DNA from: Trypanosoma brucei
Lineage: Eukaryota
Direction: 5' to 3'
Assembly: GCA_000002445.1 (NCBI GenBank)
Contig: CP000069.1
Coordinates: 896,001-960,000, forward strand
Length of the DNA: 64,000 bases
Part shown: positions 1 to 64,000 of the stretch, piece by piece
Position numbering within the stretch: the first letter of the stretch is position 1
How the letters are laid out: every line of letters starts with the position of its first letter
Position numbers and translations under genes: made by a program
Notes under the pieces: generated by a model
Told to the model about the DNA's origin: nothing
The model's database searches: none
What the model saw: only the letters and a program-made list of their open reading frames with translations

Positions 1-35
1 GGACTCTGCGGGCTGAGAGCAGTGAAGTACACCAA

Positions 36-1643
36 ATGTGGGTTGACGAAATTACTCATGTGCTTGAGAGGGAGGCGTTGTTTGACGCAAAAAATACACG
101 TAAAGGTATGGTACTAAAACAAGGACTGTGGACGGGCAAGTGGAGGCAGCGATTCGTGGAACTTGAGGGGTGCCGAATTGCGTATCGTGAAAAGAAAGAG
201 GGTCCGGTACGGCACCGCTATGAAATCGTTTCAGCAGACGTTCGAAGAGGTGAGGAGAGCAAAGGGGACGAACTGTTAGTAACAACAGAAGGGGGTAATT
301 CGTTCTGGCTCAAGTTTACAACGCCCGAGCAGTGTGAAGATTGGATGTGTACTATGTTGCGTGGGGTGAGGCGTTCCTTGCCGTGGCATTGGTTGCCGGT
401 GATACCTCTACGGCATCCTCTCCATTGTGAAATTGGGCTACAATTTCATGCCGCTTCCAGCACTACAAGAGGTGGTTCGACTGTGTACTGCTACGGCGGA
501 TCCCCCACCTCGGCACTCTTTCGTTATCTTCCCTCTAATGATTTATTTGTACCATTAGTTCAACGAGGAACAGTTGTGCGTAATCTCGTGTCTATCCGAC
601 TATCTGCACAGCATCCTATTAGTTTTGTTGACGCCTTGCCGTACGAGGAAAGCGCGCATGCTAAACTCCGTCCACCTCCCTTGCTTGGTGCTGCCATGTG
701 CACCCTCAGGGGTGTCCGTTCCTCTCCACAAGCTGCAGCATCATATACCGATGATTTTAATACAAGCGCCGGTTCTTCTGCCGTTGTGAATGGGAACTCG
801 TGCACAAATTTGGTCGATTGCCTTGTTTTGGTAGGTGGTCGTGGAGATTCAGGTATAATACGTGATGCCACAACAGAGGTGTGGTGGTGCGTTTTCAGTG
901 AAACACGTGGACAGTGGACTCGCTGTGCTGTGGAGAAGTCTGTGCTCCCTAATCGCACGTTCCACACACTAAGTGCCATTAGCCCAAAGGAGGCGATTCT
1001 TGTTGGTGGTGTCGATGAGAACAATCAGCCATGCTCCGAGTGCTTTTCACTGTCTTGGTCCAATGAGATCGACGATGCGGATATTTGCTTCTCTTTCCCA
1101 CCCACAATAACAGCTGTGACCCCTCTTCCATATCCCCTCGCTCTCCACGCAGCGGTGGTAATGAAGGATGGTTCGCTGCTTGTTGTGGGAGGCGGAGATA
1201 CGAGTCGAGGATCACAACCAACCTCTAGTCATTTTTTTCGTTTGGCTGACGTTGGTGGATCGTGGGAACGAGTAACATTAGAACCCCCGCTACCATCCAT
1301 GTACAATATCACCGCCGCGGCGGCTGTTATCGAAGATAAAGAATATGTGCTTGTTTTGGGGGAGCCCCGAAATGCGCGGCGAGTGCCCACGTTGTACAGG
1401 GTAATATTTAAAGACTACACAAAAGGAACTGTGGACGAGATACCATTTGTTAATGAGTTTAAGCCCCAGTGTAGCTATGGAGCGTCAATGCATATATCGG
1501 ATGGCTATTTGTATATTATTGGTGGAAGGGTGTGTGGTCCTGTGGAAAACGACTACGAATCGGGGCTGCCGATGAACGAACCGATTAGGGCAGTGATTGG
1601 CGTTAGGGAGGATCCTGCTAATTATGACGAAAGAGCAGAATAG
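36..1643 (+). CDS. PH-domain + kelch-repeat (beta-propeller) protein; the reading frame is open back to position 3, so the N-terminus could lie upstream of the window
   Basis: N-terminal PH-like segment (KGMVLKQGLWTGKWRQRFVELEGCRIAY...FWLKFTTPEQCEDWM). Four or more kelch-like blades with GG motifs (VLVGGRGD, ILVGGVDEN, LLVVGGGD, LYIIGGR). ATG at 36. Confidence 0.6.
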   Translation: MWVDEITHVLEREALFDAKNTRKGMVLKQGLWTGKWRQRFVELEGCRIAYREKKEGPVRHRYEIVSADVRRGEESKGDELLVTTEGGNSFWLKFTTPEQCEDWMCTMLRGVRRSLPWHWLPVIPLRHPLHCEIGLQFHAASSTTRGGSTVYCYGGSPTSALFRYLPSNDLFVPLVQRGTVVRNLVSIRLSAQHPISFVDALPYEESAHAKLRPPPLLGAAMCTLRGVRSSPQAAASYTDDFNTSAGSSAVVNGNSCTNLVDCLVLVGGRGDSGIIRDATTEVWWCVFSETRGQWTRCAVEKSVLPNRTFHTLSAISPKEAILVGGVDENNQPCSECFSLSWSNEIDDADICFSFPPTITAVTPLPYPLALHAAVVMKDGSLLVVGGGDTSRGSQPTSSHFFRLADVGGSWERVTLEPPLPSMYNITAAAAVIEDKEYVLVLGEPRNARRVPTLYRVIFKDYTKGTVDEIPFVNEFKPQCSYGASMHISDGYLYIIGGRVCGPVENDYESGLPMNEPIRAVIGVREDPANYDERAE

Positions 1644-2726
1644 ATTTTTTTGTCTGTTTTCACAAAACAGAACATGAGGACAGTAAGCATGTAGCCACAC
1701 TACGAAAAAGAAAAAGAGGAGGGGCATCGTACGGAACTATTACATCAGCAAATACATCCGTGTCAACGCACGTGCCAATGCGCTGCTTGCACCAGTAGCG
1801 GTGAGAGATGCTTTAACCATCGTACTCACTGCATTTGTCTTGGTGTGAGAATTCAGTATAATAGAACCCGTGAAATCGTGTAGTGTTGTAAGAGTATTGG
1901 CTGCCGACGCTCGGTGTTCTTTTTCTCTTTTAAATGTTGTATTTATCTCTGCCACCCAGCTGGCACACGTTCGTTCATTGCTTTCCCATCCTTTTATTAT
2001 TATTGTTGTTGGCGGTGCTGCAACCACTTCTTCGTATTATCGCCGTGGCGCGCGCCGCTACTTTATGCAGTGATGGCCGTTTTCTCGTTTCTTTCATTTC
2101 TAAAAACTTTGAACGGCGCTTTCCTCGTCGACGCTTTACATGTCAGCGGTTCATGAAAGCAAATAGTGGCTAGAGAGCTACTGTTGATGCCGAGTTGCTA
2201 AATACCTTGAATAATGGTTTCCTTTGATTTCACTAATGATTTGGCGCCGCTTCTCCCCCTTTTGATATAAATATTGAATATTGTTGCTGTTTTTTTTTTT
2301 TTTATGTGTGTTTGCCTCTCGCTTCATTTTACCACCTGTATCAGAGGTGGAAACACTTCCGCATCTGAAGTGCTGAAGCAATAGCCGTGCTGAGCGAGAA
2401 AGGTAAAAAAGAACGATTGGCGTGACATGATGGATGTACAGGTCTGTTGTGCATCCACAAATATGCATGTTGTAACTCATATGGTATGGAGATCGATGGG
2501 AATCGGTGTTTAGTCAAAATTGAACATTTTCATGAGGGATGTGCTCGGAAGAAATTTCGTTTTTGTTCTCAATCACCTATTTTCCCTCATCTTTTTTTTT
2601 GGTATCGATGAGCAGTATATTCATGCATTTCATCGAATGAATAGAAACGCTGTCTCTTTACTTGGTTGTTATAAATTTCTCTTTCTTACAACTGTCTCCG
2701 GCTCTCAGAAGTTATCCACCCATGTG

Positions 2727-2822
2727 TCCTTTTTTTTTTGTAGTTCATTCGGGGCGTGTCCGATCTCTCCACTTTCTTTTGGTGTTTCTATTTTTTTTTT
2801 CTTTCTTACTCTACATCTCCAC
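2727..2822 (+). promoter_or_regulatory. polypyrimidine tract(s) followed by AG; putative trans-splice acceptor / polyadenylation-coupling region upstream of the 2968 gene
   Basis: Runs of T/C (T10, T11, CT-rich) on the coding strand about 150-240 nt upstream of the ATG. Confidence 0.4.
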
Positions 2823-2967
2823 TCACGGGTCTAAACTTGTACTCAGGGGCACATTCGTATATATATATATTAATATATAGCAAGTACGAGTATCTACGTA
2901 CAAAGGATATATTTAGTCTGTAAAGCTTTGTTGCCTCGCGTACGTAATTGCCTGTACGGCGTACCCA

Positions 2968-3834
2968 ATGCAACCAAGAAAAACGGTTAAAAAAGTAGAT
3001 GTGGAGCCATCACCTGAGGAGGATGCGGAGCTTCTTCCCCATTTGAAGGTATCAGCGAAGTGGTCGGAACGTGCTGCGAACAATGGTAAGAGCTTAAGTC
3101 AGGTGCAATTTCTACTCGGAGCCCTTGGGAAACAATTAGAGGATTGCAATAAGGAACTTGCATCCGTGTACGCAAACGCTGATTTGCTGTCATCACTGCG
3201 TATAACCGAGTACCGGCAGCGTAACACACCTGGTGGGTTGCTTACACCTACACGGAAGGCGCGGACGAAGCGTAACGCATCAACACGTCCAGTGGCGCGG
3301 CAGCAACTGGACGAAAACAGTACGGAAGCACTGATTGCTGCCATGGATGAAAAGAAACGCGCAAGGGTTACAGCTGCACTCATTGCGTTTTTTAAACGGG
3401 ATATGCAAGAGCAAAATAGTCCCGCTTACCAAAACGCTAGCACACCTGTACCTCAGGGTGCGAACCATTCGTCCACGCGCACGTCGCAAACGTTGGGTCG
3501 CATTCCCTCCGCTAATTCCCACACTATGTTATGTGAATCAAACAAAGGTAATCAACCGTCTTGTTCAAATGGGAACGAGTTACCCACTCTTTTGTCTGAG
3601 ACTCAGCAGCAACAGCTTCGGCGGCACCGCGATATACCACCGGAATTGTGGGATGAGATGGCGAAGTTACGACTTAGACGACTCAGCTTAGAAGAGAAAA
3701 TCGGGAGTCTACTCAGTAACATCAACGCGCAAACGGAGCGGTTTGGTTTACTGATGGAGGTCCAAGGGGTTAATTCCTATTCCACGGAAAGTGTGAATCG
3801 CGCGATTGAAATGATACGCCAGAAACGAGCTTGA
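2968..3834 (+). CDS. hypothetical protein, 288 aa, with a predicted C-terminal coiled coil
   Basis: Long ATG-initiated ORF co-directional with its neighbours. Polypyrimidine tract upstream. No recognisable domain. Confidence 0.5.
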   Translation: MQPRKTVKKVDVEPSPEEDAELLPHLKVSAKWSERAANNGKSLSQVQFLLGALGKQLEDCNKELASVYANADLLSSLRITEYRQRNTPGGLLTPTRKARTKRNASTRPVARQQLDENSTEALIAAMDEKKRARVTAALIAFFKRDMQEQNSPAYQNASTPVPQGANHSSTRTSQTLGRIPSANSHTMLCESNKGNQPSCSNGNELPTLLSETQQQQLRRHRDIPPELWDEMAKLRLRRLSLEEKIGSLLSNINAQTERFGLLMEVQGVNSYSTESVNRAIEMIRQKRA

Positions 3835-4189
3835 ACACTCATTCTTCTCTATATGTTTCGTACTGTTACGCTTTTGCATATGTTTTTACCTTTTCACAAC
3901 GATAATAAAGAAAAAAAAAGTAAAAGGCCATGATGCGAGATAACTTTAGTGAATTGAAGTTGCTGGCTTGTGGACTCATTATGTAGTATGGCAAAATGTT
4001 TTTCTGCACAACTTTATTGAGTTATTGCCAGCATATATACACACTCCGCGAATAGCCCTTCCCTTGTTAAAGATGTTGATTCAAAAGTTAACATTTTTCC
4101 TCCACCGAAAATAAAAAGATCATAATATCAGTTTTCCATGGAAATAGGTTATTTCTTCGATATCGTTATCCCCAATTTTTATTGAATGA

Positions 4190-4224
4190 CTTCTCTTCTT
4201 TTTTTCTTTTGGTGGCTTCTGTGA
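4190..4224 (+). promoter_or_regulatory. polypyrimidine tract upstream of the AAA+ gene (putative trans-splice acceptor region)
   Basis: cttctcttctttttttcttttggtggcttctg about 50-80 nt upstream of the ATG at 4273. Confidence 0.4.
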
Positions 4225-4272
4225 TGACACCAGTTCATCATTCTATCAAATTCCTTTCGATCATTTTAGTTA

Positions 4273-6759
4273 ATGAGCTGGAAATATTCGAATCAGGAGA
4301 AGTTATTTTTGCTTCGCAAATGGCCCGAGCTACTGGAAGACGCCATTAACGTTGATGGGGAACTCAGTCTTCCGAAAGATGAAGTCGGTGGGGCTGGAAG
4401 ACAGGCCGATGCAGCGAAAAACAGTTTCAACTTTAGTCCAACATTTCGGCTTCCATTCAAGGCTTGGGAGGCAATTTTCACGCTACTAGACAATATCGCA
4501 CCCACAGACCTGCCGTCTCAACTGTGTGAGGAGCTTCACTCCGTTTACGGTGTTAATCCACTCATCGCACTTATGGTACATTCGTGTTGTTGGTTTGACA
4601 AAGGCATTGATGACAAAGTTTTCAGTGATCAGCTGTCCAGCTTAAGCGGAGTCACGAAGGAACTTCAACTTCAGTCGCAAAATTACAGTATGCCAAGTGA
4701 TCAAAAGGGAGCGCTGGATGCGGCGACCGTCGCGACAGGTATCCTAATCGATGTGCTTTCCTTGAGGAAGCGGTGGGATGAGGGATCTGAGGGCACTGAA
4801 CGAGGCGTAGAGGAAGCAATTAATAGCCTTATTGAGTGGAGTGCTCCGAAGAGACCTGTAATTGAACTTGCGCGTGCGCTCATTGTAGGAGTTGTTGCGT
4901 ATGCCTACGTTAAACCTCAATTTGCTGCCGCTGCAACCAACTTACTGAGAAAAGCGCAAACGTCTGTGAATGAATCCATGGTCGAATGCACTAGGTCCCG
5001 CAGCGGCCGTAGCACCGAAGCTGTTTCTCCCTACAACATAACTGATTGGCGTGTCGTAAAATGTCTCGAGACGGAACTGGTGCTTAGGCAAAAACACCAA
5101 GATATCAGTGACTTTCTCAGTGCGACAAATCGTTGGTGGTTAACGTTACCAGAAACGAATCCTTTTAAAGAGAAAAAAGGTTCTCGCACGGTGAGCGCTG
5201 AGGAACGCTGGCATGCTGTGCGTTCCAGGTATGTTGGGCAGCAACATGTTTGGTCGTCACTGATTGAACATTTCCTTAGTATTGGTGTAGTGGAAGCGGT
5301 TAAACCCACTGTCATTGTTCTCTTTGGGCCGTCGGGCTACGGGAAGTCTGAAATGGCACGGCTCATTGCGTGCGCGCTTCATAAGTGTACCCCTAGCGAG
5401 GCTGAGACGGAGGGCCATTTGGTACACATTCACTTACCGTCGTTTTGTACGCGAGACTCCATCTACTCGCTAGTTGATCCACCTGCAGCTCACATAGGTG
5501 AGGGAATACTCCTTTCAGCACTGCGTAGGAATAAGGAGGCAGTTGTGGTACTTGACGAATTCGAGAAGGGGAGTGCAGAGGCAATTCAGAACTTGTGGTT
5601 ATCCGCCTTTCAAAAACATGGCACGTTGCGGTCCTTGAAGGATGCGGCACGATCTATTTCAACAGAGCGGGTTACCTTTGTACTAACTTGTAACATAGCC
5701 GCTGATGTTATTGCTTCCGATGAGGAGCGCTATTTGAAAGCCTCCAATGAAAAGGAACGGGCGGCGATGCGCGCAGAGTGGACAAAGATATGCATGGATG
5801 TGTGTCGTAAAACGATGCATGATCCGTTTGTCAATCGAGTTGACTACTTCTTTCCCTTCGTGCCGTACACAGTGGAAGAGAAGCAGCAGTTTGTGAAACT
5901 TCAACTCTCCCGCATCATTGAAGATCAGCGAGTGAAAGGGGTGCACATGTATATTGCACCACAGTTGGTCAGGGTGCTTGCCGATCAATTGCAAACGTTT
6001 CACTCGTCGAATATTGAAGGGATATTGAGGCCGTTGTTAATGAAGATATATCAGAAGAAGTGGAAAAAGGCGGTCATCACAGTTGAAGAGAGGATAAACT
6101 GTCATTCGTATGTTGTTATCCCTGCTTCTGACTCGGAAGGGGGAGAAATACCGTGGACCTCAATGCCAGGTGGCGCGAGCTCGTTGGAACATTATGATGG
6201 CCCGGAAAGAACTGGAAATCATTCAGCCGAGAGGCAACAGCGGCGCACAGTAGAGCAGGAAGCCACCAACAGTATCGAGAGTTCTCGCCGGAGTAGTAAA
6301 ATTGCTTCAAACTCACGCGGAAATTCACGTTCAGCAAACCACACCCGAACGTCACAGGTGGCACAGTCTGCGGACTGCGCCATGCTTCTAGAAACGGACG
6401 TTGAGCGGGAACTGAGACTAGAGTTGGAAAAGGCTACAGAGCTGCTACTGGAGAAAGACAAGGAAATTGAGTGTCTGAAACATAAAGTTCTTCTGTTAGA
6501 AAGAATTGTGGCAGTGCTATTGGCAACCACACTATGTTTTATGCTTCTTCTCTCCATGATTATAGGTACAAAAATGGTTCTTATCTTGGCTGTTGCTCTA
6601 ACGGGTTTCATGTCCCTACTCGTTGGAATGCCCTTGAAGCTCTTAATAGGTGCTTTAAGAACCCTTTATAGTGTTCTCGGCCCCATGGGTTCTGCAATCG
6701 CATTTGGTATTATGTCACTGTGGTTGTCGAATGCTGTTCGCAGTGTAGCAACCTGTTGA
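4273..6759 (+). CDS. AAA+ ATPase with a single ClpB-D2-like (AAA_2) module, a C-terminal coiled coil and 2-3 transmembrane helices
   Basis: Walker A VLFGPSGYGKSEMARLIA. Walker B/sensor region VVVLDEFEKGSAEAIQNLWLSAFQKHGTL. VTFVLTCNIA and FVNRVDYFFPF align to the ClpB D2 motifs (GxTGVGKTEL, DEIEKAH..LLQVLDDG, NTVIIMTSN, FxNRIDEVVVF). The hydrophobic C-terminal 90 aa give a predicted membrane anchor. Confidence 0.65.
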   Translation: MSWKYSNQEKLFLLRKWPELLEDAINVDGELSLPKDEVGGAGRQADAAKNSFNFSPTFRLPFKAWEAIFTLLDNIAPTDLPSQLCEELHSVYGVNPLIALMVHSCCWFDKGIDDKVFSDQLSSLSGVTKELQLQSQNYSMPSDQKGALDAATVATGILIDVLSLRKRWDEGSEGTERGVEEAINSLIEWSAPKRPVIELARALIVGVVAYAYVKPQFAAAATNLLRKAQTSVNESMVECTRSRSGRSTEAVSPYNITDWRVVKCLETELVLRQKHQDISDFLSATNRWWLTLPETNPFKEKKGSRTVSAEERWHAVRSRYVGQQHVWSSLIEHFLSIGVVEAVKPTVIVLFGPSGYGKSEMARLIACALHKCTPSEAETEGHLVHIHLPSFCTRDSIYSLVDPPAAHIGEGILLSALRRNKEAVVVLDEFEKGSAEAIQNLWLSAFQKHGTLRSLKDAARSISTERVTFVLTCNIAADVIASDEERYLKASNEKERAAMRAEWTKICMDVCRKTMHDPFVNRVDYFFPFVPYTVEEKQQFVKLQLSRIIEDQRVKGVHMYIAPQLVRVLADQLQTFHSSNIEGILRPLLMKIYQKKWKKAVITVEERINCHSYVVIPASDSEGGEIPWTSMPGGASSLEHYDGPERTGNHSAERQQRRTVEQEATNSIESSRRSSKIASNSRGNSRSANHTRTSQVAQSADCAMLLETDVERELRLELEKATELLLEKDKEIECLKHKVLLLERIVAVLLATTLCFMLLLSMIIGTKMVLILAVALTGFMSLLVGMPLKLLIGALRTLYSVLGPMGSAIAFGIMSLWLSNAVRSVATC

Positions 6760-7361
6760 TCGGTGTTCATGTGTTGTTTAGTACTTTTGCTGTTCTCGCT
6801 GTTTTATCAACTGTTCCCTACGTAAGCTCTTCGCGAATCTTTTTTTTTCTTTGTGATTCCTACTTCACTTCCCCGTGCGAGTGTGGGAGGAAGTGGAGTT
6901 TGTTCTACCTTTAGAACGTGTCACTGCGGTGCCTGCTTACATTATACTGCCGCAAAGGAGTATTGCTGGTGCTGTAAATTCAACAACTCAACCGTGCCGT
7001 TCCAGCCTCTCTCCATTTTTTTCAGGAGCAGTTGTGATTGATGGGGGATTATAATCATCTGTATTTTTCGTTGTTATAATTGCTGTTATTGCTGTCATTA
7101 CGGTTCACTGTTTTCAGAAGAAGAGAAACATTTTTTAAAAAAAAAACTTTGCCAATAATAGTGCCTCAACCGGAAAAGGTAGACAAAAAACAAGAGTGAA
7201 ACTGCCGTTAAAATATATCGATTCAGGTGAAACACTTGCCAGTTTTCACTATTGATTCCGCAAACATATAGTAGCGGCATATCAACGATACAAAAACAAA
7301 GAATACAACAACTGTATAGGAAGAAGCACATATTGCTGTGTTCTTTCACCAAACATATAAT

Positions 7362-7383
7362 TATATATATATATATATATATA
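7362..7383. repeat. (TA)11 dinucleotide microsatellite in the 3' region of the AAA+ gene
   Basis: tatatatatatatatatatata read directly. Confidence 0.9.
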
Positions 7384-7516
7384 CCCACAGTGACATAGAT
7401 ATAGAATAAACTAGCCCTTTCTTATATTATTAAACGCTTTTATTTAGTGTTGCAAACTTAACATATTTGTTTGGAGGTAGTACCGCTTCTATTTAGGTGG
7501 CAAGGAGTGGCTAGCA

Positions 7517-8239
7517 ATGAGTAGCGACAGTTCAGACTCAGAAAAAAGGTTACTTGCATATAAAGTTATTGTTGTTGGTGATGGCGCTGTTGGTAAGACA
7601 TCGCTTATCCGCCGTTACTGCGTAGCGGACTATGGCTCCAATTACAAACAAACTATCGGTCTTGATTTCTACTCAAAAGAAGTTCTACTTCCAGGAAAGC
7701 AAGACGTGAAAATGGAAATATGGGACATTGGAGGACAACAAATTGGTGGTACAATGATTGACAACTACATCATGGGGGCCCACGCCATTTTCTTTGTGTA
7801 CGACGTAACAAACAAGGATTCCTTTAAGAATATAGAAGATTGGCATAGTTGTGTGCGCGACTCTTTGGCTAAGCATGCAAGGGAGACAGCGGAAGAAGGT
7901 GCAGCTGCGGTGGAACCACTCATTGTGTTAGTAGGCAACAAGGCAGATCTCCCTAATCGTCAAGTGTCGGATGCGGATCACATGAAGATGGCGGAGATGC
8001 ATCGGATGGAGTCATGTGTCGTGTCCGCCTGCTCAGGGGAGCGCGTCAATGCGCTCTTCACGCAGTTGGCAGCGACTCTAAGCGGCGTGCGCCTTCCTGA
8101 AGATGCGCTAAATTTGGAAGAGCGCGTCGTTGCTAATTTGCAGTTACTGCCCGAGGACTGTGTGGGGCCAGGGGTTTCTGGACCGGGTGGAGGAAAGGAA
8201 TGTGGAAAAAAAAAGAAGGGTAAATGCGCAGTGATGTAG
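7517..8239 (+). CDS. RAB28: RAB28-type small GTPase
   Basis: G1 GDGAVGKTS. Effector YKQTIGLDF. Atypical switch II WDIGGQQIGG, which is diagnostic of Rab28 (compare human WDIGGQTIGG). NKAD. Polybasic stretch followed by the C-terminal CAAX box CAVM. Confidence 0.8.
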   Translation: MSSDSSDSEKRLLAYKVIVVGDGAVGKTSLIRRYCVADYGSNYKQTIGLDFYSKEVLLPGKQDVKMEIWDIGGQQIGGTMIDNYIMGAHAIFFVYDVTNKDSFKNIEDWHSCVRDSLAKHARETAEEGAAAVEPLIVLVGNKADLPNRQVSDADHMKMAEMHRMESCVVSACSGERVNALFTQLAATLSGVRLPEDALNLEERVVANLQLLPEDCVGPGVSGPGGGKECGKKKKGKCAVM

Positions 8240-8885
8240 TGGTAGCGACAAGAAAATTTCCGCCTTTACCTGTTTGTTGTCTTTTTAAAATATTCTTACT
8301 CATTGTTTGCGTTCACACATGAGAATAACTACCTTTTATTATTGTTGTTATTGTTCCTACCCACCAATGTCACGCAGTAGGTGTTTTATGCGGGCTTGTT
8401 CCCCTTTTGCTTCTTTCCCCCTGCTTCTGTTCCTTCTTCGCACCGTATCCTCTTTCCATTTTTTCCTCTACTTTACTGGCGACGTGGAGTATGATTGGAA
8501 GAGGTAAACTTCATGGATTCGAATTTTGTTCCGTATGGAATGCGCGTCGACTCCCTCTGTTAGCAAACTTGGGTGTGACGCGTATGTCCCAGAATGTTTT
8601 TCTATTTATGCTACGGCAATGGGGAATATATCTTCTTTTTAAAATATCTTATATTCCTTTGTGACGTGTATGGTACACATATATTTTTTAATAGGTTTAT
8701 ATACTTATTTTTGTTTCTGAAGAATTGCTCCATTCGTTCGTTGTAACACTGATCTGTTGTTGGTTTATATATCTTTGGATTTTATTAATATGTTGTTTTC
8801 GTTTACTGTCCTGACTTACATTGTTTGCACTCGGTGCGCTAGTAAAGAAGAATTACAGGTAGAGGTTATCGTAGTTGTTGGGAGA

Positions 8886-8898
8886 TTTTTTTTTTTTT
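8886..8898 (+). promoter_or_regulatory. T13 polypyrimidine tract followed by AG upstream of the ALDH ATG
   Basis: ttttttttttttt then gacttAG, about 37 nt before the ATG at 8935. Confidence 0.45.
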
Positions 8899-8934
8899 GA
8901 CTTAGTAGGGATTCGTATTTCATATAACCATCAG

Positions 8935-10566
8935 ATGCCAGCAGGTGTTCCGGAGAATACCTCGTTAGAAAATATACCGACCATTGTTTCAAAATGTCGC
9001 GAGGCGTTCAACAATGACGCTAACAGGGATTTGAAGAAGCGGAAGCAGGTGTTAAGGTCTTTACTCAACCTTGTTGAAGAAAACACTGATGAATTTTGCA
9101 AAGCAATACACCGAGACCGCCGTCGCCACCGCGACGAAACGGTAGTAATGGAGATATTACCGTTACGTAACGAGGTGTGGCATTTAATTGAGCACATGGA
9201 CGAGTACGTTAAACCAGTTAAACCAACTATGGAGGGCGCTGCTGCTTTGGATGACTGCGAATTGCAGTACGAACCACTGGGCGTTGTGCTCGTTATCGGC
9301 ACTTGGAACTACCCGTTGTTGTTGATTCTCCAGCCTCTTTTGGGGGCTCTGGCCGCCGGTAATACAGCTGTTATTAAGCCGAGTGAACTTGCCCCCGCTA
9401 CAGCGGAGTTGTTAACAAAACTTTTGCCCAAGTACGTTTCTTCGGATGTTGTCGGTATTGTAAATGGCGGGGTAAGCGAAACAACAGCTGTGCTGAAGGA
9501 ACGTTTTGATCATATTTTGTACACGGGCAGTGCACGTGTAGCAGAGATTGTTATGGCGGCTGCAGCAAAACATCTTACGCCAGTTACACTTGAGTTGGGA
9601 GGAAAATCACCTGTTGTCGTTGACGATAGCTGTGCGGACAATATGAAGGTGGTAGCGGAGCGCATAATGTGGGGTAAAATTATCAACGCAGGTCAAACAT
9701 GTATAGCGCCTGATTACGTTGTCGTCGAAAAGTCTATGGAATCCGTGCTTGTTGATGCACTTGCTGAAGCTCGAAAGGCGATGTTGGGTGACAAGTTTCT
9801 TAAAGTACTTAAGGGAGAACTTCTGGTGAAGCAGAAACAACAGTTTTTGGAAGAAAGCGATTATCCGCGTATTGTCAATGCCAGTCATTTTCATCGTCTC
9901 ATGGAATTTATGAAGGGCGGAAAAGTAGCAGTGGGTGGAGAGGCAGACGAGGCAACTCTCACTATTGCTCCTACTATTCTCACAGACATTGACCCCACAC
10001 ACCCAGTGATGCAGGAGGAAATATTTGGACCTATTTTACCCGTATTAACGTATGAAAATGAAAAAGACATCCTTAAAATAATAAACAGCCGGGAGAAACC
10101 ACTGGCACTTTATGTCTTTTCCAACAATAAACGATTTATTAGAGGTGTTGAGTCGCGCACATCCTCGGGTGCCGTTGTGGTGAATGATGTTGTTGTGCAT
10201 GCGGGAGCAGATGGGTTACCATTTGGTGGCGTAGGACGCAGTGGCATGGGAGCCTATCATGGCCGCTACAGCTTCGAAACCTTTTCTCATCGGCGACCTG
10301 TTATGCGACGCGGGTTCTTTTTTTCATCTATCGACACCGTCCGGTTTCCCCCTTATACTACTGCAAAGTCTCGTGTTCTTAACAGTTTGCTGAAGCCATC
10401 GGCGGAAGTTGCTGGGGCTGTTGGGCGATCAGTTTGGGGTGTGGCAGCGCTGGCCAGAGTTGTTGAAGTTGGCTACCACTATATGCGTTTTTTAATGGCA
10501 GGTGAAACCACGCCTGCACCATCGTCATCAGAGCCTTTTTCTAAAGGTCCGAGGAGCAATGAATGA
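8935..10566 (+). CDS. aldehyde dehydrogenase, ALDH3/fatty-aldehyde dehydrogenase type, with a C-terminal hydrophobic tail
   Basis: ALDH motifs ELGGKSP, catalytic Cys region GQTCIAPDY, EEIFGPILPV. The ATG at 8935 follows a T13 tract. The track start at 8875 is a TTG translating that T-run. Confidence 0.8.
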   Translation: MPAGVPENTSLENIPTIVSKCREAFNNDANRDLKKRKQVLRSLLNLVEENTDEFCKAIHRDRRRHRDETVVMEILPLRNEVWHLIEHMDEYVKPVKPTMEGAAALDDCELQYEPLGVVLVIGTWNYPLLLILQPLLGALAAGNTAVIKPSELAPATAELLTKLLPKYVSSDVVGIVNGGVSETTAVLKERFDHILYTGSARVAEIVMAAAAKHLTPVTLELGGKSPVVVDDSCADNMKVVAERIMWGKIINAGQTCIAPDYVVVEKSMESVLVDALAEARKAMLGDKFLKVLKGELLVKQKQQFLEESDYPRIVNASHFHRLMEFMKGGKVAVGGEADEATLTIAPTILTDIDPTHPVMQEEIFGPILPVLTYENEKDILKIINSREKPLALYVFSNNKRFIRGVESRTSSGAVVVNDVVVHAGADGLPFGGVGRSGMGAYHGRYSFETFSHRRPVMRRGFFFSSIDTVRFPPYTTAKSRVLNSLLKPSAEVAGAVGRSVWGVAALARVVEVGYHYMRFLMAGETTPAPSSSEPFSKGPRSNE

Positions 10567-10612
10567 GGTTGGAGGAGTGTCAGCTTAATAATAATTTACA
10601 TGAGAGACGAAA

Positions 10613-10614
<2 letters not shown>

Positions 10615-10646
<32 letters not shown>
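10615..10646. repeat. (AT)16 microsatellite immediately downstream of the ALDH stop
   Basis: atatatatatatatatatatatatatatatat read directly. Confidence 0.9.
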
Positions 10647-10648
<2 letters not shown>

Positions 10649-11030
10649 CGAAATAACTCTTTGTCACCATAATTAGCGCGACGACGTTCTTTCATTTTTT
10701 AGTCAATGCATCCGACTGTTCTGATACAGTTTACTTTAATCAATATATATCTTTTTTCGCTTTTTTCACAAATGTGTGTGTGCGCCTTAGAGAATTACCC
10801 ATCCGCTAAGCAAAATTAACTGTGAGTATATGCCACCGTGTCAGACGAGGTTGAAACAAACCAACGATGTGATTCATTTGATCTTTCTTCACTGTGCCTG
10901 TCCTTTTTCTTGTTTAAAAAAAACTGATAAAATTCCTCTTGCCTATGTATGTTTCGCCCTTTCACTAAAAAAAGAAGAAAAACTTCAAAGAATATATTCG
11001 TAACGGCGTGGATTACTTTGTTTGAAATAG

Positions 11031-11741
11031 ATGAAAGGCTTGGAAGAGTGGCTTGCATCGTCCACATCATCATCTTCCACAACTGACACGACGAGTAGGG
11101 ATGTACCAGAAAGTGATAAGGTGCACAAGAAAACAGTGCAAACTAGTGTGAAGGATCGTCAGGACGAGTTGCGATCCCGTATGCGCAATCTTCTTGGGGA
11201 AAGCGCTGTGAGCAGCCTTGTCATTGAGGAACCGACGAAAGTGGCGATGACGACAAGTCCCACTGCTGTATTGAACTCGTCTATGAGCACCGACACCGAC
11301 AGTACAGCGGTTTCTCCCGCCCGTGTGAAAGGCGTTTCCCCCCAAACCAAAGCCAATGGCAACAGTAATGGCGATGGCAGCACAGCCATCAGAGGTCAGT
11401 CAAATGATAAGCAACTCGAGGCACCCACTGAGGTACAGTACCGGGCTGTAGAAGTGATGGTGGTTGATCGAGGTACACAAACAACCACGACGGTGGGTTG
11501 TCAAACAGATCCTGAGCCTTCACAATCTCCTGTGGGAGGCGCCATGCCGTTTCATCGCGGTTTTTGCCCTCGTTGCACTTGTTGTTGTCGTGGTGTCGTT
11601 CGGGATTACCCGTGGCGAAACGCGCGTGAGGAGGAAGATCGTTCCTCACGATTTCAAGAAGAACTGGAAACTATACAAAAATCCATAGATATGATGATTG
11701 CACGATATAATTTACCACCACCACCGATGCCGCGGTATTGA
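11031..11741 (+). CDS. hypothetical Ser/Thr-rich protein with a C-terminal Cys cluster (CPRCTCCCRG)
   Basis: ATG-initiated 236-codon ORF on the coding strand of the array. No recognisable domain. Confidence 0.45.
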   Translation: MKGLEEWLASSTSSSSTTDTTSRDVPESDKVHKKTVQTSVKDRQDELRSRMRNLLGESAVSSLVIEEPTKVAMTTSPTAVLNSSMSTDTDSTAVSPARVKGVSPQTKANGNSNGDGSTAIRGQSNDKQLEAPTEVQYRAVEVMVVDRGTQTTTTVGCQTDPEPSQSPVGGAMPFHRGFCPRCTCCCRGVVRDYPWRNAREEEDRSSRFQEELETIQKSIDMMIARYNLPPPPMPRY

Positions 11742-12127
11742 TGCACTGCAAGGAGTTGGTATTCTTCCAGTTTTTGTCACTTCAGTTATTACACCTAATT
11801 TTACTTCTCAGTAAGGTGTCCATTTTCTTTTAGATTTGAGTATTCATATATGTGGTGATTTGCTTTTGTAGGCGAGTTTCTTTCCGTTGGCCCACTTTCC
11901 ATTCGTATTTCGGTTTACTGATGCTAATTTCTTCCCTCCTTTTTGTTCGTATATTTTCTTTGCTGTATCTTGACTGTTGTTACAGAGTTCATTTTTCTTT
12001 TTTTTCCATGTTCACTTATATTTCTGCATGTGCGTCGGTATATTTGCATAATTTTGTTATTTAGGTTTTTTTTTAGTACAAACTTGTAGTATAATTTGTC
12101 CCCGTGTCGGTTTCTTTGTTCATTGCC

Positions 12128-13141
12128 ATGGACTCCATGGAAGAGTTTTATAACAACCCCTTCAAGAATAACAGTGAGGTTGACGACATTTGCTTTGCCC
12201 CTTTCTTCTCACAAATGTCGGAGTCCATTACTGAACCGACGCCAGTGCAGACATGTGTGACAACACCTTGCGCTGACGCACAAGCAAGGGCGCCCTCGTG
12301 TCAAGAAGCCTCAGAAACTGAGAGTTACAGCCAAACCTCCACGCAGAGGCTTCAGCATAAACTAAATGAAACCATGCGTGCAAGCACGGCCGCGTGTGAT
12401 ATGTACACGAACCACATTGAAACACAGCGGCAGGAGATTGACCGGTTGGATGAGGAGAATAATGAGCTGCAAATGAAGGTGGCATGGCTCGAATCACAAA
12501 TGCGTGCCATTGGTCTCGAAAAAGACTGTGCTGCCATGGCGTACAAGCGGGAAGTGGAGAAGAACGCGGCATTAGAGGCTAAAATCACATCACTGAAGAG
12601 GGAGTTGAGCTCCATGGAAGAGCGCGCCCGTCAACTGGCAGCAACATATAGCAGAGGTGTGCCACAATCAACATATGACGTGGCACCTTACCAAAACGCA
12701 CCACCTCATGAGCACCAACCAAATAAACAACAGCACACACAACAGCAACTGCAGCAACAGCAATTGCATTCAGGCCATCATCAGGAAACACCGCGTATGC
12801 AGACACAAAGGCCACCGAGTCAACCGCGTCAGCCGCCGTCTTTAAGTCCATCTTCTCGAGGTGTTGTTGAGGATGTGAGGGGTGGCATTGGCGCTTATCC
12901 CGGGCAGCGGAAAAACGAACAACTGGTGATTGCTGTTAAAGATTTAGAGAGCAACCTGCAGCGCGCTTGCCAGCGAAAGGATGAGTTGGAAAATCATTTG
13001 AGACGAGTGGAGACAACACGCATCCGCTCAGGAGCTGAAAGGGCAAAGAAAATTGCGTTGGAGAGGGAACTTGCGGATGTGCAGAAGCAAGTGAGTGATA
13101 TCCGAATGAAACTGCGCTCCTTGTCAGCACTTGAGCGTTAA
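12128..13141 (+). CDS. coiled-coil protein with a Gln/His-rich low-complexity segment
   Basis: Heptad-rich segments (IETQRQEIDRLDEENNELQMKVAWLESQMRAIGLEKD; ELENHLRRVETTRIRSGAERAKKIALERELADVQKQVSDIRMKL). Q-rich run QQHTQQQLQQQQLH. The track start at 12104 is GTG; the first ATG is at 12128. Confidence 0.5.
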   Translation: MDSMEEFYNNPFKNNSEVDDICFAPFFSQMSESITEPTPVQTCVTTPCADAQARAPSCQEASETESYSQTSTQRLQHKLNETMRASTAACDMYTNHIETQRQEIDRLDEENNELQMKVAWLESQMRAIGLEKDCAAMAYKREVEKNAALEAKITSLKRELSSMEERARQLAATYSRGVPQSTYDVAPYQNAPPHEHQPNKQQHTQQQLQQQQLHSGHHQETPRMQTQRPPSQPRQPPSLSPSSRGVVEDVRGGIGAYPGQRKNEQLVIAVKDLESNLQRACQRKDELENHLRRVETTRIRSGAERAKKIALERELADVQKQVSDIRMKLRSLSALER

Positions 13142-14534
13142 CCTCAATCACATAAACTGTCCCACTTATAATAGAGGGGTAAAGGGCTGGAAAAAAAAAA
13201 AGAGTATTGTATGTGTTGTGTTCCTCACCGCTTATAGTTTTGGATTTGGGGTTGGAATGTACCGTTATATGGCACGGTACAATACCTAAAGCTCCCTCTA
13301 TGTGCTTTTAATTTTCCTTTTCCCCCCTTTCAAATCTTTTTTTGTGGTTATGTGGTCTCTAAGTTTTATGGAGACGGTGTCTCAATTGCGTCTGTAGAAA
13401 AATAGACGTCGCAAAAACAAAGGGTCCGTAATTGTCAAGGGATTTTTTAGGTGTTGTTGTTGAAGAAGTAAAGGAGCGAGTTTGTTCCAACTGTTTTTCT
13501 TTTGTTTTTCGTTTTCCACCTGATATACTTTCTATCGAGGTGTATGATGTTACTTGCGTTTTCGAAGTGGTGTGACCGAATCGAACATAAACCAAAACAA
13601 GGAGGATGAATAGAAAGAACAAATTATATATATGACTTTCGTGTAAGTAAAACAAACGGCACTTCTCTCTCTCTCTTTTTTTTTTTTTGGATCAGCCAAT
13701 AATAGAGTAACTTTCTTGTTGTTATTCTTGGTATGTCACTATTGTGCGTTTATGAGATGATTACAGCCACCATTTTCTTTCAACAAGTCCGTTTGAATGT
13801 ACATCTGGTGGTGCCGCAACTCTCCTTCCTTCTCATTCATTTTCCTTCTTTTTTTTCTTTCAATCGACTGATTTTTTTTTTGTGTGTGTGAGATGGCGTT
13901 GTGTGAACTTTTCATATGTAATATTTCCCTAGTGTGTTTTCTTTTTTCTTTAGTTTATTTTGTTTCTTCCTTTTCCGCACATTTTATACGATTTTCCGGT
14001 TCACTGCTGCAAGTTCGTTCATACGGACGCGAGCAAAAAAAGGGGGAGAAGGGACAGAGAAAAGGGGGAAAGTAGTAAAGAGTTTTTGCAGCATTTGTTT
14101 TGAAGTGGTCAATTACGTTACTCGAATATCACACTTAAATAGTATGAGAAAGGTGAGTTCTAACTTTCCACCTATTATTTGTTTTACTCTTCCCCGGTTC
14201 TGATTTGTTTTTGTTTGGTACTTCATATTTGAAGTCGCTCTGACTTTAAACATTCTTCAATTAGCCCCTTTCTCTCTTTCCTCTTTCTTTTTGTGACCTT
14301 GCTCTGCAAAAAAAAAAAAACGTTCACTCCTTCTTTGATTTTGCTCCTGAATACTTTCCGTTACCGTGATATCCCATAACTTTTTCCTTTTCTGTTTATA
14401 CTTTATGATTCACCTTTGTTTTTGTTGTTATTTTAAAGGCAAAGCCGCTTAAATATTCAGAAAGAGTATGAAAAAGTGGTGGAAAATAAACACAGCATCG
14501 CTTTAGTCCTTTTTTTTTTTTACTTGCATGTAAT

Positions 14535-15086
14535 ATGCCCGTTACTTCTTTCAATAACCGTCATTCTATAGTTGATGAAGCCACTGCTGCCTTCATGCTT
14601 TGCGCAACTGAAGTAAAGCGCATGTGGGGGGAACAGTCTTTTATTGCCAAACTTTGTGCAATATTGATGAAACATTGGAGGACACGACGCTGCATGTTAT
14701 TTTTAGTTGCATGGATCGCTTTCATGGGATGTTGTTACGGTTTGCGTAGCCGCTTGAAACGTTTGTTGCTCTTTTCTACAGATCAGGCGGATGAAGAAAA
14801 GGATTTTCCCGAGGAGGGCACCATCTCTGAGGGTAGTTGTAGCGTTTGCGAGAATCAATGCATTGAGGTGGGTGAAAATAGTTTCAGTGACGTGCTTTAC
14901 GGCAGCGAATGGCCCAGATTTGAAGGGGCAATCCCAAATGAAAAAGTTAAATCCCTCCTTGGTGATGACTTCGATCCGACAGATCAATTTGACGCGACGT
15001 TTAACCATTTTTTGGCTTCTCAATCTGGAAGGTGCGATGGTGATGATACTGAGGAATGTGGTTCTAAAAGGGAAAGTGGAGAGTGA
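14535..15086 (+). CDS. hypothetical small protein (183 aa) with one predicted TM helix and an acidic C-terminus
   Basis: ATG ORF. Hydrophobic segment CMLFLVAWIAFMGCCYGL. Co-directional with the array. No recognisable domain. Confidence 0.4.
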   Translation: MPVTSFNNRHSIVDEATAAFMLCATEVKRMWGEQSFIAKLCAILMKHWRTRRCMLFLVAWIAFMGCCYGLRSRLKRLLLFSTDQADEEKDFPEEGTISEGSCSVCENQCIEVGENSFSDVLYGSEWPRFEGAIPNEKVKSLLGDDFDPTDQFDATFNHFLASQSGRCDGDDTEECGSKRESGE

Positions 15087-16278
15087 CTGAAATTTTATTT
15101 GTGTGAATACAAGTGCATTACACTTACATGTATGAACGTGTGCAGAGTATATAATGAAGGAGAAGTGGTTTTCATATCACCTGGTGATAATCAATTACTT
15201 GAGTGTTTATATAATGCCTTGGTTTATGGGTGTGATTTTGTGCCCATTGATGCCACTAGGAAAGGACAAGCAATCAAAAACAAAAAGATATTGTCTTCAC
15301 CAGTCAGCTGAAGTCGCCCTCTTATTACGTTCTTGGTTATTCTCTTTTTTTTTTTGTCAAGAATATCTCGAGTTTTTATCATTCCAACCTGACGCCTGCA
15401 AAATAGCGCCATGATTTAGTCGGCATTTTAAAAAATTCTCGGACAAAAATAACAAAATAAAAAAGATTCCTTTACACTTAGTTATGCAGTTTCTGTATCT
15501 TTATTGTACTGAATCGATCGTTAATATGAGTTTTGTAAGTTATTCATTTTTTTTTTATCTCTTCACCTTGCTCTTCTTCATGCTTTTTACACATGTGATT
15601 ACTCACAAAGGCGTCTAAAGCCGCTTAAACATTAACGAGTTTTAGGTGGTGTGAATAGTGTTGCTTACAGCTGTGTAAATATTTATAGGGGAAAATATTT
15701 GTTACTTCCATCTGTATTCACGTACACACACGCAGGTCCAAACGTACAATTATCCGCATTCAGCTAATTTCCTCTTGCTCTCTACCAAGTCGTACGTTTA
15801 TTAACTTCTACACCACTTTTCAGGTGAACGTCAGGGAGGGAAGGTAATAACAGAAAGGAGGGAAGAAAAGAAAGATTATTTAAACAGAAGTAGAGTGGTG
15901 AAGTTATTGAAGAAATTGAGGAACATAAGAGGTAACGCAGAAAAGGAAAAAAAAAGGGATCGAAGCGAAGAAACAAAAGTAAGGAGAGACAAATTAAGAA
16001 AAGAAAGAGGCCAAAATAGCGCAACGACATACAAGGGAGAAGTAAAAGCCGAACAAAAGTATCTTCTTCTCTCCTACAAAGGGTGGCTAAAGCAATTTAA
16101 AAAAAACAAGAAGGGTAATTTGCGTTCTGAACGAAATAGGAACAAGAAAGCTTGCGAGGTACAGAAAGCAAAAGGAAGGTGGAAATTGAAGGCGAGACAC
16201 GGACAAAGACAAGGGTAGGTGGGGAACGGAAGGTGTGTGGAAGTTCAGTACCTAATTACAGTGGGAAAAGTCCCGACC

Positions 16279-19200
16279 ATGACAAATAATGAAGGCTCAA
16301 TCTCGCCGAGTCATTCATTACCCAACTTTCTAATGTTGGATGCTGTGGAAGAGGATTTCACAAATCTTCCACTCGATTCGCTGCTCCTGCATAAGAACTG
16401 GAAGGGTCGTAAGGCGGGATTCGAACAAGTTCGGGACCAACCTAAAGAGTTGAGGATACACTTATTAAATAAACCCAAGAAAATATATGCGGAACAAAAT
16501 ATCGCAGCTCAAGAGGCTTTGTTCGAGGCGTTAGCGGCTCTTGTCCCATTCTGTGACAATGATGAATTGGATGTTCTTGCTGGTGAGCCACTCCGTGTCG
16601 TAGTGGAGAAGGGTTTGACGGGCCGTAGTAAGGCGGCACAGGCTAGTTTCGCTTTCGCTCTTGATCTTGTCGGTGCTGGTAAGCAGACTCATGTGTTTAA
16701 CGTTCTTCTCCCGGCGGTAGCACACAAAACACCGAAGAATCGTATTGCCGCGACTCAGCTCTGCGGACATATTGTTGATTTGTTCGGAGTTCACGGGCTC
16801 CCCGCAAAAGCTTTGTTGAAAGCAATGCAGCCCCTCTTCAACGACCCTAACCCTCAAGTCCGTAAAGAAGCCGCCAACTTGTGCTGCCACTGCTACAGCT
16901 ACATCGGCGCAGGCGTTAAGAGCTGTCTTACTGACCTTCGCGAGGTTCAACTACAGGAACTAGAGAAACAGTTTGAGAATATAGTGCTGGGAAGAGTCCC
17001 ACGAAGGAACATTAAAGGTATTGAGACATCCACACCAATAAAATCTGTTGCCCCCATAGTGGGTATCGCTAGTCGTACCGATCGGTCTAATGATTTGGAT
17101 GATGATGCATATGCAGCATGCAGTGAGGAACCGGTGGTTTCGAAAATACCTCGCACCTTCTACCTTACCGCATTAGATAGATCGGCGAGGTGGCAAGATC
17201 GTGTAGCTGCTGTGCAAGAAACAGTCCTTCCACTGATTAGTGTTCCAAAAATACGACAAAAAGACGACTACCATGAATTGTGTACAATGATACGAGAATA
17301 TTTAGTAGACCCGCAGGCACCGCTGATGTTGGTAGGTTTCAAATGCATTCAGGAAATGGCTCGATCCCTTAGGAATGCCTTTGCGCCGTATGCGCGTACG
17401 TATCTGAATCCTCTTTTTGAGAAAATGAAAGACAAAAAAACTAGTGTCGTTGAGCACGTTACGACAACACTTGAATCGCTCATTCGATACCATTGTATTA
17501 CATTAGACCAATGCCATGATGAAATTGACGTCACTCTACAGAGTCGTGTACCTAATCAGCGGTTAGCCTTAATTCAGTGGCTCTCTCGCTTGACCGACAA
17601 ACTAGAACCCACTTGCTTCAATCGAATCTGTCGCGCGCAACCCATGTTAAGCCGTGTTCTGAACGATGAAAAGATTGAGAATCGGGAGGCGGCCTACATT
17701 TTTGTGGCAAAGTTAATGGCTCTCAATGGTGAGGAGCACTTCCAGGCGCTACTCGTTTCACTAGACGAAAAGCAACGGGCAAAACTTGTGGCAATTATTA
17801 ACAGTGCAGCGAATATGCAATGTACCCCCTCTAGTTCGCCGGCGAGAAAGGCGCCACGGCTGGAGCAGCGGTGCGAATCCATCGGCCAAAGACCTCACAG
17901 TTCCTCTGTGGCATCCTCTTGCTCGAGGTCATCGGTGTGTGGCGCGCGCGGTGGGCGTTTGGGTCGAGCGCTTAGTCACAACAAGTCCCTTCCCGAACAG
18001 CCTCGTGTCTCCGGTATGGAGGACGCGGTAACGTTAGAGTCGATGCTTCCTTCAAAGGATGAGGCATTTAATCTCATTTTAGGTCTATTGGGCGGTGATA
18101 TGACAGTTTCGGTGCTTCTTACAGCCAAGGAGTGGTCGAGTCGGCACTGTGGTGTTCTAAAGGTGAAAAATATGGTAGTTGGCTGGTCGGAAAAGGAATC
18201 CACAGATTATCTCGACCATGTAGTTGTCTATCTTCGTGTAGACCCTGGGTGGAGAGAATCCATCTTCCAGGTATTTAATGCCATGGCTAGTGTATTGCAG
18301 GAAGTCGTTAACAAGGCGTCGAAGGTAAGCCCTGGAGCTGGTCATGCCATAATATCAGGGTGCTTAGGTAGACTAACAGATCAAAAGAGCAAGTCAGTTG
18401 TATGCGATCTAATTACATCCCTCACAAAAAGTTTAGGCGCGGCATTTGTTTTGCGGCACGTGGTTGGGACGCTCGTGCAGATAAAAACGCCAAAGTTATT
18501 GCACGAGTCCAATGTGTTTATGACACAGTTGTTGCGTTCCACAACGGTGAGTCCTTCAGACGCGAAATGCGTTGTTGATTACGTTAATAATCACTGCGCT
18601 GAACATTTGTTTCCTACCGTCAGAACGACCGGTGCAACACTGTTGGCGATTATCACTGCCGGTTCAGTAGCTTCAAACGAAGATACTCTGGAACAATCAG
18701 CGAATACATTGGGGCAAAGCGAAAACACTTCTCTTAATGGTACAGTAGCCAACGCTTCTCGTACTGGCCCACGCCGCGAGGCCTCACAAGCGTCTACGGT
18801 GACATCATACCAGCCTGTGCGGGAACGTGACGAGAATGAGAGGTTGAGAACGAATTCCGTGACCACTAATGCAACAGAAGTGAAACCAACTTCACACCCG
18901 AGGCATGCTCATGTAGAGGCAAGTCGGTTGAACTCGTGTGACAAGCACAAAAAAATGTCCGCAGCCGTTGATGACGAGGAGAACCATGAAGCAGTTGACA
19001 TCGGGCCGCAGCTTACTCTGCTCGCAAAGCAAATCACGGGTGCCCCCGACTGGAGAACCCGCTTGGAAGGGGTGAAAAAAGTTGAGGAACTTGTTTTCGC
19101 GAGCAACAAACGCATATGCCCAAATGGTGTGACGGAGATTATTGGTGCACTTCGTAGTCGATTTGATGAGACGAATAAAAACATTGTAGTTGATGCACTG

Positions 19201-21144
19201 CGCATCATATCATTGGTAGTTGAGGCAGCGGGGTTTTCAGCTTCGCGGACAGGTGTCAAGGGGCTCGTCCAGAGACTATTAGGGATGCTCGGGGACCAAA
19301 AGGTCAATTTGCGCGAGGAAGCCGCACGCTTGGCGGGAATTGCGCTGGACTGCTTAGGATTAGAACCAATTCTTCAACACATTCAAAAGCCGCTGATGGC
19401 GGAGTCTCACACTTCGAACTTAGTGGCGTTAGGCCTTATTGAAAAGGGTTTGGAGCAGAACACAGAAGGGAATGTCTCCCGGCGCGCAGTGAATTCTCTA
19501 GTACCCACTATAGTTCGGTTATGCATGAGTCGTATCCTCGAAGTGAGGTCTGCAGCGGAGCGTGTCATTGGTCATGTGCTCCCTTTTGTGGGTGAGGAAA
19601 CGGTGCTACGATCCGTGAAGAACCTTCGACCCGCTGAGCAACAAAGTGTGATGGCTCTTCTAGGTCGTCAACTGCAGCATGCGTTACGGAACGGTAGTGA
19701 CGAAGGGACGCGCGCGCCCTCTGTTTGCTTGAATAACTCAACGAGTCCTCGCTGCTCCAACTCTTCGCCACGATCACAGTGCTCATCAAGAGCTGGAGCA
19801 AGGGAGAGTTGTGCGAATCTTCGAAGCCTTGAAGTATCCGGTGTCGTTCCCCCTGGAAAAATTCCACACATGAACCTTCCAATTATTCAAGCGCAATCGG
19901 CTTCTGAGGCATCTCTAACTAGCGTCACTGCTGCTAGCGCACGTAATGCACAAGGATTTTCTCGTAACGAGGAGCTTCTTTCGATCCAAGAGATGATGGT
20001 AGGTTTGCGGTCTGCTTCTGCCACAGCAGCCATGGCAGCATGCAGTGAATTTCTGCAACGTCTTCCAAACGGCGAAGATTGTGGAACACCCGAAATGATT
20101 CACGTTATGGTAGAGCGACTACACGACAATATCAAGCAACTAAACGTTGAGCTCGCACTCGACATTATTCGGTGTTTGAAAGCGACATTTGAGACAGAGC
20201 GCTGTGCGCAACGCTGCCACACCAGTCTCCTGTTTCGTATGTTAGGTATGATTTTCGAATGTCTGCTGTCGGAATCTTTCTCACTTCACTCTAACGTCAT
20301 CAAAGCTCTGAATAATACAACACTGACACTTCTAGAGCGCTGCCCTCCTAACGATGTGTTCAGTGCATTAATGTCTCGCATGACGATGTACTCTTCAACG
20401 TACATCGAAAATGGGACAAAACCGAGCCTAAAGTACGTTCAAGTAACCGTTAAGTGTTTGATGAGACTCGGTTTTACTTCCATCTCACCGGAGAATGTCA
20501 TCGTCTGTTGTCACGAATATTTGCTACAGCACCCGCCAACTGCCTTTCGTAACTTGGACGACATTTCCATACGAACAGTGAAGACAATTTTGCAAGATTT
20601 CTGCCGACGGTATGGGTTGTCACTCCTTGAGATGACTAATAAGCTCGTCGGATCACAGAACCTTGTTTCACATTTCATCCGATCATGTTTGGATGTGGAA
20701 GAACAGATTGCACAGAGAGATAACGTCAAAGATCCCAACCGCAAGGTGGAATACCTGCAGCAGAGTCGAAAAGTGACGGAAAAGGGGGCGGCTGCCACTC
20801 AGAATGAGCAGGTTAACAACCAAAAAAAAGGTGCACAGCACGTTGACCCGCAAACGTATTGCACTTCACGTGGCAGCTTATCTGAAAGTGCTGCACCGGA
20901 TGATGCGTCTGTTGTTGGAATATTCAGCCGGATTCGTAACCACGAAACAACCAATAGTGGAATTGAGGAGCTGTATCAGTTCATTAAGTGCCATCCACGC
21001 AGTCCAACCTTTGAGAAGCAGTTTCGGCGGTGCTCGGAGGCGTTCCGTTCTTACATCAAAAGAAAAATGGAGTCTCAGATGATGAAGGATGATGACAAGC
21101 CGCCGGGGTTCGCACTTCCTGAGATTCTACGACTCACCGCTTAA
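16279..21144 (+). CDS. XMAP215: XMAP215/ch-TOG/Dis1-family microtubule polymerase (TOG-domain, HEAT-repeat protein)
   Basis: N-terminus LPLDSLLLHKNWKGRKAGFEQV matches the conserved TOG1 start of XMAP215 (..HKLWKARLSGYEE..). About 1600 aa of HEAT-like repeats. The track start at 16219 is GTG; the first ATG is at 16279. Confidence 0.75.
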   Translation: MTNNEGSISPSHSLPNFLMLDAVEEDFTNLPLDSLLLHKNWKGRKAGFEQVRDQPKELRIHLLNKPKKIYAEQNIAAQEALFEALAALVPFCDNDELDVLAGEPLRVVVEKGLTGRSKAAQASFAFALDLVGAGKQTHVFNVLLPAVAHKTPKNRIAATQLCGHIVDLFGVHGLPAKALLKAMQPLFNDPNPQVRKEAANLCCHCYSYIGAGVKSCLTDLREVQLQELEKQFENIVLGRVPRRNIKGIETSTPIKSVAPIVGIASRTDRSNDLDDDAYAACSEEPVVSKIPRTFYLTALDRSARWQDRVAAVQETVLPLISVPKIRQKDDYHELCTMIREYLVDPQAPLMLVGFKCIQEMARSLRNAFAPYARTYLNPLFEKMKDKKTSVVEHVTTTLESLIRYHCITLDQCHDEIDVTLQSRVPNQRLALIQWLSRLTDKLEPTCFNRICRAQPMLSRVLNDEKIENREAAYIFVAKLMALNGEEHFQALLVSLDEKQRAKLVAIINSAANMQCTPSSSPARKAPRLEQRCESIGQRPHSSSVASSCSRSSVCGARGGRLGRALSHNKSLPEQPRVSGMEDAVTLESMLPSKDEAFNLILGLLGGDMTVSVLLTAKEWSSRHCGVLKVKNMVVGWSEKESTDYLDHVVVYLRVDPGWRESIFQVFNAMASVLQEVVNKASKVSPGAGHAIISGCLGRLTDQKSKSVVCDLITSLTKSLGAAFVLRHVVGTLVQIKTPKLLHESNVFMTQLLRSTTVSPSDAKCVVDYVNNHCAEHLFPTVRTTGATLLAIITAGSVASNEDTLEQSANTLGQSENTSLNGTVANASRTGPRREASQASTVTSYQPVRERDENERLRTNSVTTNATEVKPTSHPRHAHVEASRLNSCDKHKKMSAAVDDEENHEAVDIGPQLTLLAKQITGAPDWRTRLEGVKKVEELVFASNKRICPNGVTEIIGALRSRFDETNKNIVVDALRIISLVVEAAGFSASRTGVKGLVQRLLGMLGDQKVNLREEAARLAGIALDCLGLEPILQHIQKPLMAESHTSNLVALGLIEKGLEQNTEGNVSRRAVNSLVPTIVRLCMSRILEVRSAAERVIGHVLPFVGEETVLRSVKNLRPAEQQSVMALLGRQLQHALRNGSDEGTRAPSVCLNNSTSPRCSNSSPRSQCSSRAGARESCANLRSLEVSGVVPPGKIPHMNLPIIQAQSASEASLTSVTAASARNAQGFSRNEELLSIQEMMVGLRSASATAAMAACSEFLQRLPNGEDCGTPEMIHVMVERLHDNIKQLNVELALDIIRCLKATFETERCAQRCHTSLLFRMLGMIFECLLSESFSLHSNVIKALNNTTLTLLERCPPNDVFSALMSRMTMYSSTYIENGTKPSLKYVQVTVKCLMRLGFTSISPENVIVCCHEYLLQHPPTAFRNLDDISIRTVKTILQDFCRRYGLSLLEMTNKLVGSQNLVSHFIRSCLDVEEQIAQRDNVKDPNRKVEYLQQSRKVTEKGAAATQNEQVNNQKKGAQHVDPQTYCTSRGSLSESAAPDDASVVGIFSRIRNHETTNSGIEELYQFIKCHPRSPTFEKQFRRCSEAFRSYIKRKMESQMMKDDDKPPGFALPEILRLTA

Positions 21145-22060
21145 ATTCCTCTCCGTTATTTCCTTCAACACATATACAAGCATGTGTGTATAGATAAATA
21201 TATATACGTACATACTTGTATTCATTTATATTTGTTTATTTATATATTATGTGTCGTAATGTTTCTTTTTATATCTAACTGCGCGTGCGTGAGTAAGCTG
21301 TCATTCATCATTTAAACGAAGATGAAAGGGAGAAAAATAGAGAGGTGTATCCCAGTTGAGAAAAGAAACAACTCATTTGTTGTACAAAATAGAAGCGCTT
21401 ACACTATTGTTAGCGGTATACAATTCCTAAGAAAAAGACAAACATAAGGGGGGAAATCATGGCCTCTTTGTTGCAAGCACATCACCAAAGGAGGAAAAAG
21501 GAAACTGACAGAATAGGGTTGGAGGAAGCGAACGTGGGGGCAGTTAGAGGTGGACCGTGTCAGTGTCAAAGGAAGAATGCAAACGGAAGTAGGGGAGTGT
21601 ATCAGAGAAGAAAGAAGAGGAGATTAATAGGGTACACATATACGTACATACTTTTTTTTCTCGGAAAATGCGAGGTATTCAGACTCGAAGGACGGTACGA
21701 GCGTTCCACAATTTTTCTTGCCGCTTTTTTTTCTTTACCGTTGTCATCAGGGTGCTTGTTCATTTATTCGTGTTATTTAATTTTGTGTGCTCTTCCCCCC
21801 CTTTTCTGCGGTATTAATGTTTCTGATGGTCCCTCTCTTACAATGCTACGGATCCTGAGTGTGCCTCTTATTCGTGTCACGTGTTTCCTAATCTTACTTC
21901 TACTATTACTATTATTTCTACTACTGATTTTCCCATCTTTGCCATTACTGAGTTTGTTATGTTTTAAGTCTCTTTTTTCCTCGCGACGCGGTACCCTTCT
22001 TTCCCCTCATTTTTACTTTCGTTGTTGTTTTTATCTTATGTTGTGGCTTGCTTCATAACT

Positions 22061-22119
22061 GCGCTTCTTTGTCGTTTTCTCTGGTATGGTTTATTTTTTT
22101 TTTCTTTCCCTTTAAGCAG
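22061..22119 (+). promoter_or_regulatory. polypyrimidine tract + AG upstream of IFT46
   Basis: cttctttgtcgttttctctggtatggtttattttttttttctttccctttaAGcAG about 80 nt upstream of the ATG at 22201. Confidence 0.45.
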
Positions 22120-22200
22120 TTACCCAACTTGTGCGGAAAAGCTGTAGAAAAGGATAACCAGAAGCCACATCTTTGACTCCTTAAGCCAGCAACTGCGATA

Positions 22201-23508
22201 ATGCCCCGAGGATCAAGCAAATCCAAGAAGGAGGTATCTGAGGAGCCCAAAACTACAGGCGGGAGCGGTGGTGACGCTACAGAAACAAGTCCTCCCACCC
22301 CAAAAGCAAAGAAGGGAAAGGGTGGAGATAAAATGCTTGTCAACGAGCCGAATGATGAAAAACACACTGTGGAGGATGCACGAACCGTGCAAACACCATC
22401 TGATCACGAGACAAGCGCGGCTAGAAAAAAACCACCCCCAAAGGACGTAAAAGATGAAAAGAAAAGCGAACCTGCTCATGGAGGTGGGAGATTGCTGAAG
22501 AATAACCCCAATGATGAAGTGGTTCCGGTGGAAGGCATGCATAACGTCGCAACACCCCGCTCTGGTCTCATCACAACTGAGAGTGATGGTGCAAAAGGCA
22601 CAATGCTACGAAACGCCCCCCACGACGAAGCGATTCCCGTATCTGGACATGCTATAACAATGGACACACCAAAGAGGACGATTGACGTCCATCCGGGGAC
22701 CATTACCAACACAGACGACGATGATGACCCCAAAAGCACAGAGGAGGAGGAGAGTGTTCCAATCGGCCGTACACGCGGGTATTGCAACCCCAGACCGGAG
22801 GCCATTAACCTGGAGGCGGAAGTACCAGAGACAACAGCTCCAAATCTTGGGTACAAACCACAGGAGTACGCTATGGTGAACGCCAACGCTAGTCGCGAAG
22901 TGCAGGAACTTTTTAAACGCATTCTTGATTATCAACCTCAGACACCAGAACTTCCCGCCAAGCTACGTCCATTTATTCCCGACTACGTTCCTTCCATTGG
23001 CGACCTCGATCCATTCTGTAAGATTCCACGACCTGATGGCAAGCCCGACGGTCTGGGTATATATGTGTTGGATGAACCTTCTGTGGCACAATCTAATCCT
23101 GCCGTAGTCCTACTAGAACTTCGTGCAACAAATATTCATTCCGTTGGTGGCTTAGCGGAAGCTGTGGATTCTTTTGAGGATGCAGCAAATAGACCGGAGG
23201 TGATTGATCGCTGGATAAATGATGTGAAGAAGGTACACTATAAAAAGCCTTTACCCACCATTAACTACCAAAAACCTATGCCTGAGATAGATTTGCTTTT
23301 GCAGGTGTGGCCACAGGAATTCGAAGAATTCCTCAATTCGGATGTGCAGTTCCCACCCCCTCAAATCGATCTTGATTTGGATCAGTATGTGAGGGCCTTG
23401 TGTTGTATTCTCGATATTCCCACTTATACCTCACTTATTGACTCCTTGCACGTGATGTTCACGCTCTATCAGGAGTTTAGGGCGAATCAACACTTTCAAC
23501 ACGAATAG
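22201..23508 (+). CDS. IFT46: intraflagellar transport protein IFT46 (IFT-B core) with an extended, repeat-containing N-terminus
   Basis: The C-terminal 230 aa align closely to IFT46: LRPFIPDYVPSIGDLDPFCKIPRPDGKPDGLGIYVLDEPSVAQSNPAVVLLEL versus human LKPFIPDFIPAVGDIDAFLKVPRPDGKPDNLGLLVLDEPSTKQSDPTVLSLWL, and SLHVMFTLYQEFRANQHF versus SLHLLFSLYSEFKNSQHF. Confidence 0.85.
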   Translation: MPRGSSKSKKEVSEEPKTTGGSGGDATETSPPTPKAKKGKGGDKMLVNEPNDEKHTVEDARTVQTPSDHETSAARKKPPPKDVKDEKKSEPAHGGGRLLKNNPNDEVVPVEGMHNVATPRSGLITTESDGAKGTMLRNAPHDEAIPVSGHAITMDTPKRTIDVHPGTITNTDDDDDPKSTEEEESVPIGRTRGYCNPRPEAINLEAEVPETTAPNLGYKPQEYAMVNANASREVQELFKRILDYQPQTPELPAKLRPFIPDYVPSIGDLDPFCKIPRPDGKPDGLGIYVLDEPSVAQSNPAVVLLELRATNIHSVGGLAEAVDSFEDAANRPEVIDRWINDVKKVHYKKPLPTINYQKPMPEIDLLLQVWPQEFEEFLNSDVQFPPPQIDLDLDQYVRALCCILDIPTYTSLIDSLHVMFTLYQEFRANQHFQHE

Positions 23509-23975
23509 AATTTCTACAAGTTTGCTTCAGTTCAATTGAGGAAGTCAAGGGGTGGAGTGTGGAGGAGGAGGAGGAGGAGAAAGGACGGAAATTGGGGAAT
23601 GATTGCGGAATAGGATACATCAGACAAAAAACAATCAAAAACAAAGTGGAGAGGGAAACCGAGGAGAGAGGAGACAATAAAGACAATATGAGGGTGAAAA
23701 TTGGATGTCGTTGGTTACTAAACGACAAACCAACATCTTCCTTGGTTGCTGGGGACAATAATTCCATACAGTTGTGGGGACCCCACTGCTGTTGTAACTA
23801 CATCTATTGTGAATTATGTGTGGGTTCTACCCTCTTTTACTCTTCATGCACTTTCTATGGCAGTGATTTTTTTTTTTTTACATTTAGTATGCGTAGTTGA
23901 GTACACAAGAAATAATTTCAAGAAAAAAAAATTACAGTACAATTTGGCGCCGTGTGATTTTATCGTTTAATAGTC

Positions 23976-25295
23976 ATGGATTCACCAACTGAGTTTTCTT
24001 GTGGTACACAATGGGATGATGATAGACGAGGGGAGGAACCACTACTTCCAGAACTTACACTGCACGGTTGCGGCCTTCGGAACTTGTCTTTGATAGTGCG
24101 TGGTGCTCAAGGAGCTGTTTATTCGGCACACGACGAGAATGGTAATCGCTTTGCGGTCAAGAGACTTTTCACGCAGCGCAGCGATTTTGGGATTCGTGGC
24201 GTTTCTGAAGGCGCATTGCGGGAAGCGACATTACTGACACTTGTTAGACAGGAAATGGAAAAACTGGTACATGACACCGCTTTTGATGTTGTCCGTCTGC
24301 AGGGAGTGGTTGAAGCACCATACAAAGAACTATGTCTTATTTTGGAGTATTGTTCTCTCGACCTCTCACAGGTGGTCGTCAAGTCTAAGCGTCACACGCG
24401 AAGTTTTCCTTTAGTTGCCGAGGGACCTCAGGTGCGGTGCCCCGTGCTTTCGAATATGGGTGTTGTTCGGTATCTATTGCGCGGAATTCTCCAAATACTC
24501 AACAATCTCCATGTTAATTGCCGTATTATCCATCGTGATGTGAAACTGAGCAACTTTCTCGTTAGAGGGGACGGCAGCGTTAGGTTGAGTGATTTTGGAA
24601 GTGCCCGTTTGCTGCATGAGACTGTAGAGGAAAAGGAAGCAGCTGAGTGCGTTACTAGCGATCCGCAGGATGAAGACGAGGTTGACTGTAGCGATCCGTT
24701 TTCTCACAGCTGCGAAGGTTACACTCCCGCTGCTCAGCGGACAACTTTGATATATCAAGCACCTGAATGTCTACTTGGGGAACGCACGTACACAACTGCT
24801 GTGGACGTATGGGCTGTTGGCATTGTTTTTGCCGAAATATTGCTTCAACGTCACCTCTTCCGTTCTGTCAATGAACTAACGTTGATATCAGACATTTGGA
24901 GGCTTCTAGGAACACCTTCAACTAAAGGCGAAGATCCCAACATTCAGGGCACCAATGGCGTGACATTTGCGGCACCCACTGAACCCACTGTCGACGTAAA
25001 GTTTAATGATGATATTGTTAGTCCGGAGGGACGTGATTTGCTGAAAAAAATGCTTGAAGTGGATCCCAAGAAACGTGTCACGGCAGCGGATGCATTGCGT
25101 CATTCGTTTCTGACCAGCGTAGATGCACAACTGAGTCTAAAGGAGGCCCCTGCGCTGTGGAGAGAAAAAGTAAAAGAATGTTTGGAAGGGGGAACACAGG
25201 CAGTCCCCATGGGGGCTCCATTCCTTGCTTTAGATGACGATGAGGAAGAAGAAGAAGAAGAGGAAGACGTTGACATGAACATGGCCACACTTTGA
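23976..25295 (+). CDS. CMGC-group (CDK/cdc2-related-like) serine/threonine protein kinase with an activation-segment insertion and an acidic C-terminal tail
   Basis: Gly loop RGAQGAVYSA with AVKRL lysine. Catalytic loop IHRDVKLSNFLV. DFGSAR. APE (YQAPECLLGERTYTTAVDVWAVGIVFAEIL). CDK-like ISDIWRLLGTP. Poly-Glu tail DDDEEEEEEEEDVD. Confidence 0.8.
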   Translation: MDSPTEFSCGTQWDDDRRGEEPLLPELTLHGCGLRNLSLIVRGAQGAVYSAHDENGNRFAVKRLFTQRSDFGIRGVSEGALREATLLTLVRQEMEKLVHDTAFDVVRLQGVVEAPYKELCLILEYCSLDLSQVVVKSKRHTRSFPLVAEGPQVRCPVLSNMGVVRYLLRGILQILNNLHVNCRIIHRDVKLSNFLVRGDGSVRLSDFGSARLLHETVEEKEAAECVTSDPQDEDEVDCSDPFSHSCEGYTPAAQRTTLIYQAPECLLGERTYTTAVDVWAVGIVFAEILLQRHLFRSVNELTLISDIWRLLGTPSTKGEDPNIQGTNGVTFAAPTEPTVDVKFNDDIVSPEGRDLLKKMLEVDPKKRVTAADALRHSFLTSVDAQLSLKEAPALWREKVKECLEGGTQAVPMGAPFLALDDDEEEEEEEEDVDMNMATL

Positions 25296-25716
25296 GCGAT
25301 GGTGTTGGTTTTCCCCTGCCCGATTTTCCTTCTCACCACCTCCGACCATGATATGTTTACAGTTTTTTTTTTTAAAAAGCTGTTTGAAACAATGAGGCGG
25401 TAATGAAGTTGAGGTGGACGAATAGTAAATAATGTGAGAAGTGCTACGTGGAAAAGAAGGAATACCGTGCATCGATAAGGTGATTCTGAGCCCACTTTAT
25501 CTCGTTTTTTTTTTTTACCACTGTGTGCTTTGTTAACCCCATTTAACTTCATATAGTCTCATGATAGCTCCCATTTTACAGATGAAAAAAAAAGTAGCCT
25601 CTTTTTCTTAGATATTGTCGTTGTGCTTGTCTAATTCCTTCACCTCGCTTCACTTGTTTGCTATACCTTTTCCATTCTTTCAAAGTTGACGAACATTTTT
25701 GTTTTCAGTAATTTCA

Positions 25717-26607
25717 ATGCAAAAAAATCAGACTGCATATTATCGTACACTCGGTGTCAACCGGGAGGCTACTCAAGAAGAAATAAGTAAAGCATATCGA
25801 ACGCTTGCTATGAAATTACACCCTGACAGACCAGGCGGAAGCATGGAAAAGTTTCAGCTGCTTCAAAGAGCATACGAAGTGCTGGGTAACGAATTCTCTC
25901 GATCCAACTACGATGCGGAGCTCCAAAGACGAAAAAGTAAAAGGATTGGGTTTAAGCGCCCTCCGGATTTGGATGGTGTGCTCATGCCGGTGTACTACAA
26001 ACTTGCTAATGGCGACTTGTACACATTTGAGACGGCAGTAAGTCAAATGGGCTGTACATTCAGGCATGGCGATATTATTTCATTTGGCGAGAAAATGGGC
26101 TGCTTCGTGGGGCTCGCAGGGGATGACTTTTATTATTGGCGCCGAGAGGGCAGCAATCACGCAACCAAACTTTGTCAGAGAGGGAGTTTTGGTGTGGGTT
26201 CCGTCAATTTGGTTATGCGCGCGAATTTACAAAGCTATAACATCTCACAACTACGCACACTTGCTGATGCACCTCTAGGGAGATATCGCCCAACTTCCCC
26301 CGGTCCTACCACTAAAGCCGCCACTCCGAAGGCTGCGGATTGTTCCACCACTAGGACGAACAAATGGGCAACCACGACACCACGGAAAGGGGACTTGAGA
26401 TCGGAATGTGAACTGGCGCGGCTCGCTATCACGCGACAAGTTGAGCAACGCCGTTTTGAAAAAAATGTTCGTGCCTTGTTAAAGAAGGAGCGCGAAGCAC
26501 GTGAATGCATTGACGAAGTTTGTAAAGCGACCATGGAGGATTGCCGCGTGGAGTTTGAAGAAGCATTAAAACAAAAAATTGTGACCGCAAAAACAAGAAG
26601 ATCATAA
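25717..26607 (+). CDS. DnaJ/J-domain protein (J domain only, followed by a basic coiled-coil C-terminus)
   Basis: J domain YYRTLGVNREATQEEISKAYRTLAMKLHPDRPGG...LLQRAYEVLGNEFSRSNYD with the HPD motif. The track start at 25699 is TTG; the first ATG is at 25717. Confidence 0.7.
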   Translation: MQKNQTAYYRTLGVNREATQEEISKAYRTLAMKLHPDRPGGSMEKFQLLQRAYEVLGNEFSRSNYDAELQRRKSKRIGFKRPPDLDGVLMPVYYKLANGDLYTFETAVSQMGCTFRHGDIISFGEKMGCFVGLAGDDFYYWRREGSNHATKLCQRGSFGVGSVNLVMRANLQSYNISQLRTLADAPLGRYRPTSPGPTTKAATPKAADCSTTRTNKWATTTPRKGDLRSECELARLAITRQVEQRRFEKNVRALLKKEREARECIDEVCKATMEDCRVEFEEALKQKIVTAKTRRS

Positions 26608-27895
26608 CCGTGAAGATGTGATATACTTCTCCCTTTCTATAATGATTGCGGAAACAGGGATAAAACGAGAAGGCTTCTGTATTGTGAGTGTCGCGTGAAT
26701 GCAATTTATAGGAATAAAAATAACGCAAAACAAATTGACATGCTTTTAACTGAGTGTTTTCTGAAAAAAAAAATATATCCTTCGTCTTGAAGAAGTTGAA
26801 ACAGTTGGTGGTTGCGACATAACAATTAGAGGAAACAACAAAAATCCCCCCAAAAAACAAAAAGAACAAACGTACGTTGCTTCATTCCGTTGGGCGAAGC
26901 ATACTTCCCTCCGGAGGGAACCTCCACATCGTGTGTTATTGTGTTGCGCATCTCTGTAACGCATTAAAGTTGAAATGTGTGTTTCTTTTTGTGTAAGGGG
27001 ATTTTTTTTCTCACCCTTTTTTCAGTTGACCACTATTGTGTTACATTATGTGTGAGTGTCCGTGGATTGAATATTATCCCTGTATTGTAACTGATATATC
27101 CCTGCGAGTGGGATCGAATCGTAAATTGTTGTTAAAATAAAAGTGCATTCGACGATATGATCCCTATTGGAATGTTGGAATTAATGAAGAGTTTTTTTTT
27201 TTTAAATCGGAGGGAAAGGAGAGGGAAAGGGTCATGCGAGTGGTCACAGGGAATATTTGCGTCTGACACCCTTTTTCGTCAGATGTTGGCGGCAACGTAG
27301 CCTTTGTACGTGTGAGATGGGAAGTGGAGTAAAGGGGGGAGGGAAAATAGAAGTGTAACACAAGTGAAAGTAAATGAGTTTCTTCTGTAATGGTGTTGTT
27401 CTTTTTTTCTTTTTCCTCTCCATACATTTTTTTCCCCGAGTTCGAGTTTTATTACTACAAAGAGGATAGCGGTTCTGTTTGATTTTATTGACGATAAACT
27501 ATGAGTGACTGTACACTGTCTTACAGGTGGGAGGAAAGGGGTTATGTTGTATATTGAGTGTGCTTGCAACTATTTTATTTTCGCAGTTGCATGCTTTCTC
27601 GTGCCGTCGTCAACACTTTTCTGTATGAATTTTTTAATTATTATTTATTAAATGTCGTGTCTTGCTACTTCTCAATCACACTTCCCTTACATACAGGATT
27701 GTTTGATGCATTTGGCATCATTTTCCTTTTTAATCAGCAGTGAAAAACGGTTTAGTGTGGCTTGTGAGAAGGTAGTGGGTCGTTGAAAAGAACCTTCGGA
27801 TCTTACTTGAGGTGACTTCCCCTCTTCAAAGCAGTTGCTTCCTCAACGGTTTATAAATTGCAACTCTCTATTTATTTTTGTTATTTGCATTGTAG

Positions 27896-29239
<1,344 letters not shown>

Positions 29240-29944
29240 TTATTAGGGGAAAGGTAACGCATCAGGGCTGAATAAGGAATAAGGTTTCAATAACACGAAT
29301 CGGTGTCTTTTTTAGTGTTCTTTTGGTATTCTCTTTGTTTTTTTTTCATGCAAACAATGGGAAACATCTAGCCCTACGGATGAGGTTGTTGAATCAAAAT
29401 CCTTTTTTTTAAAAAAAAATTACCCTCGTTGTTAAAACACCTTGGGACAAGTTTGGTGAAAATGAATCAAACACGAAGTGATGCTATTAGTAATTAAGAA
29501 AGGCTTTTAATTTTCCCTCCTTCTCTTTGTTTTAATTCAATCTTTTTAAAAGGGTTGGTGTACACAACCTGCTTCTCTTTTTTTTTCTCTCCCTTAAAAT
29601 TAAGGTCTCTTTGTTACGTCACTCTTACTTATTGCACTATTTTTTTTCCCTTTCCCCCCATCAATTTTGTTTGTCTAATTTTATTTTATTTTTTAATTTA
29701 TCTTTACTCCCCAGAAAATACAGCGAGAACCCATCTGTAGGGTCGGTAAAACTGCGTCCTCTTGTTGATAACAGTTGCCGCAACCCACACAAACACACAG
29801 GTGTAACCAGCAATAATTTTTCACGGTAGAGAGAACACTTAAGTAAGACACATCAACAGGAGGAGGCACTGTAAATTTGAATTTTAAAAAGGGGGAGGGA
29901 AAAAAAAACTAACGGAAAAAAATACCAAAAAAAAAAGAAAGGAC

Positions 29945-30232
29945 ATGTCGGAGACAATACCCGTTTCAGTACAATGCTGTGAGGGCCGATTCGAACTTTC
30001 AGTGGACTCAAACCACACGCTACGTGACGTTTTGCGTCAGTTTAAACGGGAAGTCGCTGCTCTCGATCCAATAAATTTGGAGGAGTATGTTGTGAACCAT
30101 GAAGGTAAATTATTGCTGGACGACAGCGTTACTCTGCAAACAGTTGGAGTGAAAAAAGACAGCGTGTTTGTGCTTGTCAGGAAGGCGTGCTGCCCAGCGG
30201 CCAGTCCAGAAAAGGATGAGGACGATATGTAA
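29945..30232 (+). CDS. small ubiquitin-like (beta-grasp) fold protein, 95 aa, no C-terminal Gly-Gly
   Basis: Pattern of hydrophobic beta strands and a helix comparable to ubiquitin (IPVSVQCCEGRFELSV / TLRDVLRQFKREV / KLLLDDSVTLQTVGVKKDSVFVLVRK). ATG preceded by a purine-rich leader. Confidence 0.4.
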   Translation: MSETIPVSVQCCEGRFELSVDSNHTLRDVLRQFKREVAALDPINLEEYVVNHEGKLLLDDSVTLQTVGVKKDSVFVLVRKACCPAASPEKDEDDM

Positions 30233-30661
30233 TCGGTTCACGCAATATATCTTTGTAAATGTATGTTGATGTGCCATATTTACATGTATATTTGTATGTT
30301 CATATCCATATTCATGTTTGTATTCACACCGTTGTGTGTGTACGTCTATGGTTTGAAGATTGTTGTTTTTTTTTTGTAATAAAATGTTACTTTTTACTTT
30401 CCGTTATTGCAGCAAAGAATATTTTCACATTTGTTCTTTTTTGCCTTCTATTCTCCTTTTTTTCGTTTTTTTGTTGAACTTCATTGTCTTCTTTTTTTTT
30501 TCTGCAGCTCCTTTGTCGACATGTGACCGGTTGTTCTTTCTCTCGTTTTTATGCCATCTCCATTTAACGCTGTTTAGGAGATGATATTAGATAAATTTGT
30601 AAGAATGGTTCTAACGAGATAATGCAGGAACAAGAACGGTGAGGAGGTCATATGTGGGTGC

Positions 30662-30686
30662 GTGTGTGTGTGTGTGTGTGTGTGTG
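30662..30686. repeat. (GT)12 microsatellite in the UBL-Hydin intergenic region
   Basis: gtgtgtgtgtgtgtgtgtgtgtgtg read directly. Confidence 0.9.
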
Positions 30687-31253
30687 AGGAGGTATAATTA
30701 AAAAAAAGTAATAATAATACAATAAGCGGCAAGTTGTGTGTTTTTCACGGTTGTTGGGTTTTATGTGAATGCGACGCAAATAGTGGAACGGTGATGTCCC
30801 ACAACCGCAATGATTTAGCCATTATTTTTGACCGCATACTGCGCACAAATGCACCCAAAGAAATGCGTATGTGCACTGGTATTTGTGTGAGCTGCAAAGA
30901 AGGGAGGTGATGAATATGCTGATTTTTTTATTTCCGGTATGTGTTTGTCACGGAATGTTTAATATTTTCTTTTGTATTTTTTCCCTTTTATTTCGTCTCT
31001 CCAACTGTGACAGTGCGATGATTGCTCTCTTTTTTTTTTGTTTCGCAGAGAGCCTTTCTAAAGTTTTTTTGGCTCGTTTCTACTGTCTTGCTTCCCTTTC
31101 GATTTATTGCTTCAACCCGATTGATATACTACGCTACCGCTCCTTCTGCTTTCCTATCTTTTAAAAAATTTTCAATCTATCAATTTTTAATGTTTACACA
31201 TATATGTGTATATTAAACAATATACATTTTACACATTAAGTAATATCCGACAC

Positions 31254-31298
31254 CATCTTTTTTTTTGTTTCCCCCTCTCCCGTCGGGACTTCCAATAG
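31254..31298 (+). promoter_or_regulatory. polypyrimidine tract + AG upstream of Hydin, followed by a ~180 nt purine-rich leader
   Basis: ccatctttttttttttgtttccccctctcccgtcgggacttccaatAG; then a GA-rich sequence up to the ATG at 31480. Confidence 0.45.
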
Positions 31299-31479
31299 CT
31301 CCCGGTTGTTGGCGGAACCGGTAAAGCATAAAAAAGGAAAAAAAGGGATATCCAAAAGCAAGAAGAGGTGGCAGAAACTGAAACGAGAGGTAGAAGGAAA
31401 GGCGACAGCGACAGCGAAAGCGGAGGGAAGTGAAGTGTTTGAGATTTACTGAACAAGGAGTAGAGTAGGAACAACAACC

Positions 31480-34400
31480 ATGCCCGTAAAGCAACCGCCA
31501 AGGGTAACGAGGGAACGAAAAGCCGCCTCAGAAACTGCGGCACTTGAACTTCCAGCGACAAATGAAAACACGCGAAAGGCGGCTATGTCACCTTCTGGCT
31601 CATCAGAACAGGCTGTTTTTGAGGTTCATCCAAGAGAAATTGTCTTTGCGGATTTTGTCATGCACGAAAGCTATGAAGTTGCCCTTAGCTTGAAGAACAT
31701 ATCTAGGGAAGCGCAGTTTGTCCGTGTGCGACAATCGCATGACCGCTTTGTCACCCTTGTTTCACCGCTCCCGCATGCCAAATCAACAAAAGTTGCACCA
31801 GGACTAACCGTTGTGTACAAGGTAGTTTTCAGGTCAGAGGATGAGCGTGACTACAGCAGTGACATTATAGTGACAACTAGCCAGGAGGAGTTCACCATCC
31901 CTCTCCGTGCCATAGCGAATCGTGGGCGGCTGGATTTACCAGAATCGTTTGCCGTCTCGCCATCTCCGGTGAAGTGTAGTGGTTCGACTACATTGTTCCT
32001 TCGAAACAAGGGGAAATTGGACTGTCAATGGCGCGCTGTGTGTCAGGCACCATTTGCAATCTCTCCTTCTTCCGGCGTCGTTCCCTCGGAAGGGGGCGTT
32101 CTTCCCGTCAGTATTGTATTTACTCCACCAAAATTGCAGACCTATAGCGGTTCTATAGTTTTTCTTCTTGGCCCGGAGGAAAACGCCGTGCAGGAGCTGC
32201 CAGTTTCGGGTAGTGCAATGGAATTGTCTATCATACAGGATAAAAGCGAGGCGCTGTTCCCCGATACGTTTGTGACACTGGAGAGTCAAGTGATGATATC
32301 GGTTAGGAATGAAAGCGACCGCACGATACACTTTACGTGGAAAGCTGAACAGACTGATCATCAAGAAAAATGTGCAACTGAAAATGCTATTGCAGAACAA
32401 TCCGGGGCCCTTACTTACGCTGTGCTGTCTAATGCGGAGCATGAATCCACTCGACAACGGCTAGCTAGGGAATATATTGACCACATAACCAAGGGAGGCC
32501 GCGTTTTTGATGATGACGTCTTCACAATTGAGCCTGTTAGTGGTGTGATATACGGGAAAGGAAGTAGAGAGTTTATTGTGACCTTCAACCCGCAACTGGC
32601 TGTAAGCTACCTCTCAACTGCGTACCTCGATATTGAGGGTAAGAATCAGCGCCTTCCACTGCAAATGAAAGGGAAGGGTCTAGCCCCTCTATGTGAGTTA
32701 GAGTTTACTACTCTCGACATTGGTGATATTGTCGTTGGTGCTGTGCATGAATACAGAGTGGAAATCATTAACAAGGGTTGTGTTGAGGCCCGCTACAAGG
32801 TGATGCCACAGGATACGCTAATGGGAAGAAAATTCTCCTTTTCTCCCCCCGAGGGGGTCCTTCCACCTGGTACAACGGAAACGTTTGTCATTCGTCTAGA
32901 ATCTGATCTTTTGGGTATCATTTTGGAGACTTTTAACATACACATTCACGGTGCGCTTGATGGTTTAAAACTCTTCTTTCGTGGACGCGTTACGAGTCCT
33001 TCCTTGCAGTTTAATCGGAAAGAGTTGAACTTCGGTAATGTCTCGTATACCACTCACCATTCTTGCTCGTTACAGGTGATGAACACTGGAAGCTTTGATA
33101 TTCGGTACAAGTTGCGCATCCCCGAGTCGAGCCCCTTGTGCAACTGCATTACCGTCACCCCATGTGAAGGACTAATACCTGAGGGAGGTGTACATGATAT
33201 TTGCGTGGATCTTGTCTCGAATGCACTGGGGTCACGGGAAACCAAACTCCTCGTTGATGTAGAGGACGTTGGTGATGCTGTACACACACTTCCCATCAAG
33301 TTCTTTTGTCTTGTACCCACGCTACAACCTTCTCAAGACCAACTTCACTATGGGCATTGTTTCGTGGGGCACAACTACACCATGAACTTAGAAGTTGTTA
33401 ACAAGACCGCGTTGGTGGGGAAGTTTAGCGTATTTCTGCAGGAGTTGCTCGACACACAAGCAGACACAGCCATCGTTTCGATCGGCTCACCGGATAATAC
33501 TGACGGCGTAGAGGTGATTGAGGCCCGCAGCCGTTGCCTTGTTCCCATCACGTTGACACCGTTAGCAGTGGGTGAACTTCGCATGACACTCTATGTGCGT
33601 GTCCTTGGTTCGGAAGAGCAGTTAATGCCCGTTTTGGTAACTGCTTCTGCATGTGGTCCAACAGTGGTAGCGGTACCGAGGCATCTTTCTTTCGGGGGTT
33701 TACAACTTCTGGACGAAAAGGAGCTTCAGCTTACTCTCACGAATATGAGCAGCATTACTGCTTACTTCACAACTGAGTTTCTTCTGGGTGCTGCAAAGAC
33801 AGAAGAGCCGGTGTTCTTTTTGGAACCGACAGAAGGCGAAATAGAACCGGAGGGCACTTTCATCATTAAAGTGAGAGCGCGCTTGGACGAAGCGCGGACT
33901 TTCGAAGAGAAGATTAGGGTAGCGGTTCGCCACTCAGAGAAAACCTCTCAAGTTATTGACGTTGTCGCCAACGGGAAAGGTTATGCCCTGGTGCCTCAAG
34001 ACGATGCGGATGAATTCGATTTCGGTGACATTTTCACCGAAACGACTGTTGAAAAGAAGCTGATCATCTTAAATAAGGGGCGTCGTGATATTGAAGTTAT
34101 ATGGAGCGGTCTCAGTCGAAACCGGGCCGGAAGAGGTGGTATGCCCAATGTCTTCTCTGTAAATCCCGAAATGGCCCTCATACCCGCACGTAAATCATAT
34201 GAGTTTGTTGTCCAAGGGTATGCAACAACTAAGGGTGTATTTTCGGACTGCTTTACTTTAAAGGACAAGAACAGGTACAAGGTTGTTCTCTCCAAAAGCG
34301 TCCAGGGAAACTTCATCACTCCTTCAATAGCATACAGTACGAAGAAGGTTGTGTTTGATTACATCTACGGTACAGAAGGTGACACCGGTTGTGCTGTAAC

Positions 34401-37400
34401 GACAAAGACGTTTACGATGAAGAATACGTGCACTCGTACATTACATGTGTCACTCCGTTGCTTAACCCCGGCGAACGGAAGTAGCTCACCCTTTACACTC
34501 GAGAATCCAACAACCTTCGCTCTCTCCAGCGGTGAAACCCGCATTGTCGGTGTGACCTGTGATGCTCTCTACCGCCGAGACAACATCGCGCACTCGGCAA
34601 AGGGGCGTGTGCTGGTTACTTTTAGCAACCACACCACCACTGAGTATGTGTACCTTACGGTGAATATTGCTTTACCGAACGTTTCCATTGTGCCTGATAC
34701 ACGTCAGTTAAACTTTGGTTCGGTGCTAGCCGACACAGAGAAGCGGTTGCAGATAACTCTCACGAATCTATCGGAAATTGTTTCGGCGAACTTCCACTGG
34801 GGCATTGAGACACTTGGGCATCCGGCAGCGACATCCAACGCCAAAGTACCACTGGCAGAAGAAGAAGAACGCGAAGAGCAGCAAGAGCAGCAGTTGATAC
34901 GGAAGCACTTCGACATTATACCGTTCCGTGGTTCCATACCCCCTGGGGGGAAGACTGTTGTTGAAGCAGTTTTTTACGGTGCACGTGGGCGACACGAGGC
35001 GAACGCAAAGTGTAGTCTTGAAGGTGGCCCGAGTTACAGTGTGAATCTGATTGGTTGGAGCGACGTTGCTGTGCGGTTCGATCGCACAAGCCTGGATTTT
35101 GGTATTATGCACTACAAAGATAGAGCAACTAGAACCATTTGTATATCTAGTCCCTTACGTGTCGCTGTACCTTTCTCCGTAGACCTCACCAGATTGAAGC
35201 AACCAGAGTCGCTGACTGTAAGGCCGTTGAGAGGAACAGTCACTACCAAAGTGTACCTCACCGTTACGTTCGGTCCCATGATCCCAGAAGAGGTAATAGA
35301 AACTTTTACAGTGCAAGTTGGTCATTTGCACCCGCAAGTCATTAAAGTTCGTGGCCTGGGACAAGTGTCAACGATGTCGGTGGTACCAGGTGAGAAGAAT
35401 GTAAAACTGAGGCGTGTTGAGGATCCAATTTTTCAGGAATTTTTCAATGAGCTCAGTAAGCGAGAATGGGTGCCTCACCACACTAAAATGGGTTCCTCAA
35501 ACCCCATACCACATGTGGACCCTTCTGTGCTCGAAGCAGAGAGGTTGACCCTCTGTCAAACGATACTTCCCACCAGAGAACTGGTGCCATCGGTATGTTC
35601 GGCATCTCCACCTCCACAAACAACTACCTCGGAGGGTCAGCAGGAGGAAATACCACCTCTTCTCGCGCGGTATATTCTTGACTTTGGGCACGTTACGCGA
35701 CAAGATGTTCGGACAGCCAAACTTCTGTTGGTAAACACGTCGACGTGTAGTACCTCGATATCTCTGGAGAAGAATTCGCAGCAGCCTCCCGTTGTAACAG
35801 TGGAACCGCTAAAAATTCCTACTATGGCTCCGATTTCGCACACGGAGTTCGTCGTTACGCTTCATGCCAGTGAAATTGAAAAGGGTTCTACCGGTGCTGA
35901 TCGACGGGAAATTACGTTAAACCTTGCGAAGGGACCACGTGTTATTATTGAAGTACATTATTACTTGGCAACGCCCATGCTGACACCCGAATCGCATGTT
36001 GTGGATTTCGGTGATCTCCGACCAGGTCACATTCATGTAAAAAATGTTCATTTTTACAACAATGAAGCTGCGCCATGTAGTTGGACGTTCAAATTGATCG
36101 AAACAAAGAAGAAAGGAGAAGCGCAGGATCCCCGGAGAAGCCCATCAATTGAAACAGTTTACAAGAAGCAATTTAAAATTGGAAAGGAGCGGGGGATATT
36201 GCCGCCATATTCTTGTATGGCTGTTCAAATGAGTTTTCATTCGTGGTATGTTGGTCCTGCAAAGGCCAGGTTGCGCCTCCGTTTTGCATCCAACCCAAAC
36301 GATGAGTATATGACAATTATTGGTAACGTTAGAGATGTTAAGGTGAATATTTCGCCCACTCCCGTTAATTTCTTGCCACTTCTTCCGTGTGAAGCTGTGT
36401 ACCATACATTAACCATAACAAACAATGAGGAGCATCCCATTGAAGTTGTTTGTATGAACTATGATCAGAAGGTCCGCATTGAACGGAGAGCGTTACAACG
36501 TTTCTTACAGGGAGTTACACCAACTCAAGAAGAGAAAGGACTTTACCTTCCACTCCGGGAGGCGGGTGATGCCTTACCAGAGGGTTTGCTAGACGCAACG
36601 TTCGAAAATTTAAATGCCGAAGAGACTGCTCTTGAGTTCGTTGGTGTAGATGAGTCACTCGAAAGGGCATTAGAGCGGCGGCGTGGAAGTTACAGCTCAA
36701 GAGCGGGGCAAATAGGCCGACAACCATCCAGGAGACAATCTATGGACAAACCGGATGCGATCGCTTTACGCTCAAAAAGCTTAAGTTGCAAAAATTCATT
36801 TTCGGTTGTTAATCCTAAGGTTATCGTTGTTGTTGGACCTCCATGCTCTGGAAAAACCACCCAAACGCAGAAGTTGAAGGAAAGTTCCGGAGTTGTGGAG
36901 TTAGATTTGGATGCCATGATATTGTCTGAGGCGGAGTTTGACACGGCCGAAGGTGAATTAATTCGTGGTTTACTTTCTGACTACGACAAGCTTCATGCTG
37001 CTCCTCCAGTGATGCCTACGGGACGGCATAGTGACAAATTGAATCCGTTGTTGCCACTGGCTAACTCGAAAGTTGTGATTCTTCTTCATACACTCGTTGT
37101 TCGGCAACTGAAGAAGGTTGATAACGTGACCGCCGTAGTTATTGATGATTTGAAATCCATAATCACGGAAAATCGGGAGGCGGTGCTCTTCGCCATCAGT
37201 AAGGCTGCCCAGGTGACCGGTATGACACTGAAAATAATATCCCTTGGTGTGAGTGAGGTGACGGCTGACCTTCGGCGCAACCTTGACATACAGCGGAAAT
37301 GCAATGAAACAGCAGAGGCTGCTAAAATTCCACTCTTGACGGAAGAGGAGTACGAGGAGCTTAGTGAAGGGGAACGCGACACGTATAACCACCAGCTACT

Positions 37401-40400
37401 GTACTACAACAAATGTAAACGAGACCTTGCGGATGTCACTAAGGAAGTGACACGATTGGCAGAAGAAAAAGAAAACAATGAACAGCATACGGTGCAGAAA
37501 GTGATCGACGCCGAAATGGCAGCGAAAGAGGAAATGGAGGAAAGAATGCGGGCATCAACGAAGGGGAAAAGATATGTGCCGGAACAGCGGCCGGCACCGG
37601 TATGGCACAAACTTAGTGACCTGGAGAGATACAAGGAACTTTACATTCATCTCCGCGAGAGAAAAGATTTGGATCACATCATTGTTGACGGGGAAAATTG
37701 CAAAGACCTTACCGAGCATGTAATTTCAAATGAAAATAGCAACGGTGCACTCGATGCATTTTTACGGGGGTCTGTAACGGAAAATGCCAATGATAAAAAC
37801 CGGTTGATAAATATATGGAATTTTGGAGCGAATGGCGTGTGGGAGTTTGTGTCAGAGGAGTATCTCAATACGACTCACGAAGCATATGAGGGCTTACGTA
37901 TATTTTCTCGTACACCTCGCGATCTTTCAACCAAAAAAAACCCTAAGGGTGCAGTACCGGTGGTTGCGTCACCATTGGTGGAAGCCAGTAGGTGGTTGAT
38001 TGCACCAATGTCATCAACAGACGTTACTCTTGTCTTCTGCAGTAGCAGACTTGGCCAGTTCTCAACTCCACTAACCTTCGGAATAACGGGAACAAGTCAG
38101 CAAATCGTTGTTCCAGTTGCTACCAGCACACTGTATCCAGATATTTGCCGTGACGAGAAAAGGATATTTAGAACTGTTAAGACGCGAGCTGTGGCGGGTC
38201 GCCAGGTAAGTGGTGTTTTTCTCTTGTCCAAGCGCTCGTACGAGTTTGGGCCTTTAATTGTCCACGGGAATGATGGTAGTGCTTGTGGGAACAGTAAAGT
38301 GTCCTCATCGCTCCGCAATGAGTCTCCCTCCATGGGGAAGAGTACTTCCTCTTTCCGGGGATGGGTGGCACAAGATACCTTGACGCTTACAAATGATGGT
38401 ATTGTTCCCGCCGAAGTAAACATGTCGTTTGGCAAGGAAAAGGACCTCACCTTTGCTGTCGCACCAAACAAGGTTACTATCCCCGTTGGGGAGACTGTAA
38501 CGGTGATGCTCCGCGCTAACCCGGAATCAATTGGAGAAATAACAGCAAAGCTTGTTGTGACTGTTCGTGACAACCCGGCTCCTTGGTTTGTGAATGTGTC
38601 TTGCATTGGGACGCGGCCATCTGTGACACTAGATGGCAAAAGGGATTTGGTAGTGCAGTACGGCCGTTCGTTGGTTACTAGACCTGTGGAAAAAACGTTC
38701 ACTATTTCTAATGTAAGTTTTGTGCCTGTGCACTGGCGGATCACTGGAATGGACAAATTGCCCAATGAATTTGAACTGAGCGCTACGAGCGGTGTACTCG
38801 AGGTCAGTGGAGCTCAAAAACTTGCCCTCGCCTTCAAACCAATAAAGCCCGGAATGCATTCTTTATCGCTCAAAGTTGAGGTGATGGACTCCGAGGAGGC
38901 GCTGTACGAGTCTCTTCCTCTAACAATTAAGGCTGAAGCCCACGATGCAGTGGTGGAATGGACGCGGCATGTCAACTTTAAGATGATACATGTTGGTGAA
39001 ACGAAAAAGGAGCTGATCCGCATACTAAACAAAAGCCCGTACGATATTGGGTATATGTTACGTATGCCTAAGGCACTTCAAAATGTGATTACTCTTTCTC
39101 CCGTTTCTGGTACTGTCCGAGGCTTGATTGGGTACAGAGATGCTGCGATAGCCTCAGTGGAAGTTTCCATTCGTTTTGACAGGGAAGGTGAAATTCCCCC
39201 CACACTTGGCGTCATTGAGGCATCTTTTTACGATCCCCAGTCAAACGAGCTACTTTACCCAGTTCAAAACATTACCGTAACAGGAGAGGCGTGGTACAAC
39301 CAATTTTCCGTCAGGCCGTCCTTTATCGATTTTGGTCCATGTGTCGCACATCAAAAGAAGGTGTCCACATTTGAGTTGCGTAACACAGGCAGGTTTCCAC
39401 TGAATTTCAAACTCTTCAACTACAAGAAGGCTATGTCAGTGTCCACTCCAGAGGAAGAGGAATTTGTCCCCCGAAGAGGCCGAAAAACGGCTAAGGGTGA
39501 TGTCGGCTTTCAACTGGGGTCATTTAACATATCACCAAATGTGGGTGTAGTTGGTGTGGGGGACTCTTGTACATTCAATGTCACGAGTGTTCTGAGTAAC
39601 CTACAGGACCAGCGAGAGGTACTGGGAATACATGTGGATCACTGCGACCCTGAAATTGAAAAAACTGGAACAGCATTTCACATTGTTGCATCACCTACAA
39701 CACCCGGTATTGTGGGTAACCTTTCTTCGTCGTTGGATGTGGAAACTGTGTTTGAGGAACAGCAAATTGTTACAAGTTTGTCATGTTTCAACGGCCCTGT
39801 ACGTGCTTTTGCCAAGGAAGAGTGTCTATTCTCATTTGGGCAGTCGCTATTGGGAAGCAGAGTTGAAGAGCGGTTCCGCATTGCAAACCTTTGCACTCTC
39901 ACATGCACAGTCAAGGTCCGACTCCTTCCCAAGAATATGTACGAATGGAAAGAGAAGGATAGAAAAGACCGAAAGGACAAAAGTGCGCACGGCACTGCAG
40001 AAGGTTTTCTACTTCTCATAGATGGTGAGCTGCGTGAAGAGGGCACGATAGAGCTCTCCTCCTTCGAAAGTCGCTTTGTTACTGTATGTTTTGCACCGCA
40101 GACCTTGCAATCGTTTACCGCGCGCTTTGAAGCTATCGCCGTAGATGGAACGAACCCTGCCACCAACTCGCTTCGCTTCGACCTTGCGGGTGAGGGAATC
40201 CTTCCCACAGTGCAGTATATTTTTCCACCGCCACTGCAAATTACGGCTCCCATAATCGTGAACACAGTATCTGGAACTGGGGGGAAAGGGAAAGGGAAGG
40301 AGTCGAGAAAGGCAGCCGTGGCAAAACCAACTGCGCATGAGGTTGCACCTCCTCCACCCGCCGATACTATACAAATGCCATTAACATTTGTGGGGTCGTC

Positions 40401-43400
40401 TGTAACAAGGTGCTTCCGTGTCCGTAATAACTCAGACATTCCCGTACATATTCGCCTCACAGCACCGGATGACGTCCCGCTAGGCATGACTGTAACAAAA
40501 CTTAAGGAGCAACTTCTCGTCCCCCCGACTGGAGAGGAAGCATTCAGTGTGACTCTGGCCCCTCATAAAGTTGATAAATGGAAGACACGCCTTCGTGTGT
40601 CGGTAACGGAAAACCCGTTCGATGACCGCGAACTGTGGGTGGTTGGGGAAAGTTTCCATCGACCAATATCGTTCCATAACACGGACCCTCTGATGGAGGA
40701 ACGTCTAACCTTGGGTTACTGGTATCTGTCACAAGTAAAAGAGCACACATTCACCGTCGCCAACAACACACCATTCGCTGTGCGTTTTGAATGGAACCAA
40801 TCTTCACGTGCGCTTTCCTTTTCCCCACGTGTGGGTCACTTACCGTCGGGTGCTTCCAGAGACATAACCGTGCGCTTATATAGTGAAGCAGTTTCGAAGG
40901 ATAATGTGCTCTGCGTTATGCAGGTTACATCTATTGAATGTGTGGACGGGGACGACTGGGACGACAGGCAGACGAAGGAGAGGTGGCTCAGCACCGTTGT
41001 GTCTGAAACTGATGATGTATCTGCCATTTCTGATGGCGAAGGTCGTCCAACATTTCGAAAAGTTGTTGGAGCCGTGGCAGAGCCTGCGTACCGAGCCACT
41101 GAAAACTTTAGTTGCAACAAGAATCTGGTTGTTAGTTACGCATGTGAGCCGACAACTTATGAACTCACACTGCCGTCGAATGAGAATGTAGAGCTCTCCG
41201 AGGGGATAACGTTTCCCACAACAAAGATATTTCAGAAGCGGTTCATCACAATGCGCATCGAGAACACTGGACCGAACGTCCTACCGTTCTCCATTGAGGT
41301 GAAAAAGAATGAAGATGAGGAACGAACTTCACTCGATCTCTCTGGAGTTTTCATTGCTGAGCCTTCTTCTGGTGCTGTGGAGCCTCACACAACTTGCGAT
41401 GTACGAGTCACCTTTGCACCGAAGTGTGTTGATGTAGCAGACAGGGTGCTTGTTGTCAACCTGAAGCACAGCGCAAAACCCCAGCACATTATACCACTCC
41501 AAGGATCCGCTGAATGCCCACTGGTGCACTTCAACATTCCTCAATGTGATTACTTTTCCACACGCGTTGATGGTGAAGCCGGGAGCGTCATTCTTCCAAA
41601 CACGATTCCTGTTGTATTTAACGTTTGCGGATTGAACACTAAATCTGTTGTCACTTTCAAAGTAATTAACCCGACAGCAACGATTCAGCGGTACGAGTGG
41701 ATCAGTAACGAGATGTCGCGACATTTGGCTCCTTTCCGCTGCTTAACACCTGCTGGCTCTATTTCTGCGGGGAAGCAGTGTGAGATGGCGTTCGAGTATA
41801 CCTCTACTTCACTGGCGACGCGCGAATCGCTGTGGAATTTTTTCATCTCTGGTCAAACATCTGTACCCTTCATGCTGGTGGGGAAAGCGCATGAGCCGAA
41901 TTTGTTTTTGAATGTCAATAAGGTTTTCTTTGGTGGCACCCCCGTTGGAAGCAAAAACGAGCGCGTTGTTATATTGGAGAACAAGGAAGACTCACCATTC
42001 TCTTTTTCGTTTGATAATGCGTCGATGAATTCGGAGAAGGACTTTGTTGGGATGAAACCGACGCGCGGTGTAGTTCAGGCAAAGTCTTCCGTACAAATCA
42101 CTATTTGGTTCTGCCCCAAGGAAGAAATCGCTGTCAACATGAAGTTGGTATGTCGGGTGAAGCGGGCGAGCAACCCCCTAACCATCAACGTGAAGGGTGA
42201 AGGCCTGCGGACCCATTCATCCATGTGTATTGAGGACGTGGAAGGGGCTGAACACAAGGAACCCATCGTGGTTACGCCGTATCACCCATTCCAGTACAAT
42301 TTGGGCCGTACGCAGGTGAATACAATAGTGAAGAAGAAACTTGTTATATCCAATGAAGGAAGTTGCCCCTTTGATTTTGTAATGACGACGCCCGAACACA
42401 GGTTTCTTACTTTCAGTGGAACATTTGGCACTCTGCAACCGAAACAGCGAGCAGAGGTTACACTCGTGTACTTCCCTACATCGTCCGAAGCGTTGCGCAA
42501 CCTAACTTTGGCATGCCGAATTTCTAAACGTGTTGTGTACACTATTCGATTGTCAGCCGCGAGCTACACACCGAAGGTCATGCTTGGATTCTCAAGGTAC
42601 GATTTTGGTCTATGCTTCGTTTCCGAATACATGTGTGGTCAAACCCCACCGTCAGTGTTGTTGAACCTCACAAACGGGGAAACTGACGAATCCGTAACGG
42701 TTGACTATATTCTTCCCGAGGGTCAGTATTTTGACATGGACACCGCTTCTACCGTGCTAGCGCCCGGCGAAACGAAGCGAGCGAAAATAACGTTTAACCC
42801 CGCTGAAGTAGGAGAATTCGGTTGTGATTTGAAGTTGCTCGTGAACGGTCATTATCCATTATTCGTGCCCATTAGGGGTGAGGGTGTCGTGCCACGCATT
42901 GAAGTATCAAGTCGGTTTCTGCGGTTGGGAGTTGCACGCATAGGTGAACGTCGTACCGCTGAACTCCGTCTAGAGTGTAGAAGCCGGACTTTGACGACAG
43001 TTTCGCTTGCCAACTGTATCGATGTTGAATTGGCGGCAAGGGGTATTTCGCTTTTCCCTAGTGAAGAATTTGTGATGCGACCCGACGAAGCGCGCACTAT
43101 AACTGCAGTGTTTAAACCCCAAAGTCGTATGGCAGAGTTCCAACGGGAAATAAGCATGGTGGTGTGCGGGAAGGAAATGCCATTTGCCCTCATTACGGCT
43201 TCCTGCGAGGATGCTGAGGTACATTTGGATGTTCAAAATGTACTCTTCAACAATGTTGTAGTCGGTGCCGTTTCAACTCAGCGGGTTGTCATCATGAACA
43301 GTGGTGATATCTCCCAACGTTTTTCGTGGGATGCCGCTATGAAGACAAACAGAGACCTGAAAATCATCCCCGCCGCAGGCGTTATTCGTGCGCATGCGGA

Positions 43401-45045
43401 GCAGGCATGCGAGCTTACGTACAATCCGACCCAAGTGGGAAGCTCAATTCATCAAACGTTTCTTTTAGAGTTCGATAACGCTCCACCGATCCCTCTGAAT
43501 TTAGAGGCACATTGCGTCGATATACCTAAACCTGACACTGTTTTGGAATTCACCTGCAAAATAAGGAGCTCCGTGACGAAAACCCTGACAATTGAAAACC
43601 CAACCAACACGGTGTGGACGCTTCGACCAACTATAAACAACAAGTTCTGGTCAACTGTGAAGTCATTGACGGTAAATCCGAAGAGCCGGGCGTTGCTCTC
43701 CGTCACTTACTCACCGTTTTTGTATACGAAGGAAAAAGACATCGGAAATCTCTTCATTCCCCTACCGTCAGGCGAAGGTCGCAGCGTACAGTTGGAAGGC
43801 ATCCCTCAGAGCGCTTTCGAAGGAGGTTCTGCCAATGAAAAGGTGGTTGAAGCCAATACTGTGCACACTGAAATATTTGAACTGCAGAATGATACACCGA
43901 ATACCCTTCGCTTCCGTTCATCTGCCAACTGGCTGACTGAGCCTGATAAGGGCACAGTAACTGTAAAGATGCCAATGACGATTGATGTTCCGGCAAAACA
44001 GAAGAGGGAAGTAAGCATTGATATAATATCGACGAGTGAAGGGATTTTACAGGGCGCCATTGTCTTCCTTTGTCAGAGTAGGGAAGAATATTCTCGGGCA
44101 CTGGACCTGTCATTTAAGGTGGTACCAAAGGTTATGTCAGCAAAAGCGGAACTTATTGCACCAGTGCGGACGACAGCAACATACAAACTTCCGATTACGA
44201 ATCCCTTGAACAAGAATGTAACATTTACTATACGGGTAGAAAATGGCAGTGACGTGATCTCTGTAGATTCTCAAATTACAGTAAAAGAAAAGAGCACGGT
44301 TGAGCTTCCTATAAACTTCTTTCCACTGGTTCACAAGGAGTACCCCGTTGCAACAGTGACGGCGGCAAGCAATGAAATTGGGAGTGTTGTATGTAAATTG
44401 CATCTTCGATCCATTGCCCCACGGCCGTCGGTAGTTACGCGGGTGTCGTGCCCACTCGGGCAAAATGTGGAGTTTCCACTGAAGTTTACGTCATACAGTA
44501 AAACGAACTGTGAGTTTACAATAAGGTTACCCGATGAGTCGAAATTCTCGCCTTTCTCGAGGATAGCAAACTCTAGTAGTATCAAAGTGCAGGGTTGTTC
44601 ACGGTCAGAGGGGACAGAAGTGACGGTAGATATGTTGTACGAACCCTCAACTGTCGGTGATGATAGACAAACTATTGAAATAGTGTCGCAAACAGCTGGT
44701 GTTTACATTTTCCCCATTGTTGGTACATGCCTGCCACCGCGCCGTCAGGGCCCCTTTGCTGTTCGAACAAATCAGACCACACCAATCACATTCAAGAATG
44801 TGTTCAACGAGGCCATGACCATTAACGTTTCAACGGATTCTCCTTGCTTTGTCGTTAGCAAAACAACGGAGACAATACCACCCAAGAAAGTTATTTCGAT
44901 TGGAGTTCAGCATCGATGGGATGAGGAGCGGCGTGATGCGTACGCATCTAAGCTTACAATCAGTGGGGTGCACAAAGGAGAAACAATTAGTTGGATTTAC
45001 TACCTAAAACTTGCTACAGCCGACCAGCAAACACCTCCTCCATGA
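31480..45045 (+). CDS. HYDIN: Hydin (hydrocephalus-inducing protein homologue), the flagellar central-pair apparatus protein, 4521 aa
   Basis: Single uninterrupted 13.6 kb ORF. Repeated ASH/MSP-like Ig-fold segments throughout. Embedded adenylate-kinase-like P-loop VVVGPPCSGKTTQTQKLKE near aa 1785, as in the Hydin_ADK domain. The size and architecture match Hydin. Confidence 0.8.
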   Translation: MPVKQPPRVTRERKAASETAALELPATNENTRKAAMSPSGSSEQAVFEVHPREIVFADFVMHESYEVALSLKNISREAQFVRVRQSHDRFVTLVSPLPHAKSTKVAPGLTVVYKVVFRSEDERDYSSDIIVTTSQEEFTIPLRAIANRGRLDLPESFAVSPSPVKCSGSTTLFLRNKGKLDCQWRAVCQAPFAISPSSGVVPSEGGVLPVSIVFTPPKLQTYSGSIVFLLGPEENAVQELPVSGSAMELSIIQDKSEALFPDTFVTLESQVMISVRNESDRTIHFTWKAEQTDHQEKCATENAIAEQSGALTYAVLSNAEHESTRQRLAREYIDHITKGGRVFDDDVFTIEPVSGVIYGKGSREFIVTFNPQLAVSYLSTAYLDIEGKNQRLPLQMKGKGLAPLCELEFTTLDIGDIVVGAVHEYRVEIINKGCVEARYKVMPQDTLMGRKFSFSPPEGVLPPGTTETFVIRLESDLLGIILETFNIHIHGALDGLKLFFRGRVTSPSLQFNRKELNFGNVSYTTHHSCSLQVMNTGSFDIRYKLRIPESSPLCNCITVTPCEGLIPEGGVHDICVDLVSNALGSRETKLLVDVEDVGDAVHTLPIKFFCLVPTLQPSQDQLHYGHCFVGHNYTMNLEVVNKTALVGKFSVFLQELLDTQADTAIVSIGSPDNTDGVEVIEARSRCLVPITLTPLAVGELRMTLYVRVLGSEEQLMPVLVTASACGPTVVAVPRHLSFGGLQLLDEKELQLTLTNMSSITAYFTTEFLLGAAKTEEPVFFLEPTEGEIEPEGTFIIKVRARLDEARTFEEKIRVAVRHSEKTSQVIDVVANGKGYALVPQDDADEFDFGDIFTETTVEKKLIILNKGRRDIEVIWSGLSRNRAGRGGMPNVFSVNPEMALIPARKSYEFVVQGYATTKGVFSDCFTLKDKNRYKVVLSKSVQGNFITPSIAYSTKKVVFDYIYGTEGDTGCAVTTKTFTMKNTCTRTLHVSLRCLTPANGSSSPFTLENPTTFALSSGETRIVGVTCDALYRRDNIAHSAKGRVLVTFSNHTTTEYVYLTVNIALPNVSIVPDTRQLNFGSVLADTEKRLQITLTNLSEIVSANFHWGIETLGHPAATSNAKVPLAEEEEREEQQEQQLIRKHFDIIPFRGSIPPGGKTVVEAVFYGARGRHEANAKCSLEGGPSYSVNLIGWSDVAVRFDRTSLDFGIMHYKDRATRTICISSPLRVAVPFSVDLTRLKQPESLTVRPLRGTVTTKVYLTVTFGPMIPEEVIETFTVQVGHLHPQVIKVRGLGQVSTMSVVPGEKNVKLRRVEDPIFQEFFNELSKREWVPHHTKMGSSNPIPHVDPSVLEAERLTLCQTILPTRELVPSVCSASPPPQTTTSEGQQEEIPPLLARYILDFGHVTRQDVRTAKLLLVNTSTCSTSISLEKNSQQPPVVTVEPLKIPTMAPISHTEFVVTLHASEIEKGSTGADRREITLNLAKGPRVIIEVHYYLATPMLTPESHVVDFGDLRPGHIHVKNVHFYNNEAAPCSWTFKLIETKKKGEAQDPRRSPSIETVYKKQFKIGKERGILPPYSCMAVQMSFHSWYVGPAKARLRLRFASNPNDEYMTIIGNVRDVKVNISPTPVNFLPLLPCEAVYHTLTITNNEEHPIEVVCMNYDQKVRIERRALQRFLQGVTPTQEEKGLYLPLREAGDALPEGLLDATFENLNAEETALEFVGVDESLERALERRRGSYSSRAGQIGRQPSRRQSMDKPDAIALRSKSLSCKNSFSVVNPKVIVVVGPPCSGKTTQTQKLKESSGVVELDLDAMILSEAEFDTAEGELIRGLLSDYDKLHAAPPVMPTGRHSDKLNPLLPLANSKVVILLHTLVVRQLKKVDNVTAVVIDDLKSIITENREAVLFAISKAAQVTGMTLKIISLGVSEVTADLRRNLDIQRKCNETAEAAKIPLLTEEEYEELSEGERDTYNHQLLYYNKCKRDLADVTKEVTRLAEEKENNEQHTVQKVIDAEMAAKEEMEERMRASTKGKRYVPEQRPAPVWHKLSDLERYKELYIHLRERKDLDHIIVDGENCKDLTEHVISNENSNGALDAFLRGSVTENANDKNRLINIWNFGANGVWEFVSEEYLNTTHEAYEGLRIFSRTPRDLSTKKNPKGAVPVVASPLVEASRWLIAPMSSTDVTLVFCSSRLGQFSTPLTFGITGTSQQIVVPVATSTLYPDICRDEKRIFRTVKTRAVAGRQVSGVFLLSKRSYEFGPLIVHGNDGSACGNSKVSSSLRNESPSMGKSTSSFRGWVAQDTLTLTNDGIVPAEVNMSFGKEKDLTFAVAPNKVTIPVGETVTVMLRANPESIGEITAKLVVTVRDNPAPWFVNVSCIGTRPSVTLDGKRDLVVQYGRSLVTRPVEKTFTISNVSFVPVHWRITGMDKLPNEFELSATSGVLEVSGAQKLALAFKPIKPGMHSLSLKVEVMDSEEALYESLPLTIKAEAHDAVVEWTRHVNFKMIHVGETKKELIRILNKSPYDIGYMLRMPKALQNVITLSPVSGTVRGLIGYRDAAIASVEVSIRFDREGEIPPTLGVIEASFYDPQSNELLYPVQNITVTGEAWYNQFSVRPSFIDFGPCVAHQKKVSTFELRNTGRFPLNFKLFNYKKAMSVSTPEEEEFVPRRGRKTAKGDVGFQLGSFNISPNVGVVGVGDSCTFNVTSVLSNLQDQREVLGIHVDHCDPEIEKTGTAFHIVASPTTPGIVGNLSSSLDVETVFEEQQIVTSLSCFNGPVRAFAKEECLFSFGQSLLGSRVEERFRIANLCTLTCTVKVRLLPKNMYEWKEKDRKDRKDKSAHGTAEGFLLLIDGELREEGTIELSSFESRFVTVCFAPQTLQSFTARFEAIAVDGTNPATNSLRFDLAGEGILPTVQYIFPPPLQITAPIIVNTVSGTGGKGKGKESRKAAVAKPTAHEVAPPPPADTIQMPLTFVGSSVTRCFRVRNNSDIPVHIRLTAPDDVPLGMTVTKLKEQLLVPPTGEEAFSVTLAPHKVDKWKTRLRVSVTENPFDDRELWVVGESFHRPISFHNTDPLMEERLTLGYWYLSQVKEHTFTVANNTPFAVRFEWNQSSRALSFSPRVGHLPSGASRDITVRLYSEAVSKDNVLCVMQVTSIECVDGDDWDDRQTKERWLSTVVSETDDVSAISDGEGRPTFRKVVGAVAEPAYRATENFSCNKNLVVSYACEPTTYELTLPSNENVELSEGITFPTTKIFQKRFITMRIENTGPNVLPFSIEVKKNEDEERTSLDLSGVFIAEPSSGAVEPHTTCDVRVTFAPKCVDVADRVLVVNLKHSAKPQHIIPLQGSAECPLVHFNIPQCDYFSTRVDGEAGSVILPNTIPVVFNVCGLNTKSVVTFKVINPTATIQRYEWISNEMSRHLAPFRCLTPAGSISAGKQCEMAFEYTSTSLATRESLWNFFISGQTSVPFMLVGKAHEPNLFLNVNKVFFGGTPVGSKNERVVILENKEDSPFSFSFDNASMNSEKDFVGMKPTRGVVQAKSSVQITIWFCPKEEIAVNMKLVCRVKRASNPLTINVKGEGLRTHSSMCIEDVEGAEHKEPIVVTPYHPFQYNLGRTQVNTIVKKKLVISNEGSCPFDFVMTTPEHRFLTFSGTFGTLQPKQRAEVTLVYFPTSSEALRNLTLACRISKRVVYTIRLSAASYTPKVMLGFSRYDFGLCFVSEYMCGQTPPSVLLNLTNGETDESVTVDYILPEGQYFDMDTASTVLAPGETKRAKITFNPAEVGEFGCDLKLLVNGHYPLFVPIRGEGVVPRIEVSSRFLRLGVARIGERRTAELRLECRSRTLTTVSLANCIDVELAARGISLFPSEEFVMRPDEARTITAVFKPQSRMAEFQREISMVVCGKEMPFALITASCEDAEVHLDVQNVLFNNVVVGAVSTQRVVIMNSGDISQRFSWDAAMKTNRDLKIIPAAGVIRAHAEQACELTYNPTQVGSSIHQTFLLEFDNAPPIPLNLEAHCVDIPKPDTVLEFTCKIRSSVTKTLTIENPTNTVWTLRPTINNKFWSTVKSLTVNPKSRALLSVTYSPFLYTKEKDIGNLFIPLPSGEGRSVQLEGIPQSAFEGGSANEKVVEANTVHTEIFELQNDTPNTLRFRSSANWLTEPDKGTVTVKMPMTIDVPAKQKREVSIDIISTSEGILQGAIVFLCQSREEYSRALDLSFKVVPKVMSAKAELIAPVRTTATYKLPITNPLNKNVTFTIRVENGSDVISVDSQITVKEKSTVELPINFFPLVHKEYPVATVTAASNEIGSVVCKLHLRSIAPRPSVVTRVSCPLGQNVEFPLKFTSYSKTNCEFTIRLPDESKFSPFSRIANSSSIKVQGCSRSEGTEVTVDMLYEPSTVGDDRQTIEIVSQTAGVYIFPIVGTCLPPRRQGPFAVRTNQTTPITFKNVFNEAMTINVSTDSPCFVVSKTTETIPPKKVISIGVQHRWDEERRDAYASKLTISGVHKGETISWIYYLKLATADQQTPPP

Positions 45046-45672
45046 GAGGCGGGTTGGGTAATCGAGTGAAGGGAGGGGTTTACCTTTGAGAATTTGGGTG
45101 ACGCCCCCTTTTTTCTTTTTTCTACATGAATGTAATGAGAAAATGAGAAGGTGTGGGTCCTAAGTCATTGACGGCCTTATTCGGTGTAGTCATGATCAGC
45201 ACAAAGGAAGTATATATTTATATGTTGGAGGGGGCGGTGGGGTTTGGAACCTTTGGTGTTGGTGGTGTTAGTTCGGAAGTTGCTGTGTTCGTGGATTCAT
45301 GTAAATAAATTATACTTTCTTTGCTTCATTCTGAAGTATAATTCAGCAGAGAGTGGGAGGCAAAGGAACGAAAACACCATGAAAGAACGCGGCTGAAAGC
45401 TGCGTCCTATACAGAATTTGTCGTTGATGTTTGATTGTCGTTACCATTAAATGATGTATAATGTGTAGACAGGTGATTTTTTTTTCAAATAGACAAATAC
45501 CAACATAACAAGGTAAGCAACATTCGATGTGATGAGATGCTCGTTGCGTTGGAAACGGAGAGGTCTTAGTAGCTAGAGAGAAAGATAGGCAAATGAGAGA
45601 AGTATGTTACGGAAATTGATTAGTAAATTCATGAAACATTGATGATTACGATACGGAAGGACGAGGGCCACG

Positions 45673-45786
45673 TCTTTTTTGTTTCGATTTTCAGGTTTAT
45701 TTTGTTTGTCGTTTCTTTCTTTCCCATTCACGTGTTTACTCTTCTTTTCCCTCTCGAGAATCTCCTCCTCACTCTTGTTTGTTGGG
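45673..45786 (+). promoter_or_regulatory. extended pyrimidine-rich region upstream of the SF3a60 gene
   Basis: T/C-rich for over 100 nt (tcttttttgtttcgattttcaggtttattttgtttgtcgtttctttctttccc...ctcctcctcactcttgtttgtt). Confidence 0.35.
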
Positions 45787-46150
45787 ATGCAACTGACCAT
45801 AGCATCATCGTTCCCCCCCCTTTAACTGTTTCTTTACATGGTTAGACTGGGCGTTCACTTTAAGTGAGTGTTTCAAAGATATACGAAGAAGAGTGCTTTG
45901 TCGATAACCTCAGCAACCGAGAGAAACAGTAGTTGTGCTGCTGCAAAATGCTTGCTACGTTTTGTAGTTTGTTCTAATTTATTACTTTCCCTTTCTCTAT
46001 TTATTTTGTCTATATATTTTATACTTACGTTGATTTACATATTCTTGGGGGGGGGGCACATAGGGTTGTTCGTTTGATCATCTCCTAACATTGTCCATAC
46101 ACACGCAGAAAGAAGACGATCTTCGTCATCTCTAGTGACAAGTGGGTTCC

Positions 46151-47779
46151 ATGTTTGGTGGAGTTTTAGAAAAGATTCGGCTTTTTGAAGCTGACATTGA
46201 GCGTCACATCGACAGCATTGTACAGCAACTACTCATTGAGGATATCTCGAACAAACGTCATCAGCTTCTTCGAGATTACTTTATAATACAACAAGCTGAG
46301 GCTGTTGAACCCATTGCTGAGAAACTATTGGATATTTATCTTGATCAGGACGATATTGTGTCAGCCCAGGAGGCTCCGGCGGAGGGTGAAGCAGTTTACA
46401 GCAATGCGCTGAAGGAGTTTGAGGCTCGCATTGCTGACATCCGGGAGTATCACCGAACCTTTAGAGACGTTCCTACGGTGAAGTGTGAGCTTGATCTACC
46501 CGATGTGAATGCACTTGATAACGTTTTTACACTCGCAGAGAGGTATGGCAGTTGCCTTGACCTGGAGGCCCATTATCATCGGTACAGCAACTTTATGCTT
46601 TCGACCAGCAAACGGGCACTTGAAACAAATCACACGGTGGGGACTGCATGGCCTGGTCGGGTTGAGTATCTTACCTTTGTGACCAGTGTTATAAACATAA
46701 TACTCAATGATGTGGACCCTTATCGCAAGGTATATGGCTTCTGGTCTTATAAGGAATTCGTGGAGGAGTTGCTCAAATACCTGGTTCATTTTCACAAACG
46801 TGTACTGGTAATGGAAAGTGATGTACTTGAATCAACACTCGCCAAGTGCGATGCGGACGCTGAGGAATTCTGGTCGAAGCTTGTGGAGCATAAGAAATCT
46901 GTAGTAACCATTAGTAGCACAGCTGTGGCGCTACCGGGGACATCTGGGAAGTCTGTATCCTCGCTGCATGCCCCTGCACCACTGCGGAGGTATGTGAAGG
47001 CATTTGCACTGTGGCCCATAACTTACGTGGAATCCGTTACACCTTCTGAGATTGAGAAGCCACCTTCACTCGAAGAAGTCAAGGCTGTGGTGCACATTGA
47101 GGCAAAAATCGTTGTCTTGCTTCAAACTCTTTTGTTCGAACACCTACAAGAGACAGAAAAGGTTCTTCTGCGTGATTACAGTAAAACAGTGGAGGAACTG
47201 GAGTGGGAGAGGGATAACATGCAGGCGGAGTTCCTTCGATCTGTAGAGGAGGCAAAAAAGAGATGCGCCACCACTGTTGAAGGAAGTGTTGTACAGGCTG
47301 CCCAACATGAGGTTGCTGTTGCCTTCGCCCCCGAGGAGGGTAAAGAGGTTCCCACAGCTAATGGCGTTTTAGCACCCGGGACGAAGGCGGGCGATACCAA
47401 CGACCAACTACTCGATAGTGACGGGAAACCAGTTGCACGGTGGCTGGTGTGTTTGCAGCAACTGCATAAGAGATTTTACTGCGAGGTATGTGGTGGAACT
47501 GTATATATTGGTCCCAAGGTGTTCAAGGACCACTTCGGTGCGGAGAGACATGCGGAAGGGTTGCGACGACTTGGTGTTACTCTTCACTTGAAGAATTATG
47601 AAGGTATTTCGTCCATACGTAAGGTAATTGAGATGCGGGATAAAGTGATGGGAAACAGTCGTAGTCTACGAAAGCGCATTCATGCTGATCAGGAAGATGA
47701 AGAAATGCAAGATGCCCAGGGAAACGTGATTACCGCGGGTGCTTACAGAAAGTTTCAGATGTCGAGGAAAACAGGTTGA
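46151..47779 (+). CDS. SF3A3: splicing factor 3a subunit 3 (SF3a60/PRP9) homologue
   Basis: C-terminal matrin/U1-type zinc finger FYCEVCGGTVYIGPKVFKDHFGAERHAEGLRRLGV matches SF3A3 [34 protein letters not shown]. The acidic tail QEDEEMQDAQGNVITAGAYRKFQ matches EEEYEDSSGNVVNKKTYEDLKRQGL. The track start at 46142 is GTG; the first ATG is at 46151. Confidence 0.75.
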   Translation: MFGGVLEKIRLFEADIERHIDSIVQQLLIEDISNKRHQLLRDYFIIQQAEAVEPIAEKLLDIYLDQDDIVSAQEAPAEGEAVYSNALKEFEARIADIREYHRTFRDVPTVKCELDLPDVNALDNVFTLAERYGSCLDLEAHYHRYSNFMLSTSKRALETNHTVGTAWPGRVEYLTFVTSVINIILNDVDPYRKVYGFWSYKEFVEELLKYLVHFHKRVLVMESDVLESTLAKCDADAEEFWSKLVEHKKSVVTISSTAVALPGTSGKSVSSLHAPAPLRRYVKAFALWPITYVESVTPSEIEKPPSLEEVKAVVHIEAKIVVLLQTLLFEHLQETEKVLLRDYSKTVEELEWERDNMQAEFLRSVEEAKKRCATTVEGSVVQAAQHEVAVAFAPEEGKEVPTANGVLAPGTKAGDTNDQLLDSDGKPVARWLVCLQQLHKRFYCEVCGGTVYIGPKVFKDHFGAERHAEGLRRLGVTLHLKNYEGISSIRKVIEMRDKVMGNSRSLRKRIHADQEDEEMQDAQGNVITAGAYRKFQMSRKTG

Positions 47780-48263
47780 TTGGCAACTCGTAAAGAATAG
47801 TTATTATACCTGCTGCTGTGCACCTCCCGTTGTGTTTGCGTATGTGCACAATTTCTGTTAGGTTGCGAGATTGTTTCGCATAAGTACTTGGTAAGTTTGT
47901 TGTGATTTGGTTGCTGTGTAGCAGGTTAAGCTGCTAGCTTTGTTGTTTGTGTGTGTGCTCGTAATCCCAACTAAAATGGGAGGACCTGTGCAGAATCATA
48001 AGTCACTTCACCTCCTTTTACACTTCTTATCATCAACATCATGAATAATGCCACTAACGAGTGCGAGTGTCTGTGGCATCCACTGGCTCTGCACTTTTTT
48101 TTTTAAAGCTTATATTATTGTGTGTTCTCTCAATTATTGTCTTTACAGTTGTAGGAGTTTCTCGTTTGCTGAAAAAGGAGAGAAAGTGTTTACTATTTTT
48201 ATATATACATGATTTTTTTTTCACTTTTGTTCTTTTGCTCTTTTCAATTACTGCCAATTGGAC

Positions 48264-49766
48264 ATGGTGTCGGTTCCTTTCCCCATGGTTTTAGAAAGGA
48301 AGAGGAGTAGGAACGAAGCTATGACGTCCAGTCGTGCGGCAGGGCGACTACGTTCCGCTACGAAACGAACTGAAAAGATAAAGGAACAAGTCATGAAATC
48401 TTCCACGTCTGTGTCACGCAGGACGATACCCCCTTCACAGCGGAAAATGTTAGAACAAACGCAATCGGTTTCACAACTTTCTGAGGCATCGACGGGGAAT
48501 TTACCTCCGCACAAACTTTCGCAGCGCGAATTGGTTCGTGTTCATGGCTGGGAACCTGTTGTAAAACCTCTGCGGGATACCGATGCGGTGTCTCTTCCTG
48601 GCACAGCTACCACAGGTGTTGTGTGGAGGAATGATATCACGAATGCGACACTCATACCGAACGACGTGGGTGGCGGTGTTCGTACGCGTAGAGCGGCGGC
48701 AAGACTTGCTGCTGGTGTAGAACCCCCAAACTATTTGGTATACTCTCGTGACCCACACGTTAAGTCTAAGCGTAGGGGACAACATAATGTACACGTTACT
48801 GAAGATGTGCCTTCTGCTAGTGCCTCGGGCGCCGTTTTGAGTGGCGTTTCATTAACTTTATCCAAGGCGGTGCGCAGCAGATGGCGTGGGATTAAAAGTG
48901 TTGACAATGGGGAGAATAAACAACAGGATGGTAATGAGATCGGTGAGGATAAGCCAAACAGCGTTGGTGACGACGATGCAAAATTCGTAGGTGAGGGAAA
49001 TGGTGAGAAGAGACAGGATGGACGAGTGAAAAAAAGCGAAGGGCCAGAAGAAATAGAAGAGGAGAATGGAGCAGATTCCATAGATGCTAAGGAGGAAAAA
49101 GTTGGAAAAGTAGAAGACATGGGAGAAATGAAAGAAAACGTTGAGGAACAAAATAACAACCCCCACAGTGATGAAGAAATTACTGATCAATCTGAAGATG
49201 AAAAAGAGAGTGGGGAGGAGGTGGGGAATGAAACCCCCGCAGAAGATGCAGAAAATCGGGAAGGGGATGGTGACACGCCTCGAGGCCGGCGGCGGAGGGG
49301 TTTAGCGAGTTGGTTGTCTCGCCGTCGGAGTCGCTTTGGCTGTGAGCGGAGGAAGCGGAGACGAGCTGAAGCAGTTACCTCCGCTGATGGGCAGCAGCAG
49401 CAGCAGCAACAACAACGCATAGGTACCTTGTCTGCATCACAGGCGATGCTACCACCACCGTACAGGCGCAACCGCCGGTTAAAGCGAAAGCTTGATGTAA
49501 CGGAAGATTCTCCCATATTCGCATCGCATGCTGAGTTGCGGGATAAGGCATCACACATATTTGCGAGGGCTCCCTTTTCCACGGATGAGGATGTGTTGCG
49601 TTCGACTATCGACTGGCGGGACAATCCAACGCTGCTGTACGCCAGGTTGCTGTGGGAATTAGCTCCTCGTGAATTTCTTGGTATCGTTACGAAACGGCAA
49701 GAGGAAAGAACAGCGTCAAGCGTTCTCCAAGGAGCTAACTCGACTATATCGGTGAAGAAGGAGTAA
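48264..49766 (+). CDS. hypothetical nuclear-type protein: acidic Glu/Asp-rich centre, Arg-rich basic patches, poly-Gln
   Basis: ATG ORF (track TTG at 48258). Segments EEIEEENGADSIDAKEEK.., GRRRRGLASWLSRRRSRFGCERRKRRR, QQQQQQQQ encoded by (CAG)5(CAA)3. No recognisable domain. Confidence 0.5.
   Translation: MVSVPFPMVLERKRSRNEAMTSSRAAGRLRSATKRTEKIKEQVMKSSTSVSRRTIPPSQRKMLEQTQSVSQLSEASTGNLPPHKLSQRELVRVHGWEPVVKPLRDTDAVSLPGTATTGVVWRNDITNATLIPNDVGGGVRTRRAAARLAAGVEPPNYLVYSRDPHVKSKRRGQHNVHVTEDVPSASASGAVLSGVSLTLSKAVRSRWRGIKSVDNGENKQQDGNEIGEDKPNSVGDDDAKFVGEGNGEKRQDGRVKKSEGPEEIEEENGADSIDAKEEKVGKVEDMGEMKENVEEQNNNPHSDEEITDQSEDEKESGEEVGNETPAEDAENREGDGDTPRGRRRRGLASWLSRRRSRFGCERRKRRRAEAVTSADGQQQQQQQQRIGTLSASQAMLPPPYRRNRRLKRKLDVTEDSPIFASHAELRDKASHIFARAPFSTDEDVLRSTIDWRDNPTLLYARLLWELAPREFLGIVTKRQEERTASSVLQGANSTISVKKE
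49392..49416 (+). repeat. (CAG)5(CAA)3 trinucleotide repeat encoding poly-Gln inside the 48264 CDS
   Basis: cagcagcagcagcagcaacaacaa, in frame as QQQQQQQQ. Confidence 0.85.
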
Positions 49767-50792
49767 TATCTGTATGAGCCCACTATTGTGAACAAAATCC
49801 TTTTCTTCCCCTTCCCTTTCGATGGGTTCCGCATTTCTTGTATCAAACACGCCGTCACCGGCGTCATTGCGCGGGTGTTAGAGCATTTAACGCATTCCTT
49901 GTAGTTACTGTTCCCTGGAATATAATCTTTATATTCCTTTGGTAAGGGATGAAGACGACATGATTTGGGTCTGGGAGGCGTGTAACCGTTTCAGAGGTCT
50001 CACATTGTCGTTGGATAAAAAATATCAATATATATATATATATTTACACTCCGGGAGTACGTGGACGGAATGGCACATGCATCGTTTTATCGTCGGTTTT
50101 TTCTTTTCTGGTTTGTATCTCTCTTTTCCCGAATGGAATTGAAAAAAAAAATAGCGGTGACGAGCACATACTAATCTTTCCCTCATTATCGTTGAATTTG
50201 TTCCTTTTTTGCCTTCCCTCTCTTTATTTGCTCATCGAAACTTCATTGAATTTGTCTTATTTGTGAACGTATTTTCTCTTCCGTTTTTCCATTTACACTT
50301 GTACTCGAAATTAGGTTGAAGAAGGTCCGTTTCTTCATTGGCTGAGGCAAAGGAGGAACAAGAAAAAGGCTTGAAAACCGCAAAGCCCTTGTTGAAGGAT
50401 CTACTTTACGGAAGGTATTCACCTACAAAAAGCAACGTTATATATATATATATTTTATTATTCACCGATCAAGTTTTTTTTAAAAAAAGAGAGTTATACA
50501 CGAAAAAGTTAAAAAAACACAAAGGAAAAAAAATAGGAGAAACCCGTGGATTTGGCTACCACTGCGGAAAGGTGGGGCAGCAGTAAGAAGGAAAGGGGGG
50601 AACTCTTGACCCCTGCGAGGTGTCTTGAGCCATTAAAATACAAAAGTACTCAAGAACGAGATATACGTGATAACAAGAATCAATTCTTTTGTTCTGTATT
50701 ATACCTTTGTATCTCGTGTATTAGCCTTTTTTATTTTTGTTTTTGTGTACGCGGCACTGATTTTGGTACTTGTGGCGTGAGATCGGGTCATT

Positions 50793-52271
50793 ATGGTCTC
50801 CAACGACCCCCAGTTCGCCACTGTCACCATCCTGATACGCAATGCTGACGAGGTCACGCTTCGCGTTCCTATAAAGGAGGATATCACTGTGAGAAGGCTG
50901 GCAAAGGAGGCGATGCAACGTCTGCTCGCTCGTTTACAAGGGAAACAGGAACTCACTCGTGAAACTATTTCCGTTGTGGAGATTTATGTCAACACAGCAT
51001 CCGGCAAGGCTGAGATTTTCGCTCAGGATTTAGTGTCACAGGTGGTGGCTGTGAAGGAAGAGGTGATACATATGAGGTTGCATGTAAAGGAAAACGATAA
51101 TTGTGTGACGGCCCCGGATGCAGATTCTTCATTATCAAATGCCGCTGTGGCTACAACCTCAGTGGTTGATTCCAGCGAGGCATCAAGTCGCGTAGATGAG
51201 GGCGCATCGCCTAAAACGGCTGAGAATCTACAGTCAACAAGGAAAAAGGAATGCAACAATGAAACAACCGGTGCAGATCGGACCCCGAGGATTTCGTGTC
51301 GAAATCTGAACACTACCATAGCAGGGGTTAAGCGCCATGCTTCCTTCGTGGAAGGCGAAAACAAGGATGATAATCGGAAACGAAAGGATCGTACAAAAGT
51401 TGGTGAGGCAGCAAGTGAAAAGGGTGGAAGTGATGTTAATGGCTCCGGTCCCCTCAAACTGCATACTACGCCCTCCACTGTAGTGGTTAAAAAAATAGTT
51501 GGAAAGGAAAAACACAAGAAGGAAAAGAGGACAGCAGGAAAGGTGAGGAAACCTGCAGCATCCGCGAAGGTTTTGCCAATTGAGGGATGTCGGGAAGCGC
51601 TCCGCGGTGGGAGAGAACTTCGTTTGCAGAAGCGATGGCAAGGTCATGGGACTGAGGTGAAAATTGCTGTGAGCGACCGTCTCGGATGGGGTCGGGAGGC
51701 GAGCAAATATTTTCCAGAGAATTACACCACTTCACCCGACAAGATTCCACGATTGATTCGCGAAGCAAAACGACGGGAACAGATGAGGTTGAAGGAAGAA
51801 CGAGGTAGAGCAAATCAACCAGTGGAAGTGCACAATGTAAGTGAGGCTGAAGGACGCAGAAGCGGAACCACCGAGACGCAAGTGGCTGCGAAAACACCGC
51901 AAGACCCCTCGACTTCTGCTGCACCTTTCTTGGGTGAGAAAAATTCAGACGCTGGTCGGCAATCTGGTGAAGGTTGTAGCGCGACGTGTCCAATTGTCGT
52001 GGAGCGGCAACTTTTCAACGATGGAGATGATCTTTTACACACACCTGTCTCACAGCTCGCGCACAATGAGAATCGTAGCGATGAGGTGAAGACGGAAGGT
52101 AAAGAGTTATCAAATCAGAGTGGTGGTACTCCACTCCCTCCGGGATGGGGTAAAAGCGCCATAAAGTACTTTGATGCGAAAACATATTGCGATGATCCCA
52201 CAAAAGCAAAGTTGAGTCCGGATATTTTAGCCATGCCATTACGAGCGGGACTGCGACGTTCGTGCCTGTGA
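50793..52271 (+). CDS. hypothetical protein, 492 aa, Lys/Arg-rich centre
   Basis: ATG ORF co-directional with the array. No recognisable domain. Confidence 0.5.
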   Translation: MVSNDPQFATVTILIRNADEVTLRVPIKEDITVRRLAKEAMQRLLARLQGKQELTRETISVVEIYVNTASGKAEIFAQDLVSQVVAVKEEVIHMRLHVKENDNCVTAPDADSSLSNAAVATTSVVDSSEASSRVDEGASPKTAENLQSTRKKECNNETTGADRTPRISCRNLNTTIAGVKRHASFVEGENKDDNRKRKDRTKVGEAASEKGGSDVNGSGPLKLHTTPSTVVVKKIVGKEKHKKEKRTAGKVRKPAASAKVLPIEGCREALRGGRELRLQKRWQGHGTEVKIAVSDRLGWGREASKYFPENYTTSPDKIPRLIREAKRREQMRLKEERGRANQPVEVHNVSEAEGRRSGTTETQVAAKTPQDPSTSAAPFLGEKNSDAGRQSGEGCSATCPIVVERQLFNDGDDLLHTPVSQLAHNENRSDEVKTEGKELSNQSGGTPLPPGWGKSAIKYFDAKTYCDDPTKAKLSPDILAMPLRAGLRRSCL

Positions 52272-53244
52272 GGCGTCGGGCGTCAATGTGCAGAAGCATA
52301 AATCGGAAGAAATGTGCGTGTCGGCAGAGGCTTTGTCGCTTTAACATTTCTTTTTTGTTTTTCTTTGTCCGTTTTTTGCTATTCATAACTTGTACGACTT
52401 TTTATGATGGAGATGTGACTTCCGCAGACACAAAACGTGATTCACTCTGAACACAGAAAGGGAGGTGGGTGACTCAGTAGTACGGTGGAACGGATGTGTA
52501 GAGAAGGAAAGGAAAACAAAGAAAAAAGAGAGAGTTTGTGGGGAGGACATGAACAAAGAAAAGAAATATAAATATTATTCAACACAAATTTAGATTCTTC
52601 CTATCTCCCTCTCCTTCTCTCTCCTATTTTCTTTTTTTTTATTTATTTTAATCCTTCTCTTTGCATTCACTTGGTATCTTTCTACTTACACCCTACTGGT
52701 TCAGCGGCGGATTCTATTGTTTACTGCTTACACTCAAACGCAAAATAAAAAAATAAAAAGGTATATATGAGCAAAGCCGGTGACATTTGCGAGAGAGAGC
52801 CTATTGTACTAGTCGACGAAACCGAAAGAAGAAAATCAAAAAAAAACATTGTGGTCAATGTTTATAAATATTGACATCACAACTACTTCCTTGTAACTAT
52901 TACTTGTACGACGCGCTCCTACCTAATACCAGAAGAAGAGTAAATAAAAAACAAAAAGTAAAAAATAGATGCACAAGATTCACACATCACGGATTTGTAG
53001 CCTCAACGGAAGGGGGGTCCCGCTGCAGCTTTTTTTTTTTCGTATCCTCCATACACAAACTACATTTTTACGGGTGTTGTTAAATTTTTTTCAAGTCACG
53101 TTCTGCCGCTTTCTGTTTGTTTCCCACGTTGAGAAAGTTTCTTTTTTTTTTAAATTTTCGTGTGAATTGTGTAACTGTTTGTATTTTTCAATCACACTTG
53201 TCGGTGAAGGTCAATTTGTTGCTCTGGTTCCAAACAACGTGGCT

Positions 53245-53330
53245 TCGGTGATCTTTTTCTCCTTTTTTGCTGAATGTCTTACCATTTTATTTCTGTTTTT
53301 GTCTTTCCCCAAACTTCCCCCCTTCAAAAA
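53245..53330 (+). promoter_or_regulatory. pyrimidine-rich region upstream of the 53408 gene
   Basis: cttcggtgatctttttctccttttttgctgaatgtcttaccattttatttctgtttttgtctttccccaaacttcccccctt. Confidence 0.35.
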
Positions 53331-53407
53331 GGCTAGACTGTTTCTCTCTAATTCAAAGGTGTGTGTGTTGAGGGGGAAGTGAAAATATAAGAAACATATG
53401 TTTATTT

Positions 53408-55054
53408 ATGGAAAGCACCATCATGTCTATCGAGACGGTGTGCATCAGTTTATACCAATGCTCCCCATCGCTCACGACGTGTGAAGAAAAAACAAGAAAG
53501 GAGGAAGGGGAAAGGGAAGAGGAAGTGGAAGTGGAGATATCTGTCCCTCATTTATGTGGTCACTCTTTCCGAATTGAAAAGAAGGATCATCGTGGTGATG
53601 TTCTCATACCCTTTAAAAAAGGATGTACGACTTATAGGGAGTTGGCTACAGGCCTCGCGTTCCGGCTGAATCAGTACTTTGTTGTTCACCCCTCCGACTC
53701 ACGGCAACCCCATCGGCCGGTGAGTGGATTACATAGCCGTGCCTCATCATACGGGCGTGTTGGTGCCGGTGGTAGGAACTGTGGATGTTGTTTTCGGGGT
53801 GGGTACTTTTGTGTTTTGTGTGGTGGAGAGGAAACCAGCGATGGCACAGTGCCTGGTGCGTCAACGACTGCGGAAGCCCAAGAAATAATGGAACAATACC
53901 CGCAGGTTGTGATCCGTCACTTTTTGAGGGTTTCTCAACCTGGAGGAAACGGTGATGCCCTTAGTTATGAGGTGGTGGGGGATGATTGGAAGGTGGAGGA
54001 AAGGCATATCTGCTGCTTTTTCTCCCTTGTTAGCACGAAAGGAGTTGGGGTGAAACGACCGGTTCGTACTGTTGATGGCCGTACCATCCGGCCGAAGGTT
54101 GGAAACGATCACCTGGAGAAATACGATGGGGAGTGTTCATTGGCAAGGAGTGAGAAACATGTTGAGGAGACCGGTTATATTGAAGTGAAAGCGGGTGATC
54201 GCCTGTTGCGTATCGCGTACACCGATAACCTTCTCTTCGAAGATGTGGTAGATCGGTTGAGGAGGCGAAACCTACATGTGCAGCGCCTCTTTGATGGGTT
54301 AACTGGTGCGAGCATTTTGCCGTGTGAGCTAGTAAGGCACTTCAAAGGGCGATTAAGGGCGCTCTGCGCGACCGTTGCATCCCTGTTTTCCGGGTTACCT
54401 GTGACACAAGGCGTCAGTGAGGGGGCGAAGCGCCGACGCGAGTGGAGCGATGGTTTAGATGTGGGAACAATTATTAGCGTATCGGAAGAGAGATTTTATG
54501 AGGGCAGCGGCGGGAAGGTTTTGTTGAGTAGTACCTCACCTGAGTGCGAGACGTTGGTGTACGATGAGGCGGACGGTAGCGGTTTGTGGACCGCGCAACA
54601 ATTACGGCAACAAACTGTGTTCGAAATATCGGATGACAGCAGCACAGCTCACTCACTACCGGATCCGCCACAATCCCGCGGTTCCACTCGTAGTTCCGCT
54701 GCGTCAGCAAAGTGTAGTGACGATTTCTCAAGAACGCCCCACGTCGGAGACGACATTCTTCCTTCGTTGCTTGCGGCTGAAATCACCCTCACACAGATGA
54801 AAAGAAGATCTTCAGAGGCACAGGGCACCTCCACGGACACATTATTGACTCTGAGGGATCAAGACGTCTTAGATGATAAAACATCCACCTTGAGTTGTAC
54901 GGGTGAGGATAATGAAACTGACGGTGATGCTGAGTGCGAAGTTCCATTGCCAACCAATGAAGCTGATTTCATTACAGACTCTTTTATCATGGTTACTCAA
55001 CAGACCCTTCCGGAAATCTACTTCGATAATTCTGACGAAGAAGAAAATGAATAA
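53408..55054 (+). CDS. hypothetical protein, 548 aa, acidic C-terminus
   Basis: ATG ORF co-directional with the array. No recognisable domain. Confidence 0.5.
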   Translation: MESTIMSIETVCISLYQCSPSLTTCEEKTRKEEGEREEEVEVEISVPHLCGHSFRIEKKDHRGDVLIPFKKGCTTYRELATGLAFRLNQYFVVHPSDSRQPHRPVSGLHSRASSYGRVGAGGRNCGCCFRGGYFCVLCGGEETSDGTVPGASTTAEAQEIMEQYPQVVIRHFLRVSQPGGNGDALSYEVVGDDWKVEERHICCFFSLVSTKGVGVKRPVRTVDGRTIRPKVGNDHLEKYDGECSLARSEKHVEETGYIEVKAGDRLLRIAYTDNLLFEDVVDRLRRRNLHVQRLFDGLTGASILPCELVRHFKGRLRALCATVASLFSGLPVTQGVSEGAKRRREWSDGLDVGTIISVSEERFYEGSGGKVLLSSTSPECETLVYDEADGSGLWTAQQLRQQTVFEISDDSSTAHSLPDPPQSRGSTRSSAASAKCSDDFSRTPHVGDDILPSLLAAEITLTQMKRRSSEAQGTSTDTLLTLRDQDVLDDKTSTLSCTGEDNETDGDAECEVPLPTNEADFITDSFIMVTQQTLPEIYFDNSDEEENE

Positions 55055-55441
55055 TGTCACACACGCTACTTAGTGAAAAGTTATGCGCGTTTGTTAACTT
55101 CACCATGCGACTTGGTGCTATTATATGCCCTTTGGGGTCGTGTAATGGAATTGGGCTTTGGTGCTTTGTTATTGCTTAAGTTGTGGAAAATGGAGAGAAA
55201 CTTCCTCTTTTTATGGAGTCAAAAATTTCACTCCATATTTATTTACACTTCATCCGAGCTCGTTGTGAAGTCCTCAATAATTGGCGTTGCGTGCACTACT
55301 GCTGTGCTTTCCTATTTTTTAATAATTGTAATGTTAAATATTGTACCTACTTTTATTTTGCTCTTGTGCTTCGCTTATTCTTTTTTGGCATGTTCTGCTT
55401 GCTTGGAACTATCACAGAAACAATTCCTTTGGAACTATTGT

Positions 55442-55777
55442 ATGCTTCGTAGGAAAGGATACATTGGACGACAGCTCCGACCCTCTCAACTCGCTAAGGA
55501 GTTATTGGATCCAACAGATCAGCTATGGTGCACCACGTGCCACATGGCTGTACAGAAGAAAATCTGGCAGGAGCACAAACAGTCGCGTAATCACACACTA
55601 GCTGCAGTAAAACTTAAGAAAATGAAGCGTCTTTCGCTTGATATGTGGGAAAGGCACCGCGGAGCTCCACTTCACGAGGAAAGCGGCCGCGAGGTGGACA
55701 TAGAGAAAGAGTTTCAGCGCTTTCGAGCTGAGCAAAGGGAACGGGAGGGGTATGATCGGTATTCCTCTCCACACTGA
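55442..55777 (+). CDS. small matrin/U1-type C2H2 zinc-finger protein (about 111 aa)
   Basis: C-x2-C-x12-H-x5-H finger LWCTTCHMAVQKKIWQEHKQSRNH, followed by a basic/acidic tail. The track ORF starts with GTG at 55073, only 19 nt after the upstream stop and through U-rich hydrophobic-coding sequence. The ATG at 55442 follows pyrimidine tracts. Confidence 0.45.
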   Translation: MLRRKGYIGRQLRPSQLAKELLDPTDQLWCTTCHMAVQKKIWQEHKQSRNHTLAAVKLKKMKRLSLDMWERHRGAPLHEESGREVDIEKEFQRFRAEQREREGYDRYSSPH

Positions 55778-56232
55778 CATTGCTACTGGTTGTTTTTTTT
55801 TTCCGCTGACACCACAATTTCGGATACTTGTTTGTTAGCGTTGTTTGCCTGCTTTATGGATGTTGCACCATATGTATCCGTACAAAGTTTTCTTGAGCAA
55901 ACCGGTGTGAACACAAGCGCCACATGGAGAGAGCAGAGGGTGGTTGTAGCAGTGTTGTCTGCTGCAGTTCGGTCATTCCGTCCTTCCACAGATTGCTGCT
56001 GTGCTCACTTGTTTTTCTTTACTTTTGTAGTGGCTTATTCTTTCCTTCTTGCACGGGAAGTTAGTTGTGTATTTCCGCTCGCTCATGTATGTACGTGTAT
56101 ATTCAAGTATGTGTGGATTCGTGTGTATGTGTGCCCATCTGTATTCACAGTTGTAGAAGCTCAATTATATTTCATTTCACCATTCCTCTTATTTCTTTTT
56201 TCTCAAACAATGACAGCAGCGTAACAAAAAAT

Positions 56233-56766
56233 ATGCAACAGCCGAAAGGAATCAACATCCTCATCACAGGTACCCCGGGAACGGGCAAAACCTCGCTCGC
56301 TGAGCTGTTGGTGGAAGAGTTGGAGGGATTTTCACGCATAGATGTCGGAAAGGTTGTAAAGGAGAATGAATTCTACACTGAGTATGACAAAGAGTTTGAC
56401 ACCCATGTTATCGATGAAGATGATGAAGGTCGTTTGTTAGACTTCATGGAACCAATCATGGTTCAAGGGGGAAACCATGTCGTGGACTACCACTCCAGCG
56501 AACTTTTTCCAAAGCGCTGGTTTCATCTCGTCGTTGTGCTGCGAACTTCTACGGAGGTTTTGTTCGAGCGGTTGATGGACCGTAAGTACGGTGAGCTGAA
56601 ACGTAACGAGAACATGGAGGCTGAAATTCATGGCATATGCGAAGAGGAGGCGAGAGGTGCTTACGATGAAGATATTATTATTGTGAGGGATAATAATACG
56701 CTGGAAGAAATGGCGGCGACAGTTAGTTTAATTCAGTCACGCGTCGGTTCCATTCAGGCAGTTTAG
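56233..56766 (+). CDS. AK6: adenylate kinase isoenzyme 6 (AK6/Fap7/hCINAP homologue)
   Basis: ILITGTPGTGKTSLAELL P-loop. VVDYHSSELFPKRWFHLVVVLRTSTEVLFERL aligns to human AK6 [32 protein letters not shown]. The track start at 56065 is TTG through Cys-rich low complexity; the first ATG is at 56233. Confidence 0.8.
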   Translation: MQQPKGINILITGTPGTGKTSLAELLVEELEGFSRIDVGKVVKENEFYTEYDKEFDTHVIDEDDEGRLLDFMEPIMVQGGNHVVDYHSSELFPKRWFHLVVVLRTSTEVLFERLMDRKYGELKRNENMEAEIHGICEEEARGAYDEDIIIVRDNNTLEEMAATVSLIQSRVGSIQAV

Positions 56767-56943
56767 TGACTAGCAGTAGTTTGGCATCCGTGTAAAGCTT
56801 TTGTTCGTGAGTAACGAGACTGTTAAGGTAAGAGTGTAACATGAAATAAGGGAACTAGCGATTTTTTTAATTGTGGATTTATCTACTTCAGCTTATGTGT
56901 GTCTCAAGGATTTTTCGATACTTTCTTTTTTTTAAAAAAAAAA

Positions 56944-56992
56944 TCTCTTCAATTCCTTCTCCCCCAACCCTCCTCTACTATTTTTATACTAC
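56944..56992 (+). promoter_or_regulatory. polypyrimidine tract upstream of the 57077 gene
   Basis: tctcttcaattccttctcccccaaccctcctctactatttttatact, about 90-130 nt before the ATG. Confidence 0.4.
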
Positions 56993-57076
56993 TAAACTGG
57001 TAAGCGCGAGGGGAAAGAGGACGAAGAAATTTTTACTGTGCTTATAGGGTTTGTTCTCCTTTGTTCGTAACAAATA

Positions 57077-60000
57077 ATGCCAGTTCGACAGAAGTATCCA
57101 CCGGTGGGGTGTAACATGAATGATACTGGATACCCGTTTAGAGGCGACTACAAGCTTCAACCAGCACTTAATCATGGCCATGCCGGCGCCATTCGAAAAG
57201 AGAATACGACACTGATGCTCCGCATCACAGGCTCCAATCTTGCCATAGAAAAACTACAACCAAGCAAAGGGCAAAAGTTGCAGTGCGAATTGAGTATAGA
57301 TGACGGTATTCCAAAGTCGATCAACTTCCCCTCGGGATGCGGCGTGGTGCCAGTCCCGGCGGATGGCCATGAGTACAACCTCACCGCTATCGTGCACGGT
57401 GCAGGAGTGAAGCACTACTGCAAGATGTCACTTAACGGAACGGAAGGAAAAGGTATTTTCCGACTACGTGCCCCATCGGACTCATTTGCTGCGGAAAATA
57501 TTAGGCTTTGTGCCGATGGTGATGTGATTTATCCATCTGGGGGGTGGTATGCAATTCCGATTCAGGCGAAGGAATGTTCTCTTGAGTTTGTCGGTAGGCA
57601 GGCAAGTAGACTGGTGCCGACCCAACCTTTATTTCATGCAGTGGCTGAATCCTCAACAGTTATGATCCAGTGTACCGCTGGAACTACTGATAACGCAGTA
57701 ATCTACTGCAGCGGAAGCGGAGAATCCATTAATGTTGTACAGGACCGTCCAGTTCGACTTTCCCTGGCAAGTGGACCGTTCACTTTGCTCCTCCCGCGGA
57801 CAACTCCAGGAGCGGCGCAAGTACGACCATCTCACGTGCCCAACACCCCCTTGCAGCCGCCACCATCTGATTCTTCGGTGCATCGCGTACCAGAGGTGGA
57901 AACCTCAACAATTGATTCCCCGGAAGGGCCCAATACTCCACCAATTTTTGTTACCACAGCAGATGGGTTCATGATTGAATTAACTGGTGACAATGGCACC
58001 TCAGCTGCCGGATACGGAAGAGTTCAACTTCCCCTTCCCGACAGGATGACTCACCGCGTGCAGATTAAGGTTAGTGACATGACCGGTCGGATCTACTTGC
58101 GGCAGACTGCTGTGGTACCATCAACACAACCACCTCCACTAACGTTTAGCATTACAAAAGATGCCGCAGGAGCCCATATGGTTAAGGGAAGCACGTTATC
58201 TCAGATAAGCGTTGATAATCAACCTGTTGTTAGCGGTGCTGTTGGTGCCTCCATTACGGATAATGCACGTCATGTTGTAACAGTGAGGGAAGGATCAGCT
58301 TCTGCGGTGTTCGAGGTTGTAGCACAACCAAGCGCTGCTGCTGGCCCCGTTGCAGTGCGACAGGAACCCCAACCGGCGGTTCCTTCCGGTGGGACACTCC
58401 TGAACAGTGAAACCTGGGTTAACGAACTTGCTAAGGCTTTGCAGTGCACAGACATCAATGATTGTCGTCAAGGGGTGCAAAACATTATACCAAGGAGCCC
58501 GGAGGCCACAGTGATTTTAGGGTTTGTGTCTCAGAACCTCTTCAAAGTGGTTCCTACAATTTCCTTTTCGAGGGAAGGTGACAGCGTATCTGATATTCAG
58601 TGCCCTGGACATACCATAACTGCGTCCATAAACAATGGTGCGCCGTGTACTTTGAGTGGTGTGGCGAGTATTCAAGTCCCTTCTGGTCATAAGGTTACCC
58701 TTTCTGCCCTTTCTCCCTCCACAGGTCGCGTTGTTGCCTCGTGTTGTGCACATTACCCGCCAGCGACTCAAAAGAACCTTGACGAGCACCTGGTTGCTCG
58801 TTTACTGGAGCTGTTCCAGCGATGTAGCCTTAATCCTGAAGCTGTTCTTGCAGAACTACAAAACATAACGCAACCCCAGTCAGCGGTCGGTCAACAACTT
58901 GTTTCGTACTTAATTGGATGCTTCCGTCGGTTGCTCGAGTGTTTCCAGCGTCCCATTAATTTGTTTGCTGGGGACACTCTTCCGAATGTGCAACTCCTTG
59001 CGTATGTGGATGACCAGATCCCGAAAGAACTAACGGTTGCATCTCCGGTTACAGTGTCATGCGCAAACACCAACGTCCGTGTTTCTGCTCGTGAACCACC
59101 TGCGGCGGCACTCGCAACTCGGGGTGGGGTTATTCACAAATTGGTTGAGGCGTATCGTGAGAACGCACCAACAGAACTTATGGCTCAGTTGATGGTGATT
59201 TCCCCCACTGATCCTGATGAACGTGCATTGGTTGATTTGCTCAGCCGCGTGCTGAAGGACTACGAGGCCAAACTTAAGCGGGAACGGGACAATGTGATCA
59301 GCTCGACCGCCGCAGATTATTTACAGTTTTCGTGTGACGGTGTAACCATGGAAAACATTCGCACAAGTAATCCCTGTCAGTTGAGTTTCGAGGTGGATGG
59401 AACGGGTTTCGTCGCCCTAGAGCAGGGAGGACAGATACCACAAGGTTATTCATTCCCAGCAGGTTCAACTCATTGTGTGCATGTTATTGCCCGTGATACG
59501 GCAAGTGGGGCGCTGCGCGCGGAGGCGTACATCACTTTGAAGGGAACGAAATGTGGACCATCCACTATGTCTGCGCCCCAGAACGAAGCACTGTTCCTTG
59601 ATGCGAGTGTGATGGTGGTAATGGAAGAAATACATCTAAGGTTGTTGTGCCCACCAACGCTCTCACTTAAATGTGAGGTGGATGGCGGTGGCGACGTTGT
59701 CGGCACCAAGAGCTCTGAGTTTATGGCAAGGATGAACGCCTCATCTATGCATAACGTTAATGTGCACCTTATCGACGAGGTCGGGAATGTCGTCTTCCGG
59801 CAGAGACTCGCAGTCCCTCCAATAGCAATGGTACAGTGGGCTCTACGCCTCGATAGCAATTCGCTTTACGTCGACTCCACCACCGCCTCGTGCACTTCAT
59901 TCCTCACATCTTCACTTAACAGGTGTCCCGAAAAGGAACTGAATGGTCCGCTGCAACTGGATTGCAGTGGGCCACAAACCGTCGTTTTGCGGAAATACAC

Positions 60001-60316
60001 ACTTGGGGCGGTCCAAGGAAGGACATGCGTGGGTGAAATGTATATGATGATTCCACCATTTGTCGACGCTACGCACCTGAAGGATTTGGCGCAGATATAT
60101 CGAGAGGCATCTCAACTTCAAAGTGACGAACTACAAAGGCGCCTGAATGAGGTCCGCGCTCAAGTTCCAATGGGCCTAATGAAAGACCTCATCACTGTTT
60201 TGATGGAAAATACAGCAGGTGCCTTCAACGCGAGTATTCGAAGTGTAGGTCCTGACCGCGGCCCCCGTGTTCACTTCAGGATAAGTGGCGATGAGACAAA
60301 GTTACTTAGTGATTGA
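57077..60316 (+). CDS. large hypothetical protein (1079 aa), beta-rich, no recognisable domain
   Basis: Uninterrupted ATG ORF of 3.2 kb on the coding strand. Pro/Ser-rich linker (PLQPPPSDSSVHRVPEVETSTIDSPEGPNTPP). Confidence 0.55.
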   Translation: MPVRQKYPPVGCNMNDTGYPFRGDYKLQPALNHGHAGAIRKENTTLMLRITGSNLAIEKLQPSKGQKLQCELSIDDGIPKSINFPSGCGVVPVPADGHEYNLTAIVHGAGVKHYCKMSLNGTEGKGIFRLRAPSDSFAAENIRLCADGDVIYPSGGWYAIPIQAKECSLEFVGRQASRLVPTQPLFHAVAESSTVMIQCTAGTTDNAVIYCSGSGESINVVQDRPVRLSLASGPFTLLLPRTTPGAAQVRPSHVPNTPLQPPPSDSSVHRVPEVETSTIDSPEGPNTPPIFVTTADGFMIELTGDNGTSAAGYGRVQLPLPDRMTHRVQIKVSDMTGRIYLRQTAVVPSTQPPPLTFSITKDAAGAHMVKGSTLSQISVDNQPVVSGAVGASITDNARHVVTVREGSASAVFEVVAQPSAAAGPVAVRQEPQPAVPSGGTLLNSETWVNELAKALQCTDINDCRQGVQNIIPRSPEATVILGFVSQNLFKVVPTISFSREGDSVSDIQCPGHTITASINNGAPCTLSGVASIQVPSGHKVTLSALSPSTGRVVASCCAHYPPATQKNLDEHLVARLLELFQRCSLNPEAVLAELQNITQPQSAVGQQLVSYLIGCFRRLLECFQRPINLFAGDTLPNVQLLAYVDDQIPKELTVASPVTVSCANTNVRVSAREPPAAALATRGGVIHKLVEAYRENAPTELMAQLMVISPTDPDERALVDLLSRVLKDYEAKLKRERDNVISSTAADYLQFSCDGVTMENIRTSNPCQLSFEVDGTGFVALEQGGQIPQGYSFPAGSTHCVHVIARDTASGALRAEAYITLKGTKCGPSTMSAPQNEALFLDASVMVVMEEIHLRLLCPPTLSLKCEVDGGGDVVGTKSSEFMARMNASSMHNVNVHLIDEVGNVVFRQRLAVPPIAMVQWALRLDSNSLYVDSTTASCTSFLTSSLNRCPEKELNGPLQLDCSGPQTVVLRKYTLGAVQGRTCVGEMYMMIPPFVDATHLKDLAQIYREASQLQSDELQRRLNEVRAQVPMGLMKDLITVLMENTAGAFNASIRSVGPDRGPRVHFRISGDETKLLSD

Positions 60317-61189
60317 ACAGCGCATTCGTAGAATATTTCTCTGTGTTTGCCTGTTCCCCCATTCCCTCTTTGTCTCTACTAGTAGACGCAATCGTAGTGG
60401 AGCATTTTTGTCATTACAAGAAGGAAGACGTAAAAAAAAGAGAGAGAAATAAACAATGAGGTGACATAGTAGCAAACGGGCAGATGCTCTTCAAGGCTCA
60501 CTGTCTTCTCAACACCATAGATGATGTCGTCAAGCATTTTTGAAATATCCTTCCTTTGTGTGGCATAAATGTTGTTATGCAAGAGTAAATTACAATTCAT
60601 TAGCGTGCTTACTAGCGCATCGCAAACGAAAGCAGCAATTACGGTGTTGTGGGTAAAATATAGTGTCGGGTAACATCGTTCCTGCTGGTGTTTAGATCAA
60701 TCAATATAGAACAAGGCAATACTGTTCGCTCACGAGCGGTAACTCATAAGTGTGAAGGTAAACAAAAAAAGCAAAAATTTCTGAAAAAAATTATTAGCAG
60801 AGTGTCAGAGAGCCAATATGCATTATTATCACAGGATCTGCAGTGTGTTTCCCCCCTTCTCTCATTATTTTGGTCTTTTCGTTACACTGCAGTTCGGTTA
60901 TTGCGCCGCTTAAATGACGTCTGTTTTCTTTTTTCTTTTGTATTCCACTGGCTGTGGTTGGCATTGCTTTTGACTATGACTTGCCTCCGGCTCGGTCTTT
61001 TCACATCCAAGCATCTCTAATTTATGCGAACTTCTTGCACTACTGTCAATGTTTTTTCCTCACCATTTCCTAACACCACACATTGAGGGTTCAACTACTC
61101 CGAAAAAAAAATAACGATGATGATATTGATAATGACGATGAATACATCGAAACATAAAGCATGTAGGGTGAATTTGCACAGTTTTGCTT

Positions 61190-62578
61190 ATGGTACGCAG
61201 CATTCGCTACAGCAGACCCAAGGCGGCGCCCCCTGAGTTGTTGATTGACTTCCTTTGCTGCCGTTTTCCGTACCTTACGCGCAGTGCGTGGGAACAACAC
61301 GCAAGGGACGGGCACCTATCGGTAATAAAGGCCGCTAGAGACAGTTGTGGAGCGGGTGATAACCGTCATGGCGTCGTAGTTCCAATGGATTACGAACTAC
61401 AGCAAAATGACGAAATATGTTTTAATCCCCCACGTCACTTAGAACCCGACATTAACGAACACGTCGTCGTTCTTCACAGTGACGAGGCTCTCCTCGTTTG
61501 TGTCAAAAACGGAAATCTCCCCGTGGCTGAGGGTGGTCGGTATAGTGCCAACACTTTGGTAGGTGTCCTTCAGCGACTGGCAGGAAACTTCACATGGGAG
61601 ACGGCAAATGGTACAGCGGAAATGTGTCTCTCCAAGGCGACAAACAAGGAAACGTGTGGCCTGAAGGTTAATTATTACCCTGTACACCGACTTGACAAGG
61701 AAACGTCAGGGCTTGTTGTGCTTGCCAAGAGCGCAGATGCGGCAAGGATTCTTTCTGGACAGTTTGAAAGGCAATCTCAAGTTTTGAATGCACAATTAAC
61801 AAAATATACTGGGGGTGAATCCCTTACGGTTGTTACCTCTTCACAGTTCGACGAACTTATAACTATGGATAAGTCAGTTTCTAAGTCATATATTGCAGTT
61901 CTTGATGGATCCGTTCCAGAGGGTAATGAATTTATTGTATGTAACCGCGTTGGTTTACTCTGGGAAGAACTGAAAGACTCTATGAAAGATGCGGAGAAAC
62001 ACACCAAACTAAAGAAATTAAAGATGGCGTGTTACCACGCTTCGGTAGGAAAAAATCAACAACTCTACGGGCGACCAGCATGCTCTCGTATTCGTATCCT
62101 TAGTAGCAGTGATACCCTCCGAGTCTCCGTAGCTCGCGTAGACATTCTGACAGGGAGGACTCACCAAATTCGCTTACACTGTGCGCAGATTGGCTTTCCT
62201 GTACTTGGCGATAAGTTGTATGAAACATCGACTCCTGGCAGGGTGGGCGGTTTGCATGCTGTCGCTGACGATATATATCTCTACCGTGCCAGAGAAACTG
62301 TAAGCATGTCGTGGGGAGTGGAAGGGATGAGCGTGAAACGCCACTTGTTGCATGCCGCCATACTTACCTTCACTCATCCAACCACGAGGGAAAGGTTGGA
62401 GTTCTTCGCGGCCCCACATGAGTGGTTCCTTAGCGATGTGGAATGTGATGAGGCAACAAAACTGGAGGAAAATAAATCCGGTACAGAGATTTTGCGGGAC
62501 CTCCTCGATAGGGCTGTACGTGGCTTGGCATCCCATCGTTTCCAAGAAAAGGTTATCACTACCTTCTGTTATCAGTGA
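61190..62578 (+). CDS. RluA-family pseudouridine synthase with a long internal insertion
   Basis: Catalytic motif HRLDKETSGLVVLAKS (active-site Asp) and GRTHQIRLHCAQIGFPVLGDKLY. The track start at 61184 is TTG; the first ATG is at 61190. Confidence 0.75.
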   Translation: MVRSIRYSRPKAAPPELLIDFLCCRFPYLTRSAWEQHARDGHLSVIKAARDSCGAGDNRHGVVVPMDYELQQNDEICFNPPRHLEPDINEHVVVLHSDEALLVCVKNGNLPVAEGGRYSANTLVGVLQRLAGNFTWETANGTAEMCLSKATNKETCGLKVNYYPVHRLDKETSGLVVLAKSADAARILSGQFERQSQVLNAQLTKYTGGESLTVVTSSQFDELITMDKSVSKSYIAVLDGSVPEGNEFIVCNRVGLLWEELKDSMKDAEKHTKLKKLKMACYHASVGKNQQLYGRPACSRIRILSSSDTLRVSVARVDILTGRTHQIRLHCAQIGFPVLGDKLYETSTPGRVGGLHAVADDIYLYRARETVSMSWGVEGMSVKRHLLHAAILTFTHPTTRERLEFFAAPHEWFLSDVECDEATKLEENKSGTEILRDLLDRAVRGLASHRFQEKVITTFCYQ

Positions 62579-63447
62579 AGCGCGTTACATATTTCTTCTT
62601 GGCGTTTTATTCACTGCAGAAATGAAAGTGCCGAAATTCTTCACAATTTTCGAGCAGTATGGAGGCAGCGCATTGATGCACCACCTACAAACTTTACGGT
62701 GAAACGCTTGAATTCCGCGGACTTTGACGGCTTAGAAAAACTCAGTTCAGTGGATGCATTTCACACTCAAAAGTTCACCGCATATTGTTGCAAGACTAGC
62801 GCTTACTGAGGTTCTCGGAAGCGGTTAGTAGTCTTCCAACCACGCTTTTTTTTTTCAAATTATTTATAAACTTTTGTCACGTCATATTGTTGAAGGATCG
62901 GCGATGGAGATAAGTGTTCGTTAGGCTCGGTGGTGTTATTTGCCTTAACCTCTTTGTTGAATCCCCGGTAGCGAGAACTCCATACCCATTTGTTAGTTTG
63001 GTGGAACTCCGTTTGGGGCTCACCGCGCTGGAACATGCTCCTCAACCGGAAAGAAACAAAGATGTGAATCCACTCCACCATCTTTTTCGATAAGAGTGAA
63101 GTGCTCGAGTTTTCTAGAATATTGTTAGAAGCAACATAGTGCTCCTCATTACCTGCTTCCTTTCTTGACTGTTTCATGTATTTGCTTATTAGACATCCGT
63201 GGCCATAAAGCCTTTCGTGCCCTAAACAATAACAGTAGTGCGAAGGTAGGGACAATAACACTAACAACAAGAGAAGAGTAGTGGAAAAGAAAATCGAAGG
63301 GCCGCGGGCCGAAACTCACATCAAAGATACGATTTTTAAAAATTACTTGTGTGTTATATAGAGCGGTGTGTACAAAAGGAAGGAAAACAAAGGGGAAGTG
63401 TAAATCTTGCGGAGGAAAAGCTTAACATTGCCGGTTTACAGTGAAAG

Positions 63448-64000
63448 ATGATGGGAGGAATCTCTATTTGTGTTGCCACGGATTGTGATGGGGAGAAGGT
63501 GAACCTACGCTTTCTTTTCGATGCAGCAGGGCCATCTGTTTCACGCCTTTTGAACTATTCAACGACGGCCTTTAACAACTACTTTCGTCTGAAAGGAATC
63601 TCTCGTGCATTTGCCGTCAATTCCGCCGTTGTTTTCAATGATGTTCACTGTACTTGGGACAGGTTAGAACGCACCACACAGCTTCTGCACAACAGCCAAG
63701 TGTATCTTTTTCAGCCCGACACGCTGGACATTCCTGCTGCCATACCTGAGCCGTATGAAGGTGAGCCGCTTCTATCAGCTGATTGCTATTTGCCACTTCG
63801 TGGTGCCACCATATCTACACCCATTCCCGCCATTAAACGCATTGCCCCACAGCGCTTTGCTTCACCAAAGGGGGGCGAGAAAACGAGGTTTTCATCACCG
63901 TTAATGTTTCGTTGGGCAGGCGCAAATAAAAGCCCTGTGGGGTTTCGGCGCACGAACAGTGTTAGTTTTGACGATTGTGTGAATGACAGATCCCGTCACA
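63448..64000 (+). CDS. hypothetical protein, 5' part only (ORF runs off the window end; at least 184 codons with no stop)
   Basis: ATG at 63448 preceded by an in-frame TGA. Open to position 64000. Co-directional with the array. Confidence 0.4.
   Translation, partial: MMGGISICVATDCDGEKVNLRFLFDAAGPSVSRLLNYSTTAFNNYFRLKGISRAFAVNSAVVFNDVHCTWDRLERTTQLLHNSQVYLFQPDTLDIPAAIPEPYEGEPLLSADCYLPLRGATISTPIPAIKRIAPQRFASPKGGEKTRFSSPLMFRWAGANKSPVGFRRTNSVSFDDCVNDRSRH

Follow-up and report, generated by a model that had tools for sequence, protein, structure and literature searches.

A predicted membrane-anchored AAA+ ATPase of the ClpB-D2 type with an invariant histidine in pore loop 1, encoded in Trypanosoma brucei and related Euglenozoa

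Introduction

The window analysed here (64,000 nucleotides of T. brucei DNA) contains a gene whose product had been described, in a first-pass annotation made from the sequence, as a tail-anchored AAA+ ATPase built from a single ClpB-D2-like module, and possibly a membrane-associated disaggregase or extraction machine. The locus raises the question of which kind of AAA+ motor this is, how it is held at a membrane, and what work a motor so placed might do.

The complete open reading frame at 4273..6759 (+), the only one there, encodes 828 amino acids followed by a stop codon; all features given below lie on the same (+) strand. The product is 100% identical in sequence to T. b. brucei TREU927 XP_845424.1/Q583N1, that is, to Tb927.6.3030, which is annotated only as 'hypothetical protein, conserved'. 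No paper discussing the protein was found in the full-text literature by gene ids, UniProt/RefSeq accessions and several orthologue locus tags; the Leishmania donovani orthologue (LdBPK_301700.1) occurs among the proteins of an extracellular-vesicle list, and other mentions of the family are rows of supplements.

Results

A single AAA+ module of the Clp D2 type

Judged from sequence comparison and the AF2 model, the ATPase is one AAA+ module, closest to ClpB NBD2 and human Skd3/CLPB. Over aa 347-524 the Pfam AAA_2 profile (PF07724) scores 44.6 bits (cut-off 27; E=2e-11), well above chance level, and the NCBIfam models matched best are ClpK, ClpV and ClpB, each by its D2 half. A phmmer search of the PDB returned PfHSP101 and ClpB NBD2 (E ~1e-11), while a profile of the family matched ClpB at 1e-16. 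Foldseek with the AF2 model retrieved Skd3 and T. thermophilus ClpB NBD2 (E 1e-11 to 1e-9, target TM-score 0.65-0.73), with the Skd3 structures 7tts and 7ttr ranked first among the PDB matches and the ClpB NBD2 structural alignments covering 318-342 columns. In sequence and in structure the match to ClpB NBD2 extends over aa ~313-620. The Clp D2 assignment of the first-pass annotation, and the Foldseek comparison with ClpB D2 that it proposed as a check, are borne out by these searches. Pfam PF00004, by comparison, scores 20.9 bits, slightly below its 21.2-bit cut-off.

The large (alpha/beta) subdomain (aa 346-530; 5308..5862), delimited from the profile, PDB, AF2 and Foldseek matches, carries all the catalytic motifs that had been quoted from the reading frame, each at the residues given for it: Walker A GPSGYGKS (aa 352-359; 5326..5349), in which G352, P353, S354, G355, G357 and K358 are invariant; Walker B VVVLDEFEK (aa 424-432; 5542..5568), including D428 and E429, with 10/10 positions at least 97% conserved; the sensor 1 strand FVLTCNIA (aa 469-476; 5677..5700), placed by PDB and orthologue alignments; and FVNRVDYFFPF (aa 519-529; 5827..5859), whose invariant R522 is aligned with the arginine finger of ClpB D2. 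K358, D428-E429, N474 and R522 all align with ClpB D2 residues; across the 35 orthologues, whose overall identity is only ~30%, they show little or no variation. Because Walker A, Walker B, sensor 1 and the arginine finger are preserved to this degree, Tb927.6.3030 is likely to be an active ATPase.

The small subdomain (aa 531-620; 5863..6132) is D2-small-like by profile alignment, AF2 and Foldseek. For the helical D2-small bundle expected from the earlier reading, the D2-small profile PF10431 was unmatched at E<=1, whereas the AF2 model shows helices and a beta-hairpin at aa 534-617, and the structural alignments to ClpB NBD2 are of the length given above. In the profile alignment, which is of modest reliability here, no Arg is aligned with the sensor-2 GAR arginine; TFHAS stands opposite ClpB VYGAR, and the column facing the Arg is variable. 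At this same place F576-H577 are invariant in the orthologues.

The central-channel elements

Pore loop 1, YSLVDPPAAHIGEG (5464..5505), places His407 opposite the Tyr of the ClpB D2 GYVG motif in both the ClpB and the HSP101 alignments. The aromatic G-Y-V-G loop is absent, its place being taken by DPPAAH(V/I)G in 35/35 orthologues, and 18 of the 24 positions in the surrounding segment (aa 390-413) are invariant. The pre-sensor-1 beta-hairpin is a hallmark of the HCLR clade; the corresponding insert, NLWLSAFQKHGTLRSLKDAARSISTERV (aa 440-467; 5590..5673; 14/28 positions invariant), forms short strands in the AF2 model and is aligned with 'GrltdgqGrtvdf' of ClpB D2. Across the 35 orthologues the invariance of these two elements equals that of the Walker motifs; elsewhere, invariant positions number 3/290 in the N-domain and 0 in the transmembrane helices. 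The conservation of the pore elements is thus extreme.

A substrate-gripping pore-loop tyrosine is a defining trait of threading Clp/Hsp100 motors. Threading is accordingly not assured for a protein in which the pore-loop residue is His and not the canonical Tyr, Phe or Trp, and this substitution, taken with the lack of an aligned GAR Arg, means that the term 'disaggregase' is not simply transferable from ClpB. The invariant His in the position of the pore-loop Tyr offers a natural test of the extent to which an aromatic 'paddle' is needed for substrate gripping.

These two departures from ClpB would also fit a torsin-like regulator that does not thread, in which a ring or smaller oligomer would employ the binding and hydrolysis of ATP as a switch to remodel or release a membrane partner complex without translocation through the pore. 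Consistent with such a role, BLASTP against a hand-entered human torsinA sequence scores 35 bits, with 20% identity across 241 aa, and in remoter relatives with a C-terminal anchor the pore loop is aliphatic (GPPxGIxG, for example). Here, however, the DE pair of Walker B, sensor 1 and the arginine finger are intact, whereas torsins have no arginine finger of their own; Torsin Pfam (PF06309) was unmatched at E<=1, no torsin chain occurs among the PDB matches, and no signal peptide was found. The comparison with torsins drawn in the first-pass annotation is weak. Moreover, the pore loop surpasses every other part of the protein in conservation, which would be surprising for a channel not in use, and the myristoylation evidence described below favours cytosolic placement. 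Torsin-like regulation is thus regarded as unlikely, and gripping of a substrate in the central channel is preferred.

A stalk and a multi-helix membrane anchor at the C-terminus

The AAA+ module is followed by a disordered Ser/Arg-rich linker (aa 645-699; 6205..6369) with pLDDT<50 over aa 647-699 and a conservation of 0.24; it is poorly conserved in the orthologues and in some of them is hundreds of residues longer. With so long a disordered linker, the ring would not be rigidly placed against the membrane. A coiled-coil stalk (aa 700-744; 6370..6504) then runs directly into the first transmembrane helix: over aa 700-745 the best heptad register places hydrophobic residues at 10 of 13 a/d positions, and AF2 models aa 695-764 as one unbroken helix, in agreement with the coiled coil predicted earlier before the hydrophobic end.

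TM1 (aa 745-764; 6505..6564) and TM2 (aa 768-784; 6574..6624), joined by a conserved G765-x-K767 turn, contain charged residues in 0/35 orthologues. They are succeeded by an amphipathic helix (aa 786-804; 6628..6684; muH 0.45, polar face 789/793/796/800) that ends in a conserved L802-G803-P804, and by a short hydrophobic helix (aa 805-822; 6685..6738) with a charge-free core at 807-819. Kyte-Doolittle means in 19-residue windows reach 2.5-3.3 at the C-terminus of all 35 orthologues. The hydrophobic C-terminal anchor of the first-pass annotation is thereby upheld, but its term 'tail-anchored' does not apply in the strict sense of a single C-terminal TM helix as sole anchor, as the anchor region comprises ~84 residues; its helices, which cover aa 745-822, are the two of the TM hairpin, the amphipathic one and the short hydrophobic one. 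The last residue, Cys828 (6754..6756), is preceded by basic residues and is conserved in 34/34 orthologues with a residue in that column. Prenylation at this Cys was considered and rejected, as the residue does not lie in a CaaX context; only a few orthologues end in a Rab-like CXC.

That the C-terminus might be a buried helical bundle of a soluble protein, as suggested by the packing of the final three helices against each other in AF2, is scarcely credible in view of the absence of charge over 20 and 17 consecutive residues in 35 divergent orthologues, with Kyte-Doolittle values of 2.5-3.3. Low sequence conservation combined with conserved hydrophobicity is typical of lipid-facing helices, and the protein has been recovered, as 3 peptides in a published proteomic supplement, from organelle-enriched fractions of procyclic T. 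brucei.

An all-alpha N-domain and putative N-myristoylation of orthologues

The N-domain (aa 1-290; 4273..5142) is family-specific and all-alpha, with ~11 helices. As the earlier reading had it, this region is without recognisable motifs: no Pfam match and no specific fold relative in the PDB were found. No signal peptide was found in Tb927.6.3030, the N-terminus of which is hydrophilic. In 29 of 35 orthologues the N-terminus carries an MGxxxS/T N-myristoylation motif; the T. brucei protein begins MSWKYS, Gly2 having been lost in this species.

In published lipid-tagging data, LdBPK_301700.1 was recovered with YnMyr in 4/4 replicates, in 0/2 myristate controls and in 0/12 samples treated with either of two NMT inhibitors; tagging of the Leishmania orthologue is thus NMT-dependent, with a signal of low abundance. 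The authors of the YnMyr data regard non-MG proteins that behave like LdBPK_301700 as unlikely substrates. The Leishmania orthologue appears to be an overlooked putative NMT substrate, masked by a truncated gene model, a point that bears on target lists for NMT inhibitors. In the supplement of the T. cruzi N-myristoylome the orthologue was not found by accession or N-terminal peptide. The MG motif of the orthologues and the inhibitor-sensitive tagging in L. donovani together suggest that the ATPase faces the cytosol. The missing Gly2 of T. brucei means that the mechanism cannot depend on myristate.

An AAA+ protein anchored in a membrane and facing the cytosol could also serve as an extractase of the mitochondrial outer membrane or glycosomes, removing membrane proteins that have stalled or been mistargeted, as a functional analogue of Msp1/ATAD1. 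In most species a myristoylated N-terminus would hold the substrate-entry face of D2 towards the membrane. We consider this improbable. Tb927.6.3030 is unflagged in a mitochondrial reference set of 1,238 proteins that includes the outer-membrane proteome, and it is not in the ATOM40-dependent importome, so that one proteomic resource speaks against placement in the mitochondrial outer membrane. TM1 is long and strongly hydrophobic, with Kyte-Doolittle values of up to 3.3 in orthologues, and would be more ER-like than the usual outer-membrane anchors; the ATPase also belongs to a clade other than that of Msp1, as its sub-threshold PF00004 score indicates. Tb927.6.3030 was likewise not found in the TrypTag or hyperLOPIT spatial proteome supplements, the text of which may be incomplete, and its absence from them weighs little.

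That the protein carries a lipid anchor at one end and a TM anchor at the other might instead point to a membrane-shaping or tethering factor with an atlastin/mitofusin-like layout, in which the AAA+ module would drive tethering or contact-site dynamics and not unfolding; in one variant the myristate and the TM anchor might lie in different membranes. The order of elements (catalytic domain, coiled coil leading into TM1, tight TM hairpin, amphipathic helix ending LGP) fits this layout. However, the resemblance is one of layout, with no homology to dynamin-like GTPases, T. brucei is without the myristate, and Clp-type D2 modules are not known to occur except as polypeptide motors or their derivatives. 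A tethering role therefore seems doubtful at best, and an endomembrane-anchored polypeptide motor is the reading followed below.

Distribution of the family

The family is Euglenozoa-wide, occurring in kinetoplastids (Trypanosoma, Leishmania) and euglenids; no mammalian sequences occur among the matches of two homology searches, for which the representative library was without taxon labels. Looser relatives occur in other protists (P0115, P0117, P0119, P0120 (MMETSP), P0123, P0141, P0149, P0150 and others). Like the family, these have a D2-like module and only one Walker A, with hydrophobic segments on the C-terminal side of the ATPase, and they outscore canonical ClpB/ClpC against the family profile. 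They differ in their aliphatic pore loops (FFGPPxGIxG, WIGVPDGVKG) and N-regions, and in some of them hydrophobic segments at the N-terminal end may represent signal peptides. When these relatives were used as the seed of a profile search, it returned only bacterial Clp/TssH-type ATPases and no named homologues of the group. The orthologue search thus qualifies the earlier claim of an unusual architecture, which stands with respect to characterised Clp/Hsp100 proteins but is not unique to this gene. D2-only ATPases with a C-terminal anchor may form a wider protist superfamily, so far undescribed, in which this family would be the best conserved.

Discussion

Proposed role

A membrane-associated extraction or disaggregation machine, as first proposed for this locus, is a reasonable hypothesis. 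The best explanation, to which we give about even credence, is a membrane-anchored pulling or remodelling motor of the Hsp100 type. In this mechanism the C-terminal TM hairpin and amphipathic helix would anchor the protein in an endomembrane, with an N-terminal myristate as second anchor in most species, leaving the ATPase and the helical N-domain on the cytosolic side. Tethered via the flexible linker and the ~45-residue coiled-coil stalk, the ring would assemble, presumably as a hexamer, and hydrolyse ATP, while the invariant pore loop SLVDPPAAHVG and pre-sensor-1 hairpin of the central channel would grip the substrate. One conserved protein substrate would thereby be pulled or remodelled, perhaps by threading, at the membrane surface, making the protein an extraction or unfolding motor.

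A more specific version of the proposal, which we put forward tentatively, is that the family is an unrecognised Hsp100 branch: a doubly anchored (N-myristoyl and C-terminal TM hairpin), cytosol-facing single-ring motor that would use its His pore loop to hold one particular, conserved client at the membrane in Euglenozoa-specific extraction or quality control of membrane proteins. The grip of such a His loop could possibly be sensitive to pH or metal.

Comparison with known systems

Torsins share with Tb927.6.3030 a distant Clp D2 kinship, membrane association and a non-aromatic pore loop. They are lumenal (ER/nuclear envelope) proteins with a signal sequence or N-terminal hydrophobic domain, have no arginine finger and need LAP1/LULL1, whereas Tb927.6.3030 has the arginine finger and would be oriented to the cytosol; on these grounds, and given the missing profile and PDB matches, membership of the torsins is rejected. 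The likeness to Msp1/ATAD1 is one of functional analogy, in that both would be AAA+ rings held at the membrane of an organelle and facing the cytosol. Msp1, a member of the classical AAA clade (PF00004), is anchored by one TM helix at its N-terminus, unlike the HCLR-clade ATPase with its multi-helix C-terminal anchor described here.

With NBD2 of ClpB/Hsp104, also of the HCLR clade, the module has in common Walker A and B, the sensor 1 Asn, an arginine finger in xNRxD and the pre-sensor-1 hairpin, and, as far as the predicted structure shows, a small subdomain of alpha/beta type. Orthology to ClpB/Hsp104 is rejected, as there is one Walker A (a single ring) and the NCBIfam scores of 58-63 bits compare with equivalog cut-offs of ~900-1900 bits. 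Clp_N, AAA_lid_9 and D1 were unmatched in Pfam and NCBIfam; the protein thus has no Clp_N, D1 or M-domain, and adds a novel N-domain, the coiled-coil stalk and the membrane anchor.

Skd3 (human CLPB) is the sole characterised protein with the same logic of a helical N-domain (in Skd3, of helical repeats) followed by a single D2-type NBD in a single ring. It is a disaggregase of the mitochondrial intermembrane space whose pore loop has the canonical Tyr; it bears ankyrin repeats and a mitochondrial presequence and is soluble once processed. Tb927.6.3030 differs in its C-terminal TM anchor, its His pore loop and its probable cytosolic orientation, and its N-domain gave no Ank Pfam match and no specific PDB fold match. 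Characterised Clp/Hsp100 motors of the D2 type are either soluble (ClpB, Hsp104, ClpA/C, Skd3) or lumenal and dependent on partners for catalysis (torsins); if the proposal is true, a catalytically complete, cytosol-facing, membrane-anchored single ring would represent a new coupling of an Hsp100 motor to a membrane.

Gene identity and genomic context

A single long open reading frame at window positions 4273–6759 of the forward strand encodes an 828-residue product that is 100% identical to XP_845424.1/Q583N1 of T. brucei brucei TREU927, an accession given in a published proteomics table under Tb927.6.3030 ('hypothetical protein, conserved', 92.5 kDa). The flanks agree with this identity, the 5' neighbor being Tb927.6.3020 (32-kDa) and the 3' neighbor TbRab28 (Tb927.6.3040; 7517–8239). 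Nearby ORFs encode a PH-domain and Kelch-propeller protein (36–1643) and an aldehyde dehydrogenase (8875–10566), for which the ORF tool called a TTG start and the real ATG probably lies downstream; in a trypanosome polycistron such neighbors imply no functional tie to the AAA+ gene. The cumulative GC skew climbs steadily from 0.10 to 2.40 across positions 1–64000, and all ORFs of at least 150 residues in the first 16 kb except one are on the + strand, a pattern compatible with a single polycistronic unit transcribed in one direction.

Assignment of the ATPase module

The first-pass annotation, which proposed a membrane-anchored ATPase with a single module like the second nucleotide-binding domain (D2) of ClpB, proved essentially right in its structural description: all of the motifs that it quoted were found where it placed them, and the resemblance to ClpB D2 far exceeds what chance would give in Pfam, NCBIfam and PDB sequence matches. 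The Pfam AAA_2 match (E = 2e-11) exceeds the gathering score; among NCBIfam models, the D2 halves of ClpK, ClpV, ClpB and ClpA align best; and the PDB sequence matches are PfHSP101, ClpB NBD2, ClpC and human CLPB (E = 1e-11 with the single sequence, 1e-16 with the family profile). When an AlphaFold2 model prepared from 35 family members (mean pLDDT 81, pTM 0.70) was compared with the PDB using Foldseek, Skd3 (human CLPB) and T. thermophilus ClpB NBD2 ranked first (E 1e-11 to 1e-9, TM-score 0.65–0.73 on the target). This ranking places the modeled ATPase in the HCLR clade of AAA+ proteins, D2 type, in agreement with the earlier proposal.

The catalytic motifs were evaluated in an alignment of 35 orthologues with only ~30% identity to the T. 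brucei protein. Walker A (GPSGxGK[ST]), Walker B (LDEFEK), sensor 1 (TCN474) and R522 in xNRxD, which aligns to the ClpB D2 arginine finger, are fully or almost fully conserved; the expected reading of this retention is that the protein would be an active ATPase. Two departures from ClpB were missed by the first-pass annotation. Pore loop 1, which in ClpB reads G-A-P-P-G-Y-V-G, is D-P-P-A-A-H-V/I-G in 35/35 orthologues, with an invariant His in contrast to the Tyr that grips substrate in ClpB; and at the ClpB sensor-2 GAR position the family has an invariant F576-H577, no conserved Arg being present among the 35 orthologues in the column aligned with the GAR Arg.

The channel-lining elements are the best-conserved parts of the protein: 18 of 24 positions in pore loop 1 and 14 of 28 in the pre-sensor-1 (PS1) beta-hairpin are invariant across the orthologues, compared with 3 of 290 in the N-domain and 0 in the TM helices. 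Such strong conservation of pore loop 1 and the PS1 hairpin speaks for a central channel that is in use and contacts a partner which is conserved in its turn. A rival reading is a torsin-like switch that does not thread; the absence of both an aromatic pore residue and the aligned sensor-2 Arg would fit such a switch, but the Arg finger is intact and the pore loop extremely conserved.

Domain layout and membrane anchor

In the AlphaFold2 model an all-helical N-domain (aa 1–283) is followed by an alpha/beta AAA+ large subdomain (346–530), a small subdomain of helices and a beta-hairpin (534–617), a Ser/Arg-rich disordered linker (647–699), a continuous helix (695–764) and C-terminal helices (766–783 and 788–827). 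The coiled-coil part of the continuous helix (700–745; hydrophobic a/d positions 10/13 in the best heptad register) passes straight into TM1. Positions 745–764 and 768–784, linked by a conserved G-x-K turn, contain zero charged residues across the 35 orthologues; beyond them lie an amphipathic helix at 786–804 (hydrophobic moment 0.45, conserved basic residue 796, L-G-P end) and a short helix without charge at 807–819, after which come basic residues. Kyte-Doolittle window means are 2.5–3.3 in every orthologue (n = 35), and hydrophobicity is kept at low sequence conservation, as expected for helices that would face lipid. Because of the charge-free segments, the Kyte-Doolittle values and the conserved hydrophobicity, the region is a genuine membrane anchor, and a C-terminal helical bundle lying outside the membrane is very unlikely. 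The C-terminal membrane anchor originally proposed thus stands, but its multi-helix arrangement with a TM hairpin, in place of a single span, means that the protein is not strictly tail-anchored. The most economical topology would have the N- and C-termini on the same side of the membrane. The only hint of a further rival, an atlastin-like tethering or membrane-shaping role, is how the C-terminal half is laid out.

A Cys closes the conserved region in 34/34 orthologues that reach that column (Cys828 in T. brucei, window 6754–6756, preceded by basic residues). It is the last residue in Trypanosoma, the penultimate in Leishmania and within a CTC or PPC ending elsewhere, and may be S-acylated or engaged in a disulfide.

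N-myristoylation, orientation and location

The start M-G-x-x-[LIF]-[ST], the textbook N-myristoyltransferase (NMT) motif, occurs in 29/35 orthologues, and among the remaining sequences several come from gene models that are truncated or begin at the wrong place. The T. brucei group instead opens with MSWKYS (aa 1–6; window 4273–4290), a Gly2-to-Ser change in the Trypanozoon lineage; in some assemblies of this group the annotated product has 816 aa and begins MLRKWAELL, a sign that constraint at the extreme N-terminus may be relaxed. In Leishmania, older models of 857–860 aa (L. donovani BPK282, L. infantum JPCM5, L. major and L. mexicana; orthologues P0097–P0099, P0025 and P0023) begin at a point 111 residues further downstream than the MGTFLSRQ start in newer L. 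donovani assemblies (comparators P0011 and P0100).

The L. donovani orthologue LdBPK_301700.1, annotated 'AAA domain (Cdc48 subfamily), putative', was quantified in 4/4 YnMyr samples (log2 LFQ 22.4–23.1; MS/MS counts 2, 2, 4, 4), in 0/2 myristic-acid controls and in 0/12 samples exposed to one or the other of two NMT inhibitors, according to raw data of Wright et al. (2015; PMC4372256, Table S4). Its 'MG' column in that table is empty, and it was not scored as an MG protein because the truncated gene model hid the MG start; four non-MG proteins of such behavior, among which it may be, were dismissed by the authors as unlikely substrates (PMC4372256). With the corrected start, its behavior is that expected of a true NMT substrate. 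Since NMT works in the cytosol and the family protein has no signal peptide, the Leishmania data place the N-domain and ATPase in the cytosol. Most family members would be attached to the membrane at both ends; T. brucei is without the lipid, and therefore myristate is not indispensable.

Three Tb927.6.3030 peptides were recorded in organelle-enriched fractions of procyclic cells (published proteomics table). The protein is unflagged both in a 1,238-protein mitochondrial reference set that includes the outer-membrane proteome and in the ATOM40-dependent importome, and for this reason the mitochondrial outer membrane is weakly disfavored. An Msp1-like mitochondrial or glycosomal extractase is likewise disfavored, the importome resource speaking against it. 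LdBPK_301700.1 is also among the parasite proteins of extracellular vesicles from L. donovani-infected macrophages (PMC7652379, Table 2).

Distribution of the family

A first search found orthologues across Trypanosoma, Leishmania, Leptomonas, Phytomonas, Angomonas and Strigomonas, together with metagenomic or transcriptomic sequences; beyond these the E-values fell abruptly, from 1e-80 to the 1e-11 of bacterial ClpC/ClpB. When 1.84 billion representatives were searched exhaustively with a profile and the matches joined with source names, the family gained a member from the prokinetoplastid Papus ankaliazontas (P0102; pore loop DPPAAHVG) and one from the euglenid Entosiphon sulcatum (P0105), in which the pore loop reads DPPTGIQG and which has an MGNYSS start, a C-terminal anchor and a terminal Cys. 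Protist transcriptomes and metagenomes also supply a looser set of AAA+ proteins with one Walker A and one D2 module (P0115, P0117, P0119, P0120, P0123, P0129, P0140, P0141, P0149, P0150, P0159, P0160 and P0223; one cluster from MMETSP marine-protist transcriptomes) that outscores canonical ClpB/ClpC against the family profile. In these proteins the ATPase is followed by hydrophobic segments and the pore loop is aliphatic (FFGPPxGIxG or WIGVPDGVKG, for example); none is named or characterized, and a further search yielded neither names nor taxa for them. Together with the euglenid member, these relatives show that the architecture is not confined to kinetoplastids. No mammalian sequence was among the matches of either search, in a representative library without taxon labels. 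One full family member with DPPAAHVG (P0035) carries the EukProt label Colponema vietnamica, an alveolate predator; its most likely source is kinetoplastid prey present in the culture, not the alveolate itself.

Proposed mechanism and comparison with known systems

On the best-supported reading, there is an even chance that the protein is a cytosol-facing, membrane-tethered ring ATPase that pulls on or remodels a conserved client at the membrane. The coiled-coil stalk and TM hairpin would tether such a ring, putatively a hexamer, to an endomembrane; myristate would in most species also hold at the membrane its N-terminal face, which in Clp D2 rings is the substrate-entry side. ATP hydrolysis, the invariant His pore loop and the PS1 hairpin would then act on a conserved protein client there, possibly by threading. 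The disaggregase or extraction function proposed in the first-pass annotation is a plausible candidate, which the His pore loop complicates and the myristoylation data make richer.

Both profile and structure put the module in the Clp/Hsp100 D2 (AAA_2) family; two features of the threading Hsp100s, the aromatic pore loop and the GAR sensor 2, are absent from it. A ClpB/Hsp104 orthologue is ruled out: the protein would form a single ring, it lacks Clp_N, D1 and the M-domain, and in NCBIfam it scores far under the equivalog cut-offs. A torsin is ruled out by zero torsin profile or PDB matches; pairwise BLASTP against a manually entered torsinA sequence gives only 35 bits. Skd3 itself is ruled out, as ankyrin repeats are absent and a mitochondrial location is not borne out, but it is the nearest characterized design to what appears to be an uncharacterized, parasite-lineage-wide Hsp100-type motor with unusual membrane coupling and an unusual pore.
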